Sequence record: MK327934.1
Reading direction: 5' to 3' (one strand)
Source: Escherichia phage vB_EcoM_G2469
Length of the DNA: 64,000 nt
This document shows positions 1-64,000 of this stretch, in pieces. The notes beneath the pieces are model-generated. The model was not told where the DNA came from. It searched no databases and saw only the letters and a program-made list of their open reading frames with translations. Both the position numbers and the translations under genes were made by a program. Numbering within the stretch: the stretch's first letter is position 1; the number at the start of each line of letters is the position of its first letter.

Positions 1-2214
1 TTATTTGGCCGCTTCCACGGCCTTCATGAATTTAACGATTTGAGCGACCTGTTCTTTGGAAAGAGTACCACGTCGTCCCATGTAGTCTGACACAATATGA
101 TAATTGGTTTCGAATTCAATAACCATTTTATCATCATTATCGTAAGCATTATCTTTAAGCTTATCGAAAATTTTAGCACACAATTCTAACTTCTTATTCA
201 GGTCTGTATTAGTAGCACCTGCGAATCGATTCCATCCCCAACGATTATTTACTGTTGAGAGTTTTGCAAAGTCTTTACTGATTTCTTTGTTCTTAGAGCT
301 AAAATACTTACTAAGGAAGTTAAGCTCTTCATTACGAGTAATATGATTCAAATAAGGCTGTGCTCTACGACTTGGTGATACATACTCATCATAATCCACT
401 TTATCGATTAGCGTAATATAGTCATTAATTGATTTTTCGAACAAGCATTCTACTTCACCAAGTTTACGAACTTTCTTAGCAATCTGTGGACGGACTACAG
501 TGAACTCTTTAATACCTGACAAATCGGCAATACGGGTCAAGAAATTGGAGTCATAGTTCAACCAACCTTTATCTGCGTCAAGACATTCAGCATTAGAACG
601 ATTACGAACTATAGCATAACCTTGGATTTCATCTGCTTCACTTGCCGGAATAAAGAGGTCTTCTGATACCCAAACGTCATTTTCATTCTTAAAGAATCGA
701 TGAGCACTTGGCAATTTAGGACGAGGCTCATTAGTCCGTTTCCTGACTTCAATCCATGGCTTAACGATTTGTAAAAGCTCTGAAGTCTTGTACATGTTAA
801 TGTTGTCGCCATCAAAGATAACTTTAAGGCGTTCCAGAAGTTTCATTGCATCTTCGTCCGTAGGGTCAACGAATAGTACACTTTTACCAAAACCGCGTGG
901 AACTTTACCAGTTAATTTAACCTCGTCTTTAGACATTTCAATTGAATTAAGAGCTCGCATTAATGGAACGCGTCCCTTAACGTCGTCAATAACAATTTCA
1001 ACATTTTTAATGTTAATGCCAATCAGACTGTTAATTGAAATGGTTGCCGTTGAGCTACCGCTTTCACGAATACGACGAAGACGAGTGGATTCAACGATAT
1101 CGTATACGACACCAAGATTACACCACTCAGGCCCCATTTTAAAACGTTTGTACAACTCAGAATAAGTTAGTTGTTCTTTAGAGTATTTCAGTGATTCAAT
1201 ATTAGAACCGGCTTTTTCCATATATTTACGAGCAGAGTAACCAAGAGAATCGATTTCACGGAATACATGACGTGGATATTCACAATCAATCCATTTCTTA
1301 GAATCTTCAGCAAATAATTTTGCATCGATTTCTGCAACACGTTTATGGATATTTGCTACTGTACGTTTATCAAATGACAATGCTTCACGAGACGGGGCTA
1401 CATCTAGTTCACCCATAGGGAATTTAATATAAGCTGTAGTGCATCGCGTCATCATCCAGGTTTGTTCTTTAATAACACTTCCGATTGGATATACAATACC
1501 ACCATAAACAGCCATGATATTACCACGTTCACCCCATGGAGCTTCCTTGGCTAAATAAACATCATCGAATTCAGGAAAGTATTTGATATCTTTAACACCG
1601 CGAACTTCTGCAATATCACCTAGAGGACGCATAACATATGCAATTTCAGATGCGAACTTTTCAAAATCTTCTGGGTTAACCGGTACAACTACTTCTACAC
1701 CCGTACGGTCATCAGGACCCATCTTATCTACGAAGGTTGGCTTAATCTGTGGACCACTGTCATCTTGATAAATTACATAACCACGAACTTCACCGTTGTG
1801 ATAAGACGTAAGGTTAAACGTATCGGTATATGCTAGTGGAGCTTTAGAGCCGAGTCCGAATCCACCAATGAAATCGTTACTCGATGTTTTAGTTGAAGCA
1901 AAATATGAGTTATAGATTCCTGGCTCTTCATCATTACCTCGAATGGTGAAATCACTCATACCAGGACCAAAGTCTCGAACTACAAAACGTGGGTCTAAAC
2001 GACCTGGAGCCTGAACAATAAACTTATCAGTGCAACCATTAAGAATTTGTCCATCGATACAGTTTGTGATTAATTCACGTACACAAGCCAATTCTTTGTT
2101 TGTATAAAGGTCATTAGACAAAATCTTATAAACTTTGCTATTGCCTTGAATAGTGAATGCTGTGCTCTTACCGCCTGAACCAATAATCGTTTCTTTAGCC
2201 GTTTCAATAATCAT
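1..2214 (-). CDS. rIIA: rIIA protein (GHKL-ATPase-like, membrane-associated)
   Basis: 737-aa ORF, ATG at 2212-2214, stop at window edge; size and position match T4 rIIA (725 aa) ahead of gene 39. Confidence 0.85.
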   Translation of the reverse strand: MIIETAKETIIGSGGKSTAFTIQGNSKVYKILSNDLYTNKELACVRELITNCIDGQILNGCTDKFIVQAPGRLDPRFVVRDFGPGMSDFTIRGNDEEPGIYNSYFASTKTSSNDFIGGFGLGSKAPLAYTDTFNLTSYHNGEVRGYVIYQDDSGPQIKPTFVDKMGPDDRTGVEVVVPVNPEDFEKFASEIAYVMRPLGDIAEVRGVKDIKYFPEFDDVYLAKEAPWGERGNIMAVYGGIVYPIGSVIKEQTWMMTRCTTAYIKFPMGELDVAPSREALSFDKRTVANIHKRVAEIDAKLFAEDSKKWIDCEYPRHVFREIDSLGYSARKYMEKAGSNIESLKYSKEQLTYSELYKRFKMGPEWCNLGVVYDIVESTRLRRIRESGSSTATISINSLIGINIKNVEIVIDDVKGRVPLMRALNSIEMSKDEVKLTGKVPRGFGKSVLFVDPTDEDAMKLLERLKVIFDGDNINMYKTSELLQIVKPWIEVRKRTNEPRPKLPSAHRFFKNENDVWVSEDLFIPASEADEIQGYAIVRNRSNAECLDADKGWLNYDSNFLTRIADLSGIKEFTVVRPQIAKKVRKLGEVECLFEKSINDYITLIDKVDYDEYVSPSRRAQPYLNHITRNEELNFLSKYFSSKNKEISKDFAKLSTVNNRWGWNRFAGATNTDLNKKLELCAKIFDKLKDNAYDNDDKMVIEFETNYHIVSDYMGRRGTLSKEQVAQIVKFMKAVEAAK

Positions 2215-2226
2215 ATTTTTCTCTCA

Positions 2227-2427
2227 TCACAAGTTACGTTTAAAAATTTCTGCTACTTCAAGAAGTTCTTCTTTAGTAGCTGTATCGGTTTGTATTTTAT
2301 ATCGAATTTCTTTAAAGCGTTCTTTAAAGGACTCTGCTGACTCGATATCAAAAAATCTTTGGATAAGCCGGAATTCCCGGAGCACTGCTTTATCAAAAAG
2401 TTCCAAGTCCACGTTATATGTTCTCAT
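2227..2427 (-). CDS. small hypothetical protein (rIIA.1 position)
   Basis: 66-aa ORF, ATG start, stop 12 nt before rIIA start. Confidence 0.5.
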   Translation of the reverse strand: MRTYNVDLELFDKAVLREFRLIQRFFDIESAESFKERFKEIRYKIQTDTATKEELLEVAEIFKRNL

Positions 2428-2452
2428 AATATTCTCTTCAGTAGATTCCTAG

Positions 2453-2503
2453 GGCACTATTACTAAAGACCATATAATCTATCATCTTATGTGTAATAGT
2501 GCC
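2453..2503. promoter_or_regulatory. inverted repeat, 11-bp arms ggcactattac/gtaatagtgcc around a 29-nt spacer containing TATAAT
   Basis: read directly in the intergenic region between the glycosyltransferase stop and rIIA.1 start. Confidence 0.4.
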
Positions 2504-2519
2504 TCAGGCTATTCAGGAT

Positions 2520-3620
2520 TTACGCTGTGAAGATTTTATCCCACATCGCAACAACTGCATCTCGGTTATACTTCTTCCATACTGCTTCAGCACGTTTAAC
2601 TCGAGCTTCGTATGTGTCAGTGAATTCTAATACAGCTTTTGTGTAAAGCGCAACTACTTCTTTCTTAGGAGTAGAGGAATCAATTTCTACACGCACAGTA
2701 TCTGGGTCGTATTCGAATGTCGCATGAGGATAATCCTTAAAAACTAACTGAATTACAGGGACACCTTTAGAGATGGCTTCAATAGAACTATTCTCTACCG
2801 TACCTGTGTCAGGACACGTATTAATAAGTGCTTTAGCTATTTTAAGGCGTTCCATGATTTCACTGTGTGGAGCATCAATAATAACAGGATATTTAGCTGG
2901 TGGCGCCCATTTGCTTGGACAGTATCCTGCACCATTTTCGCCTAGTGCTTTAATCGCTTCAAGAGCAACATCAGTACGACGCATTTTAGTGTCATAACGT
3001 TGTGCACTAATAATCAGATCCGTCGCCGGAAGAACTTCAGGTTTATCATTCAAACAAATAACCGGATAATCTTCGGCTTCAAACAACGGATTTGCTCGCC
3101 AATAATCATAATCAATTTTGTCAGTCAGACCTGAAGTCATATAACAATATTTGCGTTCAAATTCACGGAAGGCTTTAGTAGGAGCATAACTCTTACCACC
3201 GTTCTTATGAATTTGAATAGTCTGGTCCCAAATTTGAACAATGCCACGAGATACCGGTTCAAATGGTGTTGCCATAAAATTCTTATGAACTTTAGAGAGA
3301 CCTGCGTCTTTAATTGCCTGAACGGTTAGTTTAGTCGGTTCCATAGTAACAACAAAATCGTATTCATGGATGCCGGCTAGTTCAACAATCTTACGAGCCA
3401 TAGTATAACTCATACCTAGACTGAATTTTGTCAGATGACCAACAGGATGATGATTAACTTTCCAGTCACCAAATGTGTCATTATCAAAACCGATATAATC
3501 AATATCAGCACCGATGGACACAAGATATTTCAACACATTTAAATGTACTGCTTCAAGACCACCTTGTACACGGTCAGGATTAAATGGGACTGCACGAGAT
3601 GGGATAAACATAACTTTCAT
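2520..3620 (-). CDS. glycosyltransferase, GT-B/GT4-like (candidate DNA hmC sugar transferase)
   Basis: 366 aa; N-terminus MKVMFIPSRAVPFNPDRVQGGLE is typical of GT-B retaining glycosyltransferases; sits where T4 has gene 60/mobA. Confidence 0.7.
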   Translation of the reverse strand: MKVMFIPSRAVPFNPDRVQGGLEAVHLNVLKYLVSIGADIDYIGFDNDTFGDWKVNHHPVGHLTKFSLGMSYTMARKIVELAGIHEYDFVVTMEPTKLTVQAIKDAGLSKVHKNFMATPFEPVSRGIVQIWDQTIQIHKNGGKSYAPTKAFREFERKYCYMTSGLTDKIDYDYWRANPLFEAEDYPVICLNDKPEVLPATDLIISAQRYDTKMRRTDVALEAIKALGENGAGYCPSKWAPPAKYPVIIDAPHSEIMERLKIAKALINTCPDTGTVENSSIEAISKGVPVIQLVFKDYPHATFEYDPDTVRVEIDSSTPKKEVVALYTKAVLEFTDTYEARVKRAEAVWKKYNRDAVVAMWDKIFTA

Positions 3621-3631
3621 AATTAAGCCTT

Positions 3632-3665
3632 ATTAAAATTAAAATGAAGCTCCCGAAGGAGCTTA
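3632..3665 (-). terminator. intrinsic terminator-like hairpin (stem aagctcc, loop UUCG on RNA) followed by U-rich tract
   Basis: hairpin 3648-3665 overlaps gene 39 stop; A-run on plus strand gives U-run on minus transcript. Confidence 0.5.
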
Positions 3666-5480
3666 GGACATCCATTCTTTACGAAGTTCTGAATCATCAC
3701 CCATCAACATTTCAAAGAGTTCTTTCCAATTTTCAGGAAGTTTAACTACGTCGTACACAGGGTTCTGAATCATTTCACGATATTCTGACTTTTCAAGGGA
3801 GCCTAATCCCTTGATGTATCTAATACTATGCTTAGGCAGTGTATCTTCAACTTCTTCATACTCAGCTACAGTATAAAACCATTTTTGAGTTTTGCCAATT
3901 TGTGCAATAATTACAGGTGTTTTAACAAAGCGAATACGTCCTTGTTCAAACAATTCAGGCCAATTACTAAAGAAAGCAAGCAAAGCCGGATAGATACTTC
4001 CAAGACCGTCATGATCGGCATCGGTCATAATTGCAATATTACGATAGTTCGTATTCTCTGCCTTTTCACCAAGAATAAGACCTGTGATAGCACAGATATC
4101 AAAGAGCTCTTTGTTCTTCATCATATCAGCATATGACATACCCCAGCTATTCATCACCTTACCACGTAATGGGAATCCGCCGTGTAGTTCACGGTCACGA
4201 ACATCAATGAGATAACCAATTGCCGAATCACCTTCTGTTAAAAACAATGTCGTATCTGCATCTTTACCACATTGGTTAGCTTTAATATGCTTATGAACCT
4301 TAGCTTTAGTTGCCTTTTTAGCTGCTTTAGTTTCTGCAGCCTTTTCTGCCGCCAATTTACGAGCTAATGCTGCTTCAACAATAGGCATAATCAAGGCTTC
4401 GTTTTTAAGAAGTGCCTGAGCAATTTTCTTAGCATCTAATTGGATATGATTACGAATATCACCATACGTTGACGTTAAACGTTCTTTAGTCTGAGAATCA
4501 AAACGCATGTTGCTCATGTCTCTAATAAACATCAACATTGTGAGGCATTCTTTAACACGAGCTTTAGTGACTTCAATACCCTTATATTTCTTTTTAATAC
4601 CTGGCAAAAGATGTTCGCAGATATCATCCATTACACATTCAACATGATGACCACCATTTTTAGTATGGATGTTATTCACATAAGTTAAATGACGGAAGCC
4701 ATCTGGTGATGTTGTGAATGCTATAGAGACTTTATCATTTTCTTGAATGATGTTATCTTCACCAAATTGTTTAGCAAATCGTTTAAAATTACCATCAACC
4801 TTTTTACCATTAAATGTGAACTTGATATCAGGATAAACGACTGCCAATGTTTGAAGTCGGTCTAAAGTAATATCTAAATAAATTTGAGATAAATTATGCT
4901 CTTCAAATGAAGAGAAATCAGGAGTGAAGATTACTTTAGTGCCTTTACCTTTAGATTTCTTAGAAGACCATGATTTGTTTTCCATTCCGTTTGAACAGTT
5001 AACAGTGATTTCGTTTTCGCCATCTGACGTGATGCCTGTAAACAACGTAGAGAAGATATTAGTTAAACTACTCCCGACGCCGTTCATACCACCAGTCTTG
5101 CGTTCAGAGTCATCACCAAAGTTACCACCGGCCTTTGGAATAGTCCAGGCTGCTACAGGCCCAGGAATTTGTTCACCTGTTTGGTCGGTAACTAAACCTT
5201 GAGGAATACCACGTCCGTTATCTTCCACCGAAACTTGATTATTTTTAATTTGCACATCAATTTTATTTGCAAACTTAAATGATGTACGAATAGCTTCATC
5301 AACCGAGTTGTCAATAATCTCATCGATTAATTTAACCAGACCAGGAACATATTCAACTTGTTGATATTTACCAAACAAAAAACGCTCATGGGCTTCTTTA
5401 GCAGAAGAACCAATATACATACCACTACGTTTCTTAATATGTTCTACATCTGACAATACCTTAATTTCATTTTTAATCAT
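3663..5480 (-). CDS. 39: DNA topoisomerase II large subunit, GyrB-like ATPase (fused 39+60 form)
   Basis: 605 aa; GHKL motif IIDNSVDEAIRT; uninterrupted ORF with no separate gene 60. Confidence 0.9.
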   Translation of the reverse strand: MIKNEIKVLSDVEHIKKRSGMYIGSSAKEAHERFLFGKYQQVEYVPGLVKLIDEIIDNSVDEAIRTSFKFANKIDVQIKNNQVSVEDNGRGIPQGLVTDQTGEQIPGPVAAWTIPKAGGNFGDDSERKTGGMNGVGSSLTNIFSTLFTGITSDGENEITVNCSNGMENKSWSSKKSKGKGTKVIFTPDFSSFEEHNLSQIYLDITLDRLQTLAVVYPDIKFTFNGKKVDGNFKRFAKQFGEDNIIQENDKVSIAFTTSPDGFRHLTYVNNIHTKNGGHHVECVMDDICEHLLPGIKKKYKGIEVTKARVKECLTMLMFIRDMSNMRFDSQTKERLTSTYGDIRNHIQLDAKKIAQALLKNEALIMPIVEAALARKLAAEKAAETKAAKKATKAKVHKHIKANQCGKDADTTLFLTEGDSAIGYLIDVRDRELHGGFPLRGKVMNSWGMSYADMMKNKELFDICAITGLILGEKAENTNYRNIAIMTDADHDGLGSIYPALLAFFSNWPELFEQGRIRFVKTPVIIAQIGKTQKWFYTVAEYEEVEDTLPKHSIRYIKGLGSLEKSEYREMIQNPVYDVVKLPENWKELFEMLMGDDSELRKEWMS

Positions 5481-5520
5481 GTTGTCTCCTCGTTATGAAG
5501 GTATTCTATCATTCGAAATC

Positions 5521-5545
5521 TAAAGCAAAAAGGGCCGAAGCCCTT
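5521..5545 (-). terminator. intrinsic terminator-like hairpin (gggc-UUCG-gccc) plus U-run
   Basis: aagggccgaagccctt preceded by A-run on plus strand, immediately after the stop of ORF 5544-5969. Confidence 0.5.
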
Positions 5546-5969
5546 ATTTAAATTTAATTTTCTGAAGTGCATCAATTGCAGCTAAACGCCCTTGTTCACT
5601 TTTAACTGTAATGACCACATCGCCTGATACGATCACCGAACCATCAACAAATTCTATAGAGCCTTTTTTGAAATCGACAGCTGTATCTGGTTCCGGAACT
5701 TCTTCAAAGAATTTAAATTCTGCACCATAAAGCAGAATATCACCTTGCATACTATGAATAGTTCGGCCATAATCGCCTACGGCTTCTACAGCAATAATCG
5801 AAACGCCGTAACCAATCATCTCTTCCACAATAAAATCTTTGGACAATAAAGTAGTATGCAGATTAGTATTAAGACGTTTACCAGTTGTATTAAGAATTCT
5901 CAAGAAATTATCTTCTTGTCCTTTGATAATACGATATTTCTTACCAACTTCAAAACCTTTAAAAGCCAT
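5544..5969 (-). CDS. hypothetical protein
   Basis: 141-aa ORF, ATG start, 2 nt after upstream stop. Confidence 0.5.
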   Translation of the reverse strand: MAFKGFEVGKKYRIIKGQEDNFLRILNTTGKRLNTNLHTTLLSKDFIVEEMIGYGVSIIAVEAVGDYGRTIHSMQGDILLYGAEFKFFEEVPEPDTAVDFKKGSIEFVDGSVIVSGDVVITVKSEQGRLAAIDALQKIKFK

Positions 5970-5971
5970 AA

Positions 5972-6151
5972 TTAACCCTTCTTAAGTAAGTCGTAAAAAC
6001 CACCGTTCACATGTTTAGGAGCAGAAACCCGACGAGTAGACAGACGATGACATTCAGGGCAAACATCGTTTTCTCGTTCAGAAATTCTTTTAATTTTTTC
6101 ATATTCATGACCACAATCTTCAGATTGGCATTTATAGTCGTATAACGGCAT
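5972..6151 (-). CDS. small zinc-ribbon protein (CxxxxC...CxxC), not in ORF track
   Basis: 59-aa ORF MPLYDYKCQSEDCGH...CPECH, ATG at 6149-6151; fills an otherwise empty 180-bp gap. Confidence 0.4.
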   Translation of the reverse strand: MPLYDYKCQSEDCGHEYEKIKRISERENDVCPECHRLSTRRVSAPKHVNGGFYDLLKKG

Positions 6152-6153
6152 TA

Positions 6154-6564
6154 TTATTCCTTAAAATGTGCTTTCAACATTTGATACAAAGACCATGCCT
6201 GGTCATTATTTTTGATAGTAATCGTCATCACAGGAAATTCAGACAATTCATCAAGTTCACCAGAATCTTGCTCTTCGGACGCTTGATACGGATTTTCAAC
6301 TTCGACAAAGAACTCTGCTTCATTCGTGGAAAGCCAGATAAAGTTTTCATCAAGGATATCACCGCCTGATGCATATCCAACCATGCCAGTAGATGTCACA
6401 ATTTTGGTAGGACGTCCAAGATGGTCAACATCTAATACTTTAAATGGTTCCATGCCAAGACGTCGTGCATAAATCCCATTATCAGTGTGGTCTTTAATAA
6501 ACTCTTCTTGGGCACGTTTATCTATAAATTGGTACCATGAGTTAACGCGGAATTTATTAGCCAT
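6154..6564 (-). CDS. hypothetical protein
   Basis: track ORF starts at TTG; internal ATG at 6562-6564 preceded by ggaagga SD; 136 aa. Confidence 0.5.
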
Positions 6565-6791
6565 TAGTAAGTTTCCTTCCAATAAGTTGTACCGTTTTCA
6601 GTGATTTCACGGAAGATACCATAGATAGGCATTTCATCACCGAGTTTTTCGTAAACGTAAACCACTTCAGTGTAGCATAAAAATTCGGTCCAGTTTTTCT
6701 GTACAACAACTAAATCAGGATTAAACAGAACATCTTCAAACTCATCGATGTTTGAATCAGTAGTTACGTTTTTAATGATTTGACGTTTCAT
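6564..6791 (-). CDS. hypothetical protein
   Basis: start moved to ATG at 6789-6791 with aggag SD; upstream part of track ORF is promoter read-through. Confidence 0.45.
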
Positions 6792-6819
6792 AATATTCTC
6801 CTCTTGTTTTGATAGGTCT

Positions 6820-6849
6820 ATAGTATCATAGACCATAGTTGTTGTACAT
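6820..6849 (-). promoter_or_regulatory. early-type sigma70 promoter (TGTACA -35, TACTAT -10)
   Basis: 17-bp spacing; conserved gataggtctata element with local inverted repeat. Confidence 0.45.
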
Positions 6850-7373
6850 CATTTTAGCAAAATAAAATCAACTTGTTCTGCCAATGAACGTCTGAACATT
6901 AATTGATAACTTCCGAGGATGAAATCAGGTGCTTCATAGACCGCGATGTAGTATCCTTTAGCTTTCAAGAGTTTAACATCCACCTGGTCATCAAACCATG
7001 CATAAACCGCGTCAACACTTTCAAATCCAAAATAGAACCCTTGAGCCCAATCTTCACTCAATTCAAATGTGTGCTCAATTCTATAGTATCTTAAGATATT
7101 TTGTTCAAGGAGTTTGTCTTCATTTACTGTAGGACGATTAGGGACATTATAGTTGTCACCGTGATGGTAGAAGTTACCTGAGATTATTCCATGTTTATCA
7201 AGGAACTCCCATGTTTCTTCAGAGTTGTCGGTGCCCGACCAACCGTACGGCGAGCGAGGTTCTTTATTCCAAGAGGTTTCCCAAATTCTGACGGCTTTAC
7301 CGTCTTCGATAGCAATTCCTGGTAATGATTCACGTTGAGTACAAAAACTACGTTCTACGCGGTAAACTAACAT
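6849..7373 (-). CDS. hypothetical protein
   Basis: 174-aa ORF, ATG start, gaggag SD. Confidence 0.55.
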   Translation of the reverse strand: MLVYRVERSFCTQRESLPGIAIEDGKAVRIWETSWNKEPRSPYGWSGTDNSEETWEFLDKHGIISGNFYHHGDNYNVPNRPTVNEDKLLEQNILRYYRIEHTFELSEDWAQGFYFGFESVDAVYAWFDDQVDVKLLKAKGYYIAVYEAPDFILGSYQLMFRRSLAEQVDFILLK

Positions 7374-7398
7374 ATTATTCTCCTCTGGTTAATATGGT

Positions 7399-7427
7399 TA
7401 TAATATCAAAACCGGAGGAGAAGTAAA
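7399..7427 (-). promoter_or_regulatory. early-type promoter GTTTAC-N17-TATTAT
   Basis: minus-strand GTTTAC ttctcctccggttttga TATTAT; spacer ttctcctc is complementary to downstream SD gaggagaa. Confidence 0.5.
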
Positions 7428-7432
7428 CAACT

Positions 7433-7852
7433 TTATGCGAAAGCAGCTGGGCTATATTTTTTAATTTGGAATTCAGGAACTACCATGAACTGTCCAGCGA
7501 AAACGATGTTATAAAGCTTAACACCATCTTCTACCCAACGGTCGCTAATAAATCCGGCGATTTGCTTAGTTTTCCACGGTGTTCCATCAGTTGCCGCAGC
7601 AATAGTGAATTCATGGTCTTTTTCAACAGAAACTGATCTGCATAGTCCCCATTTGAACGCTTTTTCTTCTGGTTCAATGAATTGGCTTTTAACGTAACCA
7701 ATGTTACCATCAGCATCACGAACTTTAACTTCGTTACGTCCAAAAACCGGATCACTCGCAGAAAGAACTTCAACCAACTTCCCGGCAACTTTAGAGCGAG
7801 AAGCAACAGATACATATACGTAATCACCTGTAGAGAGATTTACAATATTCAT
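7433..7852 (-). CDS. hypothetical protein, tandem paralog 1 of 3
   Basis: 139 aa; shares C-terminal motif QWVEDGxxLYNIVFAGxFxVV with the two ORFs upstream. Confidence 0.6.
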   Translation of the reverse strand: MNIVNLSTGDYVYVSVASRSKVAGKLVEVLSASDPVFGRNEVKVRDADGNIGYVKSQFIEPEEKAFKWGLCRSVSVEKDHEFTIAAATDGTPWKTKQIAGFISDRWVEDGVKLYNIVFAGQFMVVPEFQIKKYSPAAFA

Positions 7853-7861
7853 AATAATTCC

Positions 7862-8326
7862 TTAAGCTTTACGAGGAGACACATAGCGAGTGATTTCAGA
7901 TTCTTTAACAACTCGGAAGTCACCTAAGAATACGATATTGTATAACTTTTCACCATCTTCAACCCATTGGTCACTAATGAAGCCACACATAGTATCAGTT
8001 TTGCTTGGATAACCGTATTCATCGATGAAGTCAAATTCTTTATCAGTCTGGAATTCAACACCTTTACACAAGGCCCATTTGAACTGTGTAGTAGGCTCAA
8101 CGATATCGCTTGAAGCAAAGTGGGCACTTACACGAGTTTCCAAGAATTTAGGACTTACGTAAGCATACTGGGCATCTTGTCCGCCAAAACTTGGGATGAT
8201 TCGAACTTTAACTTCTTTAACACGTCCCATGCCGTTAGTACGAAGCCCTGCTACTTCAACCAGACGACCTGCAGCTTTAGAACGAGAAGCAGGAGATACA
8301 CGAAGGATTTCACCAATAGTAATCAT
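7862..8326 (-). CDS. hypothetical protein, tandem paralog 2 of 3
   Basis: 154 aa; shared N-terminal SRSKAAG and C-terminal QWVEDG motifs. Confidence 0.6.
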   Translation of the reverse strand: MITIGEILRVSPASRSKAAGRLVEVAGLRTNGMGRVKEVKVRIIPSFGGQDAQYAYVSPKFLETRVSAHFASSDIVEPTTQFKWALCKGVEFQTDKEFDFIDEYGYPSKTDTMCGFISDQWVEDGEKLYNIVFLGDFRVVKESEITRYVSPRKA

Positions 8327-8354
8327 AATTTCTCTCTTTGTTTAAATTGAATTC

Positions 8355-8384
8355 ACTATACTCCATCCATCCTTGGATGTACAA
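8355..8384 (-). promoter_or_regulatory. early-type promoter (TGTACA -35, TATAGT -10) with ccaaggatgg spacer element
   Basis: read on minus strand upstream of paralog 2. Confidence 0.45.
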
Positions 8385-8386
8385 CA

Positions 8387-8881
8387 TTAATTAAGGATAC
8401 TAACCACAGCACTACGTGGAACTACACTAAAATCACCTGCATGAACAACGTTCAGAAGTTCAACACCGTCTTCAATCCATTGGTCAGTTACCCATCCACT
8501 CACTGGACCTGCGAACGGACGTCGAATTGAAACAGCTTTACACAACAAATCAGTAGGCTCAATAGGCTTAATCAGAGTACCGTACATACAAGCGATATCC
8601 ATATCAATACAGATATCTTTAACGGGTTCTACTTCTTCAATCAACAGTTCAAAGTCGGTGCTTGGAAGGGCGGTAGTAGAAATTGTACCATATGAATTTT
8701 TAATTTCTAAGAATAACCAAGGGCCTTCAGCTTGTTTGATGAAGTTAACAATAGTGAAACTATTACCTTGAGTGGCACCTAAAATTTCACAAAACTTTTC
8801 ATAAGCTCGCACTGAAGCACCGTACCAGTTGATTTGTTTTTCGTCTTTCAGGATGTAAGTAGCCGTAGTATTGATATTCAT
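8387..8881 (-). CDS. hypothetical protein, tandem paralog 3 of 3
   Basis: 164 aa; C-terminal QWIEDGVELLNVVHAGDFSVV. Confidence 0.6.
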   Translation of the reverse strand: MNINTTATYILKDEKQINWYGASVRAYEKFCEILGATQGNSFTIVNFIKQAEGPWLFLEIKNSYGTISTTALPSTDFELLIEEVEPVKDICIDMDIACMYGTLIKPIEPTDLLCKAVSIRRPFAGPVSGWVTDQWIEDGVELLNVVHAGDFSVVPRSAVVSILN

Positions 8882-8912
8882 AATGTTTTTCCTGTTTGGT
8901 TAAGATAGAAAG

Positions 8913-8942
8913 ATTATACTCCAACCATCCTTGGTTGTAAAC
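8913..8942 (-). promoter_or_regulatory. early-type promoter GTTTAC-N18-TATAAT
   Basis: minus strand GTTTAC aaccaaggatggttggag TATAAT upstream of paralog 3. Confidence 0.55.
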
Positions 8943-8947
8943 TGATT

Positions 8948-9625
8948 TTATCGCTGTTTTACACTTAACGGGTCAGGATTCTCAGGGACATCTTCAAGGC
9001 CAAGCGCATAACGCTGAGCATATTTTAACATCAAAATATCTTTAGCACAATCATGAATACTATCATGGGCAACGAATCCTTTTAGCGTACCCATCGGTAA
9101 TGGACACATACTTAATCCTCGTGTCAACGAGTAAGCTTCGATTGCCGTACGAATATCGCGTTGAGCCCAGAATTTAACAGGTTCTAATTTATCAGTATCG
9201 ATCTCTGGTTCAAGAACACCTTCATCACGATAGAGGTCACGAATCAAATCGACCAAGATCGGGAAGTCAAAGCTCATACCACGGCACCACATCTGTGATT
9301 TCCATTGGTCAACTTTATTAGCTCGACAATAATCTAAAAAGATTTTAATGCCTTCAAGCGTAGTGACATCGTCTTCAGACGGAGCCAAGTTTTTACGTGC
9401 TTCAGCCGATTGTTCTTTCCACCATTTCATAGTGGATTTAGCGAAAACTCGCTTCCCTTTCTGAGAAGCTAAATTAAATTTAATTCGCTTACCTCGTTGA
9501 ACAAGTTCTTCAAATGATTCAACAACTTCAGGGTCGGAATTATATGCAATAACCGCAAGGTCAATAACAGCCGCTTTTGATGTATTGCCGAATGTTTCAA
9601 AATCTATAATAACATCAGTGCTCAT
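8948..9625 (-). CDS. dexA: exonuclease A, DnaQ-like 3'-5' exonuclease
   Basis: 225 aa; N-terminal IIDFETFG exonuclease motif; sits just before dda as in T4. Confidence 0.8.
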   Translation of the reverse strand: MSTDVIIDFETFGNTSKAAVIDLAVIAYNSDPEVVESFEELVQRGKRIKFNLASQKGKRVFAKSTMKWWKEQSAEARKNLAPSEDDVTTLEGIKIFLDYCRANKVDQWKSQMWCRGMSFDFPILVDLIRDLYRDEGVLEPEIDTDKLEPVKFWAQRDIRTAIEAYSLTRGLSMCPLPMGTLKGFVAHDSIHDCAKDILMLKYAQRYALGLEDVPENPDPLSVKQR

Positions 9626-9634
9626 AATTTTCTC

Positions 9635-10948
9635 TCAAATAAAATGGACGTCAAAACGACCACGAGTCGTGCCTACATACAATAACTGTTTAGCTAATTC
9701 TGAATCAGCATAATGGATACACGGTGTATAAACAAAGGCCGTGTCAACAGACATACCCTGGGCCTTATGGAAGGTTGATACTGGTAGTGCCTTCACCTTA
9801 GTGAACATACGTTTAGCATCCCAGAATTCGCTCCATGGAGCTTTACCACCTTTATTCCAAAATTTGTATGTTTCTGCGGTCTTAGCCAAAAACAAATTGA
9901 ATTTATAAAGCTCTTCTTCGGAAGAAATAACCTTTATATCTTCGCGGACGTATTCTTCATCATTGCCATATGTTTCTACTGTAAGATTCCAGTATCGTAT
10001 CATATATTCGCCTGAAACACCACGTGCTTTAACGAATGTAGACGTTTCTACAGCATCTCGAATACGAACGAATTGCCCGTTATTGAAAAGCATTTCGGTC
10101 ATATTTTTACCATCTAGCTTATATGTCTTAGTAAATGGCTCTTGTAGAACAATGACTTCGTCTTTAATAAATGGTTTTTCTGTTTCAAGAAGTTTTCGGC
10201 GAATAATTGAATTTAACTTGTCCACCGACTTATTTGTGAATGCCATCATTCGATTTTCGAAAAGGTCTTCAGGAGTTTTAACAACGTTAAAATAGTTCAT
10301 CATATACGATTTAAGGTCTGTATATCCATGAACACCGTGCCCATCAACTACTTTATCGTAAATCCATTTGCCATTACGAATATCAGTCGCAACATCAATA
10401 ATTGGTGCATTGCTACGTTTAACTTCTGTAAGGTCGCATTGCACAAAGTCTTTGTGAGTGAAGAAAGGACTTAGATACGCAGTTGATTCGCCTGGGTCTA
10501 CCGGACGAATCTGGCATCGGTCGCCGATTCCAATTACTGTACACCATTTAGGGATACTAGCTAACATTATTTTAAACAGAGAACGGTCGCACATTGACGC
10601 TTCATCAAATAACAGTACACGACACAAGGCTAAGTCGGGAACCTTTTTCTGTTCAAACAATACGTTTTCTTCGTATGTAGTTGGGTTGATTTTAAGAATG
10701 CTATGAATAGTCGATGCTTCTTGACCCGCAAGTTTGCTTAGAACCTTTTTAGCAGCATGTGTAGGGGCTGCTAAAATAATACCTGATTCTCCAGAAGAAA
10801 TAAGGGCTTCAACGATGAATCTAGTAAGGGTTGTTTTACCTGTACCAGCAGGCCCATTAATAGTTACGTGATGTTTCTTTTCTTTAATAGCGTTCATAAC
10901 AACGTTGAAGGCGTTTTTCTGGCCTTCAGTCAAATCATCAAATGTCAT
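9635..10948 (-). CDS. dda: Dda DNA helicase (SF1B)
   Basis: 437 aa; near-identical N-terminus to T4 Dda (MTFDDLTEGQKNAFN...GPAGTGKTT). Confidence 0.95.
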   Translation of the reverse strand: MTFDDLTEGQKNAFNVVMNAIKEKKHHVTINGPAGTGKTTLTRFIVEALISSGESGIILAAPTHAAKKVLSKLAGQEASTIHSILKINPTTYEENVLFEQKKVPDLALCRVLLFDEASMCDRSLFKIMLASIPKWCTVIGIGDRCQIRPVDPGESTAYLSPFFTHKDFVQCDLTEVKRSNAPIIDVATDIRNGKWIYDKVVDGHGVHGYTDLKSYMMNYFNVVKTPEDLFENRMMAFTNKSVDKLNSIIRRKLLETEKPFIKDEVIVLQEPFTKTYKLDGKNMTEMLFNNGQFVRIRDAVETSTFVKARGVSGEYMIRYWNLTVETYGNDEEYVREDIKVISSEEELYKFNLFLAKTAETYKFWNKGGKAPWSEFWDAKRMFTKVKALPVSTFHKAQGMSVDTAFVYTPCIHYADSELAKQLLYVGTTRGRFDVHFI

Positions 10949-11256
10949 CGTAAAGTCCCTGCAATTGGAATACTAACAATACGGCCTGTGTCCAGGATTC
11001 GTTGATACAATCTTTGCGTCTCCGCATCTAGTTTAACGTGTTTCATTTCAAGCTTATTAAACCAGAACTTACGCGGAGTTTCGACCATTCTTAGAACTCC
11101 CATTTTTAAATCTGTTTTATACTGTGTTTTCAAAGTATCGAAAACTTTATCTGCAATATCCTTTCTAAAAAATACTGCAGGACGATGTTCATCAAGTGGA
11201 ACCGGGACAGTAAATCCTTCCATATCTCGATAAACTATTGCATATACATAAACCAT
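10945..11256 (-). CDS. hypothetical protein (dda.1 position)
   Basis: 103-aa ORF, ATG start, 4-nt overlap with dda. Confidence 0.5.
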   Translation of the reverse strand: MVYVYAIVYRDMEGFTVPVPLDEHRPAVFFRKDIADKVFDTLKTQYKTDLKMGVLRMVETPRKFWFNKLEMKHVKLDAETQRLYQRILDTGRIVSIPIAGTLR

Positions 11257-11258
11257 AA

Positions 11259-12005
11259 TTAACCTTTAATCAGTTGGAATAATGATGCGCTAAGTGGTAA
11301 GCCACGTTTCAATTTTAATTTACCAATGAAACTAATCTTTTCAAAACGTTGCAGACCTTGGATAACTTTATCATATGTATCGAAAAGCGATTCAGCGTCA
11401 GTTAATTTAGTTTTAGTTTTCCAGTCAGAGCCTTTAAGAAGAACGTTTAGTTTAGTAAGTTCATGGCCTTCTGCTTGATGTGAGCCATTAATGCGTGCTT
11501 TCAAAGCAACAATTCTAAGTTTAGATTCGTTAGATAAAGGTTGATTTTTCATCATGTTCGCCATATGCTTAACACGATTTTCACGTTTTGCTCGGATTTT
11601 TAAAATAGTACCATAAACATTTTTAATTTGGGCCCATTTCTTCTCGTCGAGATTAAGTTTCTCTACTTTACGGGCAGAAGGATTAGCGATACGTCTTGCA
11701 ATGGCATCACGTTTCACAATAAGTTCTTCTAATGTTAAATCAGAACGAGCAGTGTTATATTTTTTCTTAACCGGGATAACATTACCTTTAATGTAGCCGA
11801 TATCGTTATTAAAACGTTCTAAAGATAATTTCTCACCTTCAACAGAGTTATTGAAAAATTCACCTGAGTAAGCGCAGACCTTTTGATCAAGAATGTTTTT
11901 AAGGTAATTAAAGTCTAAGTTAAAATCCTTAGAGCGTCTCTTCGCAGAAGCTCTGGTGTGGTCAAGACGACGATTGATTTTGTTAATTTTATTATTTGAT
12001 AACAT
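11259..12005 (-). CDS. hypothetical protein (T4 srd position)
   Basis: 248-aa basic protein; identity by position only. Confidence 0.5.
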   Translation of the reverse strand: MLSNNKINKINRRLDHTRASAKRRSKDFNLDFNYLKNILDQKVCAYSGEFFNNSVEGEKLSLERFNNDIGYIKGNVIPVKKKYNTARSDLTLEELIVKRDAIARRIANPSARKVEKLNLDEKKWAQIKNVYGTILKIRAKRENRVKHMANMMKNQPLSNESKLRIVALKARINGSHQAEGHELTKLNVLLKGSDWKTKTKLTDAESLFDTYDKVIQGLQRFEKISFIGKLKLKRGLPLSASLFQLIKG

Positions 12006-12056
12006 AATATTTTCCTCTGTCTTACGGACGTTAAGGTCATTTAGCTGATAAGCTTT

Positions 12057-12085
12057 ATAATATCATGCACTCAGGTAGTGTACAC
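12057..12085 (-). promoter_or_regulatory. early-type promoter (GTGTAC -35, TATTAT -10)
   Basis: 17-bp spacing; about 50-nt leader with agagga SD. Confidence 0.45.
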
Positions 12086-12159
12086 TCTTTTTTCATAAAA
12101 TGCTTTAATTTTTTATATGTTATAATGGTTCTGAGTTCCATCCGGTTATTCCAATTCAG

Positions 12160-12768
12160 TCAGTAACTGACAATAGACAGATTCCAGATTGTATAACGTC
12201 CATCTTGAATAATAGAATCTACACGCAGTGTAGTCCCTATAGGGAGCATAAATTCACATTCGTCAGATATAAGTCTAGCATTAGACCGTCTTGTCGCTTC
12301 AGGGAAAGCTCCATTGAACTCACAAGATGGCGCAGCCAGAATCATGTTAAGCATATGTTCACGGAAGTTGAAAGCAAATGGTGCATCTTTGATGCAGAAC
12401 ATATTAAATGTTCCGTAAAAATTATACGAAGCAAAGTTACGTGCTACACCGAACACTGGGCTGAAGCTCATTACTCTGTCAAATTTAATAATACTACCAA
12501 TGCCTTTATCATCAAGTGTGGCCATAGTTTTCTTAGAGATTCCACGATACATTGTCTCAGGAACAGAAGACGTCCAATTTCTACGAACGATTGAACTTAA
12601 CTCCTGTTGAATACAGTCTGGCTTGTTTTCCATACACTGCCAAAGGACGCTTTGTTCATTATCGTTGAATTGACTATCAATTTCGTACTGCAATACATCT
12701 TGATATTCGGGGTTTTGAGCACGACGAACCATTTCTTCAATTTCACACTCGTTATACGGCATAAACAT
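12160..12768 (-). CDS. modA: ADP-ribosyltransferase ModA-like
   Basis: 202 aa; R / S-x-S / E-x-E ART motifs; paralog of the next ORF; T4 modA position. Confidence 0.65.
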   Translation of the reverse strand: MFMPYNECEIEEMVRRAQNPEYQDVLQYEIDSQFNDNEQSVLWQCMENKPDCIQQELSSIVRRNWTSSVPETMYRGISKKTMATLDDKGIGSIIKFDRVMSFSPVFGVARNFASYNFYGTFNMFCIKDAPFAFNFREHMLNMILAAPSCEFNGAFPEATRRSNARLISDECEFMLPIGTTLRVDSIIQDGRYTIWNLSIVSY

Positions 12769-12796
12769 TTAGGTTTCTCCTGTGGTTGATAAAGGT

Positions 12797-12826
12797 ATAG
12801 TATCATCGTCTGTAGAGTTTGTACAC
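12797..12826 (-). promoter_or_regulatory. early-type promoter (TGTACA -35, TACTAT -10)
   Basis: 17-bp spacing, upstream of modA. Confidence 0.45.
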
Positions 12827-13407
12827 TAAAAATTCAACATTTTCAAATGAATGATTTTGTATAATCGAGATAAAGGGTCATATTCTAAGTCTTCAATTTC
12901 CACAATCTCAAATCTAGAGATACCTGAAACCATGTACTCTTGTTCAGATTCAATCATATCTAGGACGTCAACACGCTTTTCTTCCATAACATGCTTAGGG
13001 TTCTTTCCGGCGAGTACAATGTTAACCATGTTTTGGTAGTAATCAAAAATGAATGGAGCATTCCTGAGACTAAGAATAGTGTACGTCTGATATTCCCAAC
13101 TCCCAGAGAACTGTCTGGCCGTACCAAAGTCTGTTGTAAACGATGTTACTCGTCCAGGAGACCAATGGCATCCAACAGAAAGAAGGGAAAGACGTTCTAC
13201 TTCTTCTGGAGTTACACCACGGTAGAGTTCTACTGGTACTGTAGAAGTCATATGCTTACGAACAAGATGGTCTAATTCATAGTGGAAATCTGGGTCTTCC
13301 TTAGAATCAGTGCAAGCCCAGAGAATGTTTTGTTCTTGTTTAGTGAATTTATCATCAATTAGTGCTGCGAGATATTCGCGTTCTTGAAGTTCAGATTGAC
13401 ATGTCAT
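12826..13407 (-). CDS. modB: ADP-ribosyltransferase ModB-like
   Basis: 193 aa; ART motifs YRG, SFTTDFG, EQEYMVSG. Confidence 0.65.
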   Translation of the reverse strand: MTCQSELQEREYLAALIDDKFTKQEQNILWACTDSKEDPDFHYELDHLVRKHMTSTVPVELYRGVTPEEVERLSLLSVGCHWSPGRVTSFTTDFGTARQFSGSWEYQTYTILSLRNAPFIFDYYQNMVNIVLAGKNPKHVMEEKRVDVLDMIESEQEYMVSGISRFEIVEIEDLEYDPLSRLYKIIHLKMLNF

Positions 13408-13434
13408 GATAGACCTCCATTTAAAGATAAGCCT

Positions 13435-13463
13435 ATCATAACACGAGAGGAGGGAATGTAAAC
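13435..13463 (-). promoter_or_regulatory. early-type promoter GTTTAC-N17-TATGAT
   Basis: upstream of modB; leader has ggagg SD. Confidence 0.5.
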
Positions 13464-13627
13464 TACTTTTTAAGCTTTCCTACTAAAGGTCCATCAGGGA
13501 CAGGTTGTTCTAACATGAATAACGATGCTTTAAAAAGCAATGTCAACCCTTTCACCATTCGATACCATGTCTCAAAGTCTTTTTCCTTGATTTCTAGTAA
13601 GAATTTCTCTTTAAATTTCTCTTTCAT
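13463..13627 (-). CDS. small hypothetical protein (54 aa), not in ORF track
   Basis: ATG overlaps upstream stop as ATGA. Confidence 0.3.
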   Translation of the reverse strand: MKEKFKEKFLLEIKEKDFETWYRMVKGLTLLFKASLFMLEQPVPDGPLVGKLKK

Positions 13628-13803
13628 TTCCAAGGACTCCATGGTGGAGGGTCATCATAATAAGAGGCAAGGTCTTTCAGGGCTTCAACAGGTAAACTAA
13701 AGCCGTGTCGTTGTATAATACTATCTAGTTCATCGACAAGTTCACTACGATGCACTTTAGGAGCCTTGACTTCAGGCTCGTCAAACATACTCATAAGGTC
13801 CAT
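13624..13803 (-). CDS. small hypothetical protein
   Basis: track ORF uses GTG; ATG at 13801-13803 with aggtga SD. Confidence 0.4.
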   Translation of the reverse strand: MDLMSMFDEPEVKAPKVHRSELVDELDSIIQRHGFSLPVEALKDLASYYDDPPPWSPWK

Positions 13804-13804
13804 A

Positions 13805-14269
13805 TTATTCACCTAAATAAAAACTAGCAGGTTCAGAGAATGTTTCTAGTGCTACACCTTTTGTCTTAAAAAATTTCCAAATAGCTCGTTGCAAATGGAT
13901 TAAATCTGCTAATGATGTAATAAAGTATTTTTTGGCAAAATACTTATGGTCTCGCTTTTCAAACAGGTCTAAACGCTTTTCAGGATTCACATAAACAGCA
14001 TTTTCTGTAGATTCGTACCCTAAATCCTTTATGCCTTCTTCAAGACTAAACGGAGAATTTTTAGAATGAGTAATAGCTCCAACTGGCTCTACACGAATTT
14101 TGTAACCTTTAGGAATCTGCAATTTGCAGAATTCTTCTACGATATATTGCGGATTATTTAGACTTTTGTTAATGAGAATAGCTATTTCTAGTGGAGTCTT
14201 ATCTTCTACTGGTATATGTTTAAATGACTTGGCTTCAAGCAAATACATTTTAAATAACATAGCATCCAT
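13805..14269 (-). CDS. hypothetical protein
   Basis: 154-aa ORF, ATG start. Confidence 0.55.
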   Translation of the reverse strand: MDAMLFKMYLLEAKSFKHIPVEDKTPLEIAILINKSLNNPQYIVEEFCKLQIPKGYKIRVEPVGAITHSKNSPFSLEEGIKDLGYESTENAVYVNPEKRLDLFEKRDHKYFAKKYFITSLADLIHLQRAIWKFFKTKGVALETFSEPASFYLGE

Positions 14270-14448
14270 TATAATTTCCTCGATGGTTCACCCATATAAA
14301 GTTTTACAATACGTTCGCCTTCATCTTCGACGAGCTTTTCTTCATGTTTCTGGAATTCTTTAGCCATATTCTCTTCAAGAACATCCAGCCAATCTTCTGG
14401 TCTGACACCATCATTCCAGCTTTTAAACCATTTTACTATTCTGTTCAT
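14269..14448 (-). CDS. small hypothetical protein (59 aa), not in ORF track
   Basis: MNRIVKWFKSW...; ATGA overlap upstream, TAATG overlap downstream. Confidence 0.35.
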   Translation of the reverse strand: MNRIVKWFKSWNDGVRPEDWLDVLEENMAKEFQKHEEKLVEDEGERIVKLYMGEPSRKL

Positions 14449-14681
14449 TCGCAGCTCCCTGAGTCCGAACTACAATCGGAATAACTTGAACCAGAATCTC
14501 CAGACCAGGATGATACGTAAGAATGATTATAACTTGAAGAGTTTGAAGCAGACTTAAGACGAATAACTTCTTCCATCATGCCGTCACCAATGTATTCCCA
14601 ACTTTTTTCGTGTGTATCAGGAATAGGCATCATACCTTCGCCTGGTTTAGCAGCAAACAACTTCTTCAGCATCGTAAGCAT
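14445..14681 (-). CDS. hypothetical protein
   Basis: start moved to ATG at 14679-14681 with gagga SD. Confidence 0.4.
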   Translation of the reverse strand: MLTMLKKLFAAKPGEGMMPIPDTHEKSWEYIGDGMMEEVIRLKSASNSSSYNHSYVSSWSGDSGSSYSDCSSDSGSCE

Positions 14682-14874
14682 TAATTGTTCCTCGAACAAA
14701 ACGAACACCACCATCATCCCAACGGATTTCGGCATTAAATTTGACGTCTTCACCATCCATCATGAATGAGTGTACGACTACGTCATCATAATATCCAAGA
14801 CCGTATTTCAACGAAACTTCTTGTGCAATCAAAGCGCCTAATGTGTTATTAGGTTTAATCCAACGATTTAACAT
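14647..14874 (-). CDS. hypothetical protein
   Basis: 75-aa ORF, ATG start, agagga SD. Confidence 0.45.
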   Translation of the reverse strand: MLNRWIKPNNTLGALIAQEVSLKYGLGYYDDVVVHSFMMDGEDVKFNAEIRWDDGGVRFVRGTINAYDAEEVVCC

Positions 14875-14902
14875 ATTGTTTTCCTCTTGAGTAAGTAAGA
14901 AT

Positions 14903-14932
14903 ATCTTAACACAGTTTTTAGTGGATGTAAAC
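14903..14932 (-). promoter_or_regulatory. early-type promoter GTTTAC-N17-TAAGAT
   Basis: read on minus strand. Confidence 0.45.
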
Positions 14933-14940
14933 TCTAGAAA

Positions 14941-14968
14941 CGAAAAAAGGAATCCCGAAGGATTCCTT
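14941..14968 (-). terminator. intrinsic terminator (ggaatcc-UUCG-ggattcc plus U6)
   Basis: perfect 7-9 bp stem with tetraloop and A6 on plus strand, just downstream of soc. Confidence 0.6.
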
Positions 14969-14975
14969 AAATTAT

Positions 14976-15212
14976 TTAACCACCTACTTCCGTGGGTGTG
15001 AACATTGCTTTGTTCTTAGTACGCCAATCTGCTGCGTCAGTCACCACAGTAGTGTAAGCAGCTTTTTCAGACGGGAAAGTCTGATAATGAGCATCAGCAA
15101 TTCGGTGCTCATTTGAGTAAATCTCAAACGGTACAGAAACTTCCATACCTTTAACTTCTTTACCTTCACCAGCAGGATGCGTAAAGGTTTTGATGTTTAC
15201 ATAACCACCCAT
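14976..15212 (-). CDS. soc: small outer capsid protein Soc
   Basis: 78 aa; GYVNIKTF and AHYQTFPSEKAAY match T4 Soc. Confidence 0.85.
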   Translation of the reverse strand: MGGYVNIKTFTHPAGEGKEVKGMEVSVPFEIYSNEHRIADAHYQTFPSEKAAYTTVVTDAADWRTKNKAMFTPTEVGG

Positions 15213-15243
15213 AATTAACTCCTTTGTTGTTTAATTACAGGTG

Positions 15244-15251
15244 TATTTATA
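15244..15251 (-). promoter_or_regulatory. late promoter TATAAATA
   Basis: exact TATAAATA on minus strand about 30 nt upstream of soc ATG. Confidence 0.5.
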
Positions 15252-15257
15252 ACTTAA

Positions 15258-15779
15258 TTAGTAACCATTATCCTGACGTTCAAAGTTGTGTTGGTTTTTC
15301 AAGTAGTAAAGTTTAAAGATTTCTTCAGCGGAAAGACCCAGACCTTGGAACATATTCAGAACAAAGTGGAGGATATCAATCATTTCAAATTTAATTTCAA
15401 GCTGGTCTTCAGGAGACAGTTCATCGATACGACGATTTCGATATTCAGCATGTTGTGCTTTCCATGGCTTCCATACAGAGCTAGCGGCTTTTTCACCATT
15501 GCTCATACCACCAAGTGAAGTCAGCAGTTCACGGAATTCATCATCAATATAATCTTTCTGATTACGCAGCCAATCAACAACATCACCGGCAGTAGCCAAT
15601 TCATCAGGATGTTTGTTATGTTCAGGCTTGTCATTTGCCAGACGAACCTGTAAAGATTTCTGCATATCAAGCATTACCTGCAGTGGGTCTTTATCTTCGT
15701 GAATCAGAGCATTAAAATAAGCTTCTTCTGCTTTATCAACACCAGAAATAAGTTGTGAACATTCGTTAAAGTGTGCCAT
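15258..15779 (-). CDS. 56: dCTPase/dUTPase, MazG-like
   Basis: 173 aa; size and position of T4 gp56. Confidence 0.8.
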   Translation of the reverse strand: MAHFNECSQLISGVDKAEEAYFNALIHEDKDPLQVMLDMQKSLQVRLANDKPEHNKHPDELATAGDVVDWLRNQKDYIDDEFRELLTSLGGMSNGEKAASSVWKPWKAQHAEYRNRRIDELSPEDQLEIKFEMIDILHFVLNMFQGLGLSAEEIFKLYYLKNQHNFERQDNGY

Positions 15780-15869
15780 TATTTTTTCCTTTCAATTCAG
15801 TAATAAGTGAGTTAATTCTAACATTAATTTTATAAAGCGTAATAAATAATAGGTAACTAAGGAGATATT

Positions 15870-16067
15870 ATGTTTAAACTTCCATCGTTAATCAACGCTA
15901 TTAAAGGCAATAAAAAGAAAACTGCTATCGCTGCAATAGTTGTAGGCGGCATTATTTCATGGAACTTCGGGATTGCGCCATTGTTAGTTGCCCATGGTAT
16001 TATAGTTCCTTCTGTTCCATTGGATACTGTAGTTGATTTGGCCTTTGCTATTGTAGGACTGGTTTAA
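15870..16067 (+). CDS. small hydrophobic membrane protein (65 aa) on plus strand
   Basis: strong SD taaggagatatt then ATG; two predicted TM segments; convergent with gene 61 (4-nt overlap). Confidence 0.4.
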   Translation: MFKLPSLINAIKGNKKKTAIAAIVVGGIISWNFGIAPLLVAHGIIVPSVPLDTVVDLAFAIVGLV

Positions 16068-17086
16068 ATCTTCGAATAACGAGATAATCTCATTTTAGCA
16101 TGCAACCCACTTGAAATATTCTGTTTCATATATTCTAAAATTTCTTGTGGTGTTGCATTTTCTTTCATTACCATATCATTCACATCCTTTGATCTCCATG
16201 GAGCTCGGTCCCAGAACATGACACGTTCGCCTGCATCAACTAATCGCTTCATGCGAGCTATAGTATCCGGATGCCTAGGTTCATTATCCATTACCCATAC
16301 CCGACGTTCTTTAAATGGTACCACATCTAAATCTATCGAGCCGCCTGTAATAGCGATTGCGTTTGGTATGAATAAACTATCAATAGGACCTTCCATTACC
16401 CAGACGTCCCCTTCCTTAACACGTTCAACACCATAAATTTTTGTTGCAGACTCAAACGCTTTAATAGTGATATATTTCTGAGGAGCATCTTTACGAAGTG
16501 CACGTCCTTGGAATGACTCGGCCTTCCCGTCTTTATTAAAAATAGGAATCACTAAACGTGGTTCGGGAATCTCTTTCTTATACGTACCGGGTTGAATCTT
16601 GTTGACCAATTTAGGCCATTCTAATGTGAACCATAATCTGTTCCACGATTCTTTAGGAATACACCGAGACTTAACATATTTCACAATAGGATGCTCTTCA
16701 GGCAACTTGTCCAGACGAGAACAAGACGGTAAAGAATTTATAGTCTTTTTCTCTGGCTCCGGCTTAGCTTCAGGAACCTTTTCAATCTTTGGTTCCATTC
16801 TAGCTTTTTCTTTACGAACTTCCATTAGATATTCGCGATAAAGCTCTTCATCATACTCTTTTAAGTATCCGGAAATTGTATTGTGGTATTGACAGTTATA
16901 GCAATGTACATTACCAGGAGTACCGCCATAATACCATCCGCGAGCTTTCATTGCATCTGTTTGGGAGTCGCCACAAACTGGACATCGAAATGTTAATTTA
17001 AATGTGCTTGAATTATTGATTTGTCTAAAACGAGGTAGGTGAGAAAACGCACGATAAGCAAATTCATTATCTATCCATTCAGCCAT
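16064..17086 (-). CDS. 61: DNA primase
   Basis: 340 aa; N-terminal zinc ribbon CPVCGDS...CYNC; T4 gp61-like. Confidence 0.9.
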   Translation of the reverse strand: MAEWIDNEFAYRAFSHLPRFRQINNSSTFKLTFRCPVCGDSQTDAMKARGWYYGGTPGNVHCYNCQYHNTISGYLKEYDEELYREYLMEVRKEKARMEPKIEKVPEAKPEPEKKTINSLPSCSRLDKLPEEHPIVKYVKSRCIPKESWNRLWFTLEWPKLVNKIQPGTYKKEIPEPRLVIPIFNKDGKAESFQGRALRKDAPQKYITIKAFESATKIYGVERVKEGDVWVMEGPIDSLFIPNAIAITGGSIDLDVVPFKERRVWVMDNEPRHPDTIARMKRLVDAGERVMFWDRAPWRSKDVNDMVMKENATPQEILEYMKQNISSGLHAKMRLSRYSKI

Positions 17087-17125
17087 AGTATTCTCCAGAG
17101 GCCTTAAATTAATAAGGCCATCATA

Positions 17126-17593
17126 TCACAACTTATTAATATTTACTTTAATTCGCTTTCTTTTCTTGGAAGGAATTTGTTCTGGACCTTTATTTACGAC
17201 TGCACCTGTAGTTGTTCCTGATGCAATAGCTTGAGGACTGCCGCCTGAATCACCAGCAACCATATCCTCAAATAAAGGGAGTTCTTTAAATATTTCTTTC
17301 TGTTGTTCTTCCGTAATGTTATAGCGTGAAGCTACAGCACTCCAGGCAGACATCATTGAGGCCATTCCATTAAGACCCGGAACAGTGCTCATCATTCGCT
17401 TCATTGAACGAACTGAAGCATGAAAAGGTGTATACGCCGCTTTCTCTTCGGGAGTAGAAGGACGTTTAAGAACACTTCCACGTTCATCGATGATTTTGGC
17501 TTCATATGCTTTCCATTCGGTAAAAGGTTTTTGCATTAGTCGAATAAACTTATATGCGTAAACAGAATCTATTGCAGTGTTAATAATACCCAT
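17126..17593 (-). CDS. hypothetical protein
   Basis: start moved to ATG at 17591-17593 with aggagg SD. Confidence 0.5.
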   Translation of the reverse strand: MGIINTAIDSVYAYKFIRLMQKPFTEWKAYEAKIIDERGSVLKRPSTPEEKAAYTPFHASVRSMKRMMSTVPGLNGMASMMSAWSAVASRYNITEEQQKEIFKELPLFEDMVAGDSGGSPQAIASGTTTGAVVNKGPEQIPSKKRKRIKVNINKL

Positions 17594-17612
17594 AGGTACC
17601 TCCTGAGTATAT

Positions 17613-17810
17613 TTAATCAATTACAAAGATTGCTTTGTCACCATTTATATCTGTGACTTCATATGTAGTGCCTTCATACTGTGGAATATTCCAAATTACA
17701 CCGTCATTAGCTTTTACGCTAATATGGCATTGGTGTTTTGAAACAACTTCATAATCTTCAAAACTTGTAAAAACACTAATTTTAGAACCAGTGCAAATTG
17801 CAGTAGTCAT
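17613..17810 (-). CDS. hypothetical protein
   Basis: 65-aa ORF, ATG start. Confidence 0.45.
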   Translation of the reverse strand: MTTAICTGSKISVFTSFEDYEVVSKHQCHISVKANDGVIWNIPQYEGTTYEVTDINGDKAIFVID

Positions 17811-17811
17811 T

Positions 17812-18462
17812 TTAACCTCGATTCATAAATGCATTAAATATTTGGTCATCAACAGAAATTTCTAATTCGACTTCAATTGCTTCAGCCTTTTCTTCAGGTG
17901 GTAATTCGTATCCACACACTACAATTTTTTCATCGATATCAAAATATACAGAAGCAATACGATTAATGTTATTTTCAGTTAAGTCTAAATCAACATCAAC
18001 ATCTTTTTGACCTACACTTAAAGGATAACTAATACGGGTTATTTTATTATCTTTAACAAAGAGTCCGCCAACATACTCTGTACTACGTTTGAAGTTTACA
18101 CGTTTCCGAATTGAAAGATATGATGCATCTTTACCATGAGCTCGGCTCATAGGACATAATGAATAGCTAGAATAAGAGATGTCAAATCCTACACCTTCAA
18201 TATGAGCCAACGTGTCATGATTAAACCAATTATAATCATATGCCAAATCCATTATATTGTAATATGTGAAAGGCACAGGATTAACATCATATGTTGTACC
18301 TTTAAAATCTGCCCAGGCAACGATTTCGTTATCTTTAACAATTACAAAAATTACACCGAGATGGTATCCGTTATTATTTTCATTCGGCGTTATATTATAA
18401 CATTGTGCATTAGGAAATTTACCATATTTAAATGGCGCATTTTTGTGCATATAATAAATCAT
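17812..18462 (-). CDS. hypothetical protein
   Basis: track ORF uses GTG; ATG at 18460-18462 with aggtga SD. Confidence 0.5.
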   Translation of the reverse strand: MIYYMHKNAPFKYGKFPNAQCYNITPNENNNGYHLGVIFVIVKDNEIVAWADFKGTTYDVNPVPFTYYNIMDLAYDYNWFNHDTLAHIEGVGFDISYSSYSLCPMSRAHGKDASYLSIRKRVNFKRSTEYVGGLFVKDNKITRISYPLSVGQKDVDVDLDLTENNINRIASVYFDIDEKIVVCGYELPPEEKAEAIEVELEISVDDQIFNAFMNRG

Positions 18463-18463
18463 A

Positions 18464-18757
18464 TTATTCACCTGTGATTTCGGTTACGATATCTTTGTTA
18501 TCGAAATTAGGGTCACAATACAAAACATAGTTGTACTGCATGATACCGCCAGACTTAAGTTGTTCAACAACTTTATTAACCATATTAGGACGGTCTCGTT
18601 TAGTGATGTTCATGATATCAGAGAAGATTTGTTGTTCAACATCTTCTTGATTTGCAGTCATTGACCACTCACAGAGGTCTTTATCATAACCTGCCGTAAC
18701 TGGAGCCGGTGCACATGATACTGCAAGTAAGATTGCTGCCAATGATAACTTTTTCAT
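18464..18757 (-). CDS. sp: spackle-like periplasmic protein
   Basis: 97 aa with signal peptide; same size and position as T4 Sp. Confidence 0.65.
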   Translation of the reverse strand: MKKLSLAAILLAVSCAPAPVTAGYDKDLCEWSMTANQEDVEQQIFSDIMNITKRDRPNMVNKVVEQLKSGGIMQYNYVLYCDPNFDNKDIVTEITGE

Positions 18758-18786
18758 TTTAACTCCTTAGTTGATTTGATAGGACT

Positions 18787-18816
18787 ACTATACTATAGTC
18801 CATCTATAATGTAAAC
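18787..18816 (-). promoter_or_regulatory. early-type promoter GTTTAC-N18-TATAGT
   Basis: -10 flanked by ggactac/gtagtcc-type inverted repeat. Confidence 0.5.
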
Positions 18817-18820
18817 AAGT

Positions 18821-19069
18821 TTATTCTTTTTCGCGAATAATAATTACTTGTTGAGGCTGCTGAGCAGATTTCTTTTCGGCAACGATAGACCAAATTAAAG
18901 TTCCAATCCAACCAACCATCGTCCAGTTAAAGAGTAAAGATACAAAGAAGATTGCTGTTGTGCTTTTTGTGCCACGAATAAGTGCGATTACCCAAGGCAA
19001 CATGTAAATGATGATTGAACCAATACCTGCGATTAAAACTGCTACTGAACTAGCTACGAATAATTCCAT
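18821..19069 (-). CDS. small membrane protein
   Basis: 82 aa, two hydrophobic segments. Confidence 0.5.
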   Translation of the reverse strand: MELFVASSVAVLIAGIGSIIIYMLPWVIALIRGTKSTTAIFFVSLLFNWTMVGWIGTLIWSIVAEKKSAQQPQQVIIIREKE

Positions 19070-19097
19070 GTTAATTTCCTCTTGATTTGTTATGTTT

Positions 19098-19127
19098 ATA
19101 GTATCTTATTTTAACTTTGGTGTAAAC
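19098..19127 (-). promoter_or_regulatory. early-type promoter GTTTAC-N18-TACTAT
   Basis: read on minus strand. Confidence 0.5.
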
Positions 19128-19130
19128 CAA

Positions 19131-19499
19131 TTAATTAAATTTGTTTAAACGTTCAATACACTGGACGTAGTTATTCGCGATTTGTTTCTGGGTAGGCTCT
19201 TTACCAGTTGTTTCAACATAGCGAATGAATGCGATTTCAGTAGCCTGTAAGCAATGTTCTTTAACGCGTTGTTCTTTTGACAATGCTACAGTATCAGAGT
19301 CACGATAACGTTGAGCATGGGCATCAGCTTGAATCATTCGATTACCTACAGTAACCGGGTCTTCCACTTCAACTTTAGGTTGGTCATACTGTTTAACATT
19401 CGGATTGTAAATCAATTGGCCAACGTTATTAGGGATAAAGCCATGGGCACCACATCCGGTTAATCCAAATACCATTGCTAAAGCGATTAATTTTTTCAT
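19131..19499 (-). CDS. putative lipoprotein
   Basis: 122 aa; signal peptide with lipobox LTGC. Confidence 0.55.
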   Translation of the reverse strand: MKKLIALAMVFGLTGCGAHGFIPNNVGQLIYNPNVKQYDQPKVEVEDPVTVGNRMIQADAHAQRYRDSDTVALSKEQRVKEHCLQATEIAFIRYVETTGKEPTQKQIANNYVQCIERLNKFN

Positions 19500-19527
19500 T
19501 TCAATTTCCTCTGTAGTTGATAGAAAG

Positions 19528-19557
19528 ATAGTAACACAGTATGTGGTGCTTGTAAAC
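19528..19557 (-). promoter_or_regulatory. early-type promoter GTTTAC-N18-TACTAT
   Basis: read on minus strand. Confidence 0.5.
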
Positions 19558-19559
19558 AG

Positions 19560-19772
19560 CTATTTTAAACTTTTTCGAAATTTGCGTTTTTCTTGACGAA
19601 TCTGTCGTTTAGTCGGACGTACAGCAAATTTAACGAAGTCTACTTTGCCGTGTGGAAACTTTTCAGATGCTTCACAGTCCATCATTAGTTCCCATCCTTC
19701 CAGAATAAGAGCTTTCCATTGTGTAGTTGATGCAAATTCATATGTTGATGGTTTAAACACAGTCGAATACAT
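19560..19772 (-). CDS. small basic-tailed protein
   Basis: start at ATG 19770-19772 (gagga SD); C-terminus VRPTKRQIRQEKRK shared with ORF 49395-49565. Confidence 0.45.
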   Translation of the reverse strand: MYSTVFKPSTYEFASTTQWKALILEGWELMMDCEASEKFPHGKVDFVKFAVRPTKRQIRQEKRKFRKSLK

Positions 19773-19773
19773 A

Positions 19774-19965
19774 TTATCCTCTGAAATCAGCTTCAAAAAC
19801 TTTCTCGTCATTAATAAATGCTTTAACTAATGCATTGTTCACTTCAGCAAGTTGTACCGTAACCCACTCGATTTCTTCGCGATCACCTGATAACATGATA
19901 TCTTTAGTGAACATCTCACCGCTTTTAAACCAACCGATAAAAGTAACTTTAATTAATTTGCTCAT
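19774..19965 (-). CDS. small hypothetical protein
   Basis: start at ATG 19963-19965 in ATGA overlap with upstream stop. Confidence 0.4.
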   Translation of the reverse strand: MSKLIKVTFIGWFKSGEMFTKDIMLSGDREEIEWVTVQLAEVNNALVKAFINDEKVFEADFRG

Positions 19966-20279
19966 ATTTCCTCGCAAAATGCCCATTCAGCGTGATAAAC
20001 TGTAGCACCTTTAGTATCATTCATTTGAACTACATCTACCGGAGAAATTACTCGATAGAGACGTGGTTCACCTCCATAAGAGCGTGCTGCTCGTCCTGCA
20101 TAAATCTTTGCTAAACCGATATCTTCAGTAAAGAATACACGATCCAAGTTTTTCTTACGTCCAGTTTCAGACAGAACTCCTGTTTCTTCAGGAGGACAAA
20201 GCATGTTTTCGATGTTAGCTGAACTACTTGAACCGTGATAAAAAATCTTAAATTCTGCTTTACAATCGATGGTTTTCAT
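19962..20279 (-). CDS. hypothetical protein
   Basis: 105-aa ORF, ATG start, ggaga SD. Confidence 0.5.
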   Translation of the reverse strand: MKTIDCKAEFKIFYHGSSSSANIENMLCPPEETGVLSETGRKKNLDRVFFTEDIGLAKIYAGRAARSYGGEPRLYRVISPVDVVQMNDTKGATVYHAEWAFCEEI

Positions 20280-20285
20280 TTTGTT

Positions 20286-20334
20286 CTCCAGTAGTTGATA
20301 GGTCTATAATAACACAACTACTGGAGAAGTAAAC
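20286..20334 (-). promoter_or_regulatory. early-type promoter GTTTAC-N17-TATTAT inside a 12-bp inverted repeat that includes the SD
   Basis: arms ctccagtagttg (20286-20297) and caactactggag (20317-20328); -10 lies between them. Confidence 0.55.
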
Positions 20335-20709
20335 TTAAAAATGTAATTTAGATACATCTGCGTTGATTTCACTTTGGTTTGCGTCATATGCAATTAAACG
20401 AACCGCTTTAGATGGGTCATTCAATGCATAGAAATGATGGAACATTGCTCGAACGATATCACCATTTACGAGTTCTACCTGGATAGGAGAACCTTTTTCG
20501 AGTTGGAAATGTTCATAAGCTTTGATGGTTCGTAGATAATCAAGTTTTTGATTTCCGGCTCCAACTATTTGTACGATACGTTTGCCCATGTTTTCCATAC
20601 GAGATACAATAGTTTTAGGAGCAAGAATAACGTAGGTTGCCAGCGGAGAAACTACTTCAACAGTTGTGTTTTCGGTGATTGCAGTAAAAATTGCTTGAGA
20701 CATATTCAT
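20335..20709 (-). CDS. hypothetical protein
   Basis: 124-aa ORF, ATG start, agagga SD. Confidence 0.5.
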   Translation of the reverse strand: MNMSQAIFTAITENTTVEVVSPLATYVILAPKTIVSRMENMGKRIVQIVGAGNQKLDYLRTIKAYEHFQLEKGSPIQVELVNGDIVRAMFHHFYALNDPSKAVRLIAYDANQSEINADVSKLHF

Positions 20710-20738
20710 AATGTTTTCCTCTTGGTTGGTGTAAGTAC

Positions 20739-20768
20739 ATCATATCATGCCTAGAGGAAGATGTAAAC
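20739..20768 (-). promoter_or_regulatory. early-type promoter GTTTAC-N18-TATGAT
   Basis: read on minus strand. Confidence 0.5.
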
Positions 20769-20774
20769 CCCGAA

Positions 20775-20792
20775 AGGAGACCGAAGTCTCCT
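20775..20792. terminator. hairpin aggagac-cgaa-gtctcct, orientation ambiguous
   Basis: perfect 7-bp stem just downstream of gene 41; T-run follows on plus strand, weaker U-run on minus. Confidence 0.4.
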
Positions 20793-20796
20793 TTTA

Positions 20797-22239
20797 TTAA
20801 AATTTTAACTCATTGGCTAAGCTATCTAGGTCAGCACGTGTTGCTTTGGCTTTACCTACGCGTTCCGTACGATTCACCTCTGCCTGACGCATCTGAGCAC
20901 CTGCGTTTTCATTTACTGTGTTAGGTGTGTTCATGCCTTCTTGCTCAATCTCAACCCATTTCTGATTGCCTTTACGTACACCCATCAGGAATTTATTCCA
21001 CTTATTCTTATCGCCGTATCGTGATTTGATTTGTTTGATAAGTTGTTGTTCAGCTTGTGCAAGTTCTTCGGTTTCAATTACAGCCAACATGAAATCTGCC
21101 GTTGCTGGTAAACCTGCTGATTCTGCGATATCACTCATGTTCATATCCGAAGCATCCCATGCTGCACGTCCTACTTGAGCTGCAGTCCATAGAACTGTTT
21201 CAGATTCTACTGCTAATGCACGAAGTTCTTCTGCGATAGCTTTAACTAATGTGTAGCTATTTTCAGTGTAAACTCTGATACGACAAGACCCACAAATACC
21301 TAAGTAATCAACCATGATTACAGATGGCACAAAGTTCTTCTTAAGTTTTAACTCATTAAGCAATGCACGGAATGTATTAGCATTAGCTCCGCCAGTAGGA
21401 TACTGTTTAACTACTAAACGTCCTAATGTTGTTTTTGAACGCCATTTTTCCATCTTGGCTTTATATTCAGCATAAGATACGTTACCATCATCGATATCAT
21501 CGAGTGATACGTCAAGCATGTTTGCATCTATACGCTTAGCACAAACTTCTTCAGCCATTTCCATGGAAATATAAAGAACATTATGACCTGTTTGAAGATA
21601 ATCTGCAGCAAGTGAACAAAGGCCTAAAGATTTACCGACGTTAACACCAGCCATTAAAACGTTTAGTGTACCTGTTTCTGCGCCGCCTTTGGTGATTTTA
21701 TTCAAAATGTTTAATTTGAACGGGACCTTACGTGCTTTATTTAGATAAGAAAGCCAGCGTGCTTCGTAGTCTTCCATCCAGTCATGTCCAACATAACTAT
21801 CGAACGAAATTGAAAGTGCTTGACGCATAATATCAGGAATAGCTCCTACGTCAGGCATTTTCTTGTTACGTTGTTCTGGAGGTAGTTCAGCATTAGACTG
21901 AATCTCAATGATTTTAGATGTAGCATTATACATCGCTTTTTGCTGGACATATTTCTCAGTTTCTTTAACCAACCACTCATGGTCTTCAGGAGTATCAGCC
22001 AATTTTTCAATTAGGTCTGAAGTTCCTTTATATTCGGCTTCAGTTAAAGAACTGTTATCTAAAGCCACCTTTAACGCATTGATAGATGGCATTGCATTAT
22101 ATTCGTTAACGTGGCTCTTTATAATTTTAAAGACATTTTTTGCCGGTCCACGCTCAAAATACTCAGAATCCATATAAGGCCAGACCTTAGAAAAATAAGC
22201 CTGGTCGTATACTAGATGAGACAAAATAATTTCTACCAC
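20797..22239 (-). CDS. 41: replicative DNA helicase (DnaB-like)
   Basis: 480 aa; GTG start with aaggag SD; Walker A GVNVGKS; T4 gp41-like. Confidence 0.95.
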   Translation of the reverse strand: MVEIILSHLVYDQAYFSKVWPYMDSEYFERGPAKNVFKIIKSHVNEYNAMPSINALKVALDNSSLTEAEYKGTSDLIEKLADTPEDHEWLVKETEKYVQQKAMYNATSKIIEIQSNAELPPEQRNKKMPDVGAIPDIMRQALSISFDSYVGHDWMEDYEARWLSYLNKARKVPFKLNILNKITKGGAETGTLNVLMAGVNVGKSLGLCSLAADYLQTGHNVLYISMEMAEEVCAKRIDANMLDVSLDDIDDGNVSYAEYKAKMEKWRSKTTLGRLVVKQYPTGGANANTFRALLNELKLKKNFVPSVIMVDYLGICGSCRIRVYTENSYTLVKAIAEELRALAVESETVLWTAAQVGRAAWDASDMNMSDIAESAGLPATADFMLAVIETEELAQAEQQLIKQIKSRYGDKNKWNKFLMGVRKGNQKWVEIEQEGMNTPNTVNENAGAQMRQAEVNRTERVGKAKATRADLDSLANELKF

Positions 22240-22248
22240 GATAACTCC

Positions 22249-22590
22249 TTAAAAGAATTTAAATTTTTTCTTGGTTCGTTCATTAAAAGCTTGTTGTACT
22301 TGCATTGTAACACATTTTTCAACATGTGGTGCAAGTTCTGCTTTTCTGTCCTGGTCAAGAACTGCAAAGTCCATTACGATTTTACCATCAACCCAGTCTA
22401 GTTTTGTAATATAGACTATATGATGGGAACCGTCTTCAAGTGTAATCAGAATCTCTTGAATGACATTTTCCATTGCTGAACGGATAATTTTAAGAGATTC
22501 ATTAAACACTCGTTCTTTGCGAATGTCTTCCCCTTCCGAAGAAGGGGATTCATCAACGATTTCTAGATTTAAATCATCGAGATTATTCAT
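22249..22590 (-). CDS. 40: gp40-like protein
   Basis: track ORF starts at TTG; ATG at 22588-22590; sits between uvsX and 41. Confidence 0.55.
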   Translation of the reverse strand: MNNLDDLNLEIVDESPSSEGEDIRKERVFNESLKIIRSAMENVIQEILITLEDGSHHIVYITKLDWVDGKIVMDFAVLDQDRKAELAPHVEKCVTMQVQQAFNERTKKKFKFF

Positions 22591-23755
22591 CGAAATCTTC
22601 CATTTCGTCAAGGTCGTTTTCTATATCTGCTGCAGACGGAGCATCAGAAGTTTTAACCGGAACTTTAGTTGTTGCTTTGCAATTAATAAGGTCGTTAACA
22701 GCGTCATCAACTTCTTTAATAGAAGAGATAGCACCTAGTTTATATTTAGTTTCAATTGCATCTCGGAAAGGTTTGTGTTTAAACAAAGGTCCCCAGAATT
22801 CTACACAATCAGTAGCTTTAGCACGCCATGATTTTTCTTCACGAATCATTTCACCTGTTTCTTCGTCAAGGAATTCGCGAGCATACCAACCGGCTTTAGG
22901 CTTAACTACAAAACCAATTTCAGTTGCCATTTCTAACAAGCCACTGAATGGGTCAATACCGCCATCAAAATTAACCGTGATCGGGAAAGTAGATTTCTCT
23001 TTAACTGTACGAGATTTTTCCGCTTTCAACGTGAAGTCATAACCGGTCAATTCTGTACCTTCTTTAACCTGACGTTTAGAGATAAAAAATACCGTGTTGG
23101 CAGAATAAAGAATACCTGTACCACCGCCCATAATCTCTTTAGGATACAATCCGCCGATTTCCATTGCTGTATGGTTAATTGCAACACACGGAATATCTTT
23201 AATAGTCAGATAAGGAGTCACAATGCGGAACAGAGATTTAAGTGCCTTAGCACGAGACATATCACCTACAACTTTCTCGTTCAACGCATCTTCGGTTTCT
23301 TTCTTAGATGCAGTATTACCGATTGAATCGATAAAGATAATAACTTTATCACCGCGTTCAATAGCGTCAAGCTGATTAGTCATATCAACTTTAAGTTGTT
23401 CGACAGATTGAATCGGAGTATGAACTACACGGTCTAAATCAACACCCATTGAACGAAAATAAGATTCTGAAGCACCGAATTCTGAGTCATAAAACAAACA
23501 GATTGCATCTTTATATTTCTTCATATACGCTGCAACCATAGTTAGTCCAAACAACGTTTTAAAGTGTTTAGAAGGAGCAGCAAAAATAGTTAAGCCTGAT
23601 TGCAACCCTGCATTCAGTGCACCACCTAATGCGATATTCAACATCGGAATACGAGTAGGGACTTCATCACGATTATTAAACAGCTTAGACTTAGTCAAGT
23701 CTGCAGTCATTTTAGAAGTAGAAGCTTTAATCAGACGAGATTTTAAATCAGACAT
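22583..23755 (-). CDS. uvsX: UvsX recombinase (RecA-like)
   Basis: 390 aa; RecA-fold, T4 UvsX-like throughout. Confidence 0.95.
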   Translation of the reverse strand: MSDLKSRLIKASTSKMTADLTKSKLFNNRDEVPTRIPMLNIALGGALNAGLQSGLTIFAAPSKHFKTLFGLTMVAAYMKKYKDAICLFYDSEFGASESYFRSMGVDLDRVVHTPIQSVEQLKVDMTNQLDAIERGDKVIIFIDSIGNTASKKETEDALNEKVVGDMSRAKALKSLFRIVTPYLTIKDIPCVAINHTAMEIGGLYPKEIMGGGTGILYSANTVFFISKRQVKEGTELTGYDFTLKAEKSRTVKEKSTFPITVNFDGGIDPFSGLLEMATEIGFVVKPKAGWYAREFLDEETGEMIREEKSWRAKATDCVEFWGPLFKHKPFRDAIETKYKLGAISSIKEVDDAVNDLINCKATTKVPVKTSDAPSAADIENDLDEMEDFDE

Positions 23756-23804
23756 TGTATTTTTCCATAGGCATCATTATATTTTACTCATGTTTAAAAG
23801 ATAA

Positions 23805-23836
23805 GATGATTATATACTAAGGGTTATACAGCATTT
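23805..23836 (-). promoter_or_regulatory. candidate middle promoter (MotA-box-like TGCTGTA, 12-bp spacer, TATAAT)
   Basis: minus strand aaaTGCTGTAtaacccttagtaTATAAT upstream of uvsX. Confidence 0.4.
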
Positions 23837-23853
23837 AAAACTTTAAATGGCTC

Positions 23854-24402
23854 TTAACGAGCCCATTTGATGATTTCTGTAATCAAACCATTACGTTCGC
23901 TTGCATTAAATCCTATAACTTTGTTAGCACCATCATGATTAAGTAATTGATATGTTTGGATTTTGTTATGAATTGCAAACTCTTCAAAATGTGAAATGAC
24001 TGTATTAAAACCGAATGAAGACAAAGTAATAAGGTCGTCTTCAAAACTTTCAGTCATTTCGTTACGTGTTAAAATAATTGTGAACACATCATGGTTTTGG
24101 CAAAGACGAACATAATCCTGTTCATAAACGTCAAGAACCGAGTCAGCATCTTGTCGAATACGTCCATAAACCCAGTTACTAATATATCCACGGTCTAACA
24201 GATAAATCTTAGTAGGGTCTAAATAATTCAACATCGTTTCGAAACAGCCAACTTCATTTCGAGACTTAACATCGAAACGCCCATCAACTGTTCGTTTAGG
24301 GAAATCAATCTTTACATATCTTTCACTAATTTCCATTATGTCATTAATGAAAGTTGTTTTACCAGCATTATCTGGGCCATCTACTAAAATAATTTTAGCC
24401 AT
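23854..24402 (-). CDS. P-loop nucleoside/nucleotide kinase-like protein
   Basis: 182 aa; Walker A ILVDGPDNAGKTT near N-terminus. Confidence 0.6.
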   Translation of the reverse strand: MAKIILVDGPDNAGKTTFINDIMEISERYVKIDFPKRTVDGRFDVKSRNEVGCFETMLNYLDPTKIYLLDRGYISNWVYGRIRQDADSVLDVYEQDYVRLCQNHDVFTIILTRNEMTESFEDDLITLSSFGFNTVISHFEEFAIHNKIQTYQLLNHDGANKVIGFNASERNGLITEIIKWAR

Positions 24403-24403
24403 T

Positions 24404-25303
24404 TTATTCCTCGATTACGACATCTTCATATTTAGGTATATTATACGGCGAAGAAATTAAAGCATTAAAGTAGATGAACTCACCAAGACCTGGATGGAAT
24501 ACTTCTTCAGGATTTTCGAAATATTGAATTTTCGGACGCCCTTTAAGAATTTGATAGTACTCTGTTTTAGTTGGTTTAAAAATTCGAATCAGCGCTTCTT
24601 CAGGATACTTATTTCTGTCGAAGCTATTATTTGGATCGGTTATATAAAGCGGTTGGCCTAATTGAATTGCACATTCAACCACTTGTTCAAAACGATAGCA
24701 CGGGTCACTAATTCGAAATGGATGAAAAATACCATCTAGATAAATAGGAGCCAAATCACCTACAAGACGCTGCATGATGGAAGGACGTATAACTTTCTGC
24801 GTTACGATAATCTTATTACCATCTGCACCAGCGTTAACCAGCACTTCTTTTTGACGTTCATTCAACACAGTAGTTTGAAGTGAACGATTAACCGACAACA
24901 TATCAGTTTTTAAGAATTCATCAATATAAAAACGTGGTTTATTAGGGTCTGCAGTGATATTGAAATTGAATTCCACATCAAAAGCGCCGTCATATCCAGT
25001 GATATCTGTGATTAGAAAATCACAGTCATAATAAGCAATTAATGAATCAACCACAAATTCATTTTCAGACCAGAAATATTTACGAGTGTTATACGCGTTA
25101 TCTTTATACCATAATGGAACAAACTTAAATTCTGGAAAAAGACGTTCGCATTCTTTAATATCAGATGCATTACGTGGATATGTAATCACATCACCCGGAT
25201 TAGCACGGTGCAAATGAAGTTGGAAGTTGCCATCCTTAAGGATAGCATACTGTCCAGTTTCATAAGACCGCATACTCAAAATAGGTACGCGGAAAATAGC
25301 CAT
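24404..25303 (-). CDS. hypothetical protein at the beta-gt position (possible second sugar transferase)
   Basis: 299 aa, no resemblance to T4 beta-gt seen; TAATG overlap with gene 42. Confidence 0.5.
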   Translation of the reverse strand: MAIFRVPILSMRSYETGQYAILKDGNFQLHLHRANPGDVITYPRNASDIKECERLFPEFKFVPLWYKDNAYNTRKYFWSENEFVVDSLIAYYDCDFLITDITGYDGAFDVEFNFNITADPNKPRFYIDEFLKTDMLSVNRSLQTTVLNERQKEVLVNAGADGNKIIVTQKVIRPSIMQRLVGDLAPIYLDGIFHPFRISDPCYRFEQVVECAIQLGQPLYITDPNNSFDRNKYPEEALIRIFKPTKTEYYQILKGRPKIQYFENPEEVFHPGLGEFIYFNALISSPYNIPKYEDVVIEE

Positions 25304-26019
25304 TAGTCAAGGAATCCTTTAACATAATCAAAATCACGTTCAAACACATGGGCACTTACCATGGTATGAGTATAATCACCAACTTCTACACCGCATTCGT
25401 TAGCGATATAATGAAGTAATTTTCCTTGGAGATAAAAATCCAACTGCATAACAACAGCACAGTTCTGAGAACGCATATGACAGTGGGTATAAAGCTTACC
25501 ATCACGAATATAATAAGTCACTGAGTCAGTACATGGATATTCAAGCGTTTCGTCTGAATCAAGCAAAGCCTGATCAGAACTTTCTAGAATTTGGAACACA
25601 ACTCTTCGGGAGTTAGGCTTCTCTTTAAGTTCTTTTAGAAGAGCTGGTAATTGGGCCGCAATGCGAGGACCATAGAAAGTGTTGAAGTTCGCCGGCAAAA
25701 CATCTGATTTTGGTTTAGAAATAAATTTAGCGACATTAGGATATGCCTTAAACGCTTCTTCTGCGTTGGTACCACCAGAAATCATAAACTTCCAGAAGTC
25801 TTCGGCATATTCATAAGAGATGCGGTTAATACGTGGGTCGGTCATTTTGAATGATGATGGAGTGTCAACAACTACTGTCATAGACCCAATTTCATTACAA
25901 CGTCCAATACGAGAATCAGTTACGAATTCCGGGTTTTCTAAAATTTCACGATTGACTGTTTTAAATGCGGTTTGAAAATCTGCGGCTTTGATATATTTCA
26001 TTGTGTTATGTTTTCCCAT
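25303..26019 (-). CDS. 42: dCMP hydroxymethylase (thymidylate-synthase fold)
   Basis: 238 aa; T4 gp42-like. Confidence 0.9.
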   Translation of the reverse strand: MGKHNTMKYIKAADFQTAFKTVNREILENPEFVTDSRIGRCNEIGSMTVVVDTPSSFKMTDPRINRISYEYAEDFWKFMISGGTNAEEAFKAYPNVAKFISKPKSDVLPANFNTFYGPRIAAQLPALLKELKEKPNSRRVVFQILESSDQALLDSDETLEYPCTDSVTYYIRDGKLYTHCHMRSQNCAVVMQLDFYLQGKLLHYIANECGVEVGDYTHTMVSAHVFERDFDYVKGFLD

Positions 26020-26061
26020 GTTTACCTCAATACAATTTATTATATACTCAATTCGTAAAGC

Positions 26062-26301
26062 TTATTTGAATTTCTTGACAATGTTGATATAACGTAAAGC
26101 TTCAGCATCGATACTTCCAAGAACACTATGAAGAAATGCATCAGCGTAGTATTCCAATTGAACAGGTTCTTTAATCACTTTAGCCGCTTTAGTTTCAAAC
26201 AGGCCCATCAGGGCCTTTTTAAGAATTTGTTCATTAGTGTTCAGTTTAATAGTCAAAATCTCTTCATTAAGTTGGTGGTTAAAAGTTTTTCTAGAAATCA
26301 T
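26062..26301 (-). CDS. small hypothetical protein
   Basis: 79-aa ORF, ATG start, 4-nt overlap with next gene. Confidence 0.45.
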   Translation of the reverse strand: MISRKTFNHQLNEEILTIKLNTNEQILKKALMGLFETKAAKVIKEPVQLEYYADAFLHSVLGSIDAEALRYINIVKKFK

Positions 26302-27467
26302 TCCGGGTACCTCAAAGCGTCATCAGAGTTAGTTATATCAATAATAGATATAGAGTTTTCTGCTAACCCGTTTTTAGATAATTGACGTTTATAATATCTT
26401 TCACAATATGTACACGTCGTCCCGCAGATTTCATTAGCACAATCGAAATCCGGATGTCTGAACCACCTTTTTTCTAAAAAGCCATCTAACAAAGAGGTTT
26501 CAATATTTACTGTATGTGAAAACTCGGTCTCATTTTCAAGAGTGAAAATAGTCTCTAAAGGCTTCCACAGTTCTAACAAATTACCTTCAAACTTTTCAGA
26601 AGCGTATGCTTCAAGAACTTTCAAAATGTAGTCTGTGCTACCTGTACGTCCTGAAACTTTGAATTGAGTGATACCAATATCATTATAAAGTTTCAAATCT
26701 TGAGGACGAACAAAACGAGTTCTCAGCCAGTTAAATGGGTCTGTATCACGAGCTTTAATGCAGTGTTGCATTGGATATCCATTTAAGGATTTAGCATCAT
26801 CAGCGGTAACATCAGTACTATGGAAAATATAGCAAGAGTCACGATAGCTACAATGTGTTGTATACCCTTTACCAGCATTAGAACAGAACTCATTTACAAG
26901 AACTTCAAATATTATATTGTTCTTATTGCAAAACTCTGCTGCACGCTTCAGGAAAGAAACTGAACGGTTCTTATGAATTCCGCAGCAGACCTTTTTGATA
27001 TTATACTGGTCATGCAAGTATTTGATTTGAGTTACAGCATCGACATGTAGAATTGTTGAAACTTCAATCTCAATGTCTTTATTGACTTCACGAACAATTT
27101 CCATAACAACAGGGTTAGCGATAGTAATACGCCATACGCCTATTGACCAAAGATACTGAACATAATCCTGAATAGCTTTCTTCTTCCACTCAACTAGTTC
27201 TCTTTTTGAACCAGGATTTATCGTGTTGAGTGTATAGTTAAAGCAAATACCTAATTCGTTACAACGTTTAACGTAGTCTTCTAACATCTTTTTGTCAACG
27301 TCAGGAAGCCTAAAATCAGGTCTGGCTGCTACAAAAGCCATTTCTCTTGTAGAGCCATATACTTCGTTTATCAAGCTATTAGGATAGGTTTTATTGAGCT
27401 CTACGATTTTATCAAGAAGAGCTAAATCAAAATTCGTTCCGATTTTAAAAGTATTCATTTTTTGCAT
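26298..27467 (-). CDS. hypothetical enzyme with C-terminal Cys cluster
   Basis: 389 aa; C-terminal C-x4-C-x3-C-x2-C (CANEICGTTCTYC) contains CxxxCxxC; second CSxxxxxxxxHCSxxxxC stretch. Confidence 0.55.
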   Translation of the reverse strand: MQKMNTFKIGTNFDLALLDKIVELNKTYPNSLINEVYGSTREMAFVAARPDFRLPDVDKKMLEDYVKRCNELGICFNYTLNTINPGSKRELVEWKKKAIQDYVQYLWSIGVWRITIANPVVMEIVREVNKDIEIEVSTILHVDAVTQIKYLHDQYNIKKVCCGIHKNRSVSFLKRAAEFCNKNNIIFEVLVNEFCSNAGKGYTTHCSYRDSCYIFHSTDVTADDAKSLNGYPMQHCIKARDTDPFNWLRTRFVRPQDLKLYNDIGITQFKVSGRTGSTDYILKVLEAYASEKFEGNLLELWKPLETIFTLENETEFSHTVNIETSLLDGFLEKRWFRHPDFDCANEICGTTCTYCERYYKRQLSKNGLAENSISIIDITNSDDALRYPE

Positions 27468-27513
27468 CTCGCGTTAATTGATGCGATGGTTTTTGCAGGT
27501 CTTACTTAAATTA

Positions 27514-27915
27514 TTATAGATTCGGTTTATACGATTTAAATGTTTCGAATTCGCCTTTATTCATAAGAGCTTTGAATTCGTCAGGACGCATAGCTTTGTC
27601 GTCGATAATCCAATCATATACTGGTTTATGTGTTAGCAAATTATGGTACTTCAAGCCAATGTTTGCCAAGTTCTGAATCAGACTTGGGAGAATGTCAATT
27701 GCTATACGACCAGGACCTACTGACTTCATACCGCGAGCAGTGTAAAGCGTTATGGTATGCCCTGCATCATACAGGGCATTAATGGCAGACACCATTTCGA
27801 CGTCTGGTTTGAAGTTCACGTAATCACGATTGTTATTCCACTCTGTTATACAATCATCGACATCAAAACAAAGATTAAGCATGTTTTCTACACGGTGCAT
27901 TAGATTCGTTCCCAT
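27514..27915 (-). CDS. HAD-superfamily phosphatase (GmhB/KdsC-like)
   Basis: 133 aa; motif I FDVDDCIT near N-terminus; alternative start at 27900 in TAATG overlap. Confidence 0.6.
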   Translation of the reverse strand: MGTNLMHRVENMLNLCFDVDDCITEWNNNRDYVNFKPDVEMVSAINALYDAGHTITLYTARGMKSVGPGRIAIDILPSLIQNLANIGLKYHNLLTHKPVYDWIIDDKAMRPDEFKALMNKGEFETFKSYKPNL

Positions 27916-29585
27916 TGATGAGTGATATCGCCACCGATTGGACGATAGGAAACACCAGTTTCTTTATCAGTTAGTACCCATTTACCAGGATTTTTTGTAA
28001 TCAGAGTAGCCGTTACAGGTTCTGCTACGTCATAACTAATAGAGCCGTCCTGAAGTACACGGCCCATGTTACGTAATTGCTTAGTCAGAAGTTCCATACC
28101 TTTATAATATGCGGCTACCGCTTTAAGTGGATTATTCTTGAAATAACCACCTAATGCAATCCAGATAATTGCCACAGCCAAATGATGATATTCATTAAAC
28201 GAACTCAGCTTTCCATATTTGTAAACTAATGGATTGATGTTAATAGTCACATTACAAGTTGTTTCATCAATAGTAAACTGTCCCCAGGTCGGATTAGCAT
28301 TGAATTCATCATAACCTGAAACAGCATAAAGCACTTTAGCTTCATCATACAATTTTGGCCCGTAAATCTTGGTTTCACCAAAATATCCACGAGGGTCGAT
28401 AAATTTGACTTCGCCGTTATCAGTAATCATAGTATTACTGAAGTTCGGGTCACCATGAATAACAGAGTACTGTCCCTGAGAACGGTTATGATAACGAATA
28501 AGGTGTTCTAAAGCTTGTTTCAGCATTGGCTTCAGACGTCCAATCTTAGTGTAGTTCACATGTGTGATTTTACCAAATGAATCAATCAATGGTTGAATGC
28601 TTTCACAACGATCAATAACTTTCGTATAGAATTCTTTAGTGAAATCACGACGAACAGTTTCAGGACTTACAAAATAAGTGTCTGTGCTGAATTTCAGTGC
28701 ATCTAAAATTGCATCAACAATTTGTGGACGAGCAAGACTTGATTTGGATTTAATATATTCAAATGCCGGCTTACCTTTAATGCGTTCCATTTCAAAGTTA
28801 TTTTCATTAACAGAAACTAACTGAGGAACTGAATCTGATTTCACTTTAAGATACCATGAAATCTCATCTTTCTGAAGAGCTCGACCTTGTTCAGTTAATG
28901 CGAATTTAGTTACAGTTTCTTCACCAATTTCAACTGCATTAAAACTACGATTAAGTTCACGAACTTCATGAGCCTTTTCAAGTTTAGGCATATCACCAAG
29001 GTCGATGATATTCATAAGCTCTGATTTATTGAATGCGCCGCTGTAAAGGAATTCTACGAAATCACGTCCTTTGCAGTATTCATGAATTTCCTCATCGGTA
29101 GAACCCATGTAGAATTCCCAGTCTTTGAACTGGTAAATTCCCACAACATTACCACCTGTTGAACCTACGTTAGTGATATTTTCACCATCGAAATTATATC
29201 GACATTCGTCACCCTTAACATAGATTGCGTTAACATTCCAAGACCATGAACCAAAATCAGGAATAATATCACACCAGTTAACAATTACGTTATGGCCGTC
29301 TAAATCTTTGTGTAATTTAGCAAGAGCATAAGCAGAACCATACGCTTCATCGACTGTACGAATAGTCACATTGAACCCTTCTTGCTCACAATAAGCTCGA
29401 ACAGTTTCAGCAAATTTTGAATGAACTACTACAATAATTTCATCTGCGCCAAGGTCAGAATAAATTGTATACAAATTGCTCAGAATAGTGTCTTGTTTAT
29501 AGTTAACAAGCACCTTAGGAATATGGTGAGTAATTGGATATAAACGAGTTGCCAATCCAGCACCAAGAATAACAGCTTTTTTCAT
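27900..29585 (-). CDS. bifunctional sugar-phosphate nucleotidyltransferase / sugar kinase
   Basis: 561 aa; N-terminal MKKAVILGAGLATRL nucleotidyltransferase signature; C-terminal HGDPNFSN...IDPRG kinase motif. Confidence 0.75.
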   Translation of the reverse strand: MKKAVILGAGLATRLYPITHHIPKVLVNYKQDTILSNLYTIYSDLGADEIIVVVHSKFAETVRAYCEQEGFNVTIRTVDEAYGSAYALAKLHKDLDGHNVIVNWCDIIPDFGSWSWNVNAIYVKGDECRYNFDGENITNVGSTGGNVVGIYQFKDWEFYMGSTDEEIHEYCKGRDFVEFLYSGAFNKSELMNIIDLGDMPKLEKAHEVRELNRSFNAVEIGEETVTKFALTEQGRALQKDEISWYLKVKSDSVPQLVSVNENNFEMERIKGKPAFEYIKSKSSLARPQIVDAILDALKFSTDTYFVSPETVRRDFTKEFYTKVIDRCESIQPLIDSFGKITHVNYTKIGRLKPMLKQALEHLIRYHNRSQGQYSVIHGDPNFSNTMITDNGEVKFIDPRGYFGETKIYGPKLYDEAKVLYAVSGYDEFNANPTWGQFTIDETTCNVTININPLVYKYGKLSSFNEYHHLAVAIIWIALGGYFKNNPLKAVAAYYKGMELLTKQLRNMGRVLQDGSISYDVAEPVTATLITKNPGKWVLTDKETGVSYRPIGGDITHQWERI

Positions 29586-29626
29586 GTTGTGGTCCTCATT
29601 GGTAAGTAGGAGTATTGTACACTATT

Positions 29627-29770
29627 CTAGTTAAAGCATTCATACTTTGCTTGTAGTCCAATCATAATCCATCCAATTACAAGTGTTGGAATCATTACCG
29701 GAGCCGTTAAGCTCCAGTAGATAGTCATGACAAGCATCAATAGTAAAAGTCCTATTGTTATTGCTTTCAT
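29627..29770 (-). CDS. small membrane protein (47 aa), not in ORF track
   Basis: MKAITIGLLLLMLVMTIYW...; ATG overlaps upstream stop as ATGA. Confidence 0.35.
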   Translation of the reverse strand: MKAITIGLLLLMLVMTIYWSLTAPVMIPTLVIGWIMIGLQAKYECFN

Positions 29771-30402
29771 TGTTCGCCTCGTAACATGGCACCTAGTGCA
29801 CCGCCTGGATGGAACTTAAGGAAATCATTAGAGGTAAATCCACGTTCAGACGAAAGGTTGATAGCAAACGTATCGATAAGCGCTAACAACAATGTAGTGG
29901 ACATTGTCGGAGCTAAAGAGTTCTCGTCAACTTCTACCGCGATACCAGTACAGAACGTATAATCAAAAAGAGCTTCGTATTCTTGTGGAATGTCAGGGTT
30001 ACAATGTAACAGAATCTGTTTAACCTGAGGACGAATCATACGAAGATGTTTAGCAACACCTATCATTTCTTCAGTCTTACCAGAACGACTAATATGAATC
30101 AACACGTCATTAGGTGCAATAAATCCTGCGTCACCATGAGAATAATGCCCAGTGTTCAAATACATGCTAGGAATACCTAGTGAAGCAAATGTCTCGGAAG
30201 CTTTAGTTGCGATATTAGCATTCTTACCAACACCTGTAATAATTACCCGGCTTTCATAATTACTAAGTCCAGGGCGTCGAAGAGTTTCTAGAATAGCATT
30301 ATAACGAGCAGGGTTTTGACTAATTACTTTGGCCATAGCGGCCAAAGAAGAAGCTTGTTTTATGATTGCGTCAATAGCGATAGTAATAGGAGTAGTTTTC
30401 AT
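29767..30402 (-). CDS. SIS-domain sugar-phosphate isomerase (GmhA/KdsD-like)
   Basis: 211 aa; SIS motifs VGKNANIA and HISRSGKTEE. Confidence 0.75.
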   Translation of the reverse strand: MKTTPITIAIDAIIKQASSLAAMAKVISQNPARYNAILETLRRPGLSNYESRVIITGVGKNANIATKASETFASLGIPSMYLNTGHYSHGDAGFIAPNDVLIHISRSGKTEEMIGVAKHLRMIRPQVKQILLHCNPDIPQEYEALFDYTFCTGIAVEVDENSLAPTMSTTLLLALIDTFAINLSSERGFTSNDFLKFHPGGALGAMLRGEQ

Positions 30403-30442
30403 ATTTCTCTCATTTAATTAGTTTACCGTCCATGACATTATA

Positions 30443-33154
30443 TCAAAAATCGAACATATCGAACAGAGATGCTTTCTTCTCATAATCGAGTTTCGCTGCT
30501 GATGTGAATCCTTCAAGTGGTTTAATAAATGTCTTCTCAAGGAGAACAGTGTAGTCCATCCAATGAAGTACATCGTCTTTAATTAAATCTGTGATTTCAG
30601 TACCAGAAGGCCATGCGATACATTTATCACCGAATGGGTTTCCTTCACGTAAAGGCAGAACATATACTTTTTCACCTTCTACAACTTGTGGTGCATCAAT
30701 ATTACCTTTGATAGCTCGGTTATATGTCAGAATTCCACGAATATGGAACGGGCATTTAGGACCAGGGAATCCACCGACATCATATTTAGCAATGTTATTC
30801 GCAGAAGATACCGACGCGATGCTAATATAATTCAATTGACGGAATTCTTTTTCAAACTCTTTAAAATATTCTTGTAATGATTCTTCACCTTCTTGAAGCA
30901 TACGACGAATACATTCTTTAAGAGCTTTCTGTACTGCTTTAGGGGTCGAAGATTTCTGAGTTTCTAGACCCATGATTTTGAGTTTAGGCTCAGCGTAACG
31001 AGTACCTTCCATATCCCACACGTTTAATGCATAACGTTTCTTACCAGTCCAAAATCCACCAATACCTTTAGAACCGAGCGGAGGGCCAGCAATAGCTTCT
31101 CGGTCCATGAACATCAAATGTTGCTTATTATTCATGTATTCGCACATTTCACGGAAACCTCTATCAATAGCAGGTTCCATACGTTCACGAGCGAACTTAT
31201 CTAAGAAGTCTACCCAATGGTTGGTATCACGGAATTTAGATTCACCAACCTTATCAATAATTTTATCTGCAGATACGTAAATGGAGTCTGTATCACCATA
31301 AAGAACGAAAGCTTCACCTTCTGTACCGCAAACTTCATTCAGATATTCATTAACTTTACGTTCAATCCACTGTAAAGCCATTTGCCCGAATGTTGTGATT
31401 GCAGTAGCATTACGCAAATCATAATAACGGAACCAAACGTTTCCAAGTGCACCATAAAGCGAGTTGATGAGCAATTTACGGTTAATCTGTGCAGTCATAC
31501 CTGCAACTTCAGTACGTTGAGCTCTAAACAACATTTCATTAAGAGATTTAGCAGACAACTTTTTAATCTTTTCTTTAATCTCATCACTGAAGTCGAAACG
31601 ATAATCAACATCTAATGGTTCGTCAACAGAAAGATTAGGATTATGCAATGCCTCTTTAATTATTTCACCATTACGTTGAGCTGCAAGCATATAACCTTTA
31701 TGTTCTTTACGTTGATTAAAGACCTTAGTGATTTCAGTTGGAACTACACCATCACGGTCTTTATAATACATCATGCCGTTAGGAGAGCAACTGTACACAT
31801 CTGAAGGACGTTCAGCGATTGCGTTAATATAATCATGCAATGGAGCTACTTTAAACGTTCCTGCTATTGTTTCCGGGCTAATATTCACTTGGCGAATAAT
31901 ACTTGGATACAGAGATGTAAGGTCGAAACTCATTACATATTTGTATCGATTTGGAATAGGTTCCTTAACAAAAGCGCCGGGATAAGGTTGAACCGGGTGA
32001 GAACGACCTTGTGGAATCACCTTGTTCTGCTCTTTAAGGCTATTAAAAATAATAGCATCCCATGTTTTAATTGGGCTAAACACAGATTGAATCTGTATCT
32101 TAGCATAATAACCCATGTCCAAGCTCAAGTTGATGAACTGACGCTTAGCATCAATTTGCAATACACGATACACGTCGATAATGTTATAAGAAATATATCG
32201 TTGGTGATTGCTTTCACGAAGCTTAGAAATAGGGCCGTCATATTTCAGTTTACCAACGTTCAATTCAAATTCTGAAATGTAATCCAGAGAATACGACGGT
32301 TGATTGGTAAAAGAGAATTTTTTGTAAAGGTCAATGTAATCAAGAACAGAGATACCGAACAATGTAATGATTTCACGAGAACCATACATGTTTTCGATAA
32401 CTTTAACACGAGTTTTACGATGCGGTGATAAACGTTTCGCAGTAGATTCGCCAAAAATATTCTTGATTCGGTTATACACATATGGAATATCAAATGACTC
32501 AACGTTCCATCCAGTCAAAATGACAGGAGTTTTCTGTTGCCAGAAGTTGAGATATTCCATCAACAATTCTTTTTCGTTATCGAACGGCATATAAATGATT
32601 TTATCGATAATTTCAGATGGAACTTCATCACCACCTTGTTCTTGAAGCTTAGCCGCAATTTCGATAGACCATTCTTCTACATTACCATATGGAGAATTCA
32701 ATAGATCAAATACGTAGAACCTGTCGTCAATTGAGTCATAATGGGTGATAGCATCAATCGGATGTTTTGCTTGTGACGGCTCAGGGAACCCGTCTGGAGA
32801 TGTTACTTCGATGTCGAAGTTAGCCACACGAATTTTTGTATGGTCGTATTTGATTTCATAGTTATAAGTGTCAGACAAATACGCCAATTTGAAATCGTCC
32901 ATGCCAAGTGCTTCAAGTCCGATATCTTCCATGCGTTTAATCCATTGGGAGGCATCACGCATATTAGCGAACAACTTACGAGTACACGGCTTACCGTAGA
33001 TATCGAAATATTTCGTAGCCTGACTTTCTGGACAATGAGCAAACAGTGATGGTTTATATTCTACTTCACGAGTACGTTCACGGCCATTAGAATCGATGTA
33101 ACGTTCAAAAATTGAATCACCAATCTGTTCAACCGTTAAGTAAAATTCTTTCAT
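30443..33154 (-). CDS. 43: DNA polymerase (family B) with 3'-5' exonuclease
   Basis: 903 aa; exo FDIE, pol motifs DxxSLYPS and YGDTDS; RB69-type N-terminus. Confidence 0.97.
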   Translation of the reverse strand: MKEFYLTVEQIGDSIFERYIDSNGRERTREVEYKPSLFAHCPESQATKYFDIYGKPCTRKLFANMRDASQWIKRMEDIGLEALGMDDFKLAYLSDTYNYEIKYDHTKIRVANFDIEVTSPDGFPEPSQAKHPIDAITHYDSIDDRFYVFDLLNSPYGNVEEWSIEIAAKLQEQGGDEVPSEIIDKIIYMPFDNEKELLMEYLNFWQQKTPVILTGWNVESFDIPYVYNRIKNIFGESTAKRLSPHRKTRVKVIENMYGSREIITLFGISVLDYIDLYKKFSFTNQPSYSLDYISEFELNVGKLKYDGPISKLRESNHQRYISYNIIDVYRVLQIDAKRQFINLSLDMGYYAKIQIQSVFSPIKTWDAIIFNSLKEQNKVIPQGRSHPVQPYPGAFVKEPIPNRYKYVMSFDLTSLYPSIIRQVNISPETIAGTFKVAPLHDYINAIAERPSDVYSCSPNGMMYYKDRDGVVPTEITKVFNQRKEHKGYMLAAQRNGEIIKEALHNPNLSVDEPLDVDYRFDFSDEIKEKIKKLSAKSLNEMLFRAQRTEVAGMTAQINRKLLINSLYGALGNVWFRYYDLRNATAITTFGQMALQWIERKVNEYLNEVCGTEGEAFVLYGDTDSIYVSADKIIDKVGESKFRDTNHWVDFLDKFARERMEPAIDRGFREMCEYMNNKQHLMFMDREAIAGPPLGSKGIGGFWTGKKRYALNVWDMEGTRYAEPKLKIMGLETQKSSTPKAVQKALKECIRRMLQEGEESLQEYFKEFEKEFRQLNYISIASVSSANNIAKYDVGGFPGPKCPFHIRGILTYNRAIKGNIDAPQVVEGEKVYVLPLREGNPFGDKCIAWPSGTEITDLIKDDVLHWMDYTVLLEKTFIKPLEGFTSAAKLDYEKKASLFDMFDF

Positions 33155-33212
33155 TTAATTTCCTTTAGACGAGTTATTGTCTTTTGTTTGTTGATGAACT
33201 TATTATACTCCA

Positions 33213-33232
33213 AATGGGACCGAAGTCCCATT
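33213..33232 (-). promoter_or_regulatory. hairpin (aatgggac-UUCG-gtcccatt) followed by TATAAT
   Basis: lies between regA stop and gene 43 start; possible terminator or gene 43 control element. Confidence 0.4.
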
Positions 33233-33235
33233 GCT

Positions 33236-33604
33236 TTAATTACCAATTGTATATTTTGCTTTCAAAGTCCAGTCATCTTTCTGTTTAAAAGAGATAACAC
33301 GGAAGTTATTAGTCAGGCCAAACAGATCTTCACGAGCAGAGTCTTCAATAACAATCAATCCCCAGTCTTCAAGCAACTGAGCAATCGAATCACGTCGCTG
33401 ATAGTCTTCACCATCAATATCAACCTGACGTCCGTCCATACGCAGCATTTCTTTAAAGTGGACGATGTAATATTTACCTTGCTTTTGTAGGATATGACAG
33501 GACTGATAAAGAACTTTATCCTTGTTATTAGCGATGCCCATACGGGTCAGAGTCTCTTTGACTTTCAGAAAATCTTCGGGGTTCTTCAATTTAATTTCGA
33601 TCAT
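33236..33604 (-). CDS. regA: RegA translational repressor
   Basis: T4 RegA-like; start set to internal ATG at 33602-33604 giving 122 aa. Confidence 0.85.
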   Translation of the reverse strand: MIEIKLKNPEDFLKVKETLTRMGIANNKDKVLYQSCHILQKQGKYYIVHFKEMLRMDGRQVDIDGEDYQRRDSIAQLLEDWGLIVIEDSAREDLFGLTNNFRVISFKQKDDWTLKAKYTIGN

Positions 33605-33606
33605 TT

Positions 33607-34170
33607 TTACCATTCCAATGCTAATTTTTTAAATTGTTTTTGTTCTTTCACATTTTTTGTAACTTCTTTGAGAAACTCATCAGTGACCATGGCCTTCAGT
33701 TCTTTAAGGACTATTGGCAACTTGTTATTTTTTTCAAGGAGCCGCTTATACTCGGTAGCATCATTCATGTTGATTGTGTAATGTTTCATCAACAGTTTGA
33801 TAACTAGTAACTCTGAAGTGTCTTCAACTAGTTTAGCCCATTTAGAGAATCGACGACCACGCGGAATTGCAGCCATCATATAGTTGAAGTGCGCTTCATC
33901 ACTTAATTCAGAACCGACTAAGTTCATCATGTAAACAGCTGGCATACATTCCGGGAACTGGGATAATGAGTTCTCAACCATAAATTTTGAGTAGTCGACC
34001 TGAGCAATTGACGTAGATTTCTTTTCATTAATAGCATTAATGATTTTAAAGAATTCATTCTCAGGTTTTTCTTTAAACATGTCAGCACATTTTTGAATCG
34101 CATCAGCGTCGTTAGACTTCCATGCAATTTGGTGCTCGTTAAGTTGGACGTCATCATCAAATAAGTTCAT
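33607..34170 (-). CDS. 62: clamp loader small subunit
   Basis: 187 aa, same as T4 gp62; adjacent to gene 44. Confidence 0.85.
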
Positions 34171-34171
34171 A

Positions 34172-35134
34172 TTATTTCCAAGTCAGTTCGCAGGTCAGTT
34201 GAAGAAGCATATACATAACATGTAATTCAATATTACTTGCTAATCCATGAAACTTATTGTTTTCGCCTGCAATTTCATAAAGCGAAATAATACTTTTACC
34301 AGGTGCAACTTGGTCATAACATTCTGAAACTAATTTATCGATGAACCATGAATAATCTGCGGCATATTTTGGAGCTAATGCACGAAGTTGTTTGATATCT
34401 TTATTTTTCATTGCTTCTATGACATCATCTACCGTGCCACGATCATTGGTTACAATCGACAAAATACCTGCATCAAGAACACCTTTAGACGAGTACTGGT
34501 CTAATTGACCAATTGTACGTCGAAAGTCCGGGAAGTTCTTTTTAACCAGAGCTGCAACAACTTTCATATCAGCGATTTCGATATTTTCGTTCTTACAGAT
34601 TTCAACCATGCGATGAATCATTTTCTTCATCATTGAGATTTTATCTTCTTCGGTTGGACGTCCGAATTCGATAACTCGACAACGACTACGTAACGGTTCG
34701 ATAATTCCATCGATGTTGTTGGCAGTAATAATAATAGAACAGTTACTAGAGAATTCTTCCATGAATGTACGAAGGTGACGTTGTGATTCAGCGAGGCCAC
34801 TACGGTCAAATTCATCAATAACAATAACTTTAGGCTTGCCTTCCATTGAGACTGAACGAGCGAATGCAGTTAATGGACCACGCACAAAATCAATCTTACA
34901 ATCAGAACCGTTGACGAACATCATTTCGGCATTGATATCATTACATAATGCTTTTGCTACGGTTGTTTTACCGGTACCAGGAGATGGAGAGTGTAAAATA
35001 ATATGAGGAAGTTTTCCTTTAGATACTAAAGACTTGAATGTTTCATGGTCATACGCAGGCAGAATACATTCGTCAATGGAAGAAGGACGATATTTCTGTT
35101 CTAGAATGTGTTCTTTGGAATTGATAGTAATCAT
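34172..35134 (-). CDS. 44: clamp loader large subunit (AAA+)
   Basis: 320 aa; Walker [11 protein letters not shown], Walker B VIVIDEFD. Confidence 0.9.
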
Positions 35135-35159
35135 GTAATTTTCCTCATTATCATTAAAC

Positions 35160-35177
35160 TGGAGGATTTCTCCTCCA
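35160..35177 (-). promoter_or_regulatory. hairpin (ggagga-GAAA-tcctcc on RNA) between genes 45 and 44
   Basis: perfect 6-7 bp stem about 40 nt upstream of gene 44 ATG. Confidence 0.35.
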
Positions 35178-35209
35178 TAATCGTATCACAATAAACGTAA
35201 AGCTTTGAC

Positions 35210-35951
35210 TTAGAAGTCGTGAGTAGAATCGGCTTCCATCGCAATAACATAACTTACTTGAGAGCTTTCAAACTTGGCTGCAACTTTATCACCAGCTCCC
35301 CACAACATTACTTTATAGTTACCTGGCTGGATTTTCATATTAGCCATATTGATTACGAAGTTAAAGTTGTTAGAACCATCATAATCGGTAAGAGTCAAAG
35401 AATACTTAGGACGAGTTAGTCCAGAATCTTCAACTTTATTATAGCCATTGATAACAATTTTACCATCTTTATTTGTAATAGCAATTGTATCAATCTGAAG
35501 ACCACGTGAAACTCGAAGTAATTGTTGAAGGTCTTCGGCTTTAATTTCAGTAATCACAGAAGCCACCGGGAATTGAATTGGCTTATTAGGAAAAACAATG
35601 GTGCTCTTGTCAGCGGCAGGCCAATAAACTGTGGAACGTGTATCTGCAATTTTAATATTGCCATCAGTGTGCATTGAAATTTCAGCATCATCAGACACTA
35701 GACTCAAAATGCTTAAGAAGCTATTCAAATCATAAAGTGCTATCATCAGACACTAGACTCAAAATGCTTAAGAAGCTATTCAAATCATAAAGTGCTACGT
35801 CAAAATCAATTTCATCAGAGATATTTGCTTCCGCATAAGTGGTGCCATTAACTGCACGAGTCATAATAAATTTACCTTGACTCAGCAGAATGCCGGAGTT
35901 AATAGAGGCGAAGTTTTTCAGAATAGCGATAGTATCTTTAGACAGTTTCAT
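35210..35951 (-). pseudogene. 45: sliding clamp gene 45, frameshifted by a 55-bp tandem duplication
   Basis: fragments 35951-35730 (MKLSKDTIAILK...) and 35746-35210 together match T4 gp45; both repeat ALYDLNSFLSILSLVSDD. Confidence 0.8.
35688..35797. repeat. perfect 55-bp direct tandem duplication (2 copies)
   Basis: 35688-35742 is identical to 35743-35797. Confidence 0.9.
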
Positions 35952-35993
35952 TTTATTTCCTTTCAAGACAATTAGAAGTTTATAACAAATTTA

Positions 35994-36410
35994 TTATGCA
36001 GCAACAATCTGCTTTTTAATAGCTTCAGGCAGTGATTCAATATATTCTGGAATTTTAGAAGCAACAATTTCGCCAGCTGCAATTAGTTGTTCGTCGGCAT
36101 CAACACAGTAGAAATCTTCTAGACGCTCAGAACCGTCTTTATCAAGAACTATTTTTCCGCCAGCTTCAATAGAATCTTTATAGTGCTTACGCATCAGATG
36201 AATCCACATATCAGATACATCATTATCAATAAAACCATAAATCATAAAACGAGTTTCTTGTGGCAAAGATTGGAGTTTTTTAGCACTTGCGTCATCACAA
36301 TGCAGGACCCATGCTTTACGAACACGATTATGGTTATGTGGGTTAGCGTCAGTACGGATAGAAGTAACTTTCAGATCAGCAGCAGTGAAACCTTTAGCAG
36401 TAGTAAACAT
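35994..36410 (-). CDS. hypothetical protein (T4 rpbA position)
   Basis: 138-aa ORF, ATG start; identity by position only. Confidence 0.5.
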   Translation of the reverse strand: MFTTAKGFTAADLKVTSIRTDANPHNHNRVRKAWVLHCDDASAKKLQSLPQETRFMIYGFIDNDVSDMWIHLMRKHYKDSIEAGGKIVLDKDGSERLEDFYCVDADEQLIAAGEIVASKIPEYIESLPEAIKKQIVAA

Positions 36411-36422
36411 ATTATTTCTCTC

Positions 36423-36614
36423 TTATTCGTAGAAGTCGGTAACTGTCCATGCGGAATTGCGATTAGACATTATTTTATTATACTCATCTTTAAAAGCAGA
36501 TTTGAGCATTTGTTCAGTAACAATATGTTCTTCACCTGAAAACGTATTGGTCAAAACATATTTTTTAATTTCAGGGACAACGAGAAGATGTTGTCCGGTT
36601 GAATACTCCGCCAT
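36423..36614 (-). CDS. small hypothetical protein
   Basis: 63-aa ORF, ATG start. Confidence 0.4.
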   Translation of the reverse strand: MAEYSTGQHLLVVPEIKKYVLTNTFSGEEHIVTEQMLKSAFKDEYNKIMSNRNSAWTVTDFYE

Positions 36615-36638
36615 TATAAATCTCCGAGATTAAAGCAA

Positions 36639-36646
36639 TATAAATA
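36639..36646 (+). promoter_or_regulatory. late promoter TATAAATA on plus strand
   Basis: exact TATAAATA 45 nt upstream of the HNH ORF ATG; SD aagga. Confidence 0.5.
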
Positions 36647-36691
36647 GGTTTATCAATTTATCTGTTGCTGTATCAAATAAGGATTTAGTAA

Positions 36692-37408
36692 ATGAATTAT
36701 AACTCAATATACGAAAAGCTTATCACCAATGCTAAATCAAGAAGTTTAGATGGTTATACAGAACGTCATCACATTATACCACAATGTTTAGGTGGAAGTG
36801 ATGATGCTTTAAACTTAGTAGACTTAACACCGGAAGAACATTATTTGGCACATCAACTGTTGGTAAAAATCCATCCAGATAATGCCTCTTTAATATATGC
36901 CGCTCGTATGATGACCATATCATCTCCTAAAGCAGATAGAAGCAAAAACAAATTATTTGGATGGCTTCGACGTAAGAATCAAGAAGTTCAAAAGAACAAA
37001 GAATTCACTGCTGAAACCCGTAAGAAAATGTCTGAGTCTGCAAAAAATAAACCAAAGATTACATGTCCACACTGCGGTTTAACCGGCACTGAAGGAAACA
37101 TGAGACGTTGGCATTTTGATAACTGTAAACAAGGCCCTACGCCTAAAATAGTAAAACTTGATCAAGAAACAAAAGATAAAATAATTAAAACCATGGCCAC
37201 GAAAATTTGGAAAGAAGATTCTTGCCCGTTTTGTGGCTTAACTACTAAGTTATCGGCGTTAAAGCCACATATAAAATTCTGTAAATCAAATCCTAACAGA
37301 AAGAAAAAAGAGGACAAGAAAATTAAATGTCCTCATTGCGATAAAATAGGGATCCCTGCTAATATGCATCGTTGGCATTTTGATAACTGTAAACATAAGC
37401 CTCATTAA
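36692..37408 (+). CDS. HNH homing endonuclease with three C-terminal zinc-finger repeats
   Basis: 238 aa; HNH core ERHHIIPQCLGG...NLVDLTPEEHYLAH; CPHCG...RWHFDNCK repeated; opposite strand to neighbours. Confidence 0.75.
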   Translation: MNYNSIYEKLITNAKSRSLDGYTERHHIIPQCLGGSDDALNLVDLTPEEHYLAHQLLVKIHPDNASLIYAARMMTISSPKADRSKNKLFGWLRRKNQEVQKNKEFTAETRKKMSESAKNKPKITCPHCGLTGTEGNMRRWHFDNCKQGPTPKIVKLDQETKDKIIKTMATKIWKEDSCPFCGLTTKLSALKPHIKFCKSNPNRKKKEDKKIKCPHCDKIGIPANMHRWHFDNCKHKPH

Positions 37409-39093
37409 GAGGCTTTCATTACAGTAAATCGTCCAACTTTGCTCATTTGCAAATGTTGTCCATAAGCTTGTGGGTCATGGTCTCTGTGACTAATTATAAA
37501 CACGTTTGCATCGGTTAGAGAGTTAAGAATTGTTGAAATAGCTTTAATACCTTCAGAATCAGTCGCGGAATCCATGACTTCGTCCATAATTAATGTATTG
37601 ATTCTAACACCAGAGACCTTTTCAGCGATATCTCGCCATGTAAACAACAATGCGATATCGATACGTGCCTTTTCACCTTGACTAAATGAAGCATAACTGA
37701 ATTCTTCACGTCCACGTGATTTTATAGATTCATTGAATTCTTCGTCAATAGAAAACACGTAATCAGCTTCCATGATTTTAAGATAATGGTTAATCTGCTT
37801 GTTGAACAGAGGCACATATTTTTTAATGATAGCACCTTTAATACCAGAATCTTTTAACATATCTGTGATAATACCACGATGGTATTTTTCAAGAACGATA
37901 TCCGATTTTGTTTTAATGATTTTATCAAGTTCTTTTTGAAGCAAAGCTATCTCATCGGCATGGTCGATAAATTCCGCCGAGGCTTGTTCTATTGCAGCTT
38001 TAACTTTCTTAGCTTTATCAATAGTGGCAATCATTGCTTGTTTCTTGGTACGAATATCAGATGCAATGTCCTGTTTAGTCTTAACATTAGCTCTATATTC
38101 GTCCACTAGGACACTCAGATTATCTCTGTGACAGGTAAGTTGCTCGAATGAGTGATTACATTCATGAAGCTTATCGGTAATCTTAGAGACAATAGGATCA
38201 CCCTGGTGCAACTGTGATGCACAAGTAGGACATGTGCCGCCATCATGATACATCTTAATAACTTTGTTATATGAGTCAATTTTAGATTTAATCAAGAATG
38301 CTTCTTGTCCTATCTTGTTGAATGCCTCAGTAGGGTCTTCATCAAGAACGATATTAAGTAGTCGCTCATTAGCTTCTTCTATTTCTGCTTTTAATGAACG
38401 AGCTTCTTTGGCTAGGTCGTCATACATATTCTGTAGACGCGCTACATTATCACCAGATAATTTCTTTTGACGTTCGATATTCTCGTTATAAATCTTAATT
38501 TGTTGGATAACACCATCTTTCTTGGCATCGAGAACTTGTCCCTGGGAATTAAGTTCTCGAACTTGAGACTTATTGATTTTATCCATTTCAGCGAGTGTGC
38601 CGACTTCTAAAAGGTCTTCGACAAGTTTTCTACGAGCAGGGGTGCTAAGAGCCATGAAAGGGGTATACCCTGCCGTCCCAAGCACAACTATTTGTTTAAA
38701 AGACGCGTATGACATTCCGATGCTACGTTCAAATTCTTCTTGGAAGTCACGACTGCTGGCAGATTCATCGAGACGAACACCATCAACGGAGATTTCGAAA
38801 ATATTGGGCTTTTGGCCACGTCTAATGAAGTATTTTTTATCATCGAATTCCATCCAAAGCTCAACTAAGAGCTCTTTCTTGTTCGTGCTATTAATGATTT
38901 GTCCTTTCTTAACATCACGAAATGGTTTACCGAAAAGTCCGAAAGTAATGGCTTCTAACATCGTAGATTTACCACCGCCGTTTTTACCTGTGATTAAGGT
39001 CTTTTGGACTTTATCTAATTGGATATCGATAAAATTTTGCCCAACAGACATTATATTTTTATAACGAACACGATTTAATTTAAATGTTTTCAC
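37405..39093 (-). CDS. 46: recombination endonuclease subunit (Rad50/SbcC-like)
   Basis: 562 aa; GTG start; Walker A GKNGGGKST; T4 gp46-like. Confidence 0.9.
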   Translation of the reverse strand: MKTFKLNRVRYKNIMSVGQNFIDIQLDKVQKTLITGKNGGGKSTMLEAITFGLFGKPFRDVKKGQIINSTNKKELLVELWMEFDDKKYFIRRGQKPNIFEISVDGVRLDESASSRDFQEEFERSIGMSYASFKQIVVLGTAGYTPFMALSTPARRKLVEDLLEVGTLAEMDKINKSQVRELNSQGQVLDAKKDGVIQQIKIYNENIERQKKLSGDNVARLQNMYDDLAKEARSLKAEIEEANERLLNIVLDEDPTEAFNKIGQEAFLIKSKIDSYNKVIKMYHDGGTCPTCASQLHQGDPIVSKITDKLHECNHSFEQLTCHRDNLSVLVDEYRANVKTKQDIASDIRTKKQAMIATIDKAKKVKAAIEQASAEFIDHADEIALLQKELDKIIKTKSDIVLEKYHRGIITDMLKDSGIKGAIIKKYVPLFNKQINHYLKIMEADYVFSIDEEFNESIKSRGREEFSYASFSQGEKARIDIALLFTWRDIAEKVSGVRINTLIMDEVMDSATDSEGIKAISTILNSLTDANVFIISHRDHDPQAYGQHLQMSKVGRFTVMKAS

Positions 39094-39940
39094 TTAAATT
39101 TTTCCTCATGAATTCAGAAACTAAAGCCTGTAAAGAACTTTGTATAGGATATCCTAAATTGACTAAATTTTTAGAAAAAGTCACATATTTAGGTTTGTTC
39201 ATTTTAACCCATTCAACGTAAAGCATATCAAAATTTTCCCAATGATATCCTTTTCTTCTAGATTTCAAATGAGTGTCTCTAACTTTAGGATTTTTCCAAC
39301 TGCGTGAAACTCCAGCCGATAATGATTCTCTATATTCGGCTGTTTTAGATATTTTACGACAAGCATCCAAATGTTTTTGTTTATTAATAGGGTCACTAAA
39401 CCACTTTTGGGTCATAATAGAGACGGTTTCTTTAAATTCCTTTGAACTTGTCATAATTCTGTGTTTCTTTAAATTTTCCGGATTTTTAAACCATGCTTTT
39501 AAAGCTTGACTAATCTTAATTCTATTATCCTGATTGGAATAGTATAATGTCATTTTTATAGAATTAACTTTACAAACATTTTCGAATTCTAAAGAATACG
39601 CCTCGGCTATATTATTTAGTTCATGCGTTGTACAATTTAAATTAAATCGCCCGGTATACATTCTTTGAAGCGCGTTAATCATCTTATGGTTGCCAGTTTT
39701 TGCCAAAATGCTATGTGCAATAAAATGGTTATAATGACTTAAATGACACAAGTTCCATTTACATGTTTTAAAATCTGGAAAAATAGATTTTGGTAGTATA
39801 TGGTGAACCTGAGTCAGTCCTTTTACTTTATTAGTGGAATTAGTTTTTATAAAGTTTAAATACTCATCAAGTCCTTCCCACGAAGGGAAGGAGGTTTTAA
39901 GAATTTTATAAATTTGAGTTTCATAATCAGTCTTCGTCAT
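39080..39940 (-). CDS. HNH-like endonuclease
   Basis: HNH-like stretch QVHHILPKSIF...NLCHLSHYNHFIAH; start set to ATG 39938-39940 with gagga SD. Confidence 0.55.
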   Translation of the reverse strand: MTKTDYETQIYKILKTSFPSWEGLDEYLNFIKTNSTNKVKGLTQVHHILPKSIFPDFKTCKWNLCHLSHYNHFIAHSILAKTGNHKMINALQRMYTGRFNLNCTTHELNNIAEAYSLEFENVCKVNSIKMTLYYSNQDNRIKISQALKAWFKNPENLKKHRIMTSSKEFKETVSIMTQKWFSDPINKQKHLDACRKISKTAEYRESLSAGVSRSWKNPKVRDTHLKSRRKGYHWENFDMLYVEWVKMNKPKYVTFSKNLVNLGYPIQSSLQALVSEFMRKNLSENI

Positions 39941-40184
39941 TATACGCATCCTCAATACACGCTTCAGCCATTTTAAGAATAGAGCCGGGAGTATCGTTGT
40001 CCATTATATTAAAGCTAAATTCAATAGCCCAGTCGGTGCAGACATGAACTGCTTTAACTTCATTGCCTTCAACGCGTAATGGCTCAATCCAATACTTGAT
40101 AGTGTTCTCGAATCCATCATCATCTTTAACGTCCATTTCAACTTCAAGCCCAAGCCCAGCATTGTTAAATTCATCTAAAGTCAT
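39927..40184 (-). CDS. small acidic hypothetical protein
   Basis: 85-aa ORF, ATG start, 4-nt overlap with gene 47. Confidence 0.45.
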   Translation of the reverse strand: MTLDEFNNAGLGLEVEMDVKDDDGFENTIKYWIEPLRVEGNEVKAVHVCTDWAIEFSFNIMDNDTPGSILKMAEACIEDAYNDED

Positions 40185-41200
40185 TGTGTTGCCTCAATAT
40201 AAAGTTCGTTGGAATATTTGACCAGCGCTTCTCTGTCTTCGTCTGAGATATCTGGAATCGCGTCAATATATTCTTTAATGATATCTTGAAGTGATTTAAT
40301 CTCGATTTCCTGGTCGTCATCAAATTCAACACTATTATCAACTTTAGAAACCATACGAAGAGAGTGAACTACTTTTTCAAGTTCAGATTCAAACTTAGTC
40401 AACTCTGAATCAATTTCTGATACTATAACACGTACGGCTAGATTAGTATAATCAGAATAATTGATTTTGCCTTTAAACGGATAAGTGATTCGTCGATGCC
40501 ATGTTGTTTCATTAGGAATAAATTCCATACGTTCAACATCAGTGTCAAATACCCAGAATCCGCGCGGGTCGTTCTCATCACCTGCAGTAAGGGTCCATGG
40601 TGTCCCAATATATTTGACGTTAGCAGCTTCAGAGATTGTGTGGAAGTGGCCGGACCAGACTTGTTTATAGGTCTTTAAGAAATCAGGTTCAAGCCCATGA
40701 GACTTCATCCCTTTATAGAAATAAAAGCCATTCAGTTCCCAGTGACCAACACAATACGCTGCAGAAGAAGTCTTGATGTGCTCTAAGATTTCACCTGTAT
40801 TTTCTTCACACATCCATGGAACGATATCAATCAGACATCCGTCAAAATCTACAGTAGTCGGATGCTCATAAATAGTAAAGTTTTCAAATTGAGTTAACAA
40901 TTCAGAAACAGTGTTAGGTGTTATTGTATTCTTAAACGCCATGTCATGGTTTCCTATCGTGACATGAACGTGAATGCCTGCTTTAGAAATCATATCAACG
41001 ATTTCACGATTGAATTCCATTGTACGATGTGTTATTGCTTTACGGACGTCAAACCAATCACCGTACTGAATCCAAGTTTTAATCCCGTGTTTCTTAGAGT
41101 ATTCAATTGCTTGTCGAATACCATCACGTTGAATATCTTGAACCCATGGGTCGTCTTGTTTGACTCCGATATGGAAGTCGCCTAAGTGCAAAATTTTCAT
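40181..41200 (-). CDS. 47: recombination endonuclease subunit (Mre11/SbcD-like)
   Basis: 339 aa; phosphoesterase motifs GDFH, GNHD. Confidence 0.9.
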   Translation of the reverse strand: MKILHLGDFHIGVKQDDPWVQDIQRDGIRQAIEYSKKHGIKTWIQYGDWFDVRKAITHRTMEFNREIVDMISKAGIHVHVTIGNHDMAFKNTITPNTVSELLTQFENFTIYEHPTTVDFDGCLIDIVPWMCEENTGEILEHIKTSSAAYCVGHWELNGFYFYKGMKSHGLEPDFLKTYKQVWSGHFHTISEAANVKYIGTPWTLTAGDENDPRGFWVFDTDVERMEFIPNETTWHRRITYPFKGKINYSDYTNLAVRVIVSEIDSELTKFESELEKVVHSLRMVSKVDNSVEFDDDQEIEIKSLQDIIKEYIDAIPDISDEDREALVKYSNELYIEATQ

Positions 41201-41243
41201 ATTATTTCCTCATTAGTTAATTCATTCTATCATCCGTTTATAA

Positions 41244-41271
41244 AGCAAAAAAGGAACTCCGAAGAGTTCCT
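41244..41271 (-). terminator. intrinsic terminator (ggaactc-UUCG-gagttcc plus U6)
   Basis: perfect 8-bp stem, tetraloop, A6 on plus strand. Confidence 0.6.
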
Positions 41272-41443
41272 ATCCACATAGTACACCGTACAGAGGCTCA
41301 TTTGAACTTTTAAATCGAATGGGCTTGTACGTAATAGTTCCTTCGGCTTTAGCTTTATCATAAGACTCTTTAAAACGTCTCATTCTTTCTGCTTTGCCTT
41401 TACGGATTTTATCGAAATTTTCAGAAGTCGGGATGTTCGTCAT
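41270..41443 (-). CDS. small basic protein (57 aa), not in ORF track
   Basis: MTNIPTSENFDKIRKGK...; ends at the terminator hairpin. Confidence 0.3.
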   Translation of the reverse strand: MTNIPTSENFDKIRKGKAERMRRFKESYDKAKAEGTITYKPIRFKSSNEPLYGVLCG

Positions 41444-41482
41444 GCATAATCATCTCTCAGAAAATACCTAAACCGATTTCTC

Positions 41483-41689
41483 TCATCGTTTCCACCATTT
41501 CTTAACTTGAAATGAATCGACCCACACGAGTTGTTTTGGGTCTGCCTTTACAATAGGCGGACAAATTTCTGTAATAGAACCGTCGTGATATTCCTTTTCA
41601 GAAATTTTAACACAAAGAGGACCTCCCAATTTAAGGGTGAACCCTGCGTTCAGCCTCAGACGTTTAAACTTTGTTTGAACTAGCGCCAT
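41483..41689 (-). CDS. small hypothetical protein
   Basis: start moved to ATG 41687-41689 with gagga SD. Confidence 0.4.
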   Translation of the reverse strand: MALVQTKFKRLRLNAGFTLKLGGPLCVKISEKEYHDGSITEICPPIVKADPKQLVWVDSFQVKKWWKR

Positions 41690-41987
41690 TAATGATGTCC
41701 TCAATAGCCTGACGAGTAGTAACCCACTGGATTTTAATTAACTTGTCATTGTATGGTTGTCGTAGAATATCCCGAGATTTCTTAATAGCATATTCGTAAG
41801 CTTCGAAGTTGTTTTGAATTGCTGCTTCTTGAGCATGAGCATAAAGACGGTTTAGTTCAAAACGATTCTTTTTAAGAATCTTTTCGGATTTTTTACGTGC
41901 TTCAGCTTCATTTTTCTTTTGGATTTCTTGTAGCATTTTAGCTACTGCATCTTCTGCTTCTTTATTTTCAATAATCTCGGTAGTCAT
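41664..41987 (-). CDS. hypothetical protein
   Basis: 107-aa ORF, ATG start. Confidence 0.5.
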   Translation of the reverse strand: MTTEIIENKEAEDAVAKMLQEIQKKNEAEARKKSEKILKKNRFELNRLYAHAQEAAIQNNFEAYEYAIKKSRDILRQPYNDKLIKIQWVTTRQAIEDIINGASSNKV

Positions 41988-41988
41988 A

Positions 41989-42204
41989 TTATCTCATTAA
42001 ATTAAAATAAAAACGTCCATCCTCTTCAATACAGAACTCATATTCAACTGGAGTCCCGTTTATCGAAAATGACACGTCATGTGGGTTCAAAGGGTCGATG
42101 TCAAAATTAATTTTAAATTCACGACCCAACAGTTTTACCAAATAAGGGATTGCTTCGTCAAAAGGTTCTTCTAAGTAGTTAGAGATGTCAATTGTCATCC
42201 TCAT
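41989..42204 (-). CDS. small hypothetical protein
   Basis: track ORF extends into gene 55; start set to internal ATG near 42198-42204. Confidence 0.4.
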
Positions 42205-42745
42205 ATAAAAAATCCAAACTAGGCGAATCGCTAACAACTTCCTTCTTTTCAGCCCCAGGAGCTTTATAAGCGGATTCTTCATAATGCGTCATTTTATCGT
42301 AGATGTCTTGAATAAACGTTTCATCTACCAACGCTACCATATCATCGTCATGACTGTCGTAGACATTATGAACGAAGTAACTATATTTCTTTGCAACTTC
42401 CTTACGTTCTTTTTTGATACGTTGGACAAAAGCATTAAAACAAGCTCGAGTTATGTATGCATGTGGGTTATTGTACTTAGTTTCGTCGAAATTATGAAGT
42501 CCCTTAATAGAGGCTTCAATCCCATCTGCAATCATCTCCTGCTTCCAAGACTGGGTATATCCTGAAAAGTTGAAACGTTTGGACAGGCCTTCGGCGATAA
42601 GCATAATTGCTAAACCGATGGTATCATTCTGACGAATAATTTTGTTTGGGTCTTTATTATTTAAGAGCTCCTTTTTCCACTCGATTATAGCGGCGAGAAG
42701 CTCTTTATTATTCACATAGTTATTTTTAGGTTTTTGTTCAGTCAT
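42188..42745 (-). CDS. 55: late-transcription sigma factor
   Basis: T4 gp55-like throughout; start at ATG 42743-42745 gives 185 aa as in T4. Confidence 0.85.
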
Positions 42746-42764
42746 AAGTACCTCTTGGCTCAAT

Positions 42765-42815
42765 TCATAGGTCTATTATATCATAATATTTAGAGACCTA
42801 TCTTAAAGCACGAGA
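42765..42815 (-). promoter_or_regulatory. promoter region for gene 55 (MotA-box-like TGCTTTA and TATAAT flanked by ataggtct/agacctat inverted repeat)
   Basis: read on minus strand. Confidence 0.4.
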
Positions 42816-42817
42816 TA

Positions 42818-43086
42818 CTATCGGAGCAAACAATAAGCCTGAAACACTTTTTCCATTAAACGTTTGAACTCATGGATATCGATATAAAGCTCAGTAAGAC
42901 CGGCATTATAAAGAAAATCTAAAAAGTTCTCATGTGTTTCGTTATAGTCGCCTTCGTTTAATTGAGATACATGAGTTTCCCAAAAACCAACACCTTTAAC
43001 GAATGGAAATACGTGACTTTCATGTATTCGTCAACATAAAATTCGCCCAGCTTTTCTTCAGTTATACTGATTCGAGTTAATTTCAT
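42818..43086 (-). pseudogene. probable frameshifted small gene (about 88 codons across two frames)
   Basis: ATG at 43084-43086 in ATGA overlap opens 42 codons; a 70-codon open frame with no start codon continues in the +2 frame to 42818. Confidence 0.35.
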
Positions 43087-43310
43087 TCTAGTTCCTTTGC
43101 TGCTTCAAGAGCAGCATCCAGCGAATCAAATTGGTCAACGAAATCAATATTCAACGCATCGTCAACCGTAGCATATAACCACCATTGTTTGAATTCGTAT
43201 TCTAGAATAAATCCAGGACCTTCAATCTGAGGAAGACCTAGACTATTTGTACCAACTTCGTAACCAGCTAGACGCAGGTCATTAATCAAAGTTTCTGTTA
43301 ATACGCTCAT
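43083..43310 (-). CDS. small acidic hypothetical protein
   Basis: 75-aa ORF, ATG start. Confidence 0.5.
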   Translation of the reverse strand: MSVLTETLINDLRLAGYEVGTNSLGLPQIEGPGFILEYEFKQWWLYATVDDALNIDFVDQFDSLDAALEAAKELE

Positions 43311-43639
43311 TTTACCGCCTTAACAATTTTAAGGTCAACGAATTTTTTCTTACGTTGATTTTTCATACGACGGATAGTCTTTTCAGAGATTTCATGTTTC
43401 TGATAAGCTTTAGATTCAACACCAAATGCAGCAACGTCAAATTCAGAAAGAATATATTGTACTAGAATTTCACGAATAGAATTACGTCCAATTTTCTGGT
43501 CGTGTTTTTGCATGATTTCATAAAGACGGAATTCCCACGCATCAAGAACTTGAGGAGTAACAATATTGCCAGATTCCAGAAGAGCAACAACTTTATCGAA
43601 AGCGAAAGAATTAACTACGTTTTTGATTTTAGTAGACAT
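43307..43639 (-). CDS. hypothetical protein
   Basis: start moved to ATG 43637-43639 with gagga SD. Confidence 0.5.
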   Translation of the reverse strand: MSTKIKNVVNSFAFDKVVALLESGNIVTPQVLDAWEFRLYEIMQKHDQKIGRNSIREILVQYILSEFDVAAFGVESKAYQKHEISEKTIRRMKNQRKKKFVDLKIVKAVK

Positions 43640-43676
43640 ATTATTTTCCTCGGTTATTTTATTATCCAACGAGAGA

Positions 43677-43706
43677 ATTATACTCATCTCTCAAGAGTTT
43701 GTATAC
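43677..43706 (-). promoter_or_regulatory. early-type promoter (GTATAC -35, TATAAT -10)
   Basis: -10 flanked by gagag/ctctc inverted repeat. Confidence 0.45.
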
Positions 43707-43945
43707 TATTTTTTAAGCATGAAAAGTAAGTAATTTGTATCACGTGGAGTAATATCAACACCCATATCAAAGATGCCTTTATAGATTGGGTATTTGTTTT
43801 CGGTTGTATCGAAGCTGAAACTATTTCCATCACAACTAACAGTAATAGCATCTGTTAAAATGTCATACTCAATCCTAACAATTGAATCCCCAATTTTAAC
43901 GTCGAGGTGTTTTTTGAATTTGATAAAATCTAATTCTTGGGCCAT
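43706..43945 (-). CDS. hypothetical protein
   Basis: 79-aa ORF, ATG start. Confidence 0.5.
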   Translation of the reverse strand: MAQELDFIKFKKHLDVKIGDSIVRIEYDILTDAITVSCDGNSFSFDTTENKYPIYKGIFDMGVDITPRDTNYLLFMLKK

Positions 43946-43976
43946 GATATTTTCCTCATTTTAAGACGATAGGAAG

Positions 43977-44005
43977 ATAATAACATGTCTTCCTATCGTT
44001 GTACA
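43977..44005 (-). promoter_or_regulatory. early-type promoter (TGTACA -35, TATTAT -10)
   Basis: -10 flanked by gataggaaga/tcttcctatc inverted repeat. Confidence 0.45.
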
Positions 44006-44008
44006 TTA

Positions 44009-44209
44009 TTAACCGAACTTTTTAGCGCCTTTCCAGCCTTCGTACATAACTGCACAAGTCAGTAGTACAGCGTGCTGGCATTCTTTGTATTTGTAAATCC
44101 AGAACCAGCGTAAGAAGTCTTCATCCTCAACGCCGTTGAGTTTCATATTGGCAAAGAATTCGGCACGTTCTTCACGAAGCTTTTGCGATAACATAGATTC
44201 AGGATTCAT
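44009..44209 (-). CDS. small hypothetical protein
   Basis: 66-aa ORF, ATG start. Confidence 0.45.
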   Translation of the reverse strand: MNPESMLSQKLREERAEFFANMKLNGVEDEDFLRWFWIYKYKECQHAVLLTCAVMYEGWKGAKKFG

Positions 44210-44340
44210 TTTGTGTTCCAGGCCCCATTTTCATCGATGAACTTAATCCAGTCATTTACAGACCATTTAGTTGTATCACCCTTTGGATTAACATTTAAAG
44301 TATATAATCCCTGCTTAAAAAGCATTCGTTTGATATTCAT
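44206..44340 (-). CDS. small hypothetical protein
   Basis: start moved to ATG 44338-44340 with gagg SD. Confidence 0.35.
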   Translation of the reverse strand: MNIKRMLFKQGLYTLNVNPKGDTTKWSVNDWIKFIDENGAWNTK

Positions 44341-44347
44341 AATTTCC

Positions 44348-44641
44348 TCAACTGTAACGATAACATTCGTTAGCTTTACGTTTGGCTTCAGTATGAGAAG
44401 TATTATAATCATACTCTTCTTTACTGTAAACATCTTTTTTCAACTTACGAACTTCTTTGCGGAGTTGTCGATTCATTTCGTTCTTGACTTCAGAATCAAC
44501 GCCTTTCATACGTTTCCATTTATCTGAGCGGAAGATGTTTTCAACCATGTCTTTGTGGCTAACACCGTCAGGAGCTTTACGCTTACCAAAATAGTCGTAA
44601 TCGCGAACTTTCAAATCTTTACGACGATATGTTTTACCCAT
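44348..44641 (-). CDS. basic hypothetical protein
   Basis: start moved to ATG 44639-44641 with gagg SD; Lys/Arg-rich. Confidence 0.4.
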   Translation of the reverse strand: MGKTYRRKDLKVRDYDYFGKRKAPDGVSHKDMVENIFRSDKWKRMKGVDSEVKNEMNRQLRKEVRKLKKDVYSKEEYDYNTSHTEAKRKANECYRYS

Positions 44642-44648
44642 AAGTACC

Positions 44649-44897
44649 TCAGAGGTTGATTGATACAACGCGTTTGATAAAATTCACTTCACTTACTGAA
44701 AGGTCTTTAAGACCGATTGATTCTAAACGCTGAGTAAGCGTCAACATCGGGATATAATCCCAATGAGTTTTAGTTGCTTGATAAGTACGAACTCCATTAG
44801 CAATTTCAACGTTCAAATCGGAAATGGTAATGAATATCGGACGCTCGTCATTAACTTTAAGGGTTAGAACAACTTTCTTTGAATCTAAACTAATCAT
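44649..44897 (-). CDS. hypothetical protein
   Basis: 82-aa ORF, ATG start. Confidence 0.45.
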   Translation of the reverse strand: MISLDSKKVVLTLKVNDERPIFITISDLNVEIANGVRTYQATKTHWDYIPMLTLTQRLESIGLKDLSVSEVNFIKRVVSINL

Positions 44898-45076
44898 GAC
44901 TTAATTTCCTTCGCAATTGAACAGAAGATACCACGGTCACAAAGCATTTCACCAATTTCTGGATATTTGATTGAACGGTACCAAACATCCAGGCTTGAAA
45001 CTCTGGTTATCTGTATGGCATTACCATTGACAGAATAGTACTGGTCAACCTTAATTTCTTTATCTTCAATTGTCAT
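44894..45076 (-). CDS. small hypothetical protein
   Basis: start moved to ATG 45074-45076 with gagga SD; upstream part of track ORF is promoter. Confidence 0.4.
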   Translation of the reverse strand: MTIEDKEIKVDQYYSVNGNAIQITRVSSLDVWYRSIKYPEIGEMLCDRGIFCSIAKEIKS

Positions 45077-45104
45077 TTTATTTTCCTCTATAGTAGATGG
45101 TTTA

Positions 45105-45133
45105 ATCTTAACACATCTATTGAGGATGTAAAC
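45105..45133 (-). promoter_or_regulatory. early-type promoter GTTTAC-N17-TAAGAT
   Basis: read on minus strand. Confidence 0.45.
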
Positions 45134-45225
45134 TGTTTTATGAAAATATTTTTTGATTTGAGAGGGGCACAAGGAGATAGTGAAGTGAAGATTCCAATGG
45201 ATTATATTAGAAATGAGATAAAGAA

Positions 45226-45244
45226 GACCAGGCGGCACCTGGTC
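45226..45244 (-). terminator. hairpin gaccagg-cggca-cctggtc followed by U-rich tract
   Basis: perfect 7-bp stem overlapping the nrdH-like stop. Confidence 0.4.
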
Positions 45245-45566
45245 AATCTTCTATGATATCAGAGTCATATCCTAATGAAATCAAGGACTTTTTAAACTCT
45301 GCAATATTCTTTTGTTTCTTATCATTTAAAAATATGACAGGATAACGAATATTAAGTGAAGTGAATCCTGCACGTTTAGCAAGAGATACGATTAAAGGAC
45401 GGTCATATTCAATCTTACCATTATTAGTGAGGACTTTATAAAATGTATAAGGAGCATTGAGATCCTTTAAAAGTTTTGTAACAGCATAACATCCTGGACA
45501 ACGTCCTACTTCTTCAGGAATGCCATAGATTTCAATCTTGTTCTTTAAGTTCGAGTTTTGTTCCAC
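45243..45566 (-). CDS. nrdH: glutaredoxin-like protein (NrdH-like)
   Basis: CPGC redox motif; probable GTG start at 45564-45566 after aaggaa SD. Confidence 0.55.
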   Translation of the reverse strand: MEQNSNLKNKIEIYGIPEEVGRCPGCYAVTKLLKDLNAPYTFYKVLTNNGKIEYDRPLIVSLAKRAGFTSLNIRYPVIFLNDKKQKNIAEFKKSLISLGYDSDIIED

Positions 45567-45849
45567 GAGAAATAATTCCTTGGTAAGCCCAATAAGGAGG
45601 ATTAACAGAATCCTCGCCAGAGTTTTCTTCAGGAAAATAAACCTGGATAACAAATCCAGATTCATCAAAGGTAAAATAAACCGTAGGCAATTCACCTAAC
45701 AATTCGGCACGAGCATTAATTTCTTCTAGATCTCGTTCACGTCCAGCCCAAAAACTAGGATTTAGATTACATTCGTAAAAATAATAGTCATTACCGAACA
45801 TATCAAAACCATTCCAACTCTCTACTACATACCGCTCAAAACTAATCAT
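45532..45849 (-). CDS. hypothetical protein
   Basis: 105-aa ORF, ATG start. Confidence 0.45.
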   Translation of the reverse strand: MISFERYVVESWNGFDMFGNDYYFYECNLNPSFWAGRERDLEEINARAELLGELPTVYFTFDESGFVIQVYFPEENSGEDSVNPPYWAYQGIISRGTKLELKEQD

Positions 45850-45851
45850 AA

Positions 45852-46067
45852 TTAAGCCTTTTTATCAAGAACAGAATTCAGTTTATTAGTAATTTTGTCC
45901 AAACGTTCATTGAATTCGCTGGAGGATAAACCCTTTTCTGGAGAAATTAAACTAATCACGAAAAATACACCAGTAAAAGGAATAAGAAAAATAGCTCCAA
46001 CTGCCATAAACAAAAAGAACGTTACAGTTGTAAGAAAATCAGCTAAACCTTTACGAAATTTGTACAT
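45852..46067 (-). CDS. small membrane protein
   Basis: 71 aa, two hydrophobic helices. Confidence 0.45.
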   Translation of the reverse strand: MYKFRKGLADFLTTVTFFLFMAVGAIFLIPFTGVFFVISLISPEKGLSSSEFNERLDKITNKLNSVLDKKA

Positions 46068-46177
46068 ATTTACCCTTAATTAACTAAGCATTGATAATCA
46101 TTAAACTATATTGCGAATAAAATTCTGGACCAAAACGAAAAATCATATCATTTATAGTATCCATAATGTAATTCAAT

Positions 46178-46648
46178 TTAATCATGTTTCCACACCCCAT
46201 CGGTATTTGACCAAAGTCGCTGATTATCTGATCCTCGCCACAGCTTTTTAGTCGGAAGATTTTTCTCATACTTCCCATCAATAATAACATCAACATATTT
46301 AAGCATTTCTAGTTGTTTAATATCTTCAAACTTATATCCTGTCCACAACCAAATGCTTTTATTGGGATAAAGATTTTTTACTGTTTGAGCAATGCAATGA
46401 ATAACATCTCGGTTATCAGGATAGAGAGGGTCACCTCCGGTTATAGTTAATCCTTCTATATAATCATTATTCAAACATTCAATTAATTGTTCTAGTGTTT
46501 CACCAGTGAATGGAACACCATTTCTAGCATTCCATGTTGATTTATTATAACACCCTTCGCATTTATGCAAACAACCCGTAACGAAAAGAACGACCCTGCA
46601 TCCGGGGCCATTCACAAAATCGCAAGGATAAAATCTATCATAATTCAT
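46178..46648 (-). CDS. nrdG: anaerobic ribonucleotide reductase activating protein (radical SAM)
   Basis: 156 aa; CxxxCxxC-type cluster TGCLHKCEGC. Confidence 0.9.
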   Translation of the reverse strand: MNYDRFYPCDFVNGPGCRVVLFVTGCLHKCEGCYNKSTWNARNGVPFTGETLEQLIECLNNDYIEGLTITGGDPLYPDNRDVIHCIAQTVKNLYPNKSIWLWTGYKFEDIKQLEMLKYVDVIIDGKYEKNLPTKKLWRGSDNQRLWSNTDGVWKHD

Positions 46649-48462
46649 TGGTGTTTAACCCTATGCATGATTTCTTTATTTTTACCGAGATTAAATCCGC
46701 GTTCGTTCGGATTTCCCAAATAACCGCATGTTCTTCTTATGGTGTTCATCTTTTTAGGATCAGTTTCTCCACAGATAGAACAAACAAATCCGTTTTCAGT
46801 AGGAGTCATTTCATGGGTACTTCCACATGTAAAACATTTATCTACTGGCATATTAACACCAAAATAATCTAAATGTTGTGCAGCATAATCCCAGACGGCC
46901 TCAAGTCCTTTTAAGTTATTTTTCATATCAGGAAGTTCAACATAAGAAATGTGACCACCTGTCGCAATGAAATGATATGGCGCTTCACGAGAAATCTTTT
47001 CAAACGGAGTAATATTTTCTTCTACTGAAACGTGGAAACTGTTAGTGTACCAGCCTTTATCGGTAACATCTTTTACACTTCCATATTTTTCTGTATCGAG
47101 TTTACAGAAGCGATAACAAAGGTTTTCAGCAGGAGTAGAATACAAACTAAAAGCAAAACCAGTTCTTTCAGACCACTGTTTAAGATGAGCATTCATTTTA
47201 GTTAAAATTTCTTGTCCAATATCACGACCGACAAGAATATTCAATTCGTGAATACCAATGTATCCTAAAGACACTGAACTTCTACCGTTTTTAAATAACT
47301 CAATTATGTCGTCATCAGGTTTAAGACGAACCCCGAATGCACCTTCTTGGTAAAGAATAGGAGCAACAGTTGCTTTAACACCCTTTAAAGAACTAATTCT
47401 ACACATCAAGGCTTCAAAACACAGATCCATTCGTTCATTAAACAATTCGATAAATTTCTGTTCATTGAACTGTGTTCCAATATAAGAATCTAATGCGATA
47501 CGAGGAAGATTCAGTGTTACAACACCAAGATTATTACGTCCATCAAGAATTTCATTACCGGTTGAATCTTTCCACACACTCAAAAAACTGCGGCAACCCA
47601 TTGGAGAAACAGGAATAGATGAGCCGGTGATAGCTTTATTGTTCTTAGCTGAAATAATATCAGGATACATTCTTTTGCTTGCACATTCTAACGCAAGTTG
47701 TTTAATATCATAGTTCGGATCATCTTTATAAAGATTAACACCTTCTTCAACAAACATAACAAGCTTAGGGAAAATAGGAGTTATCCCATCACGACCAAGA
47801 CCTTTAATACGATTTTTCAGAATTGCTTTCTGAATCATTCGTTCAGTCCAGTCAGTTCCCGTACCAAATGTAATTGTTACAAAAGGCGTTTGCCCGTTTG
47901 AACTAAAGAGAGTGTTTACTTCATATTCATAAGCTTGGAATGCATCGTATACATCTTTTTCTGTTTTAGATTGAGCATAATTCAACGCATCAGCGATTTG
48001 CCATTTTTCTGCATCCTCAATATGTTTTGCATAGGTGCGTTTAACATAAGGAGAAAGTACTTTATCTACATTAGCAAAAGTCGTTCCGCCGTATTGGTGG
48101 GAAGCAACTTGTGCAGTAATTTGTGCCATAATTGCAGTAGCAACACCAATCGATTTAGGCGTTTCAATTTGAGCATTGCCTAATTTAAATCCGTTCTCAA
48201 GCATCCCCTTTAAATCGACTAAACAGCAATTAGTAAATGGAAGAGCAGGGGAATAATCAATATCGTGGAAATGGATAATTCCGCTTTCATGTGCTTTCAT
48301 AATAAAAGACGGGACCATATTTTTGGCAATGTGTTTAGACACAATACCAGCCATAAGGTCCCGTTGAGTTGGAAAAACACGAGAATCTTTATTAGCATTC
48401 TCGTTTAAAAGGTCTTTATTAGTTTTATTAATCAGTCCTTCAATTTCTTTTTCAATTTTCAT
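46645..48462 (-). CDS. nrdD: anaerobic ribonucleoside-triphosphate reductase
   Basis: 605 aa uninterrupted; C-terminal glycyl-radical motif RTCGYLG and zinc site CFTCG...CSIC. Confidence 0.95.
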   Translation of the reverse strand: MKIEKEIEGLINKTNKDLLNENANKDSRVFPTQRDLMAGIVSKHIAKNMVPSFIMKAHESGIIHFHDIDYSPALPFTNCCLVDLKGMLENGFKLGNAQIETPKSIGVATAIMAQITAQVASHQYGGTTFANVDKVLSPYVKRTYAKHIEDAEKWQIADALNYAQSKTEKDVYDAFQAYEYEVNTLFSSNGQTPFVTITFGTGTDWTERMIQKAILKNRIKGLGRDGITPIFPKLVMFVEEGVNLYKDDPNYDIKQLALECASKRMYPDIISAKNNKAITGSSIPVSPMGCRSFLSVWKDSTGNEILDGRNNLGVVTLNLPRIALDSYIGTQFNEQKFIELFNERMDLCFEALMCRISSLKGVKATVAPILYQEGAFGVRLKPDDDIIELFKNGRSSVSLGYIGIHELNILVGRDIGQEILTKMNAHLKQWSERTGFAFSLYSTPAENLCYRFCKLDTEKYGSVKDVTDKGWYTNSFHVSVEENITPFEKISREAPYHFIATGGHISYVELPDMKNNLKGLEAVWDYAAQHLDYFGVNMPVDKCFTCGSTHEMTPTENGFVCSICGETDPKKMNTIRRTCGYLGNPNERGFNLGKNKEIMHRVKHQ

Positions 48463-48932
48463 TTTAAACTCTTTCTAAGCTGCTTTTTGAATGAAGCTAT
48501 TAATTGTGTTTTAGTATCAGATTCATTATATTCAAATCCTCTTTGAAGCATCTCGGTCATCATTTCCTCTTTACCTAGTCTTGAGAACTCTTTAGTTTTG
48601 TCTGGAACAAAATTAGGATGGATATTATTAGCAGAATAATCTTGTTTCAAATAAGCAAGAAGAGCTTCAAGCCATTCGAGGTAGTCGACATCACGACCTT
48701 TAAGACCAGAACGGTTGAACTTATGCTTCATTTGGCCTTCTGCTGCGTTGCACAGAGAACAGAGTAACCCACGAACTCTACCGGCTTTTGGCCCGTTTAA
48801 TTCATGGTCGTGGTCAAGATGGTTACCTTGAACATCAGGGTCTAATTCACGGTGGCAAATAGGACACTTACCATTCTGTGCATCATAAAATTTTTGTTTT
48901 TCTTCTTTATATTTTGCGCCTGATAATAACAT
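48459..48932 (-). CDS. 49: endonuclease VII (Holliday junction resolvase)
   Basis: 157 aa; zinc and H-N-H motifs CPICH...HLDHDH...CSLCN. Confidence 0.85.
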   Translation of the reverse strand: MLLSGAKYKEEKQKFYDAQNGKCPICHRELDPDVQGNHLDHDHELNGPKAGRVRGLLCSLCNAAEGQMKHKFNRSGLKGRDVDYLEWLEALLAYLKQDYSANNIHPNFVPDKTKEFSRLGKEEMMTEMLQRGFEYNESDTKTQLIASFKKQLRKSLK

Positions 48933-48967
48933 GATAAACCCTTACCTTAAATAGATAAGGGTATTTA

Positions 48968-49393
48968 TTAACTTAAACGTCTTTCTAAATATTCAATGTA
49001 TTCTGCGGCTGCTTGCATCAGGTTACCTTCATAGCCGTCGTTATTTTCTTGTCCGGCTAATTTAGCTAATGCATAAGAAATTCGTTCACCTTCGAATTCA
49101 CCAAGTTTACTACCTAGCACATCCGCAATATCAGCCGAATCAATTTCTTCGAGTTCATCTATTGAATGTGATTCCCAGAAGCACCAAAGAGAAGTATCAC
49201 GGTCATAGATGCAAAGTTTCTCACCAGTATTCAACATCACTTCAATAATGCCATGGTCGCCATAACCATCTTCGGTCGTAGTACCAATTACCTTGATGAT
49301 TGTATCTTTCTTTAATTCAGGAAACTTATCTTGGAGTTCTTCGTCATCTTTAACAATCTTGAACCACTTACCACGTGTGTCAGAAATATTCAT
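48968..49393 (-). CDS. acidic hypothetical protein
   Basis: 141-aa ORF, ATG start. Confidence 0.5.
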   Translation of the reverse strand: MNISDTRGKWFKIVKDDEELQDKFPELKKDTIIKVIGTTTEDGYGDHGIIEVMLNTGEKLCIYDRDTSLWCFWESHSIDELEEIDSADIADVLGSKLGEFEGERISYALAKLAGQENNDGYEGNLMQAAAEYIEYLERRLS

Positions 49394-49394
49394 A

Positions 49395-49565
49395 TCAATA
49401 TCCTCTATAAAAGTTGCGATGCGTGCGTTTCGCTTTGCGAAGCTGACGTTTAGTTGGTCGAACCGTAAATGGTCGTCCGGAGAAAAAATTTGGTTCAGTT
49501 TTAATCAACACATACCAATCGTGTTCGCCACTTTTTAATAAACGGTATAACAATTTAACTTGCAT
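49395..49565 (-). CDS. small basic-tailed protein
   Basis: start moved to ATG 49563-49565; C-terminus VRPTKRQLRKAKR. Confidence 0.4.
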   Translation of the reverse strand: MQVKLLYRLLKSGEHDWYVLIKTEPNFFSGRPFTVRPTKRQLRKAKRTHRNFYRGY

Positions 49566-49693
49566 AATAATCTCTTCCCATTTCCAAATCAATCATATCG
49601 TTTACTGTAGGTTCATCATAACACGTTTCTTCGTCGTTGTAAACTGTTTCGACGTCTGGCTCGACAGTTTCCCATCGAGCCGAATACCATGGT

Positions 49694-50050
49694 TTAGCCC
49701 CGGAGTTTATTGAGCTCTTCATAATCAATCCAGGATTCTAGCCCTGACGGCAGATCACATTCAATGTTCCACAGAAGCTCTTCAATGGCTTGCAGGCGAT
49801 TATATTCTTCAACGGTAATGGTAACCATTGGTGCAACCGGTTCTGCCTTTTTAACCATCATATCGTTCATCAGGACGTAAAGGCCATCACGAACGACAGT
49901 GTCGTTCCAACCCCATGATTTGGCTTCGTAAGCTAATGATGAAGGGAGCACATTTAAAACTTCAATAATAGTTGGAGCATCAGGACCAAGTTCATTGGCA
50001 CAAACTTCGTATACATCTTGGAAATCTTTAAGATTTAATGAATATGTCAT
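49694..50050 (-). CDS. hypothetical protein
   Basis: 118-aa ORF, ATG start. Confidence 0.5.
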   Translation of the reverse strand: MTYSLNLKDFQDVYEVCANELGPDAPTIIEVLNVLPSSLAYEAKSWGWNDTVVRDGLYVLMNDMMVKKAEPVAPMVTITVEEYNRLQAIEELLWNIECDLPSGLESWIDYEELNKLRG

Positions 50051-50310
50051 TTAAAATATTCTCGTAGTTGGTCAAAGCCACCGATCGAAGTTCCATCAGG
50101 AGCAAACACCTGAGGCATCGTCAATCCAACATGTGTTTCACGTCCAAGCTTAGCCAGAAGCTCAGCAATTTTTTCTTCATCGAATACACCTTTTTCTGGC
50201 ATAACATTAATGAATTCGAACGGCTGTTTCTTAACAGTCAGCAATCGTTTCGCATTATCACAATAAATGCATTTATGAATAGTAGAGTCATACCCGTACA
50301 CTTTAAACAT
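50047..50310 (-). CDS. nrdC: thioredoxin/glutaredoxin NrdC
   Basis: T4 NrdC-like (MFKVYGYDS...CVYC-type active site); start at ATG 50308-50310 gives 87 aa. Confidence 0.85.
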   Translation of the reverse strand: MFKVYGYDSTIHKCIYCDNAKRLLTVKKQPFEFINVMPEKGVFDEEKIAELLAKLGRETHVGLTMPQVFAPDGTSIGGFDQLREYFK

Positions 50311-50716
50311 TATTTTTCCTTTCATCGATTAAATATGCAATGCCAAATACAATACATGTAATAAAACCTGTGATACAGATAGAAACCAACAACACTGTAC
50401 CAAAGAACCAAATCAAGTTATCTTTAGTAGTTTGTTTGATATCCATCTCACGAATTTCTATAGCTATCGTATCACCTTTATTCAGAAGCGTATAAAACGA
50501 CGGTGATACACGCCTGTCAAAAACTCGTCCTTGCTCATCTTTATAGACTGCAATAAATTCTAATTTAGAATATTTTCCTGTAGATTGGCCTGAGATTAAT
50601 TCCACTACCTCCACAGGAATTACTTTAGTTTCCATGTAAGTATTCTGACTGTTCCAAATGAATGGAATAATAGCAAAAACTAAAGCTGCGATAAAACAAC
50701 GAAGGCTATATCTCAT
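50303..50716 (-). CDS. membrane protein
   Basis: 137 aa, N- and C-terminal TM helices. Confidence 0.5.
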   Translation of the reverse strand: MRYSLRCFIAALVFAIIPFIWNSQNTYMETKVIPVEVVELISGQSTGKYSKLEFIAVYKDEQGRVFDRRVSPSFYTLLNKGDTIAIEIREMDIKQTTKDNLIWFFGTVLLVSICITGFITCIVFGIAYLIDERKNNV

Positions 50717-51021
50717 TATAATGTTCTCTCAAATTTGTGGAAGCATTTACGGCATTTCAATTTCAAGTTATCAGTGGTCCAGTTAACCAGTTGGACTTGG
50801 ATAGTTCCACATTCCGGGCATGGATGTTTTGCTGCCGATTTGGCAGCATTTTCACGTCGTTCAACCATTTTCATTATTTCGTTCCATGCCGGAGGAACGA
50901 ACTCTTCTTCACCGTGGATTTTATCTCGCTGAACAAATTCAATCTTTGAACTATCGTCAATAAACTTAACCAAGCGGTGATTAGTGTTCATATCAATATC
51001 CTCTAGAAGACGTAGGTTCAT
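50716..51021 (-). CDS. zinc-ribbon protein
   Basis: 101 aa; CPECG...CRKC. Confidence 0.5.
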   Translation of the reverse strand: MNLRLLEDIDMNTNHRLVKFIDDSSKIEFVQRDKIHGEEEFVPPAWNEIMKMVERRENAAKSAAKHPCPECGTIQVQLVNWTTDNLKLKCRKCFHKFERTL

Positions 51022-51971
51022 TATAACACCTCAATGGCATTTCGTAAACCGTCCGCTTTCGCATTCAGAGCTTTTAATGATTTAGTTTGTTCTGCAATTT
51101 GGGCTTCGACTTCTTTCAGACGAGATTTGAGATATTCGCGTTCTTCAGCCATGATATCGACCTTTTCTGCTTTAGGTTCTTTAATAGGCTTAGGTTTATA
51201 CGTATTAGGGTTCTTCAGCTTAATTCGGGTACGAGAACTGTATAACATTGAACCGTTATCTTCGGATTCGTCGAACGTTTCAACAACATCCATAGTCTCT
51301 AACAATGTAATAAGTTTATAAGACAACGAACGAATAGTTTTGTTGTGCTTATTAATTTCTTCGGCTTTCATGGTACCGAGATTACGTGAGTAATAATAAG
51401 GAACCTGGATATCAATTGATAATGATGCGTTACCATTACCGGTTGGTTTGAATACTGCAGTAACCCAATCTTTAACATGAACTTTATTTGTACGACCATC
51501 ACCGCCTGTGAATAATTTACGAGAATGTTTAAAAAGCATATTCACTTGTTTATTGAATTCACAAGCAAATTTATCAGCGAATTTAGTTTCAGGAATGGTA
51601 GATAACCAATCAGCCAAATGAGTCTTTTTAACATCATTAACAATAGTGAATTCAACCAAATCGGTTTTAGATGTCACAGATTTAATAAAGCTCGGCTTCA
51701 TAAAGTTTTTAATGTTATCGCGAGCTACAGTAGAAGATAATAAACGAGAACGTTTGAACCATTGAAGCAGTGTCCCTAATGAATGAGAATACGCATTCTG
51801 AGTATCTTTACAGATATGATTTTCTTGGCCTGTGTATGTACCAAAATCGCGAAGAATACCACTTACTACATCTCGGTGTGGAACATCAAATCCTAGTGCG
51901 CCAGTAGCGCGCTGAGCATGAACGTTAGCGATAAGGCCGGCAAAGTATTCAATGTAATGTGAACGTGTCAT
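51021..51971 (-). CDS. hypothetical protein with C-terminal coiled coil
   Basis: 316-aa ORF, ATG start. Confidence 0.55.
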   Translation of the reverse strand: MTRSHYIEYFAGLIANVHAQRATGALGFDVPHRDVVSGILRDFGTYTGQENHICKDTQNAYSHSLGTLLQWFKRSRLLSSTVARDNIKNFMKPSFIKSVTSKTDLVEFTIVNDVKKTHLADWLSTIPETKFADKFACEFNKQVNMLFKHSRKLFTGGDGRTNKVHVKDWVTAVFKPTGNGNASLSIDIQVPYYYSRNLGTMKAEEINKHNKTIRSLSYKLITLLETMDVVETFDESEDNGSMLYSSRTRIKLKNPNTYKPKPIKEPKAEKVDIMAEEREYLKSRLKEVEAQIAEQTKSLKALNAKADGLRNAIEVL

Positions 51972-51999
51972 AATATTTTCCTCTCGTTAAGATAAATTC

Positions 52000-52028
52000 A
52001 TTATACTCCAACCATCCTTGGTTGTACA
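52000..52028 (-). promoter_or_regulatory. early-type promoter (TGTACA -35, TATAAT -10) with ccaaggatgg spacer element
   Basis: same spacer element as at 8355 and 8913. Confidence 0.45.
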
Positions 52029-53024
52029 TCATTCCTTAAGAAGTTTTACTACTTGAATAAGATTAGCTCGTTCTGTTTTATTTTTACCATTTAAGCCTGC
52101 TAATCGTGAGATTTCATCGTCAGTCTGTTGAATAGTTACATTAAGTTCGTTAATCAAAGCTTCAAAGTATTTGATTTGCTCAGCATGTTTTGATTCAAAT
52201 TTCTGAACAGGAATAACGTCTTGGTTCAGTTCATCAATAAGGTCTTTAAGAGCATCTTCTTGGTTGATATCATATTCAACTTCTTTTATTTCTTCAACGA
52301 GCTCGTCTTTATATCTAACGTCTTTTAGTCCTGGAGCTGGTCCTGAAATCTCTTCTTTAAGAGTACAAACATACCCAATACGGTATCCAACGCCGTCTCG
52401 CTTGATATCAACTTCGTCGATAAATCCACAATGTTTAAGTCCAGAGCCGATTATGTCAAAATATCCTTGACGTCGTCCTTCAAACGTTACACGAACTACT
52501 AAGACGGTTTTGCCACCGACCTTTTGAAGCTCACATTTATAAAAGTTTGTTGAACCTGAATAACATGGATGAGTTTTAAAGTTCATCTGACGATCTAGGC
52601 CCATTTGTAAACGTGCTGTTACGGCCATAAACCGTGTTTGGTTCTCGTTAAGATGAGCAACAATCCATTTCAAAGGCATTTTACCCTGTTCACGGCCGAA
52701 CAAATCAGTACGTCCTAGATTACGCAGGATGTTGTTAGAGTTAATCATCGACAGAACGTTAAGTTTATTCAGCGCGCTGAAGATTCCATCAGCCATTGAT
52801 TTTCCATAACCTTTACACGCTTTAATAAGTGCTCGCGGCAGATTAGTATAGATTTCAGACGGCATATGAAAATCAAATTTACTAGTCAGTAATTGATGAA
52901 CTTGGATAGCAATTTGCTCATAATTAAGTGCTCTGCGATCGTTATGGTCTTTAAACCATACTTTAATCTGTGAAGCACATAAACCGTTAATTTCATGTTT
53001 TACCGCATCAGATGTAATGCTCAT
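52029..53024 (-). CDS. hypothetical protein with C-terminal coiled coil
   Basis: 331-aa ORF, ATG start. Confidence 0.55.
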   Translation of the reverse strand: MSITSDAVKHEINGLCASQIKVWFKDHNDRRALNYEQIAIQVHQLLTSKFDFHMPSEIYTNLPRALIKACKGYGKSMADGIFSALNKLNVLSMINSNNILRNLGRTDLFGREQGKMPLKWIVAHLNENQTRFMAVTARLQMGLDRQMNFKTHPCYSGSTNFYKCELQKVGGKTVLVVRVTFEGRRQGYFDIIGSGLKHCGFIDEVDIKRDGVGYRIGYVCTLKEEISGPAPGLKDVRYKDELVEEIKEVEYDINQEDALKDLIDELNQDVIPVQKFESKHAEQIKYFEALINELNVTIQQTDDEISRLAGLNGKNKTERANLIQVVKLLKE

Positions 53025-53086
53025 AACTATTTCCTCAGATTGAATTGGAACTCAAAACCATTATAACCCGTCCTTGGGTAAAGCGT

Positions 53087-53614
53087 TTATGCGTGAACCG
53101 TCTTTAAACGTTCTTCAAATTTCCGAAGAGTACTAATACGTTCTGCTTTCTGTTTTGTATAGTTTGCAATACGTTCTGAAGTGAGAGCGTATCGTTCGTT
53201 TACTGTTTCTTTCATGAAGTCAGGGATTTCACGAGAAGCTTTAATTTCATCAAACTTATCGAGTACTGCCTGGTCTTCAGCAATTAAATTTTCGTACATC
53301 TCGATATCTTTCTTGATGAAGTCGATATCTTCCTGGGTTACTTTGGATAAACGAGATGCTTTATCCTTTTTGTACTGCTCGTTAGTTTCACGAGACCAGA
53401 ATAATGTACGTTTTTTGTTAGTGTTTTTGTAGACTTCCACAATTCCAACTGAATCGATGATAACAATCCAATTCCAGCGAGATTTGAAAATCTGACCTCC
53501 ATCTACGGTAATCTCGTTACCATAAGCAACGTCATTAAAGAACTTGCTTTGTGCTTCAGATTTAAATTTACCGTCGTTATAATTTACCAGGTTGAAAATA
53601 TCTTTAGCGTTCAT
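53087..53614 (-). CDS. hypothetical protein
   Basis: 175-aa ORF, ATG start, ggagg SD. Confidence 0.5.
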   Translation of the reverse strand: MNAKDIFNLVNYNDGKFKSEAQSKFFNDVAYGNEITVDGGQIFKSRWNWIVIIDSVGIVEVYKNTNKKRTLFWSRETNEQYKKDKASRLSKVTQEDIDFIKKDIEMYENLIAEDQAVLDKFDEIKASREIPDFMKETVNERYALTSERIANYTKQKAERISTLRKFEERLKTVHA

Positions 53615-53641
53615 GTTTTACCTCCAGTAGTTGATAGGTCT

Positions 53642-53670
53642 ATAATAACATAACCATAGACCTTGTAAAC
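53642..53670 (-). promoter_or_regulatory. early-type promoter GTTTAC-N17-TATTAT
   Basis: shares the element ctccagtagttgataggtctataataaca with the promoter at 20286-20334. Confidence 0.5.
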
Positions 53671-53672
53671 AA

Positions 53673-53960
53673 CTAAAAGAAACTTTTTTCGGTATTTTTT
53701 CCACTGAACCAAACAGACTTCGGGATTTTTTGTAATTTTTCAGATTTAAGTTTCTCTTCCTGTTCTTTCTTATATACACCCTTGTCGTACTGGAGCATCT
53801 CTATGGCATTCTTTTGCAAACGATCTAAGGTAATTAAGGCTTTAGTTTTTCCTTTCAAGGAAGAGTCCTGGCGAACCTCCTCACTATATTGCATCGTAGA
53901 ACTAACCATACGATGAGCATACAGTTCGACTGCGGCTTTAATTTTTTGCATAAAATCCAT
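53673..53960 (-). CDS. hypothetical protein
   Basis: 95-aa ORF, ATG start. Confidence 0.45.
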   Translation of the reverse strand: MDFMQKIKAAVELYAHRMVSSTMQYSEEVRQDSSLKGKTKALITLDRLQKNAIEMLQYDKGVYKKEQEEKLKSEKLQKIPKSVWFSGKNTEKSFF

Positions 53961-54097
53961 AACATATCCTCTTTGATTTGTACATCATTATTTTAAATAT
54001 TTCTATGCCCTCAGTAGGTTCCTGGTGTCCTTCTTTGAGGTAAGCCATATGATTATTCATCTTTATGGCTTTTGTTACCTCAGAACTTCCTATAAGC

Positions 54098-55078
54098 TTA
54101 TTTCAGTAAAGTTACTTCAGAGATTTCTTCCCAACCATCTTTATCAGTTGAAATAAAATCTGCTACATAAAGAGCGGTACGTAATGATACATTGCGAAGA
54201 CGAGATACATTAGCCTTCATCCAGGACAATGCTTTATACGTTTCTGCATCCGTCAGACCACGTTTCTGCATCATGTCAGTAGATAATATTACATCTTCAA
54301 CTCGAACCATAATCTCTTCATTAGAGTGTACTCCAAGGTCGAGATACACTGAACGAGATACTAAAGCTTGAAGGTGTGGAGCAAGTTTCGAACCGCGTTC
54401 TAACTCTTTATCGATATCAACGTTTGTAATGAAAACGATAGTACCTTCAAACTCAAATTCTTTATCAATACCCTTATCATCGAGATAAGATGACGCAGTG
54501 CTCCAACAAACTTTGCGTTTATCTCCGGTATCTAATGCTGCTTTAAGAAGGTTCAAGATGTCCATATCTGAGAATACGTCAACGTCGTCGATTAAGAGAA
54601 CGCTGTCTGCATCACGGTTGAGCCAAAGTTGTTCGTAAAGGCCAATACCAGAGATTTTACCATTAATGCTTTTGTATTTGATGAAACCATTATCATTAGC
54701 ATTATTAAGTGCTTTATCCAGAGAATACGTCTTACCAATACCAGCTGCACCTGAAATAATGAGTGAACGAATTTTGCCATCGATAATGCCATTCGTCATC
54801 ATGTTCATTACTTTAAAGCGTTTGTTGATACGAGTTTTCATATCTTCGGTGCTTTCAACAACTGCAACCGGTGACGTCTCAACTCCTTCCATTACGATGT
54901 CTGATTTGAAGACCCATACTCCACGTTCAGAACCATCAATCATAACGAAAATTTTACCATCACCTAAGTGGGAACATTCAGGATTAAGCTTTGCCGGGAA
55001 CCATGTCTTTGTGGCAACATAAGAACCAGAGATTTCGTTATTACGATAGATACCTTTTTTGATTTGAACGTTGAACAT
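54098..55078 (-). CDS. P-loop ATPase (AAA-like)
   Basis: Walker A GAAGIGKT, Walker B LLIDDVD; start set to second ATG with tggaga SD. Confidence 0.6.
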   Translation of the reverse strand: MFNVQIKKGIYRNNEISGSYVATKTWFPAKLNPECSHLGDGKIFVMIDGSERGVWVFKSDIVMEGVETSPVAVVESTEDMKTRINKRFKVMNMMTNGIIDGKIRSLIISGAAGIGKTYSLDKALNNANDNGFIKYKSINGKISGIGLYEQLWLNRDADSVLLIDDVDVFSDMDILNLLKAALDTGDKRKVCWSTASSYLDDKGIDKEFEFEGTIVFITNVDIDKELERGSKLAPHLQALVSRSVYLDLGVHSNEEIMVRVEDVILSTDMMQKRGLTDAETYKALSWMKANVSRLRNVSLRTALYVADFISTDKDGWEEISEVTLLK

Positions 55079-55116
55079 TTTATTCTCCAATTTACTCATT
55101 TCGTTTCGATAGGTCT

Positions 55117-55145
55117 ATAATAACATGTTTAAAGCAAAAGTAAAC
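55117..55145 (-). promoter_or_regulatory. early-type promoter GTTTAC-N17-TATTAT with MotA-box-like TGCTTTA in spacer
   Basis: read on minus strand. Confidence 0.5.
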
Positions 55146-55147
55146 AA

Positions 55148-55369
55148 TTATTTGCGACGAGATTTTTTGGTAAGAGGTTGAAAGAACACTGCTTTACCGG
55201 CTGGGGTTAAGGTGACTCGTAATGCATTACCGATTCCTAAGGATGCTTTAACTAGACCTTTAGCTTTCAGTTCACCGAATGCTTGACGTTGGTCTGCATC
55301 ACGAGTGTTAACCATAAGACCTTTATCACCGGCTTCACGAATCATTTCTAACATTTTGGTTTTCATTTT
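55148..55369 (-). CDS. small hypothetical protein
   Basis: start moved to ATG 55367-55369 with aggag SD. Confidence 0.45.
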   Translation of the reverse strand, partial: KMKTKMLEMIREAGDKGLMVNTRDADQRQAFGELKAKGLVKASLGIGNALRVTLTPAGKAVFFQPLTKKSRRK

Positions 55370-55394
55370 GTTCTCCTCTTGTTTTGATAGGTCT

Positions 55395-55423
55395 ATAATA
55401 ACATATCCTAAAAGCATGTACAC
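55395..55423 (-). promoter_or_regulatory. early-type promoter (GTGTAC -35, TATTAT -10)
   Basis: 17-bp spacing. Confidence 0.5.
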
Positions 55424-55453
55424 TACTTTTTAAAAATATTTTAACCCCCTAAA

Positions 55454-55469
55454 GGGACCCGAAGGTCCC
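55454..55469 (-). terminator. hairpin gggacc-cgaa-ggtccc
   Basis: perfect 6-bp stem just after the stop of ORF 55475-55756; weak U-run. Confidence 0.35.
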
Positions 55470-55474
55470 CACAT

Positions 55475-55756
55475 TTACTTATCGCACTTAGCAACATAAT
55501 TAGGCATATCACAGAATACGGAGCGAGTAACTACTCGGCCCTTTGACCATGCTTCAGTTGCTTGTCCGGCCGTGCTATTAATATAGCTTGATCTGATATT
55601 CTCAATACCCTGAGAATGTGATGCATTTACCGAACCATTGGAAGGCCCAGAAGACTGGTTACCACCAGCTCCTGCACTACCGCCGGCTGGACCTGTGGTA
55701 GCACCAACAGAGAATGCCATCATTACTGCGAATAAACCAATTACTAATTTTTTCAT
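55475..55756 (-). CDS. secreted Gly/Ser-rich protein
   Basis: 93 aa; N-terminal signal peptide. Confidence 0.5.
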   Translation of the reverse strand: MKKLVIGLFAVMMAFSVGATTGPAGGSAGAGGNQSSGPSNGSVNASHSQGIENIRSSYINSTAGQATEAWSKGRVVTRSVFCDMPNYVAKCDK

Positions 55757-55787
55757 ATTTACCTCAAGTTAATGGTTATTTATCTAC

Positions 55788-56777
55788 TTATTTATAGTAA
55801 GAATTATGATTTTCGAGATAGACTTGTTCAAGGAAGTCATCCCAGAAACTCATATCTACTTTTTGTTGCATACCGTTCTTAGCGGCTTGTTCTGATGCTT
55901 GTTCAACTTGGTCAACGATATCTTCTAGGAATTCTTGTACAGTTTTAAACGTATGTTTACCAAGCTTAACATCAAGAATAAATGGAGCGTCCTGAAGTGG
56001 GTAAACCAGGTCGCCGGTTTTGTAAATTTCCAGTAGTTGAAGTCCACCACGACATGCATGACTCAATGCTTTCCAGTCAATACCTTCGTTAGCTTCTGCC
56101 TTACGAGCACGTTCACCATAGTTCTCTTCCAGTTTAACCAGGATGGCATTGAACTCTTTATTGGTTAACGTATCTTGGAATTTACGGTCTAACAGATTAT
56201 AGAATGTTTGCTTACCTGTTTTCTCGTTTTCGGTTTCAACCCACGAAGCAAATTCACCTACAGGCAGAACATTCTTCATATGTGATAAACGAATTACTGC
56301 ACCATTATCAAAGTATCGTCCCCATTCATTAGAACGTTTAAGGGCTTGACGAAGAACAGCCAGTCGAGAACCCTTGACACCGTATTTAGAAGCTTGCTTA
56401 CGGACATACCCTAAATAAGATTTCATGTTAGTGGTATAGAAACGAGACCTGTTATCTTGAATATACTTCCATACATCAGGCAAATCAGATTTAACTACTA
56501 GACTTTGTGGAGTGTGAAGCATGTCTAATGCGACGGTTTCACCATCCGCAGCTAGTTTAAAGAAATATTTGAGACTATACAACTCATGGTCCACGTCGTC
56601 TTTTGTGTTCTTAGAAGATGTGTTATTCGTGTTCTTGCTCATGTGTTCTTTAACGTTACCGGTCAAGATATCACGAGCATGAGGGACATAAATTTCTTTA
56701 AAATCGACGTCAGATTCAGGAGTAGACGTTCCATAAAGGTGGCTACCAAAGTAGCCTTTCATAATTGTTTTCATCAT
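55788..56777 (-). CDS. nucleotidyltransferase-fold protein (putative)
   Basis: 329 aa; N-terminal GSHLYGTSTPESDVDF resembles the GS...D.D minimal nucleotidyltransferase motif. Confidence 0.45.
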   Translation of the reverse strand: MMKTIMKGYFGSHLYGTSTPESDVDFKEIYVPHARDILTGNVKEHMSKNTNNTSSKNTKDDVDHELYSLKYFFKLAADGETVALDMLHTPQSLVVKSDLPDVWKYIQDNRSRFYTTNMKSYLGYVRKQASKYGVKGSRLAVLRQALKRSNEWGRYFDNGAVIRLSHMKNVLPVGEFASWVETENEKTGKQTFYNLLDRKFQDTLTNKEFNAILVKLEENYGERARKAEANEGIDWKALSHACRGGLQLLEIYKTGDLVYPLQDAPFILDVKLGKHTFKTVQEFLEDIVDQVEQASEQAAKNGMQQKVDMSFWDDFLEQVYLENHNSYYK

Positions 56778-57247
56778 TTAGCCTTATATTCAAGAGTAGG
56801 ACAGACTTTTTCTTTACGAGCTTTAAGGTATTCGCCTATTAATGATTTCTTACATTCAATAGGCTCAAGTCCATTTTTAATTCGTTCTTGGTTTTGTGCA
56901 ATGAGCTCAATTTCTTTATAATATTTTCTGTCGTTATATTTGTCTAACAACCAAGACGGACCAATTACCAACCCGGTAGAAATAAAAGCCATGACTGCTA
57001 CAATTAAAACGCCTACACCAATTGAAGCTGGAACTAATGTCCATAGACTGCTAAAAACAAAGAATTTAGTTAAAATTTCATGGCCAATGATTGTGACTGC
57101 TGCTAAAATCGCAAATCCAATAATTGAAACAGCTAATACCGGGATTAGCGTTTTCCAAAAATAAGCACACAACGTTTTCGGACGATTCCATGTACTATTG
57201 AACGCGGCATAAATTTTAAAGTGCCAAGAGTTTTCATTGATAATCAT
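56774..57247 (-). CDS. membrane protein
   Basis: 157 aa, three predicted TM helices. Confidence 0.5.
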   Translation of the reverse strand: MIINENSWHFKIYAAFNSTWNRPKTLCAYFWKTLIPVLAVSIIGFAILAAVTIIGHEILTKFFVFSSLWTLVPASIGVGVLIVAVMAFISTGLVIGPSWLLDKYNDRKYYKEIELIAQNQERIKNGLEPIECKKSLIGEYLKARKEKVCPTLEYKAK

Positions 57248-57256
57248 AATAATTCC

Positions 57257-57787
57257 TTATTTCAAAGTTGGGATAATAGAATCGAGATAAGCTTTAAGAG
57301 CAACTGCTTCATCTTTGTCTAATGTAATGATATGTTGACGAAGGTCATCAATTTGGCGAATAACTACGACATCACCGTCTTCATAAGAAGGATTAACGCC
57401 TAGGACTGTTGTATAGTCAGGGCGGTCCTGATTTGTAATAAAAGCATTACGGCATTTAGCCCATTGAAGTTTTGCCTTTTTGGCTGTTTCAGATTCCATT
57501 AATTCTTTCACCTTAGTGACGAATGTTTTCCAATTATTGATAGAAAGGCATTCATCTTCTGTTTCGATATTAACCCCACTATAAAGACCGTGATAAAAAC
57601 GAACTTGAAGGTCTTCATCAATGTTAATTACAGATGCATGGCCGGGCGGATTGAGTTTCAAAATCTTGTCCAGTTCCATAGGAAGAATAGTAACAGCATC
57701 ATCTTCTTGTGTCAGAACGTAAGCATAACCACGTTTTTCGATACATAAATCGCCAAACAACTCGGTTGTTTCAATTACAGTTTTCAT
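57257..57787 (-). CDS. hypothetical protein
   Basis: track ORF starts at TTG; ATG at 57785-57787. Confidence 0.5.
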   Translation of the reverse strand: MKTVIETTELFGDLCIEKRGYAYVLTQEDDAVTILPMELDKILKLNPPGHASVINIDEDLQVRFYHGLYSGVNIETEDECLSINNWKTFVTKVKELMESETAKKAKLQWAKCRNAFITNQDRPDYTTVLGVNPSYEDGDVVVIRQIDDLRQHIITLDKDEAVALKAYLDSIIPTLK

Positions 57788-57788
57788 A

Positions 57789-57968
57789 TTATTCACCAAT
57801 TAAAGTTTCAACAAAATTCACCAAAGCATCCTGGCAAGCATCAACCTGATTTTCATAAAAGTCTCCGTTATCATTTACCGCGTGATAAGCTACATCATTC
57901 AAATCTGAATCGGCTTCACGTAGGTCACGGATAAGGTCCATCAATTTATTAGCTTGTTCACGGGTCAT
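57789..57968 (-). CDS. small acidic protein (59 aa), not in ORF track
   Basis: MTREQANKLMDLIRDLREADSDL...; ATGA-coupled to the ORF upstream. Confidence 0.3.
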   Translation of the reverse strand: MTREQANKLMDLIRDLREADSDLNDVAYHAVNDNGDFYENQVDACQDALVNFVETLIGE

Positions 57969-58075
57969 TTTACCATACTCGTTTCAATAAGATTCACTAT
58001 GCCGTTTACCATGTTATAAGTAAACATCGGATAATTGTATTGTATCACAACGTATACGATAAGCAAAAGTTTCAT
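57965..58075 (-). CDS. small hydrophobic peptide (36 aa), not in ORF track
   Basis: MKLLLIVYVV...; ggaga SD; low confidence because of size. Confidence 0.25.
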   Translation of the reverse strand: MKLLLIVYVVIQYNYPMFTYNMVNGIVNLIETSMVK

Positions 58076-58104
58076 TTTGTTCTCCATTTGTTTTGATAGG
58101 ACTA

Positions 58105-58133
58105 CTATAACATAGTCCTATCAAGATGTAAAC
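58105..58133 (-). promoter_or_regulatory. early-type promoter GTTTAC-N17-TTATAG
   Basis: -10 flanked by gataggacta/tagtcctatc inverted repeat. Confidence 0.45.
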
Positions 58134-58339
58134 TACCGATTATGTTTTAAATGTTGATAAAGTTCTTCAACTTGTTTAGGGTCCAAAACAATTAGGTCAT
58201 TTTCTTGGCGAAGATAAATCCATCCCTTATCTCCAGGACCATTTTTACAAAACATCACCACCATATCATCATCTTCAGCGCTTTCAGGTAAAAGTTCAAG
58301 TACACCGTCTTCAGATTTTCCAGTATAATCGTAAAGCAT
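58133..58339 (-). CDS. small hypothetical protein
   Basis: start moved to ATG 58337-58339 with gagga SD. Confidence 0.4.
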   Translation of the reverse strand: MLYDYTGKSEDGVLELLPESAEDDDMVVMFCKNGPGDKGWIYLRQENDLIVLDPKQVEELYQHLKHNR

Positions 58340-58346
58340 AATATCC

Positions 58347-58526
58347 TCACATAATCTCGTTAACATACATTTGCAATTCGGTGTGGGCGTCAGCCATCTT
58401 TTTCATAGCTCTGTTAATGTCGATGTCTCCATCTTCGCAACCATGAGCATTTTCCCAATCAGATACCGCATTAGCGTACTCTTCAATCAAAAACATTAAC
58501 TTAGAAATTTTTTCTTTACGTGACAT
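58347..58526 (-). CDS. small hypothetical protein
   Basis: start moved to ATG 58524-58526 with aggaga SD. Confidence 0.4.
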   Translation of the reverse strand: MSRKEKISKLMFLIEEYANAVSDWENAHGCEDGDIDINRAMKKMADAHTELQMYVNEIM

Positions 58527-58553
58527 AACGTTCTCCTCTAGTAAGTAAGGTTT

Positions 58554-58582
58554 ACTATAACACAACCTGAGGAGAAGTAAAC
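58554..58582 (-). promoter_or_regulatory. early-type promoter GTTTAC-N17-TATAGT
   Basis: spacer ttctcctc complementary to downstream SD. Confidence 0.5.
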
Positions 58583-58591
58583 TGATAGATG

Positions 58592-58620
58592 CCAAAAAGC
58601 CCCGACCTTTCGGAAGGGGC
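58592..58620 (-). terminator. intrinsic terminator-like hairpin plus U5
   Basis: gcccc...ggggc stem preceded by A5 on plus strand, just after rI. Confidence 0.5.
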
Positions 58621-58627
58621 TAGTAAA

Positions 58628-58930
58628 TTAGATAGATGTAGGCTCTAATTTTATTTTCATGAACTCGGCAAATTGTCTGGCAGTTTTTATGCCTTGTTCA
58701 TGACATTCAAATGCATCATCACAGGGACTATTTTTGTAATGCTTTGCCATATACTTATAGAATTTTTCAGAATTCTCGACATTTTGAATTTCAAACAAAG
58801 TATATACGTTTTTAATCCCTGATTCCATAAAGTTATCAAAATATGGGTCGATATATGCAGTACCAACGATAGGAGTTGTTGCTGCAAAAAACCCCAGCAT
58901 CGCCATGACAGCTATCGCTCTTAAGGCCAT
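58628..58930 (-). CDS. rI: lysis-inhibition regulator rI (antiholin)
   Basis: 100 aa; signal-anchor then DPYFDNFMESGIKNVY, matches T4 RI. Confidence 0.8.
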   Translation of the reverse strand: MALRAIAVMAMLGFFAATTPIVGTAYIDPYFDNFMESGIKNVYTLFEIQNVENSEKFYKYMAKHYKNSPCDDAFECHEQGIKTARQFAEFMKIKLEPTSI

Positions 58931-58942
58931 ATAGGCCTCCTG

Positions 58943-59155
58943 TTAATTTTGGCCAGTATTTATTTTTCGCCTTTGGACGGCCTTAACATCTGTGAGGTAT
59001 TTTTCCAGCTTGCGCTTGCGTGTATAATCAGCTTTAGAACCAGTTTGACGGATATCCTCGTTTAAATGAGAAATAGAATGTCCTAATTCTCTTCGGATTT
59101 CATCCAATTGGGTTACAGTAAGATTACGAAGTTGTCTTTCGTTTAATTGCTGCAT
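58943..59155 (-). CDS. small hypothetical protein
   Basis: 70-aa ORF, ATG start. Confidence 0.45.
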
Positions 59156-59182
59156 ATATACCTCTTGGTTAGATATTAGTAT

Positions 59183-59764
59183 TTATAACAACCCTGTCAA
59201 ATCGTTCCAATGCTTCCGGCATAATGACACATATCTATCGGTATCACCAATTTCAATTTGACTGCCATCTGTAATTGGAAGTCCGTCTTCCGTGACTCTA
59301 GCTACCATTGTGGCCTTTTTACCGCAATGACAGACACCTTTAAGTTCAACAAGCTTATCGGCAATAGCCATTAATGCTTGAGAACCTTCAAATAGATTAC
59401 CTTTAAAATCTGTTCGTAGTCCATATGCCATTACCGGCACATTGTATACGTCAACAATACGACTAAGTTGATACACCTTTTCAGTAGTTAAGAACTGAGC
59501 TTCGTCAACAAATACGCAGTGAATATCCTTTTGTGCTGCAGCCCATTTATAGAATTCAAAGATATCCATGTCTTTTGTAATTATATTGGCGTCCTGACGA
59601 ATACCAATACGAGAGACTATTTCACCTTTTGAATCGCGAGTATCAATAGCCGGTTTAAGAACTAATACACCCATGCCACGTTCTTTATAGTTATGTGCGG
59701 CAGTAAGTAATGAAGCAGACTTACCAGCGTTCATAGCGGCATAGGTAAAAATTAAACTAGCCAT
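59183..59764 (-). CDS. tk: thymidine kinase
   Basis: 193 aa; near-identical to T4 Tk (MASLIFTYAAMNAGKSASLL...). Confidence 0.95.
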   Translation of the reverse strand: MASLIFTYAAMNAGKSASLLTAAHNYKERGMGVLVLKPAIDTRDSKGEIVSRIGIRQDANIITKDMDIFEFYKWAAAQKDIHCVFVDEAQFLTTEKVYQLSRIVDVYNVPVMAYGLRTDFKGNLFEGSQALMAIADKLVELKGVCHCGKKATMVARVTEDGLPITDGSQIEIGDTDRYVSLCRKHWNDLTGLL

Positions 59765-59773
59765 AAGAGTCCC

Positions 59774-59956
59774 TTATAGTGAATTCACGTAGTCAATGAG
59801 TTCTTGTTCTTTCCTGTCAAATGATTCCAACAATGCTTGATATTCTTCGTCCGTCAAAGGAGCATATTCATCATACGCATTGGTGGCTGCTTGCTCATCC
59901 AATAGGTCATGGATAAGTTCAAACAGTTTAGTTTTCTCTTCTTTAGTCAATTTCAT
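59774..59956 (-). CDS. small acidic hypothetical protein
   Basis: 60-aa ORF, ATG start. Confidence 0.4.
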   Translation of the reverse strand: MKLTKEEKTKLFELIHDLLDEQAATNAYDEYAPLTDEEYQALLESFDRKEQELIDYVNSL

Positions 59957-60165
59957 TTAGGTTCACCTTCTTTAACGAAATCTGGGTAAGGGTAAAATCC
60001 TGAGTAAAACCCTTCACCTTTATGATTGCTACAACCTTTGTTCGAACAGTAACACCAATAATCAAAATCACAAGCCATTTCGTCATTGCATAAAGCAAAA
60101 ACTACAGGCCATTCGCATTTTTCGCATTTAGCACCTGTAAGAATTTTTGTTTGACTCATAGCCAT
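59953..60165 (-). CDS. Cys-rich small protein (putative zinc-binding)
   Basis: 70 aa with about 9 Cys (CEKCEW...CYCSNKGC). Confidence 0.45.
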   Translation of the reverse strand: MAMSQTKILTGAKCEKCEWPVVFALCNDEMACDFDYWCYCSNKGCSNHKGEGFYSGFYPYPDFVKEGEPK

Positions 60166-60368
60166 GTCACCTTTAAGCAGTATTCTTCTACATGCTGTTT
60201 ACGACCTTTCTTATCAATAAAGGTATATTCAACGAATGTTCCGATGTAGTCTTTATCTACATCATGTGGACTATTAATTGGACATTTGGTACGACAAATG
60301 CGTTCCCATTGACGAATAATTACTGCCTTATTCTTTGGATCGTATGGATGTGGATAATGTATATTCAT
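60156..60368 (-). CDS. small hypothetical protein
   Basis: start moved to ATG 60366-60368 in ATGA overlap. Confidence 0.4.
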   Translation of the reverse strand: MNIHYPHPYDPKNKAVIIRQWERICRTKCPINSPHDVDKDYIGTFVEYTFIDKKGRKQHVEEYCLKVTWL

Positions 60369-60832
60369 AATAACGGTTCCCAATCAACAATCACAATTTC
60401 TAGTTTAGTAGAATACGTATCTAAAATCTCTTCGATGACATCCCAGTTTCCACCACCAATACCTGCACCAATTCTTGGCATATAAATTACAGGCTTTATT
60501 ATCTTATTCTTTCCGAATTCATTTAATTCTATTATACAATTCATTAAAGCAGAGTACTCAAAATTAGGTCCCGGCTCAAACTGTGTATAAAGATTAAAGC
60601 AATAAGCTTTATGGGTCTTAAAATATTTTTCATAAACCGAATAAGTCCCGAGTTTAGACTTGTCTCCGAATTCGGTTTGAAGTTTATCGGCTTCTAAAAT
60701 TTTTGGATAAGCCTTTGCTAATTGGCCTGCTACACCGGCGCCCATTGTATGAAAACAATTACACCCATGAGCAATATTATTACCTTTAGAAAACAGGGCG
60801 ACAATATCGCCCTTGATATAGTTTTTAATCAC
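60365..60832 (-). CDS. macro-domain protein (ADP-ribose binding/processing)
   Basis: macro motif GCNCFHTMGAGVAGQ; no in-frame ATG upstream, so probable GTG start at 60832 after agagga SD. Confidence 0.55.
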   Translation of the reverse strand: MIKNYIKGDIVALFSKGNNIAHGCNCFHTMGAGVAGQLAKAYPKILEADKLQTEFGDKSKLGTYSVYEKYFKTHKAYCFNLYTQFEPGPNFEYSALMNCIIELNEFGKNKIIKPVIYMPRIGAGIGGGNWDVIEEILDTYSTKLEIVIVDWEPLL

Positions 60833-61172
60833 TTGCTGCAAGTCCTCTATTATAAGAGTCAACTAGACGGTCCACCATAGAATTGCATGCTGCCTTATCT
60901 TTAGGTTCCGCCACCGAGCATTCTAATATTTGCCATTTTTTATAGTATCTTTTAATTAAGGTAGACGCCTTGAACCTACTAGACGCCCCATCTTTTTCTC
61001 CGTCTTTATACGCGTATAACAATTTTTGTGAAAAATCTACTTTACACTCTTGACTTTTACCACAATAATCAGACGCCGTTCTGTTTGTATACTCCGTTAC
61101 ATCAGTATATGTAGTATTAGCAAGAGCGTTAAATGAAACCAAGCTAACTATTAAAGCCAACATTTTGGTCAT
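60825..61172 (-). CDS. secreted protein
   Basis: 115 aa; N-terminal signal peptide. Confidence 0.5.
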   Translation of the reverse strand: MTKMLALIVSLVSFNALANTTYTDVTEYTNRTASDYCGKSQECKVDFSQKLLYAYKDGEKDGASSRFKASTLIKRYYKKWQILECSVAEPKDKAACNSMVDRLVDSYNRGLAASD

Positions 61173-61711
61173 TCTTTTATTTCCAGTAGTTTATTTGATT
61201 TAAGGTAATTAGCCTTTTCTAGGACTTCAGAAGCATATTTACTTCCAGCACTTGTCTTCCATCCCGCATTATATGAGGATATAGCTTTTCTTATATCCCC
61301 GTTATGTATATTTAACCAATAAGAAAATTCGATATAAGCCCATCTGGCCGAATTAGACCGCTTAGATAGCATTTTCTTAATTTGGGCATCAGTCATATTA
61401 TAACCAAGTTGGTTAATTCTTGCCCTCATTGTTGGTAGATAATTTTGGAACATTCCATACGCATGGTGACCTTTCTTATCTTTAAGATTAATACCGGCAG
61501 ATGATTCCTGCCATAGTATTGCGGCCATTATGTATCCAAGTCCTTTCTTATGCATATTTTCATGCGTTTTAAATTTTCCGTCCTTAGAAAACTGTTCCCC
61601 AAACTGATAAGCATAATTCAAGTTATCGAGTTGGACATTACTAAAAGTATGCTCGGAGCTATGTGCTGATAACGAAAGAGCAAATAGACCAGCGAGTAGT
61701 GCTTTTCTCAT
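61169..61711 (-). CDS. periplasmic lytic transglycosylase-like protein (SLT domain)
   Basis: 180 aa; signal peptide; SLT-like motif WQESSAG...YGMFQ. Confidence 0.55.
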   Translation of the reverse strand: MRKALLAGLFALSLSAHSSEHTFSNVQLDNLNYAYQFGEQFSKDGKFKTHENMHKKGLGYIMAAILWQESSAGINLKDKKGHHAYGMFQNYLPTMRARINQLGYNMTDAQIKKMLSKRSNSARWAYIEFSYWLNIHNGDIRKAISSYNAGWKTSAGSKYASEVLEKANYLKSNKLLEIKE

Positions 61712-61719
61712 GTTTACCT

Positions 61720-62178
61720 CTAGATTTTAATCACTGCTTTAGAAGCTTTTCCTGGTAGTCGTTTACTGTTAATAATAGCCATTCTGCATTGAAGAGTCTT
61801 CATTTTGAATGCCGGATTTTCGCGACAAACTGTAAGTCCTAACCAAAGATTTCCATCAGTTATTTCTAAACGGCCTGGGCGATATTCGACACCTTCGACA
61901 AAATCTTCATCAACATCTGGACGTGCCGGCATTGATAAAAATTCTGTAACTTCTTTAACATGATTTTTTACTTTATGAAATAATTCAAAAACGTAATTCT
62001 CATCTATTTCTCTCTGGATGGCACGATCTAAGAGATGTTGAGAATACTTGATATGAAAGCCTGGTAGTCCAAGAGACTTTGCAGCATCTTTTATACCGGC
62101 ATTTATTTTGCGGAACTCCGTTTCAAAGATTCGACGGAGTTTATTACGGCGGATAAAAACTTCCGAATTGATAGTCAT
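61720..62178 (-). CDS. regB: RegB endoribonuclease
   Basis: T4 RegB-like (MTINSEVFIRRNKLRR...); start at ATG 62176-62178 gives 152 aa. Confidence 0.85.
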   Translation of the reverse strand: MTINSEVFIRRNKLRRIFETEFRKINAGIKDAAKSLGLPGFHIKYSQHLLDRAIQREIDENYVFELFHKVKNHVKEVTEFLSMPARPDVDEDFVEGVEYRPGRLEITDGNLWLGLTVCRENPAFKMKTLQCRMAIINSKRLPGKASKAVIKI

Positions 62179-62206
62179 TTTGATTTCTCCTCTAGTTGAC
62201 AAGTCT

Positions 62207-62235
62207 ATAGTAACACAACTAGAGGAGAAGTAAAC
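62207..62235 (-). promoter_or_regulatory. early-type promoter GTTTAC-N17-TACTAT inside a 14-bp SD-containing inverted repeat
   Basis: arms ttctcctctagttg and caactagaggagaa on minus strand. Confidence 0.5.
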
Positions 62236-62239
62236 TACT

Positions 62240-62455
62240 TTATTGATAAAATGGAGTTAAAGCCCAAGATTCTTTAGATACTATATTGGCGAAATGCCTC
62301 ATCTCTTCAATTTGGCGACGACGCTGGTCAGCATAGTCTTCTTCGCCTTCTTCCTTACAATCTTCAAGGTCTTCTTCAAGATACTTTAAGTATTCACTAC
62401 AAATTTTGTTGACCTTTTCTTGGAAGTCCAATAACCCAGTAATAGTAGAAGCCAT
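62240..62455 (-). CDS. small acidic hypothetical protein
   Basis: 71-aa ORF, ATG start. Confidence 0.45.
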   Translation of the reverse strand: MASTITGLLDFQEKVNKICSEYLKYLEEDLEDCKEEGEEDYADQRRRQIEEMRHFANIVSKESWALTPFYQ

Positions 62456-62721
62456 TAGTATTTTTCCTCAGGTCGAAATACTGCACGACATGCCCACATA
62501 CTGGCTTCTTTTAGATGTTGCTTAGCGTACTTAAGAGCCTGCACTGCATCCATATCTTCTTTGGTTTGTTGCTCTGTTTCATTTTCTTTCAAGATATATG
62601 CTTCTTCAATCAGAGCATCAAACAACAATCCAAGACGGACTTCAGCATCTTTAATAGCGTTCACTTTACCAATTTTATCATCGGTATGCGGCTTGTAACC
62701 TTTAATATCTTCAATCGACAT
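62455..62721 (-). CDS. hypothetical protein
   Basis: track ORF starts at TTG and overlaps upstream gene; start set to ATG 62719-62721 with gagga SD. Confidence 0.4.
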   Translation of the reverse strand: MSIEDIKGYKPHTDDKIGKVNAIKDAEVRLGLLFDALIEEAYILKENETEQQTKEDMDAVQALKYAKQHLKEASMWACRAVFRPEEKY

Positions 62722-62935
62722 AAGGAATTTCCTCATCTGTGGCAAGGTCATATTCGACCAATTGGATAGGCTCATTAATACCATATCCACGTACAGTGAT
62801 ATCAGTTGTCGGATAGTTTCCAGTAATATCACCCGTTCTAAATGCTTCAATGAATGATTGCTCGCCTGAGCAACTAAACCAGGCGGCAAAACATTTTAAA
62901 ACATCTTCAGACCCTTCTATAATCAATTTAGCCAT
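62711..62935 (-). CDS. hypothetical protein
   Basis: 74-aa ORF, ATG start. Confidence 0.45.
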   Translation of the reverse strand: MAKLIIEGSEDVLKCFAAWFSCSGEQSFIEAFRTGDITGNYPTTDITVRGYGINEPIQLVEYDLATDEEIPYVD

Positions 62936-63297
62936 TATAGACTCTCAGTAAAGGTGCGAGCGATAACGTCACGCTGCTGTTCCGGAGTCAGAGAGTTAAA
63001 GCGAACTGCATAACCGGATACACGGATGGTCAGCTGCGGATATTTTTCCGGATGCTTAACTGCATCTTCCAGAGTTTCACGACGCAGAACGTTAACGTTC
63101 AGGTGTTGACCACCTTCAATTTTAACTTTAGGTTGATGTTCAATTTCAATTTCACGGGCATTCAAACCGTAGAAAATTTCCGGGTCTACAATAGCGTCTT
63201 CTTTAAAAGTCTTAGAGACAATAATCCGGGCTTGAGTACCATCTTCAAAATAAATAGTGCCTTTATGTGCACCTTCAAGAATTTGATATGCTTTCAT
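62935..63297 (-). CDS. autonomous glycyl radical cofactor, GrcA/YfiD-like
   Basis: 120 aa; C-terminal glycyl-radical domain with RVSGYAV; coding DNA noticeably GC-richer than flanks. Confidence 0.85.
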
Positions 63298-63303
63298 ATA
63301 ACC

Positions 63304-63612
63304 TCAGTTAGAAAATAAATTTATCCAAGTTTTTTCTTTAATCAAAAATGGGTCGGAATTAAACGCCATTAAACTTTGAGTGATTAATCCCTTAAATGGC
63401 CCATCAATAAATTCCATTTTGAAATGCGGAATACTAGTCATCAACCGTGCATTAGGAGCAGTACAAAGAACCTGCTGCCCTGCGAACGGTCCTTTAGTCA
63501 AACGGTATCGTTTAGGTTTAAAATGGTAAATCTCGTAATTTTCTACAAGAGCCATTTTATTGCATACTGGGCTGTTATAACAATATTCAAAAACTTCAAT
63601 AGTGGTCATCAT
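63304..63612 (-). CDS. hypothetical protein
   Basis: 102-aa ORF, ATG in ATGA overlap with upstream stop. Confidence 0.5.
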   Translation of the reverse strand: MMTTIEVFEYCYNSPVCNKMALVENYEIYHFKPKRYRLTKGPFAGQQVLCTAPNARLMTSIPHFKMEFIDGPFKGLITQSLMAFNSDPFLIKEKTWINLFSN

Positions 63613-64000
63613 TGCATTCCAATCACAAAAAATTGAGGACGAGCATTACCGCCGATGCAATATTTGCTTTTGCAACAGTGTTGGACTGTTTTAATATGTA
63701 CATTGTAAATCTTATCCATATCAGGAGCTTTAATAGGCTCGTCAATTATGTACAGAATACGAGAAAGCGTTAATCCACGGAATTTAGAACCTTCATTGCC
63801 AATAAAACTACGAACAGAATCAGTAAATAAACGGAATCGAATATCGTCGCTAGAATAACGAGAAAATTCTTTTTTAATGTTGCCGGCAGAAATTTTAGCA
63901 TAAGCTGAAGTATTAGAAAGAACAATAACTGTTCCACCATCATACAGCCAATTAACAGCAAAATTAGTTACTGCGGTCGATTTACCTGATTGTCTGCCGC
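63609..64000 (-). CDS. P-loop NTPase, C-terminal part (5-prime end beyond window)
   Basis: open frame to window edge; Walker A GRQSGKST, Walker-B-like YIIDE. Confidence 0.5.
   Translation of the reverse strand, partial: GRQSGKSTAVTNFAVNWLYDGGTVIVLSNTSAYAKISAGNIKKEFSRYSSDDIRFRLFTDSVRSFIGNEGSKFRGLTLSRILYIIDEPIKAPDMDKIYNVHIKTVQHCCKSKYCIGGNARPQFFVIGMQ

Follow-up and report, generated by a model that had tools for sequence, protein, structure and literature searches.

A probable Mob-class HNH homing endonuclease cassette between genes 45.2 and 46 of an RB69-like Mosigvirus phage

The window (the whole 64-kb stretch of phage DNA that was analysed) comes from an RB69-like Mosigvirus phage and probably carries a free-standing HNH homing endonuclease gene of the Mob class. 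This gene is enclosed in a self-contained cassette of 806 nt, lodged between 45.2 and 46 (Table 1). A preliminary description of this DNA, made from its letters alone, had proposed the insertion of a mobile homing endonuclease at this place; the homology of the encoded protein to MobE, its match to PHROG 655 and the occupied/empty polymorphism of the site in two genera all agree with this proposal. As an identical protein from phage FL31 (100% identity) is already annotated as a homing endonuclease in GenBank, the gene is a further member of the Mob class and not a new kind of element. A literature search on an endonuclease at the 45.2/46 site and on its orthologs found nothing relevant.

The arrangement follows a pattern that is familiar in T4-like phages, where selfish nuclease genes are wedged between essential replication and recombination genes. 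It offers a tractable example of this pattern: in two well-sampled genera, the boundaries of the occupied and empty sites are known at base level; promoters and a 3' end structure appear to come with the element; a second HNH gene joins it in bracketing the essential gene 46; and natural variants predicted to be catalytically dead (ESCO47) or domain-swapped (mar005p1) are available. Its broader value lies in the DNA-binding half of the protein, which contains a repeated finger of classical spacing that occurs across several nuclease classes and is devoid of a Pfam model.

The cassette, its neighbours and its expression signals

With RB69-like phages (genus Mosigvirus), the region shares 98–99% identity. 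The ORF at 36692-37408 is the sole free-standing plus-strand gene of the window, in agreement with the preliminary description, which had called it the only long one on this strand: five other plus-strand ORFs of at least 120 amino acids are found, every one of them inside minus-strand genes. Its location between the gene 45/rpbA region and gene 46 also stands, since gp45.2, RpbA (Pfam match, E 6e-48) and gene 46 could be identified on its two sides. Gene 46 and the endonuclease gene are convergent, and the stop codon of the former (37405-37407) overlaps the TAA of the latter, the two stop codons forming a common palindrome, TTAA. A second Mob-like HNH ORF lies on the other side of gene 46. 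Two homing endonuclease genes (HEGs) therefore bracket the essential gene 46, as in the HEG islands defined by Barth et al. 2023, and the second gene assorts independently of the 45.2/46 endonuclease gene across relatives.

Table 1. Position of the cassette, of its predicted components and of the flanking genes in the window
Feature	Position	Strand	Basis or description
Gene 45.2 (left flank)	36423-36614	-	Pfam Gp45_2, E 2e-28
Predicted mobile cassette, 806 nt	36610-37415		Replaces 67 nt of the empty RB69 45.2/46 site; blastn and anchored alignments
Middle-promoter-like site	36613-36637	-	MotA box TGCTTTA, 12-nt spacer, TATAAT; points into 45.2/rpbA/45
Putative T4-type late promoter TATAAATA	36639-36646	+	Exact match, 46 nt before ATG
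Shine-Dalgarno AAGGA	36679-36683	+	8 nt before ATG; AAGGA/AGGA block kept in orthologs
Endonuclease ORF, 238 aa	36692-37408	+	ATG start, intact; TAA stop at 37406-37408
N-terminal HNH nuclease domain, residues 1-101	36692-36994	+	MobE homology, invariant residues, AlphaFold
Catalytic core, E24-H54	36761-36853	+	E24-R-H26-H27-I-I-P...N41...H50...H54
NUMOD3-like helix FTAETRKKMSESAK	37004-37045	+	Aligns to MobE SEETRLKMSKS
Zinc finger 1, C125-x2-C128-x12-H141-x3-C145	37064-37126	+	Sequence; model with strands 122-124 and 131-133, helix 134-144
Second, weaker NUMOD3-like helix QETKDKIIKTMAT	37163-37201	+	
Zinc finger 2 (divergent), C178-x2-C181-x11-H193-x3-C197	37223-37282	+	Sequence; model with strands 175-177 and 184-186, helix 187-199
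Zinc finger 3, C213-x2-C216-x12-H229-x3-C233	37328-37390	+	Sequence, alignment, model
Two-tier hairpin over the overlapping stops of the endonuclease gene and gene 46	37386-37425	both	RNA fold
Gene 46 (right flank), Rad50/SbcC-like recombination nuclease subunit	37405-39093	-	Annotation of RB69 and other relatives
Second Mob-like HNH ORF, other side of gene 46	39080-39955		1.7 kb from the endonuclease gene

The boundaries of the cassette are identical in eight other Mosigvirus carriers. In the Tequatrovirus FL08, an ortholog sharing 58% identity belongs to a cassette of 786 nt; its boundaries are equivalent, and T4 has 72 nt in its stead. The 67 nt replaced in RB69 begin at the start codon of 45.2, include an intergenic hairpin and reach 11 nt into the 3' end of gene 46. 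Carriers therefore differ from empty-site phages at both junctions: their gp45.2 begins with Met-Ala-Glu instead of Met-Glu, and the C-terminus of their gp46, whose last three codons come from the cassette, is KAS instead of TVS. As the cassette would bring a replacement middle promoter, a 45.2 start, the last codons of gene 46 and a hairpin, the neighbouring genes would remain functional after the insertion.

Upstream of the endonuclease gene, the preliminary description had pointed to an exact TATAAATA motif and a Shine-Dalgarno sequence, and both are present as described. The motif occurs four times in the window versus 7.7 expected, so that a single match has no significance alone. This copy is the only one on the plus strand in 64 kb and is invariant in all nine Mosigvirus cassettes; the DNA upstream of the gene was read in seven other ortholog lineages, of which four have it at -27 to -44 and the remaining three have variants with one or two mismatches at the same place. 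These data suggest that TATAAATA is a putative late promoter driving the endonuclease gene. A consensus scan around the gene found no prominent sigma-70 promoter and no canonical T-run terminator. A 5' leader structure masking the ribosome-binding site was considered and rejected, as the folds are no better than those of shuffles (z -0.6, +0.2 and -0.9).

On the opposite strand, the site at 36613-36637 fits a MotA-dependent middle promoter, judging by its pattern. This pattern (TGCTTYA-N11-13-TANNNT) is found 18 times in the window versus 1.6 expected, including 13 matches on the minus strand, and its two boxes are invariant in the nine Mosigvirus cassettes, with a variable spacer. In RB69 as in T4, the displaced DNA of the empty site likewise holds a middle-promoter-like site, and the cassette thus appears to carry a replacement promoter for the downstream genes. 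Because the -10 hexamer overlaps the start of 45.2, the transcripts would serve rpbA and gene 45 but not 45.2 itself. Replacement promoters brought by the seg and mob genes of T4 are a theme described earlier (PMC2988022).

For the hairpin that covers the overlapping stop codons, the folding energy on the plus strand is -17.8 kcal/mol (z -7.0); on the minus strand, it is -17.9 kcal/mol (z -5.0). The empty RB69 site has a hairpin of its own (z -3.3). The hairpin of the cassette is probably a 3' end structure shared by the two convergent transcripts, substituting for that of the empty site.

Nuclease domain and zinc fingers of the encoded protein

The protein (ERHHIIPQCLGGSDDALNLVDLTPEEHYLAH) contains a complete HNH motif (H26, H27, N41, H50 and H54), in keeping with the clear HNH core noticed earlier. 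These five residues, together with E24 and P30, are invariant in an alignment of 50 homologs. The spacing of the motif (14/9/4) is that of the classical HH-N-H-H motif of colicin E9. Residues 1-120 share 44% identity with T4 MobE (BLASTP, E 8e-29) and the protein matches PHROG 655, annotated 'homing endonuclease' (E 7e-67). The Pfam HNH families HNH, HNH_3 and HNH_5 gave no significant match, the best being HNH_5 with 13.5 bits (E 0.069) for a cut-off of 27.5; the Mob branch is poorly covered by the Pfam HNH models, and the motif is complete nonetheless. A sequence search of the PDB with the protein gave no match below E 0.1. In an AlphaFold model built on the 50-sequence alignment (mean pLDDT 91), the core is predicted with a pLDDT above 95 as two strands (24-27 and 42-45) followed by a helix (47-60), i.e. 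a beta-beta-alpha arrangement.

MobE introduces a strand-specific nick in nrdB of T2 and promotes its own inheritance, and the Mob proteins have in common their N-terminal HNH domain, their C-terminal parts being different (PMC2790892). The window protein matches this pattern, with a homologous N-terminal HNH domain and a distinct C-terminal half. The helix that follows the nuclease domain is termed NUMOD3-like only, because no Pfam NUMOD3 match was found in the window protein at E 0.1 or better although many homologs carry NUMOD3 (PF07460) at the aligned position.

The C-terminal half is basic (33 K+R versus 14 D+E in 138 residues). The preliminary description had read in it three repeats of CPHCG...RWHFDNCK. 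Three fingers are indeed present, but this signature is found in fingers 1 and 3 only (CPHC-x12-H-FDN-C with RWHFDNCK, residues 125-145 and 213-233). Finger 2 is divergent (CPFCG-x10-H-IKF-C, i.e. CPFCG...KPHIKFC, residues 178-197) with a spacer one residue shorter, and the earlier wording was therefore slightly overstated. The four ligands of finger 3 are invariant across the family in the 50-sequence alignment. Fingers 1 and 3 fit the classical spacing C-x2-4-C-x12-H-x3-5-H/C, while finger 2 has x11. No Pfam finger family has a significant sequence match in the protein. Each finger is modelled by AlphaFold as a beta hairpin followed by a helix, and a Foldseek comparison with the PDB ranked arrays of classical C2H2 fingers first (CTCF, ZBTB24 and TFIIIA), with weak E values of at least 0.013; a single finger superposes on the UBZ finger of Rad18 (TM 0.80, 1.2 Å). 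A model of the finger half made from the single sequence (pLDDT 65) was too poor for a fold search. According to these models, the fingers of the window protein likely adopt the fold of classical fingers.

The same finger is found well beyond this family. The IMG/VR loci that match the C-terminal part only encode other nucleases with a C-terminal CPxC-x12-RWHFDNCK finger, usually located after NUMOD3 repeats. Of eight such proteins scanned, three have a Pfam GIY-YIG or LEM-3_GIY-YIG domain above threshold, and the finger is also attached to one nuclease of the HNH_3 type; in none of the proteins scanned is the finger covered by a Pfam family. With an E-value limit of 1e-3, a search of the full library with finger 3 (39 residues) retrieved 1,871 clusters, among which are proteins with four to eight matched stretches, and the four top matches that were read have each about six fingers or more. 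A literature search on the finger signature found no description of it. As a tentative proposal, the finger with the (R/K)WHFDNCK signature may be a hitherto undescribed module for DNA recognition that has been widely shuffled among the homing endonucleases of phages. Should a few base pairs be read by each finger, such proteins would be natural polydactyl zinc-finger nucleases with targets that could be decoded and perhaps reprogrammed, and the present cassette, with its known empty site, would provide a handy test case.

Distribution, variation, target site and rival explanations

The preliminary description had suggested comparing related phages for the presence or absence of the gene, and carrier and non-carrier genomes were taken one by one from GenBank. 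Among about 165 records at the Mosigvirus level, thirteen, from eleven phages, match a 2.1-kb query over its full length, cassette included, whereas RB69 and most Mosigvirus records match it in two pieces that skip the ORF and have the empty 67-nt site. In Tequatrovirus, the site is occupied in 60 of 504 records and empty, as in T4, in 444 of 505. The gene is therefore absent from about nine-tenths of the close relatives, and the conservation of the ORF in all relatives, which would have spoken against a mobile insertion, is not what is seen.

Where orthologs exist, they occupy the same place. In all eight other ortholog lineages examined (45–69% identity), the gene is located at the same site and is convergent with gene 46. 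It lies between 45.2 and gene 46 in Dhakavirus IME281 (68% identity), Tequatrovirus FL08 (58%), Logan contigs (57%), an ENA contig (53%), Slopekvirus phiKp_10 (48%) and Pseudotevenvirus Cronuts (45%); in a Logan contig encoding the closest of them (69%), no 45.2 was called next to the gene, which nevertheless converges on gene 46. Among more distant homologs (38% identity or less), those sampled for which annotated neighbours were listed adjoin other genes, for example those of head completion and neck proteins, NrdA and topoisomerase. When IMG/VR was scanned with the protein, the copy of IME281 and distant paralogs were the sole matches, none of them near-identical.

The nine Mosigvirus copies are all intact, and eight of them retain every catalytic and zinc-binding residue. 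The eight collinear copies differ by 33 variable nucleotides and four amino-acid changes, with pairwise dN/dS values of 0.01–0.08; these copies are under strong purifying selection. The copy of ESCO47 has an H27Y substitution at the presumed general base, which indicates that not every copy is active. In mar005p1, the C-terminal half (segment of fingers 2 and 3) comes from a different ortholog lineage. ESCO47 is also a mosaic: its cassette is about 98% identical to that of the window and its gene 46 about 95–99% identical, whereas its genes 45, rpbA and 45.2 are 10–26% divergent, the switch occurring within about 5 nt of the left end of the cassette. As judged from these identities, this mosaic shows an apparently recent horizontal movement of the cassette, and it fits the tendency of nuclease genes to mark the boundaries of genetic exchange (PMC10448857). 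Such a low dN/dS and the retention of a single site across at least nine lineages exceed what would be expected if the element were purely selfish and went through cycles of decay.

No fixed difference outside 36610-37415 was found between nine carriers and six non-carriers, so that the self-immunity of carriers is most simply explained by a recognition or cleavage site that probably overlaps the replaced 67 nt. This segment is identical in the four non-carriers that could be aligned. Between the empty sites of RB69 and T4, only the two ends are conserved: TTGAATAYTCCATGTTKTTCTCCAT, which corresponds to the start and ribosome-binding region of 45.2, and CATTACAGTAAATCGWCCAAC, which is the end of gene 46. 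In both genera compared, carriers have a different sequence at the former; the latter is intact in those of Mosigvirus and altered in the carrier from Tequatrovirus. A target in or near gene 46, as put forward in the preliminary description, is plausible, but the 45.2 end may be at least as good a candidate and was ranked slightly above it because TTGAATAYTCCATGTTKTTCTCCAT is altered in the carriers of both genera while CATTACAGTAAATCGWCCAAC is kept in Mosigvirus.

Two further candidates were rejected. A 'CA' allele at 37450/37452, synonymous in a Leu codon of gp46, is found in carriers only (six of nine, one-sided p ~0.017); as a marker of the target, it loses its significance once the number of variable sites (about 130) or common ancestry is allowed for. 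Like the mosaic of ESCO47, it may at most be a population hint of preferential inheritance with co-converted flanks. An autorepressor operator like that of I-TevI was sought by local alignment in Mosigvirus and Tequatrovirus: the 5' region resembles the empty site no better than shuffles do, and no operator-like copy of the empty site was found near the endonuclease promoter.

Homing may have ceased and the nuclease may have been domesticated to the benefit of the phage, either by excluding competitors or by processing DNA with gp46/47. The low dN/dS (0.01–0.08), a position and orientation that stay constant over nine lineages (at least five genera) and the vicinity of the recombination nuclease genes 46/47 would suit this explanation. 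It is nevertheless unlikely, as the gene is carried by only about 8–12% of the genomes in the two well-sampled genera and is therefore dispensable, as the mosaic of ESCO47 points to a recent horizontal movement, and as excluding competitors by cutting their DNA would be the same biochemical act as homing. Slightly less probable still is a defunct or hitch-hiking endonuclease, spread by ordinary recombination or mobilized in trans by the second HNH gene located past gene 46. The H27Y copy of ESCO47 and the presence of this second Mob-like gene 1.7 kb away are compatible with such a passenger, and trans-homing is documented in T4, where I-TevIII is mobilized by MobE (PMC2790892). However, the full set of catalytic and zinc-binding residues in eight of the nine Mosigvirus copies and the large excess of synonymous changes over replacements are those of a maintained protein, and the second HNH gene is missing from most carriers.

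A role played mainly as a sequence-specific DNA-binding regulator of its own promoter or of the back-to-back middle promoter, the nuclease being secondary, is very improbable. It would account for the three fingers and the basic C-terminal half, as well as for the arrangement of the putative late promoter back to back with a middle-promoter-like site, and I-TevI does double as an autorepressor (PMC2988022); yet the lack of similarity between the 5' region and the empty site holds in both genera tested, and the full HNH catalytic set is conserved. A Mob-class endonuclease that homes with its cassette thus remains the preferred explanation.

Proposed homing process and comparison with known systems

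Combining the homology of the protein with the anatomy of the locus, from which each step is inferred, the following process can be proposed for the homing endonuclease. Late in infection, transcription of the gene would start at its own TATAAATA promoter, and its own ribosome-binding site would serve for translation. During a co-infection with an empty-site relative, the C-terminal half of the protein, in which NUMOD3-like helices alternate with three C2HC fingers, would bind a long asymmetric site at the 45.2/46 junction. The N-terminal HNH domain would then nick or cut nearby, with H27 as the general base and H26, H50 and H54 as the metal site. The recombination machinery of the phage would mend the break using the carrier as template, and the cassette would be copied in with some flanking DNA. 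Carriers would be immune, since in them the cassette stands in place of the 67 nt in which the site, or a part of it, lies.

The closest characterized relative is MobE of T4. Both proteins have a homologous N-terminal HNH domain followed by a first NUMOD3-like helix, and both genes are free-standing between conserved genes, with a presence that varies among relatives. However, MobE (141 aa) ends after this helix and is devoid of zinc fingers, whereas the window protein (238 aa) has three. The MobE gene has no promoter and is co-oriented with its neighbours, whereas the window gene lies on the opposite strand with a putative late promoter of its own. Their insertion sites also differ (nrdA/nrdB for MobE versus 45.2/46), and the nick site of MobE has been mapped (Wilson & Edgell 2009, PMC2790892). 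The orthologs from F2, ST0, FL31, IME281, FL08, phiKp_10 and Cronuts (45–100% identity) correspond to the same gene at the same site, with the same orientation and architecture, and are annotated 'homing endonuclease' or 'Mob-like HNH homing endonuclease'.

I-HmuI (HNH_3) and I-TevI (GIY-YIG) resemble the window protein in that a small nuclease domain is tethered to a string of DNA-binding modules, but they are intron-encoded and belong to other nuclease subfamilies. The finger of I-TevI is of the four-cysteine type. It acts as a distance ruler and not as a sequence reader; I-TevI shares with the window gene the presence of a zinc finger and of a late promoter (PMC2988022).

The zinc-finger repeat HEGs of ICP1 and other phages likewise carry repeats arranged as 'beads on a string', and their domains have been shuffled between nuclease classes (Barth et al. 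2023, PMC10448857). As in the HEG islands of these phages, HEGs bracket a gene in the window and a HEG is found at an exchange boundary, here in ESCO47. The repeats themselves are different: those of Barth et al. are of the CapR/DUF723 type (CxxC...CxC) and are borne by T5orf172 nucleases, whereas the window finger is C-x2-C-x12-H-x3-C (PMC10448857). In comparison with the zinc fingers of eukaryotes (classical C2H2 and UBZ-type C2HC), the window finger has the ligand spacing of the classical finger, and a beta-beta-alpha fold is predicted for it by the model. The window fingers differ from classical C2H2 fingers by their last ligand, which is a Cys, and by their long helix-bearing linkers, which are not of the TGEKP type.

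Probable homing endonuclease genes flanking gene 46

At the position taken up by gene 46.1 in RB69, between genes 46 and 46.2, the window has a second Mob-like HNH ORF, which is devoid of zinc fingers (see the table). The two HNH genes are distributed independently of each other: both are present in F2 and in the window, SQ17 and pEK20 carry only the second one, and a20, 348Ecol098PP and ESCO47 carry only the first one. As endonuclease genes are found on both sides of gene 46, this arrangement can be viewed as a 'HEG island'. Two additional hypothetical ORFs of phage G2285, missing in the window and in RB69, constitute a further variable insertion within the 45/rpbA gene cluster.

An exact 55-nt tandem repeat (35687-35741 = 35742-35796) was also observed in the essential sliding clamp gene 45. 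The resulting frame shift breaks gp45 into ORFs of 78 and 178 aa that overlap by 18 residues. This duplication seemingly occurs in no public record, as the best 15 of 197 matches all cover 246 nt for a query of 301 nt. Either it arose as an artefact of assembly or editing, or it is a mutation that would be expected to be lethal.

Features located in the window and in related phages
Feature	Sequence	Coordinates	Strand	Basis
55-nt tandem duplication in gene 45	window	35687-35796	-	exact repeat
Second Mob-like HNH ORF, ~286 aa	window	39080-39955	-	PHROG 655 ('homing endonuclease'), E 3e-31
ESCO47 copy of first endonuclease	L003 (ESCO47)	2301-3017		sequence comparison with window
Chimeric endonuclease of Mosigvirus mar005p1	L093 (mar005p1)	2293-3009		comparison with window protein
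Two additional hypothetical ORFs between gene 45 and rpbA	L092 (G2285)	609-1498		
Hairpin in empty 46/45.2 intergenic region	L001 (RB69)	2231-2253		
Hairpin in empty 46/45.2 intergenic region	L100 (T4)	about 1355-1392		

Promoter patterns and the empty site

When the two strands of the whole window are taken together, 18 matches to the MotA-type pattern of middle promoters (TGCTTYA-N11-13-TANNNT) were observed for 1.6 expected, 13 of them on the minus strand, and the late-promoter octamer TATAAATA is rarer than expected (4 vs 7.7). Both the excess of the former and the shortage of the latter are consistent with a region of early/middle genes. In RB69, the loop of the empty-site hairpin, whose arms are GATGTGGT and ACCACATC, contains the -10 TATAAT of a middle-promoter-like site.

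Exchange at the endonuclease locus and related finger arrays

In ESCO47, the cassette carrying the first endonuclease gene and gene 46 are almost identical to those of the window, unlike the neighbouring 45, rpbA and 45.2 (10-26% divergence), and the divergence switches at the left end of the cassette. The ESCO47 endonuclease carries H27Y, a change at the presumed catalytic histidine. The mar005p1 endonuclease differs from the window protein by three substitutions from residue 1 to ~155, and its segment including fingers 2 and 3 is derived from another ortholog lineage at the same locus.

Four metagenomic nucleases (P0031, P0121, P0122 and P0123), at least some of which have GIY-YIG-like N-termini, each harbour ~6 or more tandem C-x2-C-x12-H-x3-C fingers of the WHFDNCK type, the finger also present in the first endonuclease, and are naturally occurring polydactyl finger arrays.

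Follow-up and report, generated by a model that had tools for sequence, protein, structure and literature searches.

A predicted MobD-like HNH homing endonuclease gene in place of 46.1, directly upstream of gene 46 of Escherichia phage vB_EcoM_G2469

Mob-type endonuclease genes are an ordinary feature of T4-like phages, and the gene described here has already been labelled as one in public records. I-HmuI is a solved HNH nicking homing endonuclease that carries NUMOD modules. Within the Mob group itself, MobE is the only enzyme with demonstrated homing and nicking; its gene is promoterless, and in the recipient phage MobE makes its nick within the 5′ region of the gene that follows mobE (PMC2790892). 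The middle promoter of that following gene lies in the 3′ end of mobE (PMC2790892; PMC2988022). MobE has been likened to I-HmuI in overall design (PMC2790892). For T4 MobD, mobility has not been determined and the target is unknown, according to a review (PMC2988022).

The window, that is, the whole stretch of 64,000 nt that was analysed, contains a block of overlapping open reading frames that begins with gene 47 and continues through 46.2 and the endonuclease to gene 46:

40181–41200, minus strand: gene 47, Mre11/SbcD-like nuclease (Pfam Metallophos)
39927–40184, minus strand: gene 46.2 homologue, 85 aa (Pfam T4_Y03C, E = 2.5e-44; position of T4 46.2)
39080–39940, minus strand: putative HNH homing endonuclease ORF, MobD-like, 286 aa (open reading frame list)
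37405–39093, minus strand: gene 46, Rad50/SbcC-like ATPase (Pfam AAA_23, SMC_N and Rad50_zn_hook; annotations of relatives)

Neither gene 46 nor gene 47 is interrupted, and both are collinear with their counterparts in relatives. A preliminary description had placed an HNH-like gene between them, wedged so as to separate the two nuclease subunits. The frame does lie in that interval and does extend 14 nt into gene 46, whose start is at 39093, but it does not abut gene 47: the 46.2 homologue intervenes and overlaps the endonuclease start by 14 nt. The idea of separation is misleading, since 46.2 and 46.1 already stand between 47 and 46 in T4 and in all Escherichia/Shigella relatives without the insert that were examined. 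The 286-aa frame itself is real; the ATG at 39940 gives the protein described, which has full-length homologues at 45–56% identity. A longer form in the open reading frame list (39080–39955, minus strand, 291 aa) begins at TTG.

Three modules are predicted in the protein. An HNH (beta-beta-alpha-metal) nuclease at the N-terminus is followed by three NUMOD3-like helical repeats and then by a helical, presumably DNA-binding module at the C-terminus:

39701–39814, minus strand: HNH catalytic core, residues 43–80 (alignment, AlphaFold, profile alignment to solved HNH domains)
39257–39547, minus strand: three NUMOD3-like helical repeats of ~32 aa each, residues 132–228 (repeat register, modelled helices)
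39104–39256, minus strand: C-terminal helical module, residues 229–279

The HNH-like stretch QVHHILPKSIF...NLCHLSHYNHFIAH corresponds to residues 44–76, and H46, H47, N63, H72 and H76 (an HH-N-H-H motif) are invariant in an alignment of 115 relatives. Colicin E9 has the same HH-x15-N-x8-H-x3-H spacing. The profile search that the preliminary description had proposed as a check supports its HNH-like call, and the structure prediction is compatible with it. AlphaFold modelled a beta-beta-alpha core with confidence (beta 43–47, beta 64–68, helix 69–80/82; pLDDT 94 for the N-domain and 85 at full length), and the family profile aligned in register with the HH..N..H of the McrA (6GHC, E = 0.0057), Cas8f-HNH and group II intron maturase HNH domains. 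The endonuclease also matches PHROG 655, ‘homing endonuclease’, with E = 4.5e-31. Pfam HNH (PF01844) is matched by 40 of the 115 aligned relatives, HNH_5 by 15 and HNH_4 by 6, while the protein alone gave no significant Pfam or NCBIfam match, HNH models included; its Pfam HNH membership is thus transitive, coming from relatives and not from the protein itself. Searches of the PDB with phmmer and with a 16-sequence profile returned spurious matches only. By tblastn, the N-terminal part matches genes annotated mobC and mobE, and we therefore consider the conserved N-terminal Mob HNH domain to be shared with T4 MobE.

The less canonical Cys/His spacing remarked on previously holds insofar as Cys pairs are absent, yet this is normal for the Mob-type HNH core, because no Cys is found among the invariant columns. 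The suggestion of a degenerate enzyme finds no backing: in addition to the five invariant motif residues, the frame is intact in all eight carrier genomes examined (this window included), and dN/dS between lineages is 0.17–0.43. No evidence turned up for the other suggestion, an HNH-fold protein with another role.

Residues 132–228 follow the pattern ..E.R.K.S......W.NP....KH and presumably form a DNA-contacting linker. We call the repeats no more than ‘NUMOD3-like’: the pattern is similar and 59 of the 115 aligned relatives match Pfam NUMOD3 (PF07460), but the endonuclease itself has no NUMOD3 match in Pfam, even at E up to 1. Residues 229–279, presumed to be the sequence-specific DNA-binding domain, are the best-conserved part among the lineages located upstream of gene 46. 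The expected design, in which the HNH nuclease domain is linked to an extended region for DNA binding, is like that of I-HmuI, to which no search returned a sequence or fold match; I-HmuI is intron-encoded, whereas the endonuclease is free-standing, with its own frame between 46.2 and 46 and outside any intron or intein.

T4 MobD aligns end to end with the endonuclease (29% identity over 241 aa, E = 4e-20), and the two share the order of HNH core, helical repeats and C-terminal G.HW..D.LY..W.K.N.PK...F....LGYP module. Both are free-standing, but MobD lies between nrdC.11 and mobD.1, and with only 29% identity their targets are presumably different. Judged by its sequence, the gene encodes an intact free-standing homing endonuclease whose nearest kin in the T4 Mob (HNH) family is MobD; other records label it HNH, MobD-like or mobile endonuclease (F2, pEK20, SQ17).

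Comparative synteny of the 46–47 junction, also proposed in the preliminary description, showed that the endonuclease took the place of 46.1:

39919–39953, minus strand: 46.1 translation start captured by the endonuclease (matches the 46.1 start of G2285 and JK45)
39093–39918, minus strand: foreign segment of 826 nt replacing the 215-nt body of 46.1 (homology breaks against G2285 and JK45)
39201–39228, minus strand: candidate MotA-dependent middle promoter in the endonuclease 3′ end (pattern scan)
39091–39107, minus strand: new gene 46 initiation region from the insert, GAGG (39107–39104) and GTG (39093–39091)

Homology to G2285 and JK45 stops at 39919/39918 and restarts at 39092, and GC content is 0.28–0.32 within the foreign segment against 0.36–0.44 in its flanks. 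The captured start consists of GAGG (39953–39950), the ATG at 39940 and the first seven codons, MTKTDYE, and overlaps the 46.2 stop; the downstream end of the segment is exactly the gene 46 start codon. Phages without the insert have 46.1 in exactly that slot (four inspected). A search for tandem and direct repeats in the window found no target-site duplication at the junctions. No second copy of 46.1 (DUF5487) was found within the 64-kb window, and the gene is dispensable at its native locus.

With the insert, the gene 46 start codon changes from ATG to GTG; at least one public record instead starts gene 46 of a carrier at an internal ATG. The candidate middle promoter, ATATGCTTTA-12 nt-TAAAAT, lies 135 nt upstream of gene 46, and the strict MotA pattern has six occurrences on the minus strand of the 64 kb and one on the plus strand. 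The endonuclease gene of Salmonella phage Melville has a match to the pattern at the same position, and four insert-free phages scanned, T4 included, have none between genes 47 and 46. Because the site overlaps conserved codons (D-M/L-L-Y..W-V/I-K-M), constraint on the coding sequence may account for its conservation in Melville. Just upstream of gene 47 there is a terminator-like site (41271–41252) with a MotA-like site at 41250. Sites of sigma-70 type were no more numerous than in shuffled sequence, and no late-promoter consensus was found near the MobD-like gene. The initiation regions of the endonuclease and of gene 46, folded as RNA in insert-bearing and insert-free form, showed nothing to suggest a regulatory hairpin (z-scores −0.8 to +1.3).

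The endonuclease has no start signals of its own, using instead the ribosome site, ATG and first seven codons of 46.1, and is probably transcribed with the overlapping block of 47, 46.2 and 46. In this it resembles MobE, likewise without its own start signals and just upstream of a conserved gene with a polymorphic 5′ region, and the 3′ ends of both hold a middle promoter of the downstream gene, a candidate one here. MobE differs in its C-terminal domain, in its nrdA/nrdB locus and in having an activity mapped in vivo, the present enzyme being known from sequence; moreover, MobE sits in an intergenic gap, whereas the endonuclease replaces a resident frame in frame.

Its closest full-length relatives are the T6/T2/Aplg8-type proteins (45% identity) and those of Melville (56%) and the metagenome contig L013 (54%), all of which are encoded directly upstream of gene 46. 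The Melville and L013 copies directly follow gene 47 and, like the endonuclease, extend 14 nt into gene 46. In T6 the gene follows an intact 46.1 and opens with the first six codons of gene 46, the T6-type copy having inserted after gene 46 codon 6 with duplication of the gene 46 start; in T2 this copy is split into two pieces. The left junction in the window, where the first seven codons of 46.1 are kept and 46.1 is lost, is unlike those of T6, Melville and L013. Our literature searches found no paper on an endonuclease gene upstream of gene 46.

The gene is present in 9 of about 130 related (Mosigvirus-type) phage records. Its copies are 6–8 times less diverged than flanking DNA, with 10 mismatches in 3300 nt of endonuclease body against 95 in 4576 nt of adjacent DNA (Fisher p = 3e-13), in comparisons of phages with a 13.8% difference in gene 47. 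Presence and absence of the endonuclease each occur with both gene 47 alleles, giving all four combinations. Near-identical copies on diverged backbones fit recent spread, although the locus as a whole may share a recent ancestor, which could explain part of the low divergence. We think it probable that the endonuclease is active, or was until recently, as a homing endonuclease.

The target probably lies at the 5′ end of gene 46, judging from the place of the relatives upstream of gene 46 in three other lineages, the conservation of their C-terminal module, the T6-type insertion after codon 6 and the flanking polymorphism, which includes:

39028–39060, minus strand: gene 46 nt 34–66, ‘allele A’ (12 substitutions clustered in 33 nt)

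Allele A is common to all eight carrier genomes checked, and among 130 records 15 have allele A and 115 have allele B. It is a candidate target-site immunity polymorphism or co-conversion tract, or may simply be the background that the element first entered. It is not exclusive to carriers, as G2285 and WFL6982 have it without the insert, which weakens the idea of a strictly endonuclease-linked immunity allele. The only fixed flank difference between phages with and without the insert is G/A at 39093. The window-type sequence of AV112 stops short of that in the other carriers, ending upstream of 38998, which would fit co-conversion tracts of variable length.

We infer the homing mechanism, including enzymatic activity, nick or double-strand break, target position, immunity and promoter function, largely by analogy. 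In a mixed infection, and as for MobE (PMC2790892), the endonuclease would nick or cut a gene-free relative at or near the gene 46 5′ end or the 46.1/46 junction. The break would be resected and then repaired by phage recombination on the carrier genome as template, so that the recipient gains the endonuclease gene with its adjacent markers and loses 46.1. Protection of the carrier would come from its altered junction, from the substitutions that make up allele A (gene 46 nt 34–66), or from both. Gene 46 also receives from the insert a GTG start, a new Shine-Dalgarno sequence and possibly a middle promoter, and selection would therefore oppose deletion of the insert.

These same signals are one argument for a different history, in which the endonuclease no longer cuts and its frame is kept for carrying the ribosome site, start and perhaps promoter of the essential gene 46. 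The Shine-Dalgarno sequence, the GTG start and the MotA-like site do all come from the insert; the gene is rare (9 of about 130 records), the split T6-type copy in T2 shows decay in the lineage, and T4 offers precedents such as I-TevIII (PMC2790892). Yet the catalytic residues are all intact, no carrier genome checked has a broken frame, dN/dS values between lineages are below 1 and near-identical copies occur on diverged backbones, as recent spread would have it, and we consider such a defunct or domesticated enzyme unlikely. Still less probable, in our judgement, is an HNH nuclease that serves the phage, whether by excluding co-infecting genomes, by attacking host DNA or by making nicks at which the gp46/gp47 exonuclease could enter. 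The position of the gene inside an overlapping block with 47 and 46 would suit such a role, and gp46/gp47 are listed as possible players in the processing of homing breaks (PMC2988022); however, about 120 close relatives have 46.1 instead of the gene (four examples inspected), and the protein has the architecture and family membership of a site-specific homing endonuclease. Marker exclusion, for its part, would be this homing mechanism viewed from the recipient and no separate role.

A chance or mis-called frame with an accidental His-rich stretch is so improbable as to be negligible. Its sole support is that the protein has no direct Pfam match, and it is refuted by homology data, namely full-length homologues at 29–56% identity and the PHROG match (E = 4.5e-31), alongside a confident AlphaFold model. 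By our own estimate, a 286-codon open frame in AT-rich DNA of roughly 30% GC is far beyond chance.

The reading as a homing endonuclease matters mainly for annotation: the gene is better described as a MobD-like HNH homing endonuclease than as a degenerate HNH gene, and gene 46 of carrier phages begins at GTG. With near-isogenic phages that have or lack the gene, the locus is also a convenient natural system for an uncharacterised Mob enzyme, with gene 46 nt 34–66 as a candidate target or immunity polymorphism for study, and it would allow the study of a selfish gene that commandeers the expression signals of neighbouring genes and puts others in their place. More speculatively, one Mob-type lineage might have specialised on the first roughly 70 nt of gene 46 in at least three T-even genera, each invasion rewiring gene 46 expression, though we hold this to be doubtful. 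If true, the endonuclease would capture a resident start region for itself, and gene 46 would acquire a new ribosome site and an altered start codon, together with an internal middle promoter. As gp46/gp47 may process homing breaks, the element would also share its expression with the very machinery by which it spreads, and it could alter the gp46:gp47 ratio.

The window has another HNH gene on the plus strand (36692–37408), which also belongs to PHROG 655 and has the same HHI.P...NL..L....H..AH core, with 29% identity to the endonuclease over 70 aa. It differs in a C-terminal half of Zn-ribbon repeats, in its opposite strand and in a late-promoter consensus of its own, and its presence or absence among phages is independent of that of the MobD-like gene. 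The Aplg8 counterpart of this plus-strand gene is annotated as similar to mobB.

The 286-aa ORF reported in the preliminary description, with its 14-nt overlap of the gene 46 start, is present in the window, which derives from a T4-like coliphage whose nearest relatives are classed under Mosigvirus (Escherichia phage F2 is 98.4% identical over window positions 37000-41500). Judged from its sequence, it is predicted to be an intact, free-standing gene for a MobD-like HNH homing endonuclease of the Mob type. Public records label it 'HNH endonuclease', 'MobD-like homing endonuclease' or 'mobile endonuclease', and a literature search on the endonuclease lineage upstream of gene 46 found no paper describing it. 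The features of the locus are as follows:

41271..41252, minus strand: terminator-like hairpin ahead of gene 47
41250..41223, minus strand: MotA-box middle-promoter match from a pattern scan, ahead of gene 47 and just downstream of the hairpin
40181..41200, minus strand: gene 47, Mre11/SbcD-like
39927..40184, minus strand: 85-aa gene in the T4 gene 46.2 position (Pfam T4_Y03C, E = 2.5e-44)
39080..39955, minus strand: endonuclease ORF as listed, 286 aa counted from the ATG at 39940
39228..39201, minus strand: strong MotA-type match (ATATGCTTTA-12 nt-TAAAAT) within the 3' end of the endonuclease gene, 135 nt ahead of gene 46
37405..39093, minus strand: gene 46, Rad50/SbcC-like, its start overlapping the endonuclease stop by 14 nt

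In the ORF listing, 47, 46.2, the endonuclease and 46 form a series in which each ORF overlaps the adjacent one, the 46.2 stop and the endonuclease start again by 14 nt. The endonuclease thus sits between 46.2 and 46 and does not adjoin 47. The earlier view of a gene separating the two nuclease subunits does not hold. It has taken the place of gene 46.1, embedded in this 47-46 block of overlapping genes. In the relatives G2285, JK45, ST0 and WFL6982, which lack the ORF, the same slot holds the 79-aa gene 46.1 (DUF5487), as it does in T4. When the two alleles are aligned, homology breaks off at 39919/39918, directly after the common first seven codons (MTKTDYE), and is restored from base two of the gene 46 start codon (39092) onward. 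The 215 nt that form the body of 46.1 have therefore given way to a segment of 826 nt. The endonuclease uses a ribosome site, an ATG and seven initial codons that come from 46.1, and no second copy of 46.1 was found elsewhere within the 64-kb window. Gene 46 in the carriers received from the insert a new GAGG and a start changed from ATG to GTG; no flank difference other than this start-codon change is fixed between carriers and phages that lack the insert. GC content is 0.28-0.32 over the insert vs 0.36-0.44 in the flanks. In at least one carrier record, that of phage 172859UKE1 (L012, 490-2136), gene 46 is annotated from an internal ATG (Met14) and not from the GTG, probably a mis-call due to this start-codon change.

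By itself, the protein matched no Pfam or NCBIfam model. It did match PHROG 655 'homing endonuclease' (E = 4.5e-31) and PHROG 12434 'HNH endonuclease' (E = 2.4e-12), and T4 MobD can be aligned with it over the full length (29% identity, 241 aa, E = 4e-20). A profile search recovered 2948 relatives. In a 115-sequence alignment of the family, in which Pfam HNH, HNH_5 and NUMOD3 matched 40, 15 and 59 of the 115 sequences, the invariant columns are Y27, H46, H47, P50, N63, H72 and H76. The motif HH-x15-N-x8-H-x3-H is complete, with the spacing found in colicin E9. The best non-repetitive matches of the family profile among PDB sequences were all HNH domains with the motif exactly in register, namely McrA 6GHC (E = 0.0057), Cas8f-HNH fusions (E about 0.04-0.07) and a group II intron maturase (E = 0.06). 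These matches bear out the initial HNH call. The suggestion that the enzyme is degenerate finds no support, given the complete HH-N-H-H motif; as the invariant columns include no Cys, the absence of Cys pairs is normal for the family.

The AlphaFold model (pLDDT 85 over the whole length, 94 for residues 1-100) shows a beta-beta-alpha core, with strands at 43-47 and 64-68 followed by a helix at 69-82. Structure comparison gave no statistical confirmation of this fold; the weak Foldseek matches of the N-domain do include several HNH nuclease structures. Downstream of the core lie three NUMOD3-like helical repeats of ~32 aa each and then a C-terminal helical module, the most conserved part among the closest homologues. 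Across four lineages of the endonuclease dN/dS is 0.17-0.43, with dS near saturation, and the protein has therefore been under purifying selection.

Copies at ≥99% identity occur in only 9 phage records, in a comparison set of about 130 Mosigvirus-type records matching the adjacent gene 46 segment. Between four other carriers and the window, the insert body differs at 10 of 3300 positions vs 95 of 4576 in the neighbouring DNA, made up of 46.2 and nt 1-900 of gene 46 (Fisher p = 3e-13); three more carriers have intact ORFs with 1-3 mismatches. Gene 47 divergence reaches 13.8% between some carriers, and the endonuclease is both present and absent with each of the two gene 47 alleles. Among otherwise ~98% identical Mosigvirus-type phages, gene 47 (40181-41200) has two alleles that differ by 13.8%, and the 3'-terminal 789 nt of gene 46 (37405-38193) have alleles that differ by 8-10%; these occur in all combinations, and the region is therefore strongly mosaic.

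In all eight carrier genomes examined (Mosigvirus group), nt 34-66 of gene 46 are of the type termed allele A. Relative to allele B, present in 115 of 130 records, these 33 nt contain 12 substitutions, which alter three amino acids. Allele A also occurs in two phages without the endonuclease gene, and is therefore linked to that gene but not exclusive to it. In the carrier AV112, window-type sequence ends upstream of 38998, sooner than in other carriers, a pattern that co-conversion tracts of varying length would produce. In recipient phage, MobE introduces its nick into the polymorphic 5' region of nrdB, the gene downstream of it (PMC2790892); by analogy, we infer that the likeliest target here would be the gene 46 5' end or the 46.1/46 junction. 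The 46 locus with its endonuclease would suit as a natural system in which to characterise a Mob enzyme.

The candidate MotA-type site at 39228..39201 has a parallel in the nrdB middle promoter embedded in T4 mobE (PMC2790892), but it overlaps conserved endonuclease codons. Over the 64 kb, the strict pattern has only six matches on the minus strand and a single one on the plus strand. The Melville endonuclease gene has a MotA-type match at the equivalent position, and the 47-46 interval of four scanned phages without the insert, T4 included, contains none. Folding of the initiation regions gave no significant RNA structure. A perfect 15-nt inverted repeat has one arm in gene 46 codons 3-8 (39071-39085) and the other within the endonuclease ORF (39635-39649), and the arms could pair in mRNA across 549 nt; the repeat is AT-rich and partly palindromic, with an estimated chance expectation of roughly 0.03.

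The nearest homologues also lie directly upstream of gene 46, in differing genomic surroundings. In Melville (56% identity) and in metagenome contig L013 (54%) the homologue directly follows gene 47 and shares the 14-nt gene 46 overlap, and the T6/T2/Aplg8-type homologue (45%) is placed after an intact 46.1. The N-terminus of the T6 ORF (L005, 2932-3820) is a chimera. Codons 1-6 are those of T4 gene 46 (VKNFKL; GTGAAGAATTTTAAACTT), the next 19 nt, encoding DINDEF, are identical to a stretch of 46.1, and gene 46 then restarts, after a 15-nt spacer, with a second, slightly diverged copy of its own start (ATGAAATCATTTAAACTT). With the gene 46 start duplicated around the endonuclease, the T6 insertion point therefore lies within the gene 46 5' end. 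In T2 (NC_054931.1, 32922-33693; PV958097.1), the T6-type copy ahead of gene 46 gives a match split into two pieces, has two features annotated, and is probably frameshifted and decaying. More distant relatives are located elsewhere; P0004, for example (L014, 366-3193; N-terminal half 39% identical), adjoins a family-B DNA polymerase gene with an intein-splicing domain, another spot rich in mobile elements.

A plus-strand HNH/Zn-ribbon endonuclease gene (36692-37408; PHROG 655, E = 6.9e-67) is convergent with gene 46, overlaps its stop by 4 nt and is preceded at 46 nt by a T4 late-promoter consensus (TATAAATA, 36639-36646, plus strand). Its HNH core is the sole part in common with the MobD-like protein. 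The gene is found in F2 and G2285, and an Aplg8 gene of the same length and position is annotated as mobB-like; JK45 lacks it, as apparently does SQ17, whose match to the window starts only past the gene. Its presence is independent of that of the MobD-like gene.

Follow-up and report, generated by a model that had tools for sequence, protein, structure and literature searches.

The window analysed here, a 64,000-nt stretch of the record of Escherichia phage vB_EcoM_G2469 (MK327934.1), is the initial 64 kb of the genome of a T4-like Mosigvirus in the RB69 / JS09 / mar005P1 group. It starts at the rIIA end and carries nearly all of its genes on the minus strand, where ORFs of at least 50 aa cover about 94% of the sequence, and its best deposited relatives are 97-98% identical to it over 24-kb stretches. 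Positions 42764-43082 (319 nt), upstream of gene 55, constitute the largest stretch of the window with neither a coding-strand ORF of at least 50 aa nor an opposite-strand ORF, and the gap of some 320 bp that a preliminary description had called unusual is indeed exceptional for this genome. An opposite-strand gene at the locus was considered and rejected, as the plus strand offers ORFs of merely 21-25 aa. Only one other such ORF-free gap longer than 200 nt is found in the window, at 15780-16063. This second-largest ORF-poor gap (284 nt, between genes 56 and 61) differs from mar007P3 by four single-base indels, and relatives annotate an opposite-strand ORF of 65 aa there (15872..16069 in one relative). 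The features of the locus upstream of gene 55 are the following:

43083-43310, minus strand: gp55.1 homologue (DUF5495), the upstream neighbour, 71% identical to T4 gp55.1, its stop codon and the start codon of the broken gene overlapping as ATGA
42818-43086, minus strand: frameshifted orthologue of RB69ORF072c (DUF7200 / PHROG 1822), 270 nt and 89 aa once one T is restored
42958-43086, minus strand: the ORF actually open, 42 aa, consisting of 27 native residues (MKLTRISITEEKLGEFYVDEYMKVTYF) and 15 out-of-frame residues (HSLKVLVFGKLMYLN), then TAA
43007-43009, minus strand: the lesion, a T3 run that is T4 in relatives, according to alignments, indel lists and the allele tally
42818-43006, minus strand: the C-terminal coding part left stranded in the -1 frame (native residues 28-89), according to translation and alignment
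42983-42987, minus strand: a second homopolymer, T5 in GGTTTTTGGG, intact in the window (coordinates counted, within a base)
42188-42745, minus strand: gene 55 (late sigma factor), the downstream neighbour, intact and with its own RBS, according to the annotations of relatives

The 72-nt spacer before gene 55 contains putative promoter elements, TGCTTTA at 42810-42804 and TATAAT at 42780-42775; a promoter scan gave a site count no higher than in shuffled sequences.

The TGA of the gp55.1 homologue overlaps an ATG at 43086-43084, an ATGA coupling on the minus strand that had already been pointed out, and this ATG opens the 42 codons counted earlier, which end at TAA 42960-42958. A second frame, shifted by +2 (that is, -1), contains 70 open codons, which begin just after a TGA (about 43030) and end with the TAG 42820-42818, in agreement with the preliminary description; it overlaps the zero frame by 24 codons. 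It had been said to have no ATG, GTG or TTG start, which is effectively right: the first such codon stands 12 codons ahead of the stop, and the ORF list has no entry of at least 20 aa in this frame. The exact 42-aa product of the window is on record in no public assembly, and the same is true of its exact gp47.

Relatives annotate a 270-nt CDS at exactly the position of the gap. Its product, at exactly 89 aa, falls within the 85-90 aa foreseen for a joined protein and equals the first 27 codons of the window's gene followed by codons of the -1 frame; the 70 out-of-frame codons correspond to residues 20-89 of the DUF7200 family protein. The repaired protein of the window is 100% identical to proteins of NBG1, HX01, JS09, CEV1 and other phages. 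It matches Pfam DUF7200 (PF23830) from end to end (1-89/89, E = 3.5e-34, 117.5 bits with a cut-off of 27), as it does PHROG 1822 (1-89/89, E = 9.1e-37), and this full-length match to DUF7200 needs both frames, so that the family is present in the window in disrupted form only. Pfam and PHROG both label the family as of unknown function, and no paper on RB69ORF072c or DUF7200 was found in the literature.

The family is widespread. A tblastn search with the repaired protein retrieved 894 phage records, 887 of them with at least 80% coverage, at identities ranging between about 30% and 100%. In Mosigvirus, Tequatrovirus, Gaprivervirus, Dhakavirus, Jiaodavirus, and Winklervirus the gene is a single CDS of 264-276 nt located just upstream of gene 55. 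The preliminary description had proposed alignment with relatives, whose sharing of the two-frame arrangement would have spoken against a broken gene; in these six genera one intact CDS was found instead. The order 55.1, DUF7200 gene, 55 is maintained in RB69, p000v, phiD1, ACG-C40, KIT01, and 10 independent contigs. The DUF7200 gene also lies just upstream of gene 55 in UPEC07, Vettismorki and Klebsiella phage 15882-6-2, adjacency to 55.1 being established for the other genomes only, and Klebsiella phage 15882-6-2 has one extra ORF in between. All 10 independent contigs encoding the window's exact gp55.1 (from NCBI, ENA metagenomes, and Logan) carry an intact 89-aa gene. A 54-aa protein of Salmonella phage SHP1 (MWKSHISKYN...AYCLLR) matches only the C-terminal 61% of the family; it may be a further disrupted copy, or its start may have been called wrongly.

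The difference between the window and these relatives was located to a single base. The window reads CACGTATTTCC, with TTT at 43009-43007, where every relative examined reads CACGTATTTTCC; in the alignment, CACGTA-TTTCC of the window faces CACGTATTTTCC in NBG1, S143_2, HX01, mar009P5, WFbE185, and RB69. Over 311 nt the missing T is the sole difference from NBG1 and S143_2, and the same 1-nt gap recurs in the comparisons with mar009P5 and with WFbE185. A megablast search with a 701-nt query found 171 phage records, nearly all of the matches listed spanning 702 nt. At the codon level, TAT TTT CCA of the relatives becomes TAT TTC CAT in the window, with codon 27 changed from TTT to TTC and the next codon from CCA to CAT. 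A second, compensating indel was rejected, the 311-nt alignment having one gap only. The gene of the window is not one uninterrupted frame, 42 codons being open after the 1-nt deletion. The earlier suggestion of one small gene split by an indel of one or two nucleotides, through mutation or sequencing error, is upheld, the indel being one T missing relative to relatives.

The region behind the lesion bears the marks of protein-coding sequence. Selection was estimated by the Nei-Gojobori method, and values are cited where dS was unsaturated. For codons 28-89, the comparison of the window with p000v gave 11.3 synonymous (Sd) and 3.7 nonsynonymous (Nd) differences, and a dN/dS of 0.06; the same codons gave 0.12 for RB69 against p000v and 0.25 for phiD1 against ACG-C40. 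Judged by these ratios of about 0.06-0.25, the downstream part of the gene in relatives is under purifying selection. A downstream frame evolving without coding constraint had been named as an observation that would count against a split gene; the opposite was found. An alignment of 18 family members has 15 invariant residues (M1, G14, F16, M22, W36, H39, S41, N44, Y48, E73, F74, E79, F82, Q83, and Y85), and all 15 are present in the repaired two-frame translation. A non-coding downstream frame was rejected on the dN/dS values together with the full-length HMM match.

A split gene with two overlapping frames may also be read as a recoding site, in which programmed or efficient -1 ribosomal frameshifting, or transcriptional slippage, joins the frames, with the 42-aa peptide perhaps as a second product. 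The 24-codon overlap would allow this, and it offers two candidate places for re-pairing of the P-site tRNA-Phe: U_UUC at 43009-43006, and GUU_UUU_G in the T5 run, which precedes a GGG codon and where a slip would give a near-wild-type protein. That frameshift mutants can be leaky is well established (PMC5009743). The zero-frame overlap (about 43030-42958) reads ...TAT TTC CAT TCG TTA AAG GTG TTG GTT TTT GGG AAA CTC... and provides single-tRNA slip sites only (U_UUC and U_UUU), without a canonical X_XXY_YYZ heptamer. The RNA downstream has a minimum free energy of -21.5 kcal/mol versus a shuffle mean of -18.1 kcal/mol (z = -1.14, with 27 of 200 shuffles as good), pseudoknots lying outside the model, and a search of Rfam returned chance-level matches only. 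Runs of A3/T3 are far too short for polymerase slippage, which counts against the transcriptional version. The split occurs in no other genome, and relatives identical elsewhere in the gene use one frame; the single-frame gene of relatives implies that the split is derived. The programmed frameshift that had been mentioned as a possibility finds no support: it was rejected for lack of an in-register heptamer, significant structure (fold z = -1.1), an Rfam family, and a conserved split, and recoding of any efficient kind is exceedingly improbable here.

The T3 allele is rare to the point of being unique. Among 120 phage records containing the window's 121-nt segment there was no 100% match, and the extra base was present in all 60 of these records that were listed. 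IMG/VR contained no T3 and one T4 copy, and the metagenome matches had T4 in 3/3 cases. In the tally of fetched loci, scored for the two homopolymers, the combination (T4, T5) was found 17 times and (T4, T6) three times, (T3, T5) being that of the window alone. As far as these collections reach, the T3 allele is private to the window record.

Other inactive alleles of the same gene exist. A protein search led to a 48-aa cluster (MKL...GVGF followed by LGNSCISIKRRRL), which at the DNA level corresponds to a T5→T6 insertion in GGTTTTTGGG, the next homopolymer of the DUF7200 gene. This allele was found in Escherichia phage ECO111 5-P (OR844765.1, 1501-1647 of the fetched locus), in the ENA metagenome assembly ERZ27275920, and in the Logan SRA assembly SRR10084837. 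The copies in ERZ27275920 and SRR10084837 are identical to each other and 95-98% identical to OR844765; the presence of T6 in three independent assemblies and two backgrounds shows that the allele is real, at a frequency of 1/118 deposited records. Phage F2 (MN864145.1), the closest relative of the window over a 24-kb stretch, has only a decayed and unannotated remnant of the gene, at about 22693-22847 (window 42823-43086), with a diverged 5' part, an in-frame TAA at codon 17, and a 186-bp deletion equivalent to window 42823-43008. The F2 deletion begins right at the T run of the 1-nt deletion of the window. In T4 the DUF7200 gene is missing, genes 55 and 55.1 being just 36 nt apart; T4 gp55.1 corresponds to the DUF5495 neighbour and has no similarity to DUF7200. 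In all, at least three independent inactivations (T3 of the window, T6 in two backgrounds, and the nonsense codon plus deletion of F2) were recognized in about 120 closely related genomes. To judge from these alleles, the DUF7200 gene, whose loss has occurred repeatedly, is dispensable.

The missing T may be a property of the phage or of its sequence record. In a sequencing or consensus error, the phage would truly be T4 with an intact 89-aa gene, and the T would have been dropped in base calling, assembly or polishing. Several observations are of the kind that such an error would produce: the allele is private, being absent from the 120 phage records, IMG/VR, metagenomes, and the 10 independent contigs; the site of the lesion is a homopolymer; outside it the gene is undecayed; and the same record contains an uncorrected assembly artefact in the essential gene 45 (see below), a sign of imperfect curation. 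On the other side stands the distribution of indels along the record. When the window was compared with mar007P3, mar009P5, WFbE185, and F2, all the other indels of a length not divisible by three fell in intergenic spacers (examples are those at about 12054, 15782-15851, 20792, 27462, and 53991). Since about 94% of the window is coding, this distribution indicates that indel errors are very rare in the record. The intergenic-only placement appears, from the alignments, as the pattern of real variation filtered by selection and not of random errors. A consensus error is further disfavoured by the natural frameshift and deletion alleles of the DUF7200 gene seen by independent projects. Near the boundary of regA and gene 62 (F2 about 13238-13615), F2 has one G more than the window (at about 33196); its annotated regA CDS exceeds that of mar009P5 by 9 nt and runs into gene 62. 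An indel error or variant of F2, not of the window, is a possible explanation.

The artefact in gene 45 also bears on how the record was made. An exact 55-nt tandem duplication at window 35687-35796 splits this essential sliding-clamp gene, on the minus strand, into ORFs 35730..35966 (78 aa) and 35210..35746 (178 aa), and the removal of one 55-nt copy gives an intact gp45 of 228 aa. The duplication was absent from F2, mar009P5, WFbE185, and the relatives listed of 153 records. WFbE185 (MK373778.1) likewise contains an exact tandem duplication of 55 nt, located elsewhere (29349-29458); a gene that is one 1686-nt CDS in mar009P5 is divided there into CDSs 27905..29410 and 29391..29645. According to the source paper of WFbE185 and its sister genomes, assembly was done by SPAdes with k = 55 and T4-like contigs were re-arranged. 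In all likelihood the gene 45 duplication is a SPAdes k = 55 overlap that escaped trimming where the ends of a circular contig met, the genome having been rotated to rIIA; if it were real, a split clamp or a ribosome bypass would be needed as explanation. In short-read data at phage-level coverage, a 4-nt homopolymer is seldom miscalled in the consensus. The 55-nt signature, which points to SPAdes on short reads, accordingly makes a miscalled T run uncommon and speaks against a consensus error. Such an error is a serious candidate, rated the less probable of the two origins of the missing base, and the loss of the T as a real and recent mutation in the phage is favoured, with a probability of roughly 0.6.

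Near gene 45, a 238-aa ORF with H-N-H-like motifs lies on the plus strand at window 36692-37408, between 45.2 and 46; F2 has a 'putative homing endonuclease' annotated at this site, where mar009P5 and WFbE185 have no gene. The segment at about 39092-39919, adjoining gene 46, is unalignable to mar009P5 or WFbE185, and a MobD-like endonuclease is annotated there in F2. Both sites look like presence/absence polymorphisms of mobile endonucleases.

The effect of the truncation may be judged from a predicted structure. An AlphaFold2 model built from the 18-member alignment (pLDDT 93.9, pTM 0.83) has four β-strands (residues 5-10, 14-19, 23-28, and 36-39) followed by two helices (48-61 and 71-88). 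The break after residue 27 falls behind strand 3 of this predicted β4-α2 fold, and the 42-aa product lacks what lies beyond the frameshift: the fourth strand, the two helices, and 11 of the 15 invariant residues. From the model and the alignment, the 42-aa product is expected to be inactive, making the window's copy a putative loss-of-function allele. A Foldseek search of the DUF7200 model against the PDB gave no significant match (best E = 0.41), and a fold search of BFVD found uncharacterised family members only.

The following course of events is proposed. One T would have been lost from the T4 run of the DUF7200 gene. In the sequence as it stands, a ribosome that initiates at the ATG translates 27 native codons and then 15 in the wrong frame before it meets TAA 42960-42958, and residues 28-89 remain unmade. 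The loss was presumably very recent, since outside the lesion the gene agrees with intact alleles at every base, and was presumably tolerated as a loss in a gene that the phage can do without. A real variant in the stock that was sequenced would be likelier than a base-calling error. A rare spontaneous -1 slip of the P-site tRNA-Phe on U_UUC (43009-43006) would restore the exact wild-type protein; leakage of this sort would be accidental rather than programmed, and presumably low. The 320-nt 'gap' is thus a true coding gene, the Mosigvirus orthologue of RB69ORF072c (DUF7200), a non-essential accessory gene probably broken by a recent and real loss of one T.

A real mutation may also have been selected. 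In this special case of the preferred reading, whose probability was assessed independently of the others, the frameshift would have been favoured because making the DUF7200 protein does harm to the phage on its propagation host, where a defence system might, for instance, sense it. The number of inactivations, counted for this one gene as at least three independent ones in about 120 closely related genomes, and the absence of the gene from T4 agree with such selection; the drift of dispensable genes in laboratory stocks fits the data equally well. Selection on the family is purifying, not diversifying, and the fold searches (PDB and BFVD) gave no similarity to a known defence trigger. Selected loss is considered unlikely. 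A broader version, in which short T runs would be recurrent inactivation points, the loss of DUF7200 would be selected repeatedly in Mosigvirus through hosts that sense the protein or are protected through it, and U_UUC slippage would keep up a trickle of product, is more unlikely still. If repeated selected loss did occur, the DUF7200 gene would become a candidate for a factor in host interaction or for a trigger of defence.

What the locus shows is a plain one-base frameshift in a phage gene family that is known, widely conserved, and dispensable. For annotation, this means that the stretch upstream of gene 55 should be described as a disrupted DUF7200 gene, and neither as intergenic DNA nor as a recoding site. 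That the gene can be lost is useful for the choice of deletable or replaceable genes in engineered Mosigvirus phages. As to data quality, the window record (at gene 45) and MK373778.1 would both benefit from correction of their 55-nt duplications.

Three known systems may be compared with the locus. With the orthologues of RB69ORF072c (RB69 AAP75974.1, NBG1 AWM11878.1, and HX01 AFU20411.1) the window shares the position between 55.1 and 55 and the ATGA-coupled start. Its 269 nt are identical to those of NBG1 save for the missing T, and its repaired protein is 96.6% identical to that of RB69. The window copy differs from these orthologues in being out of frame from codon 28 and in yielding only 42 aa. 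Programmed -1 frameshifting in phage genes (reviewed in PMC5009743) is exemplified by the tail assembly chaperone G/GT of lambda-like phages. There, as in the window, two frames of one gene overlap and the overlap is U-rich; in contrast to G/GT, the window has no canonical heptamer, stimulator or conserved split, and no second functional product is expected from it. The closest parallel in kind of lesion is the T6 allele of ECO111 5-P and the two assemblies that share it, in which the same gene has suffered the same type of ±1 change in a short T run, with the sequence otherwise undecayed. The T6 run is located 8 codons further on and the change is an insertion giving a 48-aa product, whereas that of the window is a deletion giving 42 aa; three independent sequencing projects bear witness to T6, and a single one to the T3 of the window.

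Follow-up and report, generated by a model that had tools for sequence, protein, structure and literature searches.

A host grcA segment within the resident vs.6 gene of the T4-like Escherichia phage vB_EcoM_G2469

The DNA analyzed here, referred to as the window, is a stretch of 64,000 nucleotides from Escherichia phage vB_EcoM_G2469 (MK327934.1). Positions 62935 to 63297 of the minus strand hold exactly one ATG-to-TAA open reading frame (ORF), of 120 residues plus TAA, and this gene is vs.6, which is the homologue of bacterial GrcA/YfiD in the T4 family. Gene, family and function were all known and annotated before this analysis. The kilobase around it was 98–99% identical to RB69-type T4-like phages (genus Mosigvirus), in which the counterpart is vs.6 and carries the RefSeq name "autonomous glycyl radical cofactor GrcA". 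The gene order of RB69 (vs.8-vs.7-vs.6-vs.5-vs.4-regB-vs.1-vs-tk) is conserved, with vs.6 placed in the early region tk-vs-regB, where its neighbors are vs.7 and vs.5. This position is supported by the annotation of RB69 as well as by the flanking genes, which are RegB and Acb2-like. The TAA of vs.6 overlaps the ATG of vs.5, which starts at 62935 (ATAATG). The features of the gene are as follows.

62935..63297, minus strand: vs.6 coding sequence, 120 residues plus TAA, assigned from the ORF, the 98–99% RB69-type identity and the matches to PF01228 and 6owr

63118..63297, minus strand: codons 1–60, the phage-type N-terminal half, with 18/60 residues identical to E. coli GrcA, GC 0.34 and GC3 0.22

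62947..63117, minus strand: codons 61–117, the host-derived block, an Escherichia grcA allele encoding the structured glycyl-radical domain, delimited by identity, bootstraps and a breakpoint test

63013..63015, minus strand: GGT, the codon for Gly95 of RVSGYAV and predicted site of the glycyl radical, counterpart of GrcA G102 and PflB G734 (alignments; PMC12338860)

62935..62946, minus strand: last three codons (GAG AGT CTA) and TAA, phage-type synonymous codons with the same G/T/A pattern in Slopekvirus and Jiaodavirus

63302..63305, minus strand: GAGG, a putative Shine-Dalgarno-like motif that overlaps the vs.7 stop and lies 4 nt upstream of the ATG of vs.6, read from ...TCTAACTGAGGTTATATG

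The sequence-only reading of this DNA had proposed a 120-residue protein ending in a glycyl-radical domain (RVSGYAV) close to that of GrcA/YfiD, and both the ORF and the domain proved to be correct. The vs.6 product, in which the motif reads RVSG95YAV, matched the Pfam Gly_radical family (PF01228) at 2e-18 and 67.3 bits, against a cut-off of 22.2. Searches of the PDB with phmmer matched the YfiD/GrcA structure 6owr at 2e-42, with an alignment reaching back to residue 21, and PFL (1h16) at 3e-26, aligned to PFL residues 696–759. The top NCBIfam family was the GrcA equivalog TIGR04365, for which the score of 159.1 bits fell just under the cut-off of 170 because the N-terminal half has diverged. 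The NCBIfam GrcA2 and GrcA3 models (NF008341 and NF038360) matched at 1e-27 to 5e-31, with scores far below their cut-offs. The gene also has the build of a GrcA-type protein, as it encodes a small stand-alone protein with its own start, stop and Shine-Dalgarno-like motif and without a catalytic barrel, and in sequence alignments its C-terminal domain duplicates PFL residues ~693–759, as is characteristic of GrcA/YfiD.

Several observations concerned the surroundings of the gene. A promoter and terminator scan of positions 61500–64000 returned 8 promoter-like sites, compared to 7.5 in shuffled sequence, and so no excess. Two genes downstream of vs.6, the ORF at 62455–62889 (minus strand) matched the Pfam Acb2/Tad1 hairpin domain (PF24729) at 1.4e-17. 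This is a family of anti-CBASS/anti-Thoeris nucleotide sponges, so that a counter-defence gene lies within the early cluster that contains vs.6; the true coding sequence is probably shorter than the ORF, by comparison with RB69 vs.4. The codon table of the window was compiled from 60 long ORFs, 59 of which are on the minus strand.

The two halves of vs.6 differed sharply in their relationship to the bacterial gene. The first 60 residues of the phage protein had 18 identities to E. coli GrcA and are 7 residues shorter than the corresponding part of that protein; the sequence-only reading had rightly noted an N-terminal divergence, but had placed it in 50 residues rather than 60. In contrast, residues 61–120 were 100% identical to residues 68–127 of E. 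coli K-12 GrcA. The identity extended to the nucleotide level, with 174–175 of the 180 nt of the last 60 codons matching E. coli grcA (97–99% identity). There were six differences from E. coli K-12 and five from strain 1190, all of which were synonymous and three of which were in the last three codons. When only codons 61–117 were considered, the phage differed from strain 1190 at 2 of 171 nt, and the T4 block did not differ from it at all. Without a mismatch, vs.6 of the window matched an E. coli allele over 148 nt at most, and that of T4 over 178 nt. Upstream of codon 61 the identity dropped abruptly, and a maximum chi-square test located the breakpoint at about the end of codon 59 (permutation p<=0.0005). 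The edges of the block were sharp (codon 60|61 at one end, roughly 117|118 at the other), and both coincide with the ends of the stretch that can be aligned between the phage and host genes. Positions 62944–63117 were matched at 95–99% in all 5,426 complete E. coli genomes searched, whereas the rest of the 64-kb window had no megablast-level similarity to any of them.

A nucleotide match of this kind could conceivably have arisen without any transfer, if purifying selection and host-optimal codons had converged on the same sequence. GrcA is encoded by a highly expressed gene with biased codons, and across all phages and bacteria the block hardly varies at the protein level. However, 54 of the 60 codons were identical to those of E. 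coli grcA, compared to the 24.9 +/- 3.3 expected under the codon preferences of the phage (P=3.7e-19); the alignment to host grcA, which the sequence-only reading had put forward as a check, thus gave an identity well beyond that expected from protein conservation. Bacteria with the same protein and a similar codon bias differ from E. coli at 14–25 codons, and the phage blocks reproduce synonymous variants that are specific to E. coli or to K. pneumoniae. In addition, the block of Krischvirus, whose members are E. coli phages, has 55 of 60 residues in common with E. coli GrcA and yet only 75% nucleotide identity. Based on these comparisons we consider convergence to be extremely unlikely. The conserved part of vs.6 is host DNA of recent origin.

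The composition of the region agreed with the sequence-only reading, in which the conserved part exceeds the phage background in GC. The GC content was 0.45 for positions 62938–63165 and 0.49 for the last 60 codons, with peaks of 0.54 and 0.51 in 100-nt and 150-nt windows, respectively, compared to a mean of 0.37 for the whole 64-kb stretch. This excess corresponded to z = 2.8–3.6 and placed the block in the top 0.03–0.4% of windows of the same size, although the amino-acid composition of the block accounts for part of it. The GC3 of the block, 0.42, was in the top 5% only, relative to 0.29 +/- 0.06 in 60-codon windows of the phage. As evidence for transfer, composition alone was therefore real and suggestive but not decisive, and because of the modest GC3 result we rested the claim on nucleotide identity.

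The same reading had proposed that the gene was recently acquired from an enterobacterial host, which held for the block but not for the gene as a whole. If the whole of vs.6 had been captured recently, the N-terminal half must have diverged rapidly afterwards. The C-terminal half being 97–99% identical to E. coli grcA, and the N-terminal half still being detectably homologous to GrcA, would both fit such a capture. However, no single divergence time fits an N-terminal half with ~30% amino acid identity and a block with 0–2 synonymous changes, and there was no sign of a diversity-generating system that might have hypermutated the N-terminal half. Its phage-type sequence has been kept in Tequatrovirus, Mosigvirus, Jiaodavirus, Karamvirus, Slopekvirus, Pseudotevenvirus and Krischvirus, seven T4-like genera in which the gene order is also conserved, and the N-terminal half alone also occurs in T5-like phages; the MKAYQ start is common to the phage genera and to the T5-like phages. 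At the nucleotide level, the N-terminal half of the window's gene was 90% identical to T4 and 76% to Jiaodavirus, and Jiaodavirus joins this same family of N-terminal halves to a K. pneumoniae block. Recent capture of the entire gene is, in our judgement, highly improbable. Since the N-terminal half does align to GrcA (by phmmer, back to residue 21), we consider the whole gene to be an old homologue of grcA, which later received the block.

Comparison of the window with T4 supported a separate history for the two parts. In the N-terminal half 18 of 180 nt differed (7 amino acid changes and 10 synonymous codon changes). The block, by comparison, differed at only 2 of its 171 nt (Fisher p=0.0003), a scarcity indicating that, at this locus, it is younger than the split of the two lineages. 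In the last three codons of vs.6, the synonymous choices are of the phage type and are common to distant phage genera.

At codon 118 T4 has the host-type GAA, and the window (62944–62946) and RB69 have the phage-type GAG, while the last codon is TTG in T4 and CTA in the window. The patch seems to reach its end one codon further on in T4, which hints that Tequatrovirus and Mosigvirus may have undergone separate conversions.

An abrupt change in composition is also what an assembly chimera, or contamination of one sequence with host DNA, would produce, and that change is the only point in favor of such an artifact. The same mosaic is present in T4, in RB69 and in ~645 independent records of the phage collection that are at least 90% identical over the whole vs.6 coding sequence, and the junctions are in frame within an intact gene. 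We regard the likelihood of an artifact as negligible.

Together, these data led us to favor, as the best explanation overall and very probably the correct one, a gene-conversion patch in which host grcA overwrote codons 61 to about 117 of an older resident phage gene whose product, Vs.6, is a spare part for PFL. The near-exact copy with its sharp edges is a clean, if small, example of gene conversion from a host to a virulent phage. The exchange would have taken place by homologous recombination, or by heteroduplex repair, between host grcA and the existing phage copy.

The donor was sought by comparing the block with the best 80 bacterial grcA loci listed, which did not include K. pneumoniae; grcA of that species was taken from chromosome-derived records in the plasmid collection. 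Among those 80 loci the phage block was 97–98% identical to Escherichia alleles, and the other enterobacterial genera (Citrobacter at 92%, for instance) were only 86–92% identical to E. coli grcA over this 180-nt stretch, which identified the block as an Escherichia allele. In a neighbour-joining tree of 171 nt and 102 taxa, T4-type blocks grouped with Escherichia in 200/200 bootstraps and Jiaodavirus with K. pneumoniae in 193/200, and a phage-only clade was recovered in 0/200. Two other genes were considered as donors and rejected, namely pflB (77% nucleotide identity) and tdcE (75%), leaving grcA as the donor. The direction of transfer was from host to phage, because GC3 jumps across the junction within the phage gene (from 0.22 in the N-terminal half to 0.42 in the block) while E. 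coli grcA is uniform, and because the E. coli allele sits normally among the enterobacterial alleles.

Two features of the databases were noted in the course of these comparisons. The plasmid collection contains chromosome-sized or chromosome-derived records, such as CP125156.1 (5.37 Mb) and NZ_CP093490.1, that carry the core genes grcA and srmB. The grcA of K. aerogenes LR134122.1 (locus L175) is frameshifted as deposited, probably owing to an assembly error.

A second case was found in Jiaodavirus. The blocks compared were from Klebsiella phage Nispero, "Salmonella" phage PSE-D1 and the IMG/VR locus L120, and the Jiaodavirus block was 97% identical to K. pneumoniae grcA (5 differences in 171 nt) versus 87% to that of E. 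coli. The reverse was true of the T4/RB69 block, which was 99–100% identical to E. coli and 87% to K. pneumoniae. The Jiaodavirus gene showed a GC3 step at the same junction, from 0.25 in the N-terminal half to 0.63 in the block. Conversion has therefore occurred at least twice, from Escherichia into the T4/RB69 lineages and, independently, from K. pneumoniae into Jiaodavirus. Within the phage collection, 95 records were 95–99% identical to the K. pneumoniae block.

A further 45 phage records were 90–95% identical to the K. pneumoniae block, for instance MH333064.1 (Klebsiella phage Mineola) and MN101226.1 (KMI12, K. oxytoca). Their donors may have been other Klebsiella species, in which case these records would represent additional independent conversions.

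The extent of conversion across phages was limited. The blocks of Krischvirus, Karamvirus, Slopekvirus, Pseudotevenvirus and the T5-like phages were 71–85% identical to any bacterial allele, most phage genera of the IMG/VR survey reached 70–85% against any of the 80+ bacterial alleles sampled, and no record in the phage collection was at least 95% identical to the block of Salmonella enterica or of Enterobacter asburiae. We therefore rejected the idea of a general tracking of hosts, as no S. enterica or E. asburiae block was found in these phages and most genera are without a recent host tract. An E. coli or K. pneumoniae block is present in some phages whose host of isolation was Yersinia or Salmonella, and this mismatch indicated that the block reflects the history of the lineage rather than the host of isolation. 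Conversion at vs.6 is episodic, follows lineage history and is not universal.

A bolder interpretation is that vs.6 acts as a landing pad, its block being repeatedly re-synchronized to the grcA of the current host, from the degraded host chromosome, and selected for its fit to PflB and PflA and for efficient translation. We put this forward tentatively, as a possibility that we think is rather less probable than its converse. If it were true, the block would record the recent host history of a phage lineage.

The survey also returned more distant relatives of the gene. T5-like phages (Demerecviridae), such as Salmonella phage rutana (415–783, locus L011) and the phages of IMG/VR loci L136–L162, have a vs.6-type gene of ~122 residues with the MKAYQ start, whose blocks were 70–76% identical to any sampled bacterial grcA. 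The occurrence of the phage-type gene in both T4-like and T5-like phages suggests that, at least between these two groups, it spreads from one phage family to another, and it does not seem to be re-captured from hosts. Jumbo-phage loci (L118–L121) contain vs.6-type genes with other N-termini and with blocks 74–78% identical to any sampled bacterial grcA. Another group of IMG/VR loci (L112–L117 and L123) encodes homologues of 130–137 residues with the N-terminus MKAIQIIDDF. In most of this group the block was 81–83% identical to Haemophilus parainfluenzae grcA, compared to a median of 73–75% to other bacteria, while L116, L117 and L123 had their best matches, of 78–81%, in Pantoea or Gallibacterium. 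These genes may contain another host-related tract.

The function of the protein is best understood from its relatives. T4 Y06I and E. coli YfiD are two validated spare-part proteins, on which the PFL activase (PFL-AE) installs a radical and which restore cleaved PFL, according to the account of Wagner et al. 2001 given in PMC8683613. Residues 61–127 of YfiD fold like PFL residues 693–759, and the disordered residues 1–60 promote binding and activation (PMC8683613). Radical transfer proceeds from GrcA G102 to PflB C419 (PMC12338860). The window protein has 94% identity to T4 Vs.6 with all differences in the N-terminal half, and we therefore infer that it shares the mechanism of its orthologue, with the radical on Gly95 and host PflA as activase.

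By analogy, the proposed mechanism would begin in microaerobic cells, in which oxygen would attack the Gly734 radical of PflB and sever the C-terminal radical domain. Vs.6 would then bind the cleaved PflB and receive a radical on its Gly95 from host PflA, the phage itself apparently encoding no PFL activase; the window encodes both NrdD and NrdG, and NrdG was the sole activase found there. The C-terminal domain of Vs.6 would stand in for the lost PflB segment, such that acetyl-CoA and formate could be produced again. A phage-encoded copy would be useful since T4-type phages shut off host expression and host GrcA would no longer be made. A running PFL would supply the infected cell with ATP and acetyl-CoA, and its formate could feed phage NrdD as reductant. 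The class III RNRs characterized so far use formate as their reductant, and T4 NrdD has been suggested to contain a formate binding site (PMC4493059). The benefit to the phage would thus be physiological, with vs.6 and nrdD connected indirectly.

The sequence-only reading had suggested a direct connection, in which Vs.6 is a spare radical domain for phage NrdD (46645–48462), and this claim was not supported. NrdD is a glycyl-radical enzyme that is cleaved by oxygen at its radical glycine, it is encoded together with NrdG in the same window, and spare parts for other glycyl-radical enzymes have been the subject of speculation (PMC8683613). However, BLASTP gave no similarity between Vs.6 and NrdD, including the radical domain on which NrdG acts (best E=10). 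NrdD has RRTCGYLG as its radical motif, with a different tail after it, while the domain of Vs.6 is identical to that of GrcA and 80% identical to PflB residues 700–759. Activase specificity may also count against such a role. The T4 orthologue Y06I, moreover, works with the PFL activase on cleaved PFL, as recounted in PMC8683613. We consider repair of NrdD to be quite improbable, and the supply of formate to be the more plausible link between vs.6 and NrdD.

Vs.6 might instead be a decoy that titrates PflA or occupies PflB, so as to shut down or re-route host fermentation. YfiD's N-terminal half governs binding and activation, and a phage-specific N-terminal half could change binding. However, PMC8683613 describes the T4 orthologue as having restored the activity of PFL in vitro, and the catalytic block has been kept identical to that of the functional host protein, which would be needless in a decoy. 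A decoy is therefore improbable, and a spare part for PFL remains the function that we favor.

In the limited set of literature searched, there was no earlier description of the host-identical tract, of its sharp edges or of the K. pneumoniae block of Jiaodavirus, and a review of T4 relatives did not mention vs.6. What is described here is an evolutionary detail of a known system, one that is possibly unreported. The T4 family, the best studied among phages, is usually described as having almost no DNA similarity to its host, to which vs.6 is an exception by gene conversion. The block could serve as a natural assay for recombination between host and phage, as well as a marker of host history, and the gene suggests a concrete physiological link from PFL through formate to phage NrdD.

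Among known proteins the closest is T4 Vs.6 (Y06I), an orthologue at the same gene position with 93.7% nucleotide and 94.2% amino acid identity, an identical set of C-terminal 60 residues and the same E. coli-derived block. It differs by seven amino acid changes, all in the N-terminal half, and within the block the window carries two additional synonymous changes. E. coli GrcA/YfiD (6owr) resembles Vs.6 in size (both are ~14 kDa), in the correspondence of residues 61–120 to 68–127 (100% amino acid and 97% nucleotide identity) and in its two-part layout, where a variable N-terminal half is joined to a radical domain mimicking PFL 693–759. The settings of the genes differ, with vs.6 in a phage early-gene cluster and host grcA between ung and eamB. 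The C-terminal domain of PflB (and of TdcE) has the fold and motif in common with Vs.6, with 80% amino acid identity to PflB 700–759, the segment that Vs.6 is thought to replace; the nucleotide identity to pflB is, however, only 77%, and Vs.6 is small and autonomous and has no catalytic barrel. The NCBIfam GrcA2 and GrcA3 models (NF008341 and NF038360) have the radical domain in common with vs.6, but are of 78–80 residues and lack the N-terminal half.

A parallel from outside the T4 family is cyanophage psbA, a host-like auxiliary metabolic gene that has reportedly undergone intragenic recombination between host and phage and is said to be a mosaic with host-derived segments. There, a phage copy of a damage-prone host component with fast turnover keeps metabolism running after host shut-off. 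Vs.6 differs in that it pertains to fermentation rather than photosynthesis, and in that its patch stays within one domain and is near-identical to the allele of one host species.
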